Assembly: GCA_031278295.1 (NCBI GenBank)
Contig: JAITKQ010000016.1
Coordinates: 1-26,598, forward strand
Origin: Spirochaetaceae bacterium
GTDB lineage: Bacteria > Spirochaetota > Spirochaetia > Treponematales > Breznakiellaceae
DNA: 26,598 nt
Reading direction: 5' to 3'
Numbering within the stretch: position 1 is the stretch's first letter; each line of letters starts with the position of its first letter. Shown here in pieces: positions 1 to 26,598 of this stretch. The notes beneath the pieces are model-generated. The model was not told the DNA's origin, did no database searches, and saw nothing but the letters and a program-made list of their open reading frames with translations. The translations under genes were made by a program, and so were the position numbers.

Positions 1-6
1 AGTGTT

Positions 7-732
7 TTGACTAGAAGAACGATCTCTTCTAGCTAGGAGAACGATCTCTTCTAGCTAGGAGAACGATCTCTTCTAGCTAGGAGAACGATCTCTTCTAGCG
101 AGGAGATCAATCTCTTCTAGCTAGGAGATCGATCTCTTCTAGCTAGGAGATCAATCTCTACTAGCCAGGAGCGCGATCTCTTCTAGCCAGTAGCGCGATC
201 TCTTCTAGCCAGGAGCGCGGTCTCTTCCAGCCAGGAGCGCGGTCTCTTCCAGCCAGGAGCGCGGTCTCTTCTGGACGGGAGAACGATCTCTTCTGGACGG
301 GAGATCGATCTCTGCTGGACGGGAGAACGATCTCTTCTGGACGGGAGATCGATCTCTGCTGGACCGGAGATCGATCTCTGCTGGACAGCAGATCGATCTC
401 TGCTGGACGGCAGATTGATCTCTGCTGGACGGCAGATCGATCTCTGCTGGACGGCAGATTGATCTCTGCTGGACGGCAGATCGATCTCTTCTGGACGGCA
501 GATCGATCTCTTCTGGACGGCAGATCGATCTCTTCTGGACGGCAGATCGATCTCTTCTGGACGGCAGATCGATCTCTTCTGGACGGTAGATCGATCTCTT
601 CTGGACGGCAGATCGATCTCTTCTAGCTAGGAGAACGATCTCTTCTAGCTAGGAGAACGACCTCTTCTAGCCAGAAGCGCGATCTCTCCTAGCCAGGAGC
701 GCGACCTCTGCTAGCCAGGAGCGCGGTCTATT
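7..732. repeat. 22-bp tandem repeat array 1, 33 units, no indels (consensus CT(A/G)G(C/A)(T/C)(A/G)G(G/C/T)AGA(T/A)CGATCTCT(T/G))
   Basis: Units end at 28, 50, 72 ... 600, 622 ... 732 (constant period 22). Example unit 117-138 CTAGCTAGGAGATCGATCTCTT; 601-622 CTGGACGGCAGATCGATCTCTT. No unique spacers; TAG stops in CTAG-type units rule out a continuous ORF. Confidence 0.97.
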
Positions 733-842
733 CTATACTCGCGACGACTGCGAGCGGGCGGCCAGCCATAAATGGCTGGCAAATGCGGGTTTTTTCAGCG
801 CCGCGCAAGCGAAATAAATATCGCATATTTTCATATAGTGTT
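733..842. other. Unique 110-bp spacer between the two arrays with several inverted repeats and an AT-rich 3' end
   Basis: GCCAGCCA-TAAA-TGGCTGGC (761-780), CTCGC-N7-GCGAG (738-754), GCGA-AATAAATA-TCGC; ends in AGTGTT, the same sequence that precedes array 1 at 1-6. Confidence 0.8.
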
Positions 843-1040
843 TTGTACGGTAGATCGATCTCTTCTGGACGGTAGATCGATCTCTTCTGGACGGTAGATC
901 GATCTCTTCTGGACGGGAGAACGATCTCTTCTGGACGGGAGCGCGATCTCTTCTGGACGGTAGATCGATCTCTTCTGGACGGTAGATTGATCTCTTCTAG
1001 CTAGCAGATTGATCTCTGCTAGACGGTAGATTGATCTCTG
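843..1040. repeat. 22-bp tandem repeat array 2, 9 units, same family as array 1
   Basis: Units end at 864, 886, 908, 930, 952, 974, 996, 1018, 1040; mostly CTGGACGGTAGATCGATCTCTT. Confidence 0.96.
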
Positions 1041-1058
1041 CTGGATGGAAGGCTTGCT

Positions 1059-1278
1059 CTCCCCGCAGGGGGATGCTGCCGCCTTTGCCCGTGCGCCGCG
1101 TCCAACAGGGACAGGCCCCGACGCGGGGCTCTGCCCCGCTTCTGGAGTTTTGCCACGCAAAACTCCACAGGTAAGGGGGCGTTGCGGGGGGCCTTGCCAC
1201 CCGCTGAGGGGGGTAGTGGAGCCGCTTGCGGCGGGAACGAGGGGGGAAGCGGGCAAACATTGTTTGCCATCCCCCCGC
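1059..1278. repeat. GC-rich multi-hairpin intergenic element (REP/BIME-like or structured RNA)
   Basis: GCCCCG-ACG-CGGGGC (1115-1129) overlapping GCGGGGC-TCT-GCCCCGC (1123-1139); TGGAGTTTTGC-CAC-GCAAAACTCCA (1143-1167); GGCAAACA-T-TGTTTGCC (1252-1268) inside an outer GGGGGGA/TCCCCCC stem. Confidence 0.55.
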
Positions 1279-1424
1279 ATTAACTTGCTGACAGGGGAAG
1301 GCTGGATAGAGAGGCTCTGGGCAACAAACGGGTCAAGGGATTTTGTTACGAGGCGCGGTAGTCTCCGTTAAGAGTGGATAGTCTTGACGGAGAAACGCGC
1401 TTCTTTCTGCCGGCTGCCGGATGG

Positions 1425-1466
1425 CGCGAAGCGGAAAGGCATCGGATGCCTTTTGTCCGCTTCGCG
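1425..1466 (-). terminator. Long hairpin immediately after the stop codon of the giant lipoprotein (terminator or 3' stabiliser)
   Basis: CGCGAAGCGGA-AAGGCATC-G-GATGCCTT-ttg-TCCGCTTCGCG, abutting the TAA at 1467-1469; no clear U-tract on the minus strand. Confidence 0.5.
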
Positions 1467-4400
1467 TTAGAAGTCGTCGTTTTTAGCGGTCTCGGTAAAA
1501 TCTGTGCCGCCGATAGTTACCGTGCCGCTGTATTTATACAGGGCGGCACTGCCATTTGTAGCGGTATTTGCGTTGGTGGTGTCGTTAATGCCGTAAACCG
1601 TGCCGTCGGTTTTGGTGAACGCACCGCCGTTAATATACACGCCGCCGCCGTTGGTGCTTGCCGTGTTCTTGCTGATGGTGCCGCCTGACATGGTGAAGTT
1701 TCCTGTCCCAATATACACCCCGCCGCCGTTGGTTGCCTCGTTATCGCTGATTTCCGCGTCGCCGCTCATGGTAAAGGTGCTACCGGTCGCGGTAAACACA
1801 CCGCCGCCTTCCTTGTATGTTCCTTCCGTGCTGTTCCCGCTGATCGTGCCGCCCGACATCGCAAATGCGCCCGCGTTATACACGCCGCCGCCCCTGTTTG
1901 CCGTGTTCCCGCCAATCGTGCCGCCTGACATGGTGAACGTGATGAGCTCGGATTTAACATACACGCCGCCGCCGTCACTGCCGCCTGCCGTGTTCCCGCT
2001 GATGGTGCCGCCTTTCATGTTGAACGTACCGCCGTCCATATGCACGCCGCCGCCATGGGCGCTGTTGTTGCTGTTGCTTGTCTCGTTCCCGCTGATGGCT
2101 GCAGTGCCGAACATAGTGAACGTGACGCTGCCGGAAACATACACGCCGCCGCCGGCGCCACATTCATTGCCGCTTATTTTTCCGCCCTTCATATCAAACC
2201 CACCTAAGACTGCGATACGCACGCCGCCGCCATTGTAGGTCGCCTTGTTCCCGCTGATCGTGCCGCCTGTCATCGTGAAATTTCCGCCGTGAAAATTCAC
2301 GCCGCCGCCGTGGGTTGCGTTGTTCCCGCTGATCGTGCCGCCGTTCATAGTGAACGCGCCGCTGCCGGAAGCAACACACACGCCGCCGCCGAAGCTGTTT
2401 CCATCATTCCCGCTGATGATGCCGCCCTTCATCGTGAAATTTCCGCCGCCCACATACACGCCGCCGCCGCCGCCAACGCTGTCGGCATTGGTGGCATTGT
2501 AGATGTTTTTGTTGTTTTGCAACGTTACGCCCGCGTTCATGGTAAGCGTTCCGCTGTTTACCATTACAAGCGCCGCCGTCGCAGTCAAGCCCTCGCCCTT
2601 GCCGCCGTCTATGACGAGGCCGTAGTTGCCGCCCCCCAGCGTGAGGCTCCCGCTTTCCACCGTGAACAGACTGCCGAAACCGCTTGCCCCGCGTGTGATT
2701 GTTCTCTCGCCGCCATCCGACACAAGGCGGATGTGTTTGCCGGAAAGCTCTACCGTTGAGGATATCGTAACGTCCGCCAGCAGTCTGACCTCTATCGGGT
2801 TGGCAGCGGTTCCGCCTGTGGCGAGGGGTATGGCCTCTTGTAATGTCGCCTTGTATATTGTTGTGTCGTCCGTCAAATCAACAGCCGCCCCCGCTTCTTT
2901 TAGTTTGCCTTCGTTGCCTTCAAGCACAATCATCTTCCCAACGCTTGTCGTGAACCGCTCTATTATGGCATCTGAAAGTGTTGCTCCAGTGGCGGCTTTC
3001 AGCACCGTTGTCCCTTCAGTCGTGACGTCCGGCGTTATCTTTGCGACAAGCCCGCTACCACCGTCCAGTCCGTCCACGGTAATCACCTTGCCTGACAAGA
3101 GGGACACATCGTTGTTCTGCTTCACGACCGCCGAGCCCGACATGGTGAAGGCCGCGGTGTTATCAACACGTACGCCGCCGCCGTTGCTGGTTGCCGTGTT
3201 CCCGCTGATGGTGCCGCCTTCCATCTTGAACGTGCCCTGAACAAACACGCCGCCGCCGGAGACGCTATCTATGTTCCCGCTGATGGTGCCGCCTTCCATC
3301 TTGAACGTGCCGGAGCCCTGATAAACGCCGCCGCCGAATTGTGCCTTGTTCCCGCTGCCTGCCGTAGCGCCGCCAATCGTGCCGCCCGTCATGGTGAATA
3401 TGCAGTTGCCGGCACTGAACACACCGCCGCCGAGGCCGCCGTCGCTTATGGCCTTGTTCCCGCTGATGGTGCCGCCTTCCATATTGAACGTGCCGCCGTA
3501 AGCATGCACGCCGCCGCCGTTTTTGATGGTTGCCTCGTTCCCGCTGATGGTTGCGCTGCCGGACATCGTGAACGTGCCGCCGTTAGCATACACGCCGCCG
3601 CCGCCGTCGTAGCCGCCGCTGCCGGTGGCTTTGTTCCCGCTGATGGTGCCGCTTGACATAGTGAACGTGCCGCCTTCCATATACACGCCGCCGCCGTTGG
3701 TGGTTGCCTCGTTCCCGCTGATTCTTGCGCTGCCTTCCATCTTGAACTCGGTGCCGCTACCGTAAACATACACGCCGCCGCCGCCTGAGCTGGTTGCCGT
3801 GTTCCCGCTGATAGCTGCGCTGCCTTCCATCGTGAACGTGCCGCTCTGAACAAACACGCCGCCGCCGGATTTTGCCGTGTTCCCGCTGTCTGCTGTAATG
3901 CCGCCAATCGTGCCGCCTGACATGGTGAACGTGCTGCCGTCGGTAACATACACGCCGCCGCCTTCGCTGTCGCCGCCTGTGGCCGTGTTCCCGCTGATGG
4001 TGCCGCTGTTCATATTGAACGTGCCGTCTTCCATATACACGCCGCCGCCGCGGGCATCTTGGCCGGAGTGTGCGGCCTTATTCTTGTTGATAGTGCCGCC
4101 GTTCATCGTGAACGCGCCTTCGTCAACATTCACGCCGCCGCCGCTTAACGCAGAGTTCCCGCTGATTTTTGCGCTGCTTGACATGGTGAACGTACCCGGG
4201 TTGACAACAAACACGCCGCCTCCGCGTATTGCCGTGTTCTTGCTGCCTGCTGTATCGCCGCCAATCGTGCCGCCTGACATGGTGAACGTTTTGGCAACAT
4301 ACACGCCGCCGCCGTCTCCTGTAGCCTCGTTCCCGCTGATAATCGCGCTGCTTGACATCGTGAACGTGCCGCCGGAAACATACACGCCGCCGCCGTTGAC

Positions 4401-6857
4401 GCTAGCCTCGTTCCCGCCAATCGTGCCGCCTGTCATCGTGAACGTGCCGCTACCGTCAAAATACACGCCGCCGCCGCTTTCTGAAGCATCGTTCCCGCTG
4501 ATGGTGCCGCCGGACATAGTGAACGCGCCATTGCTGGCAACAAACACGCCGCCGCCGTCTGTAGCATCGTTATCGCTGATAGTGCCGCCTGTCATGGTGA
4601 ACGTTTTGGCAACATACACGCCGCCGCCGTCTCCTGTTGTAGCATCGTTCCCGCTGATGGCGCCGCCTGTCATATTGAACGTGCCGCCGCCCACATACAC
4701 GCCGCCGCCGGATTGTGCCGTGTTCCCGCTGTCTGCTGTAATGCCGCCAATCGTGCCGCCTGACATGGTGAACTCGCAGCCGTCGGTAACATACACGCCG
4801 CCGCCTTCGCTGTTGCCGCCTGTGGCCGTGTTCCCGCTGATGGCGCCGCTGTTCATATTGAACGTGCCGTCTTCCATATACACGCCGCCGCCGCGGGCAT
4901 CTTGGCCGGAGTGTGTGGCCTTATTCTTGTTGATAGTGCCGCCTTGCATCGTGAACTCGCCTTCGTCAACATTCACGCCGCCGCCGCTTAACGCAGAGTT
5001 CCCGCTGATTTTTGCGCTGCCTGACATGGTGAACGTACCCTGGCCGACAACAAACACGCCGCCTCCGCGTATTGCCGTGTTCTCGCTGCCTGCTGTATCG
5101 CCGCCAATCGTGCCGCCTGTCATGGTGAACGTTTTGGCAACATACACGCCGCCGCCGTCTCCTGTAGCCTCGTTCCCGCTGATGGCGCCTCCGGACATAG
5201 TGAACGCGCCGCCGCTCACATACACGCCGCCGCCTGTACCGGAGGTGTTTTTGTTGTTTTGCAAGGTTACGCCGCTGTTCATCGTAAGCGTTCCGTCAAC
5301 CGTGATGAGCGCGCTGTCCGCGGTTATGCTTTTGCCCTTGCCGCCGTCTATCACAAGTGTGACCGAGCCGTTGCCTGCCAGCGTAAGGCTTGCGCCGCTT
5401 TCCACCGTGAACAGGCTGCCCGTCGTAAAGCTCGCGTCCCGTGTCAGTGTAATCTCCGACACACCGTAGACGGGAACAAGCAGTACGTGCCTGCTGTCGA
5501 TGTTTATCTCGTTGCCAATGGAGTGACTCTTCAACACGGTTATCTGGTCGGGAACTGGATTGCTTTCGGTAGAAGCGTCAACGGCCTCCTGCAAAGAAGC
5601 GTAGTATTTTTGATTACCGCTTACCCAGCGGGCCGCTACGACCAGCGCAAGTACGCCTTCATTTTCGGACAGCTTAAGCGCATATTTGCCGTCGGCCAAT
5701 ATAAATTTGTCGCAGTCCTCTTCTGTAAGCTGGTATGTAGCCACGACGCCCCTCAAAACAGCGCCATCCGTTTTTGTTGTGCTAATTTTTTTTACGGAAA
5801 TGTCCTCGGGCGGTGTAAGCCCGCCGCCAACTTCGATCACGGCGTCTCCCTCTAGCACGACTTCGTTTACCGATACAGGGCCCTTCACCACAAGCCTGGC
5901 GTCGGTCTTAACCGTAACCGTACCGTTTACCGTCAGATTGCCGTCCAGAGTGAGCCCCCCGCTAACGCTGATATCGCCGGTTATTTTTTTTATCGCGTCG
6001 TTATCCGTCCCCAGCCGGATAAACTTGCCTTCAGGGATTTCGACGCTTCCGCCTATGCTGAAACCGGTAACTACGGTTATATCGCTTTCGGTATCGGTAT
6101 CGTCAGGGGCGGCGGCAAGCGCCTCTTCCAGGCTGCCGTAGTATACGTCGTCCATTTTTACCACGCCCTTAGCCAGGCCGAATACGGCGTGCAGTTCTAT
6201 ATTTTTCCGGAACATTTCATCCGTGTCTTTAAAATCGGTTTTTTTGAAACTATATTTTCCGTTCTCCGCCGGGACCGGCTCTTTTTCGCCCTCTCTGCCT
6301 GAGAAAATCAGCGTACCATCTTTAAACGCATAAGAGTCGTAGGGCAGAATGATTACCTTGACAGACACCTCCTCCCCGTCAAATTGGGACTCGGCAATCA
6401 TCGAGGGCTCCGCGTACACCTTCCCTTCTTCCGAAATATACGGCTCTATCGTGTAGTATTTTTCGTCCGCTTTTAATACTGTTATCCAGAATTCGGTTTT
6501 TTTACTATCGTTCGCGTTCAGCTTTACCGTCACCGTTTTTATACCGGGGCTTTCGCCGTCGATTAAAGCGTCAACTGTGTAGTCCTTTCCCGGTGCCAGA
6601 TCGAGCAACTCGTTCAGGCTGTTCATGCCGTGTATTTCCAGCCCGTATTCGCTTGCCCAGGTTTCCGCGTTCTCCGGTATCGACTCTCCGTCGGCAAAGA
6701 TATTCTTTTTCGGGGGTGTTTTTACGAATATCGTGTGTACAAGCCTTAACTCGGCCAGCCGTTCTTCCACCACGGAAATTATAGGCTGATTCAAGACTTC
6801 ACAACCCGTGAACAGTACCAGACAAAAGAAAGGTAGCGGAAAGGCTTTTTTCAACAC
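1467..6857 (-). CDS. Giant surface lipoprotein (1796 aa) with right-handed parallel beta-helix repeats (GGGV(Y/F)xxGGTFxMxGGTISGNxA) and N-terminal Ig-like domains
   Basis: GTG start with AAGGAGGAG RBS; signal peptide ending LVLFTGC (Cys19, spirochaetal lipobox); 36 GGGV repeats counted (25 + 11 in two blocks); N-terminal segment TIFVKTPPKKNIFADGE resembles Big_3-type bacterial Ig-like domains (by eye). Confidence 0.88.
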   Translation of the reverse strand: MLKKAFPLPFFCLVLFTGCEVLNQPIISVVEERLAELRLVHTIFVKTPPKKNIFADGESIPENAETWASEYGLEIHGMNSLNELLDLAPGKDYTVDALIDGESPGIKTVTVKLNANDSKKTEFWITVLKADEKYYTIEPYISEEGKVYAEPSMIAESQFDGEEVSVKVIILPYDSYAFKDGTLIFSGREGEKEPVPAENGKYSFKKTDFKDTDEMFRKNIELHAVFGLAKGVVKMDDVYYGSLEEALAAAPDDTDTESDITVVTGFSIGGSVEIPEGKFIRLGTDNDAIKKITGDISVSGGLTLDGNLTVNGTVTVKTDARLVVKGPVSVNEVVLEGDAVIEVGGGLTPPEDISVKKISTTKTDGAVLRGVVATYQLTEEDCDKFILADGKYALKLSENEGVLALVVAARWVSGNQKYYASLQEAVDASTESNPVPDQITVLKSHSIGNEINIDSRHVLLVPVYGVSEITLTRDASFTTGSLFTVESGASLTLAGNGSVTLVIDGGKGKSITADSALITVDGTLTMNSGVTLQNNKNTSGTGGGVYVSGGAFTMSGGAISGNEATGDGGGVYVAKTFTMTGGTIGGDTAGSENTAIRGGGVFVVGQGTFTMSGSAKISGNSALSGGGVNVDEGEFTMQGGTINKNKATHSGQDARGGGVYMEDGTFNMNSGAISGNTATGGNSEGGGVYVTDGCEFTMSGGTIGGITADSGNTAQSGGGVYVGGGTFNMTGGAISGNDATTGDGGGVYVAKTFTMTGGTISDNDATDGGGVFVASNGAFTMSGGTISGNDASESGGGVYFDGSGTFTMTGGTIGGNEASVNGGGVYVSGGTFTMSSSAIISGNEATGDGGGVYVAKTFTMSGGTIGGDTAGSKNTAIRGGGVFVVNPGTFTMSSSAKISGNSALSGGGVNVDEGAFTMNGGTINKNKAAHSGQDARGGGVYMEDGTFNMNSGTISGNTATGGDSEGGGVYVTDGSTFTMSGGTIGGITADSGNTAKSGGGVFVQSGTFTMEGSAAISGNTATSSGGGGVYVYGSGTEFKMEGSARISGNEATTNGGGVYMEGGTFTMSSGTISGNKATGSGGYDGGGGVYANGGTFTMSGSATISGNEATIKNGGGVHAYGGTFNMEGGTISGNKAISDGGLGGGVFSAGNCIFTMTGGTIGGATAGSGNKAQFGGGVYQGSGTFKMEGGTISGNIDSVSGGGVFVQGTFKMEGGTISGNTATSNGGGVRVDNTAAFTMSGSAVVKQNNDVSLLSGKVITVDGLDGGSGLVAKITPDVTTEGTTVLKAATGATLSDAIIERFTTSVGKMIVLEGNEGKLKEAGAAVDLTDDTTIYKATLQEAIPLATGGTAANPIEVRLLADVTISSTVELSGKHIRLVSDGGERTITRGASGFGSLFTVESGSLTLGGGNYGLVIDGGKGEGLTATAALVMVNSGTLTMNAGVTLQNNKNIYNATNADSVGGGGGVYVGGGNFTMKGGIISGNDGNSFGGGVCVASGSGAFTMNGGTISGNNATHGGGVNFHGGNFTMTGGTISGNKATYNGGGVRIAVLGGFDMKGGKISGNECGAGGGVYVSGSVTFTMFGTAAISGNETSNSNNSAHGGGVHMDGGTFNMKGGTISGNTAGGSDGGGVYVKSELITFTMSGGTIGGNTANRGGGVYNAGAFAMSGGTISGNSTEGTYKEGGGVFTATGSTFTMSGDAEISDNEATNGGGVYIGTGNFTMSGGTISKNTASTNGGGVYINGGAFTKTDGTVYGINDTTNANTATNGSAALYKYSGTVTIGGTDFTETAKNDDF
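3854..5183. repeat. Near-identical 487-bp intragenic duplication (3854-4340 vs 4697-5183, offset 843 bp = 281 codons)
   Basis: Same offset confirmed at four anchors (3874/4717, 4051/4894, 4141/4984, 4321/5164); both copies encode ...NTAIRGGGVFVV...SGQDARGGGVYMEDGTFNMNSG...GITADSGNTA. Confidence 0.92.
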
Positions 6858-6861
6858 GAAA

Positions 6862-6910
6862 CTCCTCCTTCAGATAGTAATAGTATAACGTTATCCGCTG
6901 TTTTAGGCAA
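6862..6910 (-). promoter_or_regulatory. Sigma70-type promoter and RBS of the giant lipoprotein
   Basis: Minus strand TTGCCT (6910-6905) - 17 bp - TATACT (6887-6882); RBS AAGGAGGAG at 6870-6862. Confidence 0.75.
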
Positions 6911-7056
6911 GTATTCGCCGGGGCTTGCGGCGAAAAAGCGGGCGTGTACGAAACGCGGGGATTGAAGGGGCAACCCAAGGGGCTTGCCTGGCGAAACCCC
7001 GCAAAGCCCGGTTTCCGGCACGGAAATGCGCCCGGATTACATAAAAAATTTTTGTC

Positions 7057-7095
7057 ACCATTCACTGTTTAAAACCATTCACTGTTTAAAACCAT
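7057..7095. repeat. 17-bp tandem duplication ACCATTCACTGTTTAAA x2 (+ACCAT)
   Basis: Exact copies at 7057-7073 and 7074-7090. Confidence 0.9.
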
Positions 7096-7177
7096 GCCGC
7101 CCCCATTGTTCATCGGACAAACATGCGCCCTTGATCTTTTGATGTGAGCTAACAATAATTTGTCAAGGAGTCGCGGC

Positions 7178-7342
7178 ATAAAGGTTGTAGCGTTTACTGG
7201 AAGCCCGCACGGGGAGGGGCTCTATACGCTACGCACGGTGGGGCGTAACATGGCATGGCTGCTTAAAATCCTGGATCTCGGGCGCAAAAGTATCCCGCTT
7301 CCTCCGGAAGAAGATCGTGTCCGCACAAATTTTATCCGCTGA
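7178..7342 (+). pseudogene. Iron-sulfur flavoprotein / multimeric flavodoxin (WrbA-like, NADPH-dependent FMN reductase family) pseudogene: start codon ATG>ATA and most of the gene deleted in frame
   Basis: AAGGAG RBS (7165-7170) then ATA-AAG-GTT-GTA-GCG-TTT-ACT-GGA-AGC-CCG (IKVVAFTGSP, family N-terminus MKVVAFNGSP) joined directly to EGLYTLRTVGRNMAWLLK...TNFIR (family C-terminus). Confidence 0.75.
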
Positions 7343-7399
7343 CACGGGTGCCGCCGCGCGGCGTGGCTCCGGCTGCCGGCGGATTTTGCTTTGAAGGCT

Positions 7400-7434
7400 A
7401 TGCGTTAAACCCGCCGGCGGGTTATAATCCCCTT
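7400..7434 (+). promoter_or_regulatory. Putative leaderless sigma70 promoter with a perfect 16-bp palindrome in the spacer
   Basis: ATGCGT (7400-7405) - 17 bp - TATAAT (7423-7428) - 6 nt - ATG 7435; no SD; palindrome AACCCGCCGGCGGGTT overlaps the spacer. Confidence 0.6.
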
Positions 7435-8067
7435 ATGATAAAGGAATTTACAGCGTATGACACGGTGCGGAACAATGCGATAAGGCTGGCGGCGCGGATT
7501 TACGATGACGGGTTTGTACCGGATGTTATATACGTTTCCCTGCGGGGCGGGGCCTACCTTGGTAATGTTATCAGCGAGTACTTTAAGCTTGTCCGCCGGA
7601 AACAGCGCCCCGTATACTACGCCGCCGTGGTGGCGCGGTCTTATACGGATGTGGCGCAGGCGGAGCGCGTAGCCGTTGACGGCTGGACCTACGCGCCTGA
7701 GTATTTGCGGAACGGGGACAAGGTGCTGCTTGTCGATGATATTTTTGATTCCGGGCACACATTGAATCATTTGGCGAACATTATCATGGAAAAAGGCATT
7801 CCGCGCCGCGATCTGAAGATAGCGGTACATGATTACAAACATTTTTATGACCTTGAAAGCCAGTACCCCGTGCAACCCGATTACTGGTGTCGTAAAATCG
7901 ATCTTTCGCTGAAGGACGAGGCGCTGTGGGTACACTACCTGAGCCATGAGCTTGTAGGGCTTTCCGCCGCTGAGGTCGAGGAATACTACTATTCAAAAGA
8001 CGCGGACTTGCGGCCATTTCTGGATGTTTTGGCTACGAAGGACGACAATGATTTGCGGGATCGATGA
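7435..8067 (+). CDS. Type I phosphoribosyltransferase (purine salvage PRTase-like), 210 aa
   Basis: PRPP-binding motif KVLLVDDIFDSGHTL and N-terminal VSLRGG; start placed at ATG 7435 rather than GTG 7348. Confidence 0.85.
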   Translation: MIKEFTAYDTVRNNAIRLAARIYDDGFVPDVIYVSLRGGAYLGNVISEYFKLVRRKQRPVYYAAVVARSYTDVAQAERVAVDGWTYAPEYLRNGDKVLLVDDIFDSGHTLNHLANIIMEKGIPRRDLKIAVHDYKHFYDLESQYPVQPDYWCRKIDLSLKDEALWVHYLSHELVGLSAAEVEEYYYSKDADLRPFLDVLATKDDNDLRDR

Positions 8068-8692
8068 GGCCGGGCGGGGGCCGCTGGCAGGGCCGGTATG
8101 CGCGGCGGCGGTCGTGCTGCCGGAGGATTTTCCTCGGGGTATACTGGGCGATTCAAAAAAACTCAGCGAACGCAGGCGGGAGGAGGCGGCGGAACTTATC
8201 TACGGAAAGGCGTCCGCCTGGGGGGTGGGCTGGGCTACCCATTCGGAGATAGACAAGGTGAACATACTGCGGGCCAGCCTTCTTGCGATGATGCGGGCTT
8301 TCCACGCGATGATGGAGGAGGCCGACGAGGCTTTTTTGCGGAAGATGCTTGACGCGCCCAGGTTTGAGGTGATCGTTGACGGCAACCACAGCCCCGATAT
8401 ACCTTGCCCGAAACGGGACGCCTTTTCGTACGACGGCGATTTTTCGTGCCGCGCCCTGGTCAAGGCTGACGCGCAGGTACATGAGGTGATGGCGGCATCC
8501 ATACTGGCAAAAACGATGCGTGACGCGCTGATGCGTGACTTTGCGTTGATGTACCCGGCCTATGGCTATGAAAAGCACAAGGGCTATCCCACGAAGGAAC
8601 ACATAGAGGCTTTGAAAAAGGTAGGCCCATCGCCGATCCAGCGCCTGACCTTTGCCTACGGGGAAAAATTGAACCGGTACGGGCGCCGGTGA
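8048..8692 (+). CDS. rnhB: Ribonuclease HII, 214 aa
   Basis: MICGIDEAGRGPLAGPV, DSKKLS, VDGN, KAD, AASILAK, GYEKHKGYPTKEH; start ATG 8048 overlaps the end of the PRTase gene. Confidence 0.96.
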   Translation: MICGIDEAGRGPLAGPVCAAAVVLPEDFPRGILGDSKKLSERRREEAAELIYGKASAWGVGWATHSEIDKVNILRASLLAMMRAFHAMMEEADEAFLRKMLDAPRFEVIVDGNHSPDIPCPKRDAFSYDGDFSCRALVKADAQVHEVMAASILAKTMRDALMRDFALMYPAYGYEKHKGYPTKEHIEALKKVGPSPIQRLTFAYGEKLNRYGRR

Positions 8693-8738
8693 ATTTTAGG
8701 CATGACCCTGGATTTGGCGCGGTGATATATTTTAGAAT

Positions 8739-11156
8739 ATGGCTCTAGCGGAAAAGAACATGCTACGCCGTTTTGCGGCTTCGGCTTTTGCGGCGTTCGT
8801 TACCCTTTATCTGGCAGTATATTTTCTTTACACGCCGCGGCTGGGACCGCACTATGATTTTTTGGCGGAAGTACGCCCGCGCCTGAAAGCGTCCCGTCCG
8901 TTCGGGGTGGGGGCGCGGACGGACGCTACGGACGGCGCACGGCAGGATACGCCCGCGGAACAGGCCGCGGCCCGCGAGATTCTGCTTATCGAAAGCGGTT
9001 CAGGGACTGAAAACCTTATCGCGGCCTCTACCGCCTTCGCGCTGATAATGACTCTGACCGAGATGAACGCCTCCTCCCTGCTGATCGAAACGCCGGTACT
9101 CGGCGTTTCGAGCGGACGCGCCCCGGGCGAGGCGGATCTGGTCTACCGCTTCGACGACGAGTTCAGCATCATCGAATCGAACATAAAGAATCTGTTTGAC
9201 GGCATCAGACTCGGTTCCATCATCCCGCGTGACGCCGCCCGTTATGTTGACGATGTGATAAAGCTGACGGAACAGGGCAAAAACCGGCTGCTTTCCGCCG
9301 CCGTGCAGGGTGACGAAGAACAGGCGGAGCGTCTGGAAAACGCGTCGTCCGTTTTTGGCGCCGTGTACATACCGGGCGACCTGCTTGTCGATGTGATTAG
9401 GCCGGGAAACAGGGCCCGGCCACCGATGAACCGGCTCTACGTCCCCGTCTACTCCCGTCCGCCGCCGGACGCGGACGGGAAGGTACGCCGGATAGCGCCG
9501 GTTCTAAGCGACCCGGACGGCCAGGAGTACGAGTACGCCGCGTACAGCGCGCTGAAAAAGCGGTATTCAAAATCGGAACTGAAGGCAGCTGACGACGGGT
9601 TTATCCTCGAATTCGCCGCTAAAGCGCAGGACGGTGAGTCAGACGATCAAATTTTTGTGCTGGACAGTAACGCGGCCCTGCTGTTTGGCGTACCCACCGG
9701 CGGCGGCGGCGCGTTCAGAAAAATAGAACTTGCCCTGTTCCTGGAATATAACGAAGCGGACAGTATGTTGTACCGACTGCTCGACGAAGCTCCGACGCTT
9801 GCGCGGTACGCCGACATCTCGGTAGAAAACTACCCGCCCTTTCTGTACGAACAGGCCCTGCTGGTCCGTGAAACACTGCTGGAAAATCCTGAGACGGAGT
9901 TGAAAGAGCGCTGGAAGTATTTACGCGCCGCTTATTACGATGCCCTGGATAAATTTTTTGATCCGGACAGCGGCGCGGGTGCAAAAATAAGGTCCTCGTT
10001 CCGCAGCCTGGAGGAGAGGGAAAATCTTGATGAGGCGGGCCTGGCAAGGCTCGCCGCGTTACGAAATGAACAGATGGAAATGTTTGGTACCGCAAGGGAG
10101 CTATACATGGACCTCGCCACGCAACGTAAAAAACTTGGGGAACAGCTAAACGCTTCGTTCTGTATTTTGGGCCCTGTTTCACGCGACACGGAGCTTTCCG
10201 CCATGTTTGTCAACAGCATCATAACCGGAAACTATACGGTTCCCGCAAACATTAAACAGATCCTGTTCAGCTCCATTGCGGTTGTCCTGCTACTACTGTT
10301 TGCGGTATCCCGTATGGGGCCGGTACTGTCGTTTTGCTTTTCCTTTTTGATGACGGTACTTACAGTCCTTGGCTTTTCTTGCGGCTTTGTACTGAGCGGC
10401 TTGTGGATAGATCCCTTAATTCCCGGCGTGTCCCTGGCGGCCGGCGCCGTCGTGTCATCGTTGTACGCCGTATCCATAAAGAAACGGTCCGAAATACAGC
10501 TGCGTTGCGCCTGCGGAGCGATCGCTCCCGAAACTTACCTGAAAGCGATGGCGCGAAGCGGCGGCTTGATCGGCGAAAAGGAAACAAGGTGCAAGGCCGC
10601 CGTAGTCTTCGTACGCCGCCCCGATCTCGCCGCGCTCGAAAACAGCGCCGACCCGCAAAAATCCGCAGCCGCGTTGAAACATTTCAGAAATGAAATAGGC
10701 GCGGCCTTCGTCAAAGCCGGCGCCGTGATAATAGGCTGCGAAGGGGAAACCTTAAGCGCCGCCTTTGGTTCGCCGCCGGAACGTCTTGCCACGAATAAAT
10801 CCAAAAAACAGCGGGGCGCGAAAGCGGGGAAAAACGCCGTCGCCAGGGCGGCCGGTATGGTAAACGACTTACTGGCCTCCCGGCCGCCCCACGCCGGCGG
10901 GCTGTACATAGGCATAGACTACGGCGAATGTGTGTTCGGCTACACCCCCCTCGCCGGTTATACCGCGACAGGCAGCGCCGTTTTCCGTTCACGCCTCCTG
11001 TCCGCTCTTGCCCGGAAAACCAAGACGGGCGCGCTGATAAGCAAGGCTGCGGGTGACAGGCTGGATTCCGGACTCTTGGTACGCGCGCCGGAGGGCGCGG
11101 CGGAGGGCGAGTTGTACTACCGGCTTGCGTCCTCGCCGCCGTCCGGCGCCCCGTAA
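8739..11156 (+). CDS. Membrane protein, 805 aa: N-terminal TM, CHASE2-like extracytoplasmic region, about 3-4 TM helices, C-terminal degenerate class III nucleotide-cyclase-like domain
   Basis: DADGKVRRIAPV resembles the CHASE2 DxDGxVRR motif; hydrophobic stretches around 10260-10480; C-terminus AAVVFVRRPDLA...GCEGETLSAAFGSP...LYIGIDYGECVFG...YTATGSAVFRSRLL follows the adenylate/guanylate cyclase fold pattern. Assignment by eye only. Confidence 0.62.
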   Translation: MALAEKNMLRRFAASAFAAFVTLYLAVYFLYTPRLGPHYDFLAEVRPRLKASRPFGVGARTDATDGARQDTPAEQAAAREILLIESGSGTENLIAASTAFALIMTLTEMNASSLLIETPVLGVSSGRAPGEADLVYRFDDEFSIIESNIKNLFDGIRLGSIIPRDAARYVDDVIKLTEQGKNRLLSAAVQGDEEQAERLENASSVFGAVYIPGDLLVDVIRPGNRARPPMNRLYVPVYSRPPPDADGKVRRIAPVLSDPDGQEYEYAAYSALKKRYSKSELKAADDGFILEFAAKAQDGESDDQIFVLDSNAALLFGVPTGGGGAFRKIELALFLEYNEADSMLYRLLDEAPTLARYADISVENYPPFLYEQALLVRETLLENPETELKERWKYLRAAYYDALDKFFDPDSGAGAKIRSSFRSLEERENLDEAGLARLAALRNEQMEMFGTARELYMDLATQRKKLGEQLNASFCILGPVSRDTELSAMFVNSIITGNYTVPANIKQILFSSIAVVLLLLFAVSRMGPVLSFCFSFLMTVLTVLGFSCGFVLSGLWIDPLIPGVSLAAGAVVSSLYAVSIKKRSEIQLRCACGAIAPETYLKAMARSGGLIGEKETRCKAAVVFVRRPDLAALENSADPQKSAAALKHFRNEIGAAFVKAGAVIIGCEGETLSAAFGSPPERLATNKSKKQRGAKAGKNAVARAAGMVNDLLASRPPHAGGLYIGIDYGECVFGYTPLAGYTATGSAVFRSRLLSALARKTKTGALISKAAGDRLDSGLLVRAPEGAAEGELYYRLASSPPSGAP

Positions 11157-11198
11157 GAAGCGGCCCAAATGCCAAGGTCAACGCCGGCATCCCGGCTA

Positions 11199-11212
11199 CC
11201 CCCCCCCCCCCC
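11199..11212. repeat. C14 homopolymer in the convergent intergenic region
   Basis: 14 consecutive C. Confidence 0.9.
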
Positions 11213-11554
11213 ATCCCTAGAGTATAAACTTGACCGGAAATTCGGACTTTCCGGCCGTTTCAGGACAGACCTTTCCCGCGCGGGTTTTCGGTTCGAGGCG
11301 AAAATGGCGGTTGCTGCGGAATTCAGGGACGAGCCAGGCCGCTATCCGGGCACGGGGACGGCGGGAAAAGGAACGAATACCGGTACTGTTAGACGGAGAA
11401 AACAAACGGCGTGGTCAAATGAATAGTTTGGGCGCTTGCTATTTCAAGCGCCGATCGCCTACCCTTCAGCATAATTTGTATGCGCCGGCCCTGCGGCCTT
11501 TGGTAAGGAATTCCGGTATGGTACAGGGTTTAGGCCGTGCCTTCCGGCAAATGT

Positions 11555-13369
11555 TCATTCGGTTGGTATTTCCGGCGTTTGGTTTTCCGTATTTTCAGGC
11601 TGGTTTTCTTCGGATTCCTCGGCTTCCTCGTCTTCGACCGGCTCCAATGCGGGGGAGATTTCATTGTAAAGCAGGGCTATTTCGGTTATAACGGCGCTCA
11701 CACCGGCAGCGGTACCTTCTTCCTCTTTTTCAGTTTCAAAACTACCGCCCAAGCGGACGCCGCCTTCACCATTTGGGATAAAATTGACGGTGAGCCTTTC
11801 CCATGTATCCACATTTCTTGTTTTTTCGTTTTCAAGACCGGTGCTGACCTCTATATGGTTTTCAAAAAACCGGAAATCAATGGCGACCGACACAAATCCG
11901 TCCCCGTCAAGCGGCAACGAAGGCCGTGTCTCCAAAATTTCCTCATTGCAGGCCGCTTGGAGTATAAGGGAATTTTCGGCTAGTAAAAGCTGTACCGTAC
12001 AGACACCTTCGATACCTTCACTGTCCGCGCCCCGCAACTCGGCCTGTAAAACCGGTTTTTCGACAGCCGTGTTGTTCCGCGGCACGAAGCGGAATATAAT
12101 TTCGGCGCTACCTTCGTCCGGTTTTACATATTTGAACAAGGAATCGGGAAGTTTGTAAACATCGTCCGCTCCTACCGCAAGTCCATAGGTGCTGAAAACC
12201 GGCAGCCAGAGGGGGTCTTCCTCATCGTCCGCCCGGGTAAGCAGGGCGCCCGTGCTTACAGGATCCTTCGTATCAGCCAGGTTGCCCCACAGCCGGTACC
12301 ATCGGCTGATCTGCACTTCCATGTCGGCATAGTACCCGTTCCGCCCGTGACGGCTCGATACGGGAAGCGAAACGGCATGATTTATGCCGCGTATTGCCGG
12401 CGCATTCCCAATCGGATCGAACGGAAAGACCTCGACCCTGATGTTCTGAAATCCGGTCTGTACCGGAGCGTTCCAGAATATACGGGATGCGCCGTCATTT
12501 ACAAAACCTTCGCCTATTTGATGTTTACCGTTATACCAAACGATGTAAGGCTTTATGTCGTAAGCGGTATTTATGTTTGCCTCGAGCATTATTTTTTCAC
12601 CGGGCGGAACTATACCGGACGAGGAGGAAACGCCGGGAATGTAGCTGACAATGCCCTCCACAGCAAGCTCCCTCTCCGCGGTATAGAAAAACGGTTTTTC
12701 TACACTGTTAAGCAGCGTACCGTTGGCGGCGATTATTTCAAACACTATGCTGTAAAAACCCAAAGCCATACCGGGATCAAGCATCATGGCAGGAAGTTCA
12801 TCGTTAAAATTTTTTATCGTAATTATGGTTTCAAGCGGCTCTAACACCTCTTCCGCCCCGTCAACTCCGGCAGTCCCGCTTTTTATCACGGACGCGCCGT
12901 CCTCTTCCGTGTCACCGGTGGTGGAAAGCGTACCGCCGGCGGAAGAAAGGCTGCCGGTGGTGGAAAGCGTACCGCCGTCCGCAGTCTTACCGGAAAGCGC
13001 GCTCTCTGCGTCCTCATCTTCCGTAATTGAAGCGGAATCGGGTTCCGTAGTATCCTTGACGGTGACGGAATCGGTTTCACCCTGTATGGAGAAATTGTAC
13101 CGTCTACGGAAGCCGGTTTCTTTACCCGTGTAATCTTTCAGGTAAATGACAAGTGCCGCTATGTCCGGGTCACCCCTCACATTGAAATCGAAATATGGTG
13201 AAATCCGGCTTTCTTTTGAAAGAATGGCGCACTCATCCATGGAAAGGCCGTTTACCAACGCGTTTACCTTGTAAGCTTTGCCCGGCGAAAGGGCCATATC
13301 CAGATCGCCGCATCCGAAAAGAACAGCGACCAGAATCAAAAAAGCCGGTAAACCCCTTGGAATACACAT
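11555..13369 (-). CDS. Hypothetical lipoprotein, 604 aa, with low-complexity acidic linker and acidic C-terminal tail (C-terminal region possibly a jelly-roll/LamG-like fold, low confidence)
   Basis: Start moved to ATG 13369 giving signal peptide MCIPRGLPAFLILVAVLFGC (lipobox Cys20); 24-bp direct repeat at 12915-12938 / 12954-12977 (GGTLSTTG x2). Confidence 0.75.
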   Translation of the reverse strand: MCIPRGLPAFLILVAVLFGCGDLDMALSPGKAYKVNALVNGLSMDECAILSKESRISPYFDFNVRGDPDIAALVIYLKDYTGKETGFRRRYNFSIQGETDSVTVKDTTEPDSASITEDEDAESALSGKTADGGTLSTTGSLSSAGGTLSTTGDTEEDGASVIKSGTAGVDGAEEVLEPLETIITIKNFNDELPAMMLDPGMALGFYSIVFEIIAANGTLLNSVEKPFFYTAERELAVEGIVSYIPGVSSSSGIVPPGEKIMLEANINTAYDIKPYIVWYNGKHQIGEGFVNDGASRIFWNAPVQTGFQNIRVEVFPFDPIGNAPAIRGINHAVSLPVSSRHGRNGYYADMEVQISRWYRLWGNLADTKDPVSTGALLTRADDEEDPLWLPVFSTYGLAVGADDVYKLPDSLFKYVKPDEGSAEIIFRFVPRNNTAVEKPVLQAELRGADSEGIEGVCTVQLLLAENSLILQAACNEEILETRPSLPLDGDGFVSVAIDFRFFENHIEVSTGLENEKTRNVDTWERLTVNFIPNGEGGVRLGGSFETEKEEEGTAAGVSAVITEIALLYNEISPALEPVEDEEAEESEENQPENTENQTPEIPTE

Positions 13370-13489
13370 TATATTCACATTATAGCGTAAGAAAAAACGA
13401 AACACAAATTTAAACGTAAATCGGCGGCCCGCCGGCGCCCCATACTGAAGGGACAGGACAGCTGCCACACCCCCACGTTGGAGGGCCCT

Positions 13490-13524
13490 TTGCGTTAAAC
13501 CCGCTGTCGGGGTATAATGAGATC
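13490..13524 (+). promoter_or_regulatory. Putative leaderless sigma70 promoter of clpC
   Basis: TTGCGT (13490-13495) - 17 bp - TATAAT (13513-13518) - 6 nt - ATG 13525; no SD. Confidence 0.68.
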
Positions 13525-16107
13525 ATGTTTAAAGGATTGACATTGCGCGCGCAACGGATTCTGGCTGTTGACGCGCAACAGGAAGCGCGGCGTTGCTTTT
13601 CGGCGCAACTTGAGCCTGAGCATATCCTGATCGCCATACTGCGCGACAGCGAAAGTGTTGCCGTTAAAGCGCTTCTATTTCTTCAGATTGATACGGTACA
13701 GCTCAGGAAAGCGATGGAGAGCATGGTGCTTTTTGAGGATAAAAACCCGGTTAAGTACGGCGTATTCGAGAATACGACCGCGCCGTTCTCAAAACGGACA
13801 AAACTTTTGCTGCAAAACGCGGAGGAGGAGAGCCGGAATTTGAACAGCGGCAGCATAGGTACGGAACACATACTTATCGCCGCGCTTTACGAGACGGACT
13901 CCTGCATACATGATTTTTTTGCGGCGCAGCTATCGGGCACCGGGGTGCTGAGGCTTGTTTTGCAGACAAACTTTAGGCAAAGTGCGGGCGGGGCCGGTAC
14001 AGACAAGGCCGGCGACGCGGCGATCGTGTCCGGCGTACCCGGATGTTTTCAGCCTTTTGTCGTGAGTGAAGCTCCGGCATGCATGGGGCGGAGCTTGAGG
14101 CAACAGAACTCGGCGCTTGATCAGTTTACACGCAGCCTGACAACGCTTGCGCTGGACGGCGAGCTCGATCCGGTGATTGGCCGCGAAAAAGAAATCCTGC
14201 GCATGGTTCGCATCATGTCGCGCCGTACCAAGAACAACCCGGTGCTGGTTGGCGAGGCGGGTACCGGAAAGAGCGCGATTGCCGAAGGCTTGGCCCAGTA
14301 CCTTGTGGGCCCGGATGCCCCGGCCGCGCTTTCCAGAACGCGTATACTGTCGCTTGACATGGGGGCCGTGGTGGCCGGTACAAAGTATCGCGGTGAATTC
14401 GAAGAAAGGATGAAACGTATCATCAAAGACGCGGAGCAGAACGCCAATATCGTGCTGTTCATTGATGAAATTCATACGGTTATCGGGGCCGGAAGCGCGG
14501 CGGGTACCCTTGACGCGAGCAATATGCTGAAACCGGCGCTGTCGCGGGGCAAATTTCAATGCATCGGGGCGACAACCCTTGCGGAATACCGAAAGTACAT
14601 AGAAAAGGATGGCGCCCTGGAACGCCGTTTTCAGATGATCCTGGTTGAGGAGCCGGATATTCCCACTACCGAGATGATTCTGCACGGTTTGGCGCCCCGC
14701 TACGCGGATTTTCACAACGTTACCTATTCCTCCGAGGCTATAAGCGCGACGGCCTTGCTTGCGTCGCGTTATATCAGCGGACGGATGATGCCCGACAAGG
14801 CGATTGACGTGCTGGACGAGGCGGGCGCGTTGAAGAAACTACGCTCCGCCTCCTCTTCCTCCTCCTCGCCCTGCCCCGCCGAAATTTCGCGTATAGAGCA
14901 GCATATTCTGGCGCTTGACGGGGAAACAAACGAAATGTTAAACACGGCGCATTTTGACGAGGCCCATGAACTGCGTGAAAGGGCACGGGAACTGCGTTCC
15001 GCCCTCGATTCAGCCCGCGCCGACTGGGAAAAGGCGGCCGGCAAGGGTTTTAACGAGGTTGACGAGGGGGATATACGCGAGGTGATCTCCGAGATGTGCG
15101 GCATACCGGTATTTCGCATCGAGGGGGCAGCCTCGAAACGGCTGTTGGGCATGGAGGATGAGCTGAAAACCGGCTTAATAGGTCAGGACGAGGCGGTTTC
15201 CCGCATAGTGGCGGCCATTCGCCGGGGAAAGGCGCGGCTTTCCGATCCGGACCGGCCATTGGGTACATTCCTGTTCATGGGACCGACCGGTGTCGGCAAG
15301 ACCTTGCTTGCGCGCCGCCTTGCCGAATACCTTTTTGGCGCGGAGGATGCGCTCTTCCGCATTGATATGTCAGACTTCATGGAACGGCATAACGCTTCCC
15401 GCCTCGTAGGTTCGCCGCCGGGTTACGTGGGCTACGATGAGGGCGGCCTTCTTACCGAAAAAATCAGGCGTAACCCCTACAGCGTCGTGCTGTTCGACGA
15501 GATTGAAAAGGCGCACCGTGATGTGTTCAACCTGCTGCTTCCGATCCTTGAGGAGGGTGAGCTGAAGGACAACCTTGGACACACGGTCAGTTTCCGCAAC
15601 GCGGTGATCATAATCACAAGCAACGCGGGCGCGGCCGAAATTTCGCGGGGAACGCTCGGGTTTACGGCGGGCGGCGTCGAGCCGAATTTCAAAGACATGG
15701 ACGAGGCGGCGCGGCGTGAGGCGCGCCGCCTGTTTACCCCGGAATTCCTGAACCGGCTTGACGATATAGTCGTATTCAAGCCGCTTGACGAGATTCAGCT
15801 TGACAGCATCCTTGACATTCAACTTACGGAATTCACGAAACGGCTGACTGCGGAGTACGGGCTGTCGCTACGGATAACACAGGAAGCGAGGAAAATACTG
15901 CTTGAAACAGGCCGCGATCCTAAGTACGGAGCGCGGCCGTTGCGGCGTAGCATACAGAATAACCTGGAGGCACCCCTGTCGTTGATGCTGCTTGCCGGCA
16001 AGATTCCGGCGGGAGCCGTGATTCTTGCCCACGCTGAAGACGGTAAAATTGAATTTGACTGGACTTTAGCCCAAGCGGACACGATCGAGCGGCCCTCCCC
16101 GGGTTAA
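13525..16107 (+). CDS. clpC: ATP-dependent Clp protease ATP-binding subunit, ClpC type, 860 aa
   Basis: Clp N-domain repeats (EPEHILIA, IGTEHILIA), NBD1 GEAGTGKS / LFIDEIH, short coiled-coil middle domain, NBD2 GPTGVGKT / LFDEIEKAH, ClpP-docking LGF loop (SRGTLGF). Confidence 0.9.
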   Translation: MFKGLTLRAQRILAVDAQQEARRCFSAQLEPEHILIAILRDSESVAVKALLFLQIDTVQLRKAMESMVLFEDKNPVKYGVFENTTAPFSKRTKLLLQNAEEESRNLNSGSIGTEHILIAALYETDSCIHDFFAAQLSGTGVLRLVLQTNFRQSAGGAGTDKAGDAAIVSGVPGCFQPFVVSEAPACMGRSLRQQNSALDQFTRSLTTLALDGELDPVIGREKEILRMVRIMSRRTKNNPVLVGEAGTGKSAIAEGLAQYLVGPDAPAALSRTRILSLDMGAVVAGTKYRGEFEERMKRIIKDAEQNANIVLFIDEIHTVIGAGSAAGTLDASNMLKPALSRGKFQCIGATTLAEYRKYIEKDGALERRFQMILVEEPDIPTTEMILHGLAPRYADFHNVTYSSEAISATALLASRYISGRMMPDKAIDVLDEAGALKKLRSASSSSSSPCPAEISRIEQHILALDGETNEMLNTAHFDEAHELRERARELRSALDSARADWEKAAGKGFNEVDEGDIREVISEMCGIPVFRIEGAASKRLLGMEDELKTGLIGQDEAVSRIVAAIRRGKARLSDPDRPLGTFLFMGPTGVGKTLLARRLAEYLFGAEDALFRIDMSDFMERHNASRLVGSPPGYVGYDEGGLLTEKIRRNPYSVVLFDEIEKAHRDVFNLLLPILEEGELKDNLGHTVSFRNAVIIITSNAGAAEISRGTLGFTAGGVEPNFKDMDEAARREARRLFTPEFLNRLDDIVVFKPLDEIQLDSILDIQLTEFTKRLTAEYGLSLRITQEARKILLETGRDPKYGARPLRRSIQNNLEAPLSLMLLAGKIPAGAVILAHAEDGKIEFDWTLAQADTIERPSPG

Positions 16108-16163
16108 ACCTAGCTTGTGGGCGAAATACCTTGTTTACCTGTTCCTTCACATTATAATTCACG

Positions 16164-16249
16164 GCTGTTCCAAAACTTCAGTTTGGGGGGAGACAAGCTT
16201 TTGCCCGGCAGCCTTTAAAAAAGCAGTTTTGTGGGGCTGTAAAAGAAGT
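16164..16249 (+). repeat. Interspersed ~90-bp intergenic repeat, copy A
   Basis: Aligns with 24493-24582: GCTGTTCCAAAACTT...GGGGAGACA...TTGCCCGGCA...TAAAAAA...GGGGCTGTAAAAGAAGT. Confidence 0.85.
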
Positions 16250-16272
16250 ACGGTAAGGAACCGTTCAGAAAT

Positions 16273-16295
16273 AACATGACCGTTCGGGTCATGTT
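16273..16295. other. 9-bp inverted repeat (hairpin or operator) between clpC and the moeA operon
   Basis: AACATGACC-GTTCG-GGTCATGTT. Confidence 0.45.
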
Positions 16296-16378
16296 CATTT
16301 CCTAATCGGGTAAGCAGTTAAAATGAAATGTAAGCGATGAGGCCGTGATAGGACGTTTCAAAAAGTAACCGAAAAGGC

Positions 16379-16413
16379 TTGCTATTTGCCTGGTTGGGAC
16401 GTAAAATTTAAAT
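16379..16413 (+). promoter_or_regulatory. Putative leaderless sigma70 promoter of the P-loop NTPase-moeA-radical SAM operon
   Basis: TTGCTA (16379-16384) - 17 bp - TAAAAT (16402-16407) - 6 nt - GTG 16414; no SD. Confidence 0.65.
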
Positions 16414-16974
16414 GTGAAAACGTACAAACGCCTTATCCTGGTCGGGTCTACCGGCCGTAATTCCGGCAAGACTTTTCTTGCGTCGGAGTTGATCAGGCGT
16501 TTCAAAGGGACGCCCGTCACGGCGCTAAAGGTTACCGGTATTGAGGAGCGGGACGGGCCCTGTCCGCGGGGCGGACAGGGCTGCGGCGCCTGTACGATAA
16601 ACGGGGACTTTTGCATAGACGAGGAATTTTCCGTCGGCGGCGCTAAGGATACATCGCTACTGCTTGCGGCGGGCGCCAAACGGGTGTTCTGGCTGCGCTG
16701 TCTACGAAAAGCCCTCTCCAGAGGTTTTGCCGCGTTTTTGGACCGTTCCGGCGCCGCGGGGCCGATAATCTGCGAATCGAACAGCTTGCGTGAGGTGCTT
16801 AAACCGGCGTTTTTTATCATGGTTTGCGATTCCCGCGGTAAAGGCGTTAAACCGTCCGCCCAAAAAGTTGCTGAAAAGGCGGATTTTACGCTGCAAAGCC
16901 CGATTTCCACGGATGATATTGAGGAATTACTGAAAGCCTTGTCAAAAAAAGGCTTTTCTTTTACGGAAAAATAA
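16414..16974 (+). CDS. Small P-loop NTPase (MobB-like fold) with a Cys-rich CPRGGQGCGAC motif, 186 aa
   Basis: Walker A-like GSTGRNSGKT, KDTSLLLAAGA, ICESNS; 12 bp upstream of moeA. Confidence 0.7.
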   Translation: MKTYKRLILVGSTGRNSGKTFLASELIRRFKGTPVTALKVTGIEERDGPCPRGGQGCGACTINGDFCIDEEFSVGGAKDTSLLLAAGAKRVFWLRCLRKALSRGFAAFLDRSGAAGPIICESNSLREVLKPAFFIMVCDSRGKGVKPSAQKVAEKADFTLQSPISTDDIEELLKALSKKGFSFTEK

Positions 16975-16986
16975 CGGAGCAAAAGT

Positions 16987-18189
16987 ATGGAAAAAATTTC
17001 AGCGGAAGATGCCTTAAGCCTCGTTTTGGACAAGGTCCGCCCCAAAGAGGCCAGTCAAAATATCACGATCAACGAGGCTTTGGGCAGGGTTTGCGCCTGT
17101 ACGGTGTACGCCCCCATAGACAATCCACCGTTTGACCGGTCCCCGTTTGACGGGTACGCGCTGCGCAGCACGGATTCGGCGGGCGCGTCACCGGAAAAAC
17201 CGGTGCGGCTGCGCGTTGCCGGCACAATTTACGCGGGCGATGCCTGCACGAAAAGGCCGGAAGCGGGCACGGCGTTTCGCATCATGACGGGCGCGATGTT
17301 TCCGGCGGAATGCGACTGCATGGTGATGCAGGAAAACGTAAGGCTAGAAAACGGCGGGGCGGAAATTTTAATAAGCGGGCCTGTCGGCGCTTACGAAAAT
17401 TATGTACGGGCCGGTGAGGATATACGCAAGGGACAGCTTTTGATGGAAGCCGGCGAGCGGCTCAGCTTTGCCCACCTTGCGATCCTGTCGGCAATGGGGT
17501 TTGAGGATGTTTCGGTCAAAAGCCTGCCCGTGCATGGCCTCCTTTGTACAGGGGATGAACTGGCCTCCGCCGGGGCGCCGCTTCCGGCAGGCAAGATATA
17601 CAACAGCAATGAAACGCTAATCGGCCTGCGCCTACGGGAATTGGGCTTTGTTCCCAGAATTCTGCCTGTAAGCGGGGATGATGCCGGTATGGTTGCCTCA
17701 AAGATAGACGCCGTTATCGAAGAATTGGACACGCTTATCACGACAGGCGCGGTAAGCGTTGGCGAAAAGGACATTTTCCATGATGTTTTCAAGATTCTGG
17801 GCGTCGAAAAACTGTTTTGGCGGCTTAATTCAAAGCCCGGCGGCGCAATCCTGTGCGGAATATACCGTGGAAGGCCGCTGTTATGTCTTTCCGGCAACCC
17901 CTTTGCCGCGCTTACCGGTTTTGAGCTTATCGTAAGGCCGGTCATCGGTAAAATTGCGTCCCGAAGCGATCTTGCGATACGGAAACAGCGCGTAAAATTG
18001 GACGGCGACCTGGCGGCAAAGCCGATTCGGCGCTTCATCAGGGCGTGTATAGAAAACGGTACGGCAAAATTCCCGGCGGAACACATGTCCGGGCAGATAT
18101 TTTCTATCATAGGCTGTAACTGCCTGCTCGACATACCGGCGGGAGCGGCACTTGATGCCGGCAGCGAGGCGGAGGCCCTGCTCTTTTAG
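16987..18189 (+). CDS. moeA: Molybdopterin molybdotransferase (MoeA/gephyrin-like), 400 aa
   Basis: PPFDRSPFDGYALRS, RIMTGA, CTGDEL, IYNSN, ITTGAVSVGEKD, KPG, LSGNP motifs. Confidence 0.92.
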   Translation: MEKISAEDALSLVLDKVRPKEASQNITINEALGRVCACTVYAPIDNPPFDRSPFDGYALRSTDSAGASPEKPVRLRVAGTIYAGDACTKRPEAGTAFRIMTGAMFPAECDCMVMQENVRLENGGAEILISGPVGAYENYVRAGEDIRKGQLLMEAGERLSFAHLAILSAMGFEDVSVKSLPVHGLLCTGDELASAGAPLPAGKIYNSNETLIGLRLRELGFVPRILPVSGDDAGMVASKIDAVIEELDTLITTGAVSVGEKDIFHDVFKILGVEKLFWRLNSKPGGAILCGIYRGRPLLCLSGNPFAALTGFELIVRPVIGKIASRSDLAIRKQRVKLDGDLAAKPIRRFIRACIENGTAKFPAEHMSGQIFSIIGCNCLLDIPAGAALDAGSEAEALLF

Positions 18190-19124
18190 TGAATCACGCC
18201 GAAGCCTGTGGTATCTGCCCGCGGCAATGCCCGGCCCCCCGCACCGCGTACTGCGGCGGAAGCGCGCCGTTGCGCCTTGCCGCCGCGTCGGTACACCGCG
18301 GCGAGGAACCGCCCGTTACGGGGCGTGGCGGTTCGGGGACGGTTTTTGTGTCGGGCTGCAACCTGCGTTGCGCGTTCTGCCAGAACGCGCAGATTTCGCA
18401 CGGGAGGATGGGGCGTACCGTTGACGCGGACGAATTTGCCGCGATCTGTCTTGGCTTGCAAAGGCACGGTGCGGAAAACATCAACATTGTAAGCGGTTCC
18501 CACGCCGTTCCCGCCATCGTGGAAGGGATACGCCGCGCGCGCGGGGCCGCCCTAACGATACCCTGTCTCTGGAATTCCTCCGCCTACGAAAAGACCGAAA
18601 CGCTGGAATCTTTACACGATGTAATAGATATGTACCTGCCCGATCTAAAAACTTTGGATAAAAGCGTAGCGGACAAATTTTTCAGCGCCCCGGATTATCC
18701 GCTGTACGCCGAAAAAGCGATTCTTAAAATGATGGATATGGCGCGGAGCAAGCATAATGTTATCATCCGTCATCTTGTGCTGCCGGGATTTTTGGAATCT
18801 ACAAAAAAGGTGCTGAGTTGGTTCGCAAAAAATGCCCGCGGCAGGGCAAGTCTTTCGCTGATGACTCAGTATACGCCCCCGCACGACTTGCCGTCCGTAA
18901 AAGCGGGAAATGTGCCCGGACGTTTTCTTAACAAAGACGAATACGATACGGCGCTGGGCTGGCTTGAAGAATTGGGCATTGAAGACGGTTTTTACCAGGA
19001 ACCGGGGACCGGCAATGAATGGCTGCCGGATTTTGAAAGGGAAAATCCGTTTTCTTCGGAAATGTCCGTCCCCGTTTGGCACTGGAAGAACGGATTTGCC
19101 GTGACAGGCCGCCAAAATGTGTAG
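18189..19124 (+). CDS. Radical SAM protein, PflX-like (PFL-activating-enzyme-related, unknown function), 311 aa
   Basis: N-terminal CGICPRQC, GSGTVFVSGCNLRCAFCQN (CxxxCxxC), WNSSAYE, YLPDLK, IIRHLVLPG, SLMTQYTP; GTG start overlaps moeA TAG by 1 nt. Confidence 0.88.
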   Translation: MNHAEACGICPRQCPAPRTAYCGGSAPLRLAAASVHRGEEPPVTGRGGSGTVFVSGCNLRCAFCQNAQISHGRMGRTVDADEFAAICLGLQRHGAENINIVSGSHAVPAIVEGIRRARGAALTIPCLWNSSAYEKTETLESLHDVIDMYLPDLKTLDKSVADKFFSAPDYPLYAEKAILKMMDMARSKHNVIIRHLVLPGFLESTKKVLSWFAKNARGRASLSLMTQYTPPHDLPSVKAGNVPGRFLNKDEYDTALGWLEELGIEDGFYQEPGTGNEWLPDFERENPFSSEMSVPVWHWKNGFAVTGRQNV

Positions 19125-19169
19125 CCTTTACCGGCGTATTGGAAACTGTTAGAAAAGGCATGAATTACA

Positions 19170-19183
19170 GGGGGGGGGGGGGG
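19170..19183. repeat. G14 homopolymer directly upstream of the transposase remnant start
   Basis: 14 G then T then ATG 19185. Confidence 0.9.
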
Positions 19184-19184
19184 T

Positions 19185-19462
19185 ATGGAAGAAAATAAGC
19201 GCTTGTATCCGATAGACGAAGAAGTATTTAACCGGAAGGTTTTAGCTATCATCGAAAAAAGTTACATCCGGAAAGGGTGTCCGCCCAAAGCCTCCCGTTA
19301 CAAGGCGTTTTGCGGGGTACTGTATATTCCGGGGACCGGCCGTCCCTGGCGGGATTTGCCTTCAGGGTACGGGTATTGGCGGTATACAAGCGGTTTTCAT
19401 GGGGAAGTAAACGGGGATTGCGGGCAACGCGAATACTTGACAGTCTTGTTTCGCCGTTTTAA
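19185..19462 (+). mobile_element. IS5-family transposase remnant (N-terminal DUF4096-type region, frameshifted near 19380, truncated)
   Basis: Frame 1 KGCPPKASRYKAFCGVLYIPGTGRPWRDLPSGYGYW then another frame AVYKRFSWGSKRGL, matching the IS5 pattern GRPP...F.ailYvlrTGcpWRdLP..yG.W.tvYkRF..W; no DDE domain follows. Confidence 0.75.
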
Positions 19463-19497
19463 ACTATTGCAAGGATGCCAGTCCGCCAAGGAGGAAT

Positions 19498-20457
19498 ATG
19501 AAAAACATGGAATGTAAGCACGACGGTTCCCACCGCGCCGAATGTGGCGTAACAGCCTCTTCAGATAATGATCCAAAATACAGCGTTCCGGACGATCATA
19601 CCGGTACTGTAAATTCACGGACATGGGGGGGGGGGGGGTATAATTTAGATCGGTATCGTCCGGTAGAACTGCACGATCTGATCCGACTGGGGAGGGATTA
19701 TGACGGCGGTTACGTCATTTCAAAAAGCCAAATAGAAAAAACAGACATTTTGCTTAGTTTTGGCATCAGTGACGATTGGTCTTTTGAAGCTGATTTTGAA
19801 AAAAGAAAACGTATAAAAATATACGCTTACGACTATTCTGTTTCAAAAAAATGTAAAAAGCTTGAAATCAGGGATAATTTGGGATGTATGATAGGAAGTT
19901 TCCTTGTATTGCGGCGCTCAAAAGTTAAAGAGTATTGGGGAAAAATATCCGGCATAAGGCAGGGTTTAAACCGGTTGTACGGCTATTTTCAGGAAAAACA
20001 CGGCAGGCATTTTATACCGAAATATTTAGGTGATTCGGATAGCGGTGAATATATCTCTTTTGACAAAATATTCAGGGAATTGCCCGGCGCGGGAAAATTG
20101 TCTGTCTTTATAAAGATGGATATTGAAGGGGATGAGTATAAAGCACTGCCCCACCTTACGCCGTATTTTGACAAAATTAACGGAATGGTAATAGAATTTC
20201 ATGGATTAAATTTTCCTGGGAAGTTTGAAGAAATAACGGAATTATTGTTGAATAATTATTACGTTGCGCATATACATGCAAATAACGCCGGTGGCCATAT
20301 TATCGATTCAACGCTGCCTATGGTTCTTGAAATTACCTTTATGCATAAAAATATGCTTTCCGGCAGTGTACGTCCGTCAACGGCAAAATACCCGTTAGAG
20401 GGACTCGACTTTCCAAATATAAAAACACTGGATGATGTTGTATTGGATTTTTCGTGA
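19498..20457 (+). CDS. AT-rich SAM-dependent methyltransferase-like protein (FkbM / Methyltransf_22-like), 319 aa, with internal G14 tract
   Basis: AAGGAGG RBS before ATG 19498; LIRLGRDYDGGY, LLSFGISDDWSFE, FIKMDIEGDEY, MVIEFH, HIHANN, LEITF; visibly lower GC than flanking genes. Confidence 0.72.
   Translation: MKNMECKHDGSHRAECGVTASSDNDPKYSVPDDHTGTVNSRTWGGGGYNLDRYRPVELHDLIRLGRDYDGGYVISKSQIEKTDILLSFGISDDWSFEADFEKRKRIKIYAYDYSVSKKCKKLEIRDNLGCMIGSFLVLRRSKVKEYWGKISGIRQGLNRLYGYFQEKHGRHFIPKYLGDSDSGEYISFDKIFRELPGAGKLSVFIKMDIEGDEYKALPHLTPYFDKINGMVIEFHGLNFPGKFEEITELLLNNYYVAHIHANNAGGHIIDSTLPMVLEITFMHKNMLSGSVRPSTAKYPLEGLDFPNIKTLDDVVLDFS
19625..19638. repeat. G14 homopolymer inside the 5' part of the methyltransferase-like gene
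   Basis: ACAT-G14-TATAAT, read in frame as TWGGGGYN. Confidence 0.9.
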
Positions 20458-20524
20458 ATGGATGCGGGCGGATTTTGCTTTAACCGGTGAGCAAATAGAG
20501 CTTTGGTCTGGAAGTAAGTGATGG

Positions 20525-20564
20525 GGCAGCCCCCCGCGGTTTGCGGGGGGCTGCCTTTTTGTTT
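20525..20564 (+). terminator. Rho-independent terminator
   Basis: Perfect 13-bp stem GGCAGCCCCCCGC-GGTTT-GCGGGGGGCTGCC followed by TTTTTGTTT. Confidence 0.85.
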
Positions 20565-20672
20565 GGCGCGCTGACAGGGGGCAGCCCCCTGCCGAGCCTG
20601 CGGTTTGCGCTCACCTGCCGGAGTCTTGTTGACTCACGGTTATTTATGGTAACGTATAAAAAAGGGTTCGGC

Positions 20673-23600
20673 ATGAAAGAAAGCTGTAAAATAACTGAAA
20701 TGCGTAAATTTACCGTAATTTTGGCTGGATTCGAAACGGCGCAGGCCGCGCGAACGGCGCGTTGTCCAACGTTTGAATTCCACATTTGCGGCGGGGTCCG
20801 GGCGGAACATGGCCTTGACAAGGAACTTTTTACGCTTACCGGCAACGTGATACTGGCCGATTTCCATGCCGTGCGCGAGCTTGCCGCCAAACTCAACTCC
20901 AAACATGACCTAAAAAAATATCCGGAAAAGGCTGTCAGCGCCGGTAAACTGAACGCTATGGGCCTTATCGACGAGATAATGCACCATCTTGTCGGGCTGT
21001 ACCGCCGCCAGGTACAGCAGGATATATTTGAAAAAGCCCTTTTACGTCTGGAATCTTCGCTTGGGACGGCAAAAACAGCGTTTTTGCTGGAAACTTTTTG
21101 TACGGAATTCCCGCCAAAGGCGGTCTATGCCGGTAGTACCGGCGTCGGCGAATACCTTAAAGGCGGTGAGGCCGGCTTGAGCCACCGGTCAATGGCGCTT
21201 GAAGAACTTCTTCTGCTGGCAATCGCAAACCTGAATCCGGCTTTTAAGCCATTCCTGTTCCTGTTTGACGATGCCCCGCTGAAGGCAAAGACGGTTTACA
21301 GCAGAGCTATGGACGAACTTCGAGCCTACCTTGCCGAATGTCCGGCGTTTGGCCCTGACGGAAAAAACCTTTGGGACCTGCTCCGCGCGCCCGCCCTCGC
21401 CTGCCCCGACTCGCTTGAAGGCCAGCTTAAATGGATGCGGGAACGCTGGGGCCTTTTGTTGCAAGACCTTTTAACCCGCCTCCTTACCGGACTTGACGTG
21501 ATAAGCGAGGAGGAAAAGCCGCACTGGAACGGCACGCCCGGCCCCACCGAGGCTTACAGTTACGGCTACCTCCAGAACGAGTACGAAAATTTCAGCCAGG
21601 ATATGGAATGGATGCCGCAGACCGTGCTTATGGCAAAAAGCACGCTGGTTTGGCTCTGGCAGTTGAGCCAAAAGTACGGGCGGGCGGTACAGAAGCTGGA
21701 CGAGATTCCCGACGAGGAGCTTGACGAGCTTGCCCGGCGCGGTTTTACCGGCCTTTGGCTGATCGGGCTTTGGGAGCGCAGCGCGGCCTCGCGCACGGTA
21801 AAGCAGTGGAAGGGCAACTCCGAAGCGGCGGCAAGCGCCTACAGCCTTTACGATTACGACATAGCTTGGGAGCTTGGCGGCTGGGGCGCCTTGTGCAACC
21901 TGCGCGACCGCTGTATGCGGCGCGGCATCCGGCTTGGAAGCGACATGGTGCCGAACCATACAGGCATCGACTCAAAATGGATAATCGAGCATCCTGACCG
22001 CTTCCTTCAGCTTGATCATCCCCCCTATCCCCAGTACTCGTACAACAGCGGCAACCTCTCAAACCACCCGGACATCGTTGTTCAAATCGAGGACCACTAC
22101 TACGATAATTCGGACTGCGCCGTCGTCTTTCACCATTACGACAGGAGGACGGGCCGCCACCGCTACATATACCACGGGAACGACGGGACATCTATGCCGT
22201 GGAACGACACGGCGCAGATAGACTTCCTGAATCCCGAAGCGCGGGAGGCTGTGATACGTACGATAATCGGCGTGTGCGGGCAGTTTTCGATAGTGCGCTT
22301 TGACGCGGCGATGACGCTTGCCAAGCGCCATATACAGCGGCTCTGGTACCCGGAGCCGGGACACGGCGGGGACATAGCGAGCCGCGCGGAACACGCGATT
22401 TCCACCGAAGAGTTTAACCGCCGCATCCCAAACGAATTCTGGCGTGAGGTTGTAGACCGTTGCGCCGTCGAAGCGCCGAACACGCTGCTCCTGGCGGAGG
22501 CCTTCTGGATGATGGAAGGCTACTTTGTCCGTACGCTGGGGATGCACCGCGTCTACAACTCGGCGTTCATGAACATGCTAAAGAAAGAAGAAAACCAAAA
22601 GTACCGCGATACGATAAAGAACACGCTTGCCTTCGACCCCGAAATCTTAAAACGCTTTGTCAACTTTATGAACAACCCGGATGAGGAAACCGCCGTAGCG
22701 CAGTTCGGCAAGGGGGACAAGTACTTCGGGATATGTACGCTGATGGTTACGATGCCCGGCCTGCCGATGTTCGGGCATGGCCAGGTTGAAGGCTACGAGG
22801 AAAAGTACGGGATGGAGTACCGCAGGGCCTACCGCGACGAAAGGCCGGACGGCTATCTTGTCGAAAGGCATGAGAGGGAGATTTTTCCGCTGATGAAACG
22901 GCGTATGCTGTTCTCGGGCAGCGTCAATTTCTGCCTCTTCGATATGTGGCAGGACGATCATGTAAACGAAAATGTCTTTGCCTATACAAACCGGCTCGGC
23001 ACGGACAGGGCGCTGGTACTTTACAACAATTCGTATTACGAGGCGGCGGGCTGGATAAATTCGGGCTGCGTGGATATTCCGCAAAAGGAGGGCGGCAGCC
23101 GGCGGCAGGACAGCCTGGCGGAGGCCCTGTTGCTGCACAACAACCCGCATTGCTTTGCGCTTCTCCGCGAGATGCGTAGCGGTCAATGGTTTATCCGCTC
23201 AAGCAAGGATATGTTTGAACGGGGGCTTTTCGTAAACCTGCCCGGTTACGGAGCCCAGGTTTATTTGGACATACACGAGGTGGAGGACGGCGATTTTTCG
23301 ACATGGGCGCGCCTTCACGCTGAATTAAACGGTGCGGGTATGAGAGACCCCAAGGAGGCTTTGGAAGATATGTTGTTGGATGAGATTTTTGGACCTTTCT
23401 CTGATCTTTTCAGGTTGGAGCGGATTGAGGACGCGCGGAAAGTTTTTTCAGGCGAGTCTGACGGACCTGACGCGGAAACGCTACAGGCGCTTGAAAGATT
23501 CCTTCTGGCCGCGAAAGAATTACGCAAAGAGGCGGTCTACGATCCGTTTGCCGGCGGTAAGGGAAGCGGCACCGTAGATCTTAAAATCGCTGTCGATCGT

Positions 23601-24338
23601 TGGGGAAAGACCCTGGCCGGCTATGCGGCATCGTTCAAGGCCGCGGCGGCGCTGGCCGGAAAAAATGACTTTGCCGCCGGCCTGCGGGACAGGCTTGTAA
23701 ACGGGCTTCAGCTTGGCGCCTTTGTTTACGGTTTCAGCGTGTTTGGGCTGTGCGCGTCGATCGCCGGAAAGAATGCCAACGGCGCGGCGGCGGTGACCCT
23801 GTTTGAGTTCTGGCATTTTGACCGCAAGATGCGCGAATGTTTCGAAGCGCTGGGGCTTGACGGGGCCGCGGCGCACCGCTTTATCGAGGTAGCAAAGGCC
23901 TTTACCCGCCGCCTTGTACCCGGCGAAGCCGGGGTGAAGGCCGGCTGGGTCAAATCCGGCGCTTCGGTGACAGCCCTTTCTATCGTGCAAAATGCCCATG
24001 ATTCGGAAGACTTCCGCCGCTTGCTTGGCGTAAACGAATGGGGGGGTGTTGACTGGTTCAACAAGGAAGCCTTTGAGGAAACGCTGTTCTATGCGGCGGC
24101 GATAGCGGCGGGCTACGCCGGTATAGATGCGGTTTCCGCCGTTGTCGCGGAACTTTCCAACGCTGAATTGAAGTCAGAATACAAACTGGCGGAGCTTGTC
24201 AAGGCGCTGGGCGGCAAAAAGTCCGTAAAAAAAGCCGCTGCGCCGGTAAAGACCAGCCCCCCCAAAAATTCGGGCGGGAAAAGCTCCGCGTCCAAAGCGA
24301 CCTCCGCGAAGAAGCCAACGCCAAGGAAAAAAAGTTAA
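20673..24338 (+). CDS. Large alpha-amylase family (GH13) glycoside hydrolase, about 1221 aa, with Lys/Ala/Pro/Ser-rich C-terminal tail (start uncertain: 20646, 20673 or 20700)
   Basis: SDMVPNHTG (region I), VRFDAAMTL (nucleophile Asp), LLAEAFW (acid/base Glu), FMNNPDE (region IV-like), TMPGLPMFGHGQ. The ORF-track start 20541 lies inside the upstream terminator and was rejected. Confidence 0.85.
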   Translation: MKESCKITEMRKFTVILAGFETAQAARTARCPTFEFHICGGVRAEHGLDKELFTLTGNVILADFHAVRELAAKLNSKHDLKKYPEKAVSAGKLNAMGLIDEIMHHLVGLYRRQVQQDIFEKALLRLESSLGTAKTAFLLETFCTEFPPKAVYAGSTGVGEYLKGGEAGLSHRSMALEELLLLAIANLNPAFKPFLFLFDDAPLKAKTVYSRAMDELRAYLAECPAFGPDGKNLWDLLRAPALACPDSLEGQLKWMRERWGLLLQDLLTRLLTGLDVISEEEKPHWNGTPGPTEAYSYGYLQNEYENFSQDMEWMPQTVLMAKSTLVWLWQLSQKYGRAVQKLDEIPDEELDELARRGFTGLWLIGLWERSAASRTVKQWKGNSEAAASAYSLYDYDIAWELGGWGALCNLRDRCMRRGIRLGSDMVPNHTGIDSKWIIEHPDRFLQLDHPPYPQYSYNSGNLSNHPDIVVQIEDHYYDNSDCAVVFHHYDRRTGRHRYIYHGNDGTSMPWNDTAQIDFLNPEAREAVIRTIIGVCGQFSIVRFDAAMTLAKRHIQRLWYPEPGHGGDIASRAEHAISTEEFNRRIPNEFWREVVDRCAVEAPNTLLLAEAFWMMEGYFVRTLGMHRVYNSAFMNMLKKEENQKYRDTIKNTLAFDPEILKRFVNFMNNPDEETAVAQFGKGDKYFGICTLMVTMPGLPMFGHGQVEGYEEKYGMEYRRAYRDERPDGYLVERHEREIFPLMKRRMLFSGSVNFCLFDMWQDDHVNENVFAYTNRLGTDRALVLYNNSYYEAAGWINSGCVDIPQKEGGSRRQDSLAEALLLHNNPHCFALLREMRSGQWFIRSSKDMFERGLFVNLPGYGAQVYLDIHEVEDGDFSTWARLHAELNGAGMRDPKEALEDMLLDEIFGPFSDLFRLERIEDARKVFSGESDGPDAETLQALERFLLAAKELRKEAVYDPFAGGKGSGTVDLKIAVDRWGKTLAGYAASFKAAAALAGKNDFAAGLRDRLVNGLQLGAFVYGFSVFGLCASIAGKNANGAAAVTLFEFWHFDRKMRECFEALGLDGAAAHRFIEVAKAFTRRLVPGEAGVKAGWVKSGASVTALSIVQNAHDSEDFRRLLGVNEWGGVDWFNKEAFEETLFYAAAIAAGYAGIDAVSAVVAELSNAELKSEYKLAELVKALGGKKSVKKAAAPVKTSPPKNSGGKSSASKATSAKKPTPRKKS

Positions 24339-24352
24339 ACGCCTGTCAGTGT

Positions 24353-24388
24353 AAGGCCGCTTAACACAAGGCCGCTTAACACAAGGCC
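24353..24388. repeat. 15-bp tandem repeat AAGGCCGCTTAACAC x2 plus AAGGCC, running into the terminator stem
   Basis: Copies at 24353-24367 and 24368-24382. Confidence 0.88.
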
Positions 24389-24418
24389 TCGCCAACTGTA
24401 GTTGGCGAGGCCTTTTCT
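24383..24418 (+). terminator. Rho-independent terminator of the GH13 gene
   Basis: Perfect 14-bp stem AAGGCCTCGCCAAC-TGTA-GTTGGCGAGGCCTT followed by TTCT. Confidence 0.78.
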
Positions 24419-24492
24419 CCTAAGGCTCGAAAACCGGCGTCCGGACGCCGTGCAAGCGAAGCCGGTGATTTCAGGAAAGCCTGCAGCCCGGT

Positions 24493-24582
24493 GCTGTTCC
24501 AAAACTTTGGTTTTGGGGAGACAGGCTTTGCTTGCCCGGCAAGCTCTAAAAAACGCGGTATTACGGGGGCTGTAAAAGAAGT
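24493..24582 (+). repeat. Interspersed ~90-bp intergenic repeat, copy B
   Basis: Aligns with 16164-16249; internal palindrome GCTTGCC-C-GGCAAGC. Confidence 0.85.
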
Positions 24583-24590
24583 CCCGATTC

Positions 24591-24612
24591 GGGGGGGGGG
24601 GGGGGGGGGGGG
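24591..24612. repeat. G22 homopolymer
   Basis: 22 consecutive G, 8 bp after repeat copy B. Confidence 0.85.
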
Positions 24613-24789
24613 TCTTTAAGCGCATAATGAGGCGCGGTTTTATGCGAACGCGCATTTGCGTAGTGAAATGAGCGTCCTCCTTGTACAACAATGATGCGCC
24701 AACATAGTTAGCCGCCAATTGGCGCGGCCTCAGCTTGATCGGGCCTATGGAAAAGTAAACGCCTATGCCCCGTGGACCTAGGGAAGGCA

Positions 24790-24830
24790 TTGGCTTAACT
24801 TGCTAAACAGCGTAGAATTGGTTTTAAGGA
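24790..24830 (+). promoter_or_regulatory. Putative sigma70 promoter and RBS of the U32 gene
   Basis: TTGGCT (24790-24795) - 17 bp - TAGAAT (24813-24818); TAAGGA at 24825-24830, 6 nt before GTG 24837. Confidence 0.6.
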
Positions 24831-24836
24831 AACTCC

Positions 24837-26598
24837 GTGAAAAAAATAGAACTGCTCGCGCCGGCCGGTAGTGTAGAAGCCCTCAACGCGGCCGTAAACG
24901 GCGGCGCCGACGCTGTTTACCTGGGGTTGAAAAACTTTAACGCCCGCCTGCGAAGCGTCAATTTTACCTACGCACAGTTTGAACGCGCGTTGCGAAGCCT
25001 TCACCGCGCCGGGCGCAGGCTTTATGTCGCCTTGAATACGGTTTTTGAACAGCGTGAAGCGGACCGCATGTACCAGACCCTGAAGTATTTGTCAAAGTCA
25101 GGCTGCGACGGAATCATCGTTCAGGATTTTGGCGTTGTGCAGATGGCGCGTTCCCATTTTCCGTCTCTGAAAATACATTCGTCTACACAAATGAATGTCG
25201 CCTCGTCAAAGGCGGCCAATTTGCTTTCAAAAGAAGGCCTTACCCGCGCCGTTCTTGCCAGGGAACTATGTTTTGAAGAAATAAAAGCGATACGCGAAAA
25301 TACAAACATTGAGTTGGAAGTTTTCGTTCACGGTGCCATCTGCGTAAGCGAATCGGGGCTCTGCCTTTTTTCAAGTTATCTGGGCGGAAAATCGGCAAAC
25401 CGCGGGATGTGTACGCAGGCGTGCCGCCGGCTTTACCTTACCGGGGGCAAGGAGGGCGCGTACTACTTTAGCCCGCGCGATCTGCGCTTGCTGGAAAAAC
25501 TTCCGGCTCTTGTAAAAACCGGTATAAACGCTTTCAAGGTTGAGGGGCGCATGAAGAACGCCGGCTATGTGGGCTGCGTCGTAAGCGCGTACCGCACGGT
25601 GCTTGACGCGCTTTTAAGCGGCGGCGGGGATGATGCCGTGCGCGACAGCATGGTTTTGGCGGGGAAGCTACTGGAAAATGATTTTGCCCGGCAAAAAACG
25701 GTATTCCATTTTGACGGTACTGATGATGCGGGCGCGTGGTTGAACCCTGCTCAGGACGGGGGAACCGGGGTAAAACTGGGTACTATCAGCGAAATACGGA
25801 ACAAAGGCGGCCTGCGCCTCGCGTTGATCAAACATGGGGGGGACGCAACCCGCGCCGTTACGCCCAAACCGGGCGACTCGCTACGCATACACCGCGCGGA
25901 CGATTCCGGACGCACGGCCTATAAGGTAGGGTATGCCGGGGCCGGAACGGACGCTTCTTTTTGGACTGATGTGCCGGCGGGTTTTGGAGCGGGCGACAGC
26001 GTTTACCTGATAAGTGTAAAGGAAACGGCGCGGCGCGGACGGCCTGTATTGGGGAAAGACGGGGGTGATAAACATGTTTCCGGGCAGCCTGGTTTCGAAA
26101 AAGCGCCGGCTATAAAATTCCCGGTCATAAAAAAAGAAGCGCGGAAAGATTTTCCCGAAGGCCTGTACGTTTCCGTTTCACGTATCGAGGAAATGTATAC
26201 GGTGCAGTCTGTAAAGCCCGCGGCGCTTATACTTTCCGCTTCCGGCGGAAACATAAAGCGCCTGTTGAACGAAAAAAAACCGCTGCCGTTTAGGGCAAAA
26301 GATACAATTCTGTCACTGCCGCCTTTCTTTGCGGAAAGCGAAGCGGCATTTTACGGGGAGGCGCTGGACAGACTCGCCGGGGCGGGGTATTCGCGTTACA
26401 TGATAAACAACCTCGCCCATATACCGTTTTTTAAAAATAAAAACACGGCTTTGATTTCCGGGCCCTGCCTCTATGCCTTTAACCGCTTTGCCGTTTCTTA
26501 TTTGTCCGCCCATCAGCTATACTTTTTTGTTACGCCTCTGGAAAACAACAGGCAGAATCTGGAACGTACTTTTGGCGTGAACGAGCGGGGCGGGGTTT
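24837..26598 (+). CDS. U32 'peptidase' family protein (large, RlhA/TrhP-like Fe-S hydroxylation protein), runs off the 3' end of the window; not in the supplied ORF track
   Basis: VKKIELLAPAGSVEALNAAVNGGADAVYLGLKNFNAR, IIVQDFG, IHSSTQ, VLAREL, EVFVHGAICVSESGLCLFSSYLGGKSANRGMCTQACRR, FKVEGRMK; same frame at the window end (FFVTPLENNRQNLERT). Confidence 0.9.
   Translation, partial: MKKIELLAPAGSVEALNAAVNGGADAVYLGLKNFNARLRSVNFTYAQFERALRSLHRAGRRLYVALNTVFEQREADRMYQTLKYLSKSGCDGIIVQDFGVVQMARSHFPSLKIHSSTQMNVASSKAANLLSKEGLTRAVLARELCFEEIKAIRENTNIELEVFVHGAICVSESGLCLFSSYLGGKSANRGMCTQACRRLYLTGGKEGAYYFSPRDLRLLEKLPALVKTGINAFKVEGRMKNAGYVGCVVSAYRTVLDALLSGGGDDAVRDSMVLAGKLLENDFARQKTVFHFDGTDDAGAWLNPAQDGGTGVKLGTISEIRNKGGLRLALIKHGGDATRAVTPKPGDSLRIHRADDSGRTAYKVGYAGAGTDASFWTDVPAGFGAGDSVYLISVKETARRGRPVLGKDGGDKHVSGQPGFEKAPAIKFPVIKKEARKDFPEGLYVSVSRIEEMYTVQSVKPAALILSASGGNIKRLLNEKKPLPFRAKDTILSLPPFFAESEAAFYGEALDRLAGAGYSRYMINNLAHIPFFKNKNTALISGPCLYAFNRFAVSYLSAHQLYFFVTPLENNRQNLERTFGVNERGGV

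Follow-up and report, generated by a model that had tools for sequence, protein, structure and literature searches.

A 22-bp variant-repeat array at a contig end of a termite-gut spirochaete, on balance read as a young minisatellite

The contig of a termite-gut spirochaete that was analyzed here opens at its first base with an array of 42 head-to-tail 22-bp units (33 + 9), which keep a strict period and contain zero indels. On balance, and with a slight preference, we read this locus as a young, species-specific, non-coding variant-repeat minisatellite. No sequence-specific function has been demonstrated for it, and we infer both the absence of a function and the mutational mechanism. The array sequence is new, its kind is already known.

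The window, that is, the whole stretch of DNA that was analyzed, is the entire contig C140 (26,598 bp) of a bin that comprises 201 contigs and 1.86 Mb and is 61% complete. The bin carries three FlaA genes, which marks it as that of a spirochaete. Because the array opens at contig base 1, its left neighbor lies beyond the contig end and is missing, not absent, and the description of the array as an orphan is thus not established.

Results

Architecture of the two arrays

TRF placed array 1 at 16-735 (period 22, 32.7 copies, 91% matches, 0% indels) and array 2 at 847-1045 (period 22, 9.0 copies, 89% matches, 0% indels). Together with a register table this confirmed what a sequence-only reading of the window had described, namely, 33 + 9 units with a 22-bp period and no indel in 42 units. 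The features of the locus are the following:

1-9, forward strand: probable leader end AGTGTTTTG; the identical 9-mer precedes array 2
7-732, no strand assigned: array 1, 33 x 22 bp, from TRF and the register table; first unit partial
733-842, forward strand: spacer of 110 bp (5 x 22 bp), unique sequence
761-780, forward strand: hairpin with an 8-bp stem, GCCAGCCA / TGGCTGGC, from sequence and folding
834-839, forward strand: TATAGT, a putative -10-like hexamer read from the sequence, overlapping the shared 9-mer
837-845, forward strand: leader/array junction AGTGTTTTG, shared by array 2 and array 1
843-1040, no strand assigned: array 2, 9 x 22 bp, from TRF and the register table; first unit partial

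The 9-mer at 1-9 probably represents the last bases of a leader that is truncated by the contig end. In each block the partial opening unit starts with TTG right after AGTGTTTTG. Both blocks have the same sharply defined leader/array junction, and the distal units of both decay; the final three units of array 1 are degenerate, and a strongly degenerate unit (1041-1062) directly follows array 2. The two blocks lie in a common 22-bp phase, as their starts are 843 - 7 = 836 = 38 x 22 bp apart and the spacer measures 5 x 22 bp. Such a shared phase across the spacer is expected by chance in 1 of 22 cases. Within array 1 the unit types are arranged in blocks, represented by CTAGCTAG.., CTAGCCAG..GCGC.., and CTGGACGG..

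The spacer (733-842) has no similarity to the unit, with only 5-8 of 22 matches for each of its 22-mers. It contains short hairpins and has an AT-rich right end, and as a whole it does not fold better than shuffled sequences (z -1.7). The leader 11-mer ATAGTGTTTTG was found in the genome only at position 835. On the reverse strand, an ORF of 33 codons (MKICDIYF..., window 733-834) with its ATG at 834 and its TAG at the edge of array 1 fills the spacer exactly. It is not preceded by a ribosome-binding site, and it is probably fortuitous, because frames as long as this one stay open with a probability of about 0.2 per frame.

Composition and folding of the units

The commonest unit is CTGGACGGCAGATCGATCTCTT. 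The sequence-only reading had composed the unit of two palindromes, CTAGCTAG and GAGATCGATCTC, followed by TT. Palindromes are present in some of the units, i.e., CTAGCTAG in 8 of the 40 full units, the 10-bp palindrome AGATCGATCT in 16, and the 12-bp palindrome in 4, but the complete ideal unit occurs only once among the 40. The GATCTCT core, which had been taken to be near-invariant, is intact in 32 of the 40 full units. The number of invariant columns (8 of 22) is that of a random process, as 8.3 are expected if the 21 substitution events (10 transitions and 11 transversions) are distributed at random (P(>=8) = 0.71). The blockwise variation that had been noticed in the left half of the unit is borne out by the alignment. 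The major variants are confined to columns 3-13, an 11-bp half of the unit, while columns 14-21 and 1-2 vary little; rare variants were also found at columns 14-17, 20, and 22. The conserved appearance of the right half arises because those variants that are common, and that define old unit lineages (CTAGC.AG versus CTGGACGG), occupy columns 3-13.

The expectation that the array reads almost the same on both strands was not upheld. The best identity of array 1 with its own reverse complement is 53% at any offset, and array 1 is strand-asymmetric. A long cruciform of the whole array was rejected for the same reason, i.e., a self-complementarity of just 53%. The proposed folding into hairpins stood in part. 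As single strands, the two arrays fold far better than shuffled sequences (z -5.6 and -8.0), but the pairing is not maintained by compensating changes. The palindromes can pair across units in 77.1% of the cells, compared to 76.4% in shuffled sets (124 of 500 as high), and changes at columns 9, 12, and 13 break the pairing without compensation. A selected hairpin or cruciform of the unit was discarded, as there is no covariation. Selection for palindromes or for a core was not detectable.

The tetranucleotides CTAG (25 sites) and GATC (53 sites) are enriched in the array about 64-fold and about 17-fold, respectively, compared to the rest of the genome. Among the 4-bp palindromes, CTAG is avoided most strongly in the genome as a whole (observed/expected 0.41). 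A Dam link to the GATC sites of the array was rejected, as genome-wide GATC is just mildly depleted (observed/expected 0.85) and the D12-class adenine methyltransferase encoded on contig C85 is at most a candidate for this specificity.

The indel-free spacing had been taken as a sign of constraint. Zero indels alongside at least 21 substitution states is indeed mildly low, but an ordinary explanation is at hand, as homopolymer runs in the array are never longer than 3 nt and the absence of indels is therefore unsurprising. A coding repeat was rejected, because the period is not a multiple of three, TAG occurs in every frame of the CTAG blocks, and the region 1-830 is devoid of ORFs of at least 60 amino acids.

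Turnover of the units and the repeat-rich genome

Adjacent units differ at 1.94 positions on average, in contrast to 4.81 positions when their order is shuffled (a value as low was reached in 0 of 20,000 shuffles), and the difference between units climbs steadily with their lag. Alternating two-unit blocks of 44 bp are found at 271-358 and 403-468, and along array 1 the unit types recur in the order A, B, C/D, A, B. The similarity of neighbors and the 44-bp blocks indicate slippage or unequal exchange. The array would thus grow and shrink by duplications and deletions of whole 22-bp units and of 44-bp two-unit blocks, and replication slippage or unequal recombination would be the underlying mechanism. 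At least two cassettes, each consisting of a leader ending in AGTGTTTTG and an array, would be present, and they would probably have arisen by segmental duplication and subsequently have diverged through internal turnover. A minisatellite had already been named as one alternative by the sequence-only reading, and it fits the lineage restriction, the blockwise variants, the 44-bp blocks, the degenerate distal units, and the repeat-rich genus.

The genome contains 258 tandem-repeat loci, which account for 1.9% of its bases. Large arrays are an 18-bp repeat with 123 copies (contig C36), a 21-bp repeat with 62 copies (C92), and a 19-bp repeat with 44 copies (C142); the genome's other large arrays are built on G5/C5 runs. 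The arrays at C36:10928-13110, C92:21188-22470, and C142:43-885 have units of 16-21 bp with the palindrome GGGGGCTGTCCCC as their basis, and their indel content is 5-11%. The genome is also rich in poly-G/C tracts, and tracts of 13-18 nt adjoin several arrays, e.g., those on C36, C125, C29, and C20. The large arrays elsewhere in the genome share no flanks with the 22-bp array. Congeners carry unrelated arrays with perfectly identical units, namely, a 21-bp repeat with 3.7 copies (L033 1772-1848, end of contig G005:C3) and a 19-bp repeat with 6.2 copies (L031 1-118, start of contig G001:C230). In both congeners the array lies at a contig end, and the PRTase-RNase HII block follows downstream at a distance of a few hundred bp to a few kb. 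As arrays are abundant in the genome and in congeners, the 22-bp array is one of many lineage-specific arrays in a variable region. The locus also illustrates why bins of this genus, with 1.9% of the genome in tandem repeats, break at short-period arrays.

A G22 homopolymer at window position 24591-24612 (TRF) and a G14 tract at about 19623 suggest that contingency-type hypermutable tracts exist in the genome.

Distribution of the array

Searching for the unit in the source genome and in related genomes yielded one locus in the genome and none in the relatives searched; the locus has no further copies in its own genome, and the core 10-12-mers do not occur above chance elsewhere in it. A pattern search that demanded two successive cores gave no real match in 60 relatives or in viral contigs. 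About 185,000 species genomes and the metagenome contigs gave a single match each, both of which are unrelated two-copy chance repeats. When the spacer, array 2, and the stretch downstream of it served as DNA queries, the array or the spacer was not found in 150 family genomes nor in 10 congeners, the genomes searched being mostly draft bins, in which repeats assemble poorly. The array and the spacer also had no match among plasmids or phages, and no description of such an array was found in the spirochaete literature. Judged from these comparisons, the array appears specific to one species-level lineage among the genomes searched.

Reliability of the assembly and further junctions in run X1

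The sequence is present in a single public run, a termite-gut metagenome (run X1), which is available as fragmented contigs, not reads. Words of the array and words of the flanking genes occur in this one common run, and neither occurs in two other runs of the same study. Only 36% of the sampled words of the array were recovered from the run. The region 1101-1300 is very high-copy in X1, with a summed k-mer depth of up to 32,009, and the array is therefore linked to the rest of the contig through a graph tangle. The peak value belongs to 1101-1200, compared to about 230 in unique flanks, and this interval covers only the first bases of a G-rich element (see below).

These observations bear on the reading that the array is real in the sample, but that its length, unit order, or contig linkage is partly an assembly artifact. 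Examples would be a collapse or expansion within runs of identical units, or a wrong join via the high-copy dispersed elements at 1140-1290. The terminal position of the array on one of the bin's 201 contigs, stretches of 110-132 bp in which 5-6 identical units follow each other, the low recovery of array words, the tangle, and the fact that none of the listed X1 contig pieces spans the region argue in its favor. However, most of the array can be traced along a unique path owing to its variant units, contigs with the junction have a depth similar to that of the bin's unique sequence, and the array words share their single run with the flanking genes. Taken together, such an artifact has a small probability in our view.

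Some contigs of run X1 join position 845 to array units via other first-unit sequences, with a depth of 283-387 versus 210-267 in unique flanks, and other X1 contigs share the leader only from about position 778 rightwards. This tentatively suggests that further leader-plus-array cassettes lie beyond the contig end.

The leader and a possible repeat RNA

The shared 9-mer overlaps the TATAGT hexamer (834-839), and a start about 7 nt downstream would coincide with position 846, the first array base. An AT-rich stretch lies directly upstream, and array 1 is followed by the hairpin at 761-780 and a T6 run at 790-795. Each cassette could thus be a transcription unit, in which a promoter in the leader starts a structured repeat RNA at the first array base. 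The product might serve, e.g., as a sponge for proteins or as a precursor that is processed into small RNAs, in loose analogy to ToxI or CsrB. The polarity, which resembles that of a leader-proximal array, the strong predicted folding of the single strands, the further leader-array junctions in run X1, and the presence of a GGA in every unit, within AGGAG or TGGAC, are consistent with this reading. However, we regard it as unlikely. An acceptable -35 element does not accompany the hexamer, and a promoter scan did not report the site. The T6 run lies 9 nt beyond the stem, so that the hairpin is not a canonical intrinsic terminator; a terminator scan reported neither the hairpin nor the T6 run, and array 2 has no terminator behind it. 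Rfam 15 returned only microRNA models, with 23-30 bits compared to gathering scores of 62-130, and known RNA families were consequently rejected, as none reaches its gathering score. Furthermore, no toxin-like or Pfam-recognizable ORF is found downstream, the unit hairpin has no compensating changes, the searches yielded no relatives for a covariation analysis, and the sequence was found in no RNA run.

In an extended version, copies of a conserved leader of about 68 bp (about 778-845) would each drive, with the start placed precisely at the leader/array junction, a polar array of 22-nt units into a long and strongly self-pairing RNA, forming a multi-cassette locus. We assign to this version an even lower probability than to transcription of the cassettes as such. 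If true, it would be a spacer-less, leader-driven repeat-RNA locus without a described counterpart in spirochaetes, acting as a protein sponge or as a small-RNA precursor.

Genomic context and a possible protein-binding platform

To the right of the array lie chromosomal housekeeping genes, which encode RNase HII, a Clp ATPase, and MoeA. The larger genes on this side that were scanned contain housekeeping Pfam families or none, and no rep gene was seen among them. Four ORFs (1045-1371, 1374-1688, and, on the reverse strand, 831-1280 and 997-1260) match no Pfam family at E<=0.1. The GC skew tracks gene orientation and is uninformative about an origin at a contig end.

The gene that adjoins the array encodes a repeat-rich lipoprotein of 1796 amino acids (window 1467-6857, reverse strand) without a Pfam family, and paralogues are present on contigs C31, C190, C179, and C12. 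Congeners share synteny over the PRTase-RNase HII block on the right. In the six congeners examined, the lipoprotein gene was not found upstream of this block, and it therefore belongs to a variable region.

An alternative to the minisatellite is that a sequence-specific DNA-binding protein, whose gene would lie past the contig end, uses the array as its cis-acting platform. The array could then be a centromere of the sopC type, an iteron-like array for control or handcuffing, or a nucleoid-organizing site, whereby the conserved half-unit would be bound once per 22 bp. The strict indel-free period with a phase that is kept over the spacer, and the concentration of major variants in one 11-bp half (columns 3-13) with little variation in the other, agree with this possibility. 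The usual copy numbers of iterons are far below 33, and the at least 33 copies present here thus speak against an iteron-like role. The nearest DnaA-box-like site with at most one mismatch was found at 3160, there being none within 3 kb, and the sole AT-rich tract by the repeats is about 35 bp long (810-845). An iteron-type origin, which would have DnaA boxes and an AT-rich element for unwinding next to its repeats, is not supported by these results. A platform of any kind seems improbable to us, because a cognate gene is not in view on the contig, the context consists of chromosomal housekeeping genes, the 10-bp palindrome is intact in fewer than half of the units and not restored by compensation, there are just as many invariant columns as chance would produce, the core 10-12-mers show no enrichment elsewhere in the genome, and nothing similar exists in the relatives, plasmids, or phages searched. 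The phased protein-binding platform that the sequence-only reading had preferred thus gains no support from conservation, core, palindromes, DnaA boxes, or dispersed motifs. Its proposal of decoy sites was also abandoned, as dispersed single core motifs occur at or below chance in the genome. Contiguous direct repeats with an embedded inverted repeat do have functional precedents, e.g., sopC of the F plasmid with 12 x 43 bp (PMC3177203).

Other elements beside the array

A G-rich structured element of about 90 nt is located at window 1172-1290. It is composed of the stems GCGGGGGGC/CCCCCGC and GAGGGGGGA/TCCCCCC, and the central hairpin between them varies with compensating changes; in the window, the last loop of the element contains an additional, inserted hairpin. 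A DNA query that contained this element gave matches in 83 of the 151 family genomes, which belong to 45 of 66 genera, and among the matches listed most fall on the element, often in several copies. It had no match in Rfam; it may represent a REP-like element or a small RNA that has not been described. In other genomes this dispersed element is not associated with arrays. A further hairpin, TGGAGTTTTGC / GCAAAACTCCA at window 1141-1168, recurs in many family genomes.

A stretch of 120 bp is 90% identical between window 1313-1428 and C31:2323-2442, each copy being downstream of a paralogous beta-helix lipoprotein gene. The copy on C31 lies between the lipoprotein gene and a convergent ORF that, judged by eye, resembles a sigma-54-type activator.

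Discussion

The observations that do not sit easily with a minisatellite deserve to be stated. The sharp, identical junction in combination with decay of only the distal units represents a polarity that is unusual for a neutral array, and the common 22-bp phase across the spacer also argues against neutrality. The additional leader-array junctions in run X1 suggest a multi-cassette locus that could be functional. In addition, the number of indels is mildly low, and the left flank, the site of any cognate gene, lies beyond the contig end. The minisatellite reading accounts neither for the shared junction nor for the polarity or the phase that is kept. If the cassettes were transcribed or bound by a protein, they would represent a repeat-based element of a new type; the evidence at hand does not call for this assumption.

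Comparison with known systems

CRISPR loci and the array have in common a leader on one side, a degenerate distal repeat, and several arrays with one leader. However, the units of the array abut without spacers and can be aligned in all 22 columns, and its "variable" half-units differ from each other by point mutations, so that a CRISPR array was rejected.

The ToxI antitoxins of type III toxin-antitoxin systems are tandem 36-nt repeats that are transcribed upstream of toxN and are present in 2-6 copies. The order of a promoter-like leader, a tandem array, and a hairpin with a T-run is reminiscent of ToxI, but the array has units of 22 nt, 33 copies instead of 2-6, and no conserved unit structure. 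A type III antitoxin array is not supported, since no ToxN/AbiQ-type toxin gene is found directly downstream, the four ORFs being without a Pfam family.

Plasmid iterons are direct repeats of 17-22 bp that are bound by Rep initiators. The array resembles them in its 22-bp unit, the direct orientation of the repeats, and the AT-rich stretch alongside, and differs from them by tens of copies instead of a handful and by the lack of a rep gene among the genes seen, of a nearby DnaA box, and of a plasmid context.

Among functional platforms, sopC of the F plasmid is the closest formal analogue. It consists of 12 direct repeats of 43 bp that each contain an inverted repeat of 16 bp bound by SopB (PMC3177203). 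Contiguous spacerless direct repeats, a short palindrome in each of them, and a strict period are shared features. In contrast to sopC, the palindrome of the array is intact in a minority of the units and sopA/sopB-like genes are not in view; furthermore, the context of the array is chromosomal, and it has no similarity to any plasmid record. A sopC/ParB-type centromere is not supported, because it would have an intact inverted repeat in every unit, compared to 16 (10 bp) or 4 (12 bp) of the 40 units of the array.

The bacterial non-coding VNTRs or minisatellites of the MLVA kind have the most in common with the array. The shared features are head-to-tail non-coding units of 10-100 bp, blockwise variants, lineage restriction, degenerate edge units, and a probable growth by slippage or unequal exchange. 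Differences are the unusual length of the array, with at least 42 units and probably more past the contig end, and its division into cassettes, each of which opens at an identical leader junction. Copy-number polymorphism is the defining property of VNTRs. Of the further characteristics, the array has a head-to-tail non-coding unit, neighbors that are more alike than distant units, and no occurrence in the relatives searched. If it is a neutral minisatellite, it would provide a hypervariable marker for one termite-gut spirochaete population.
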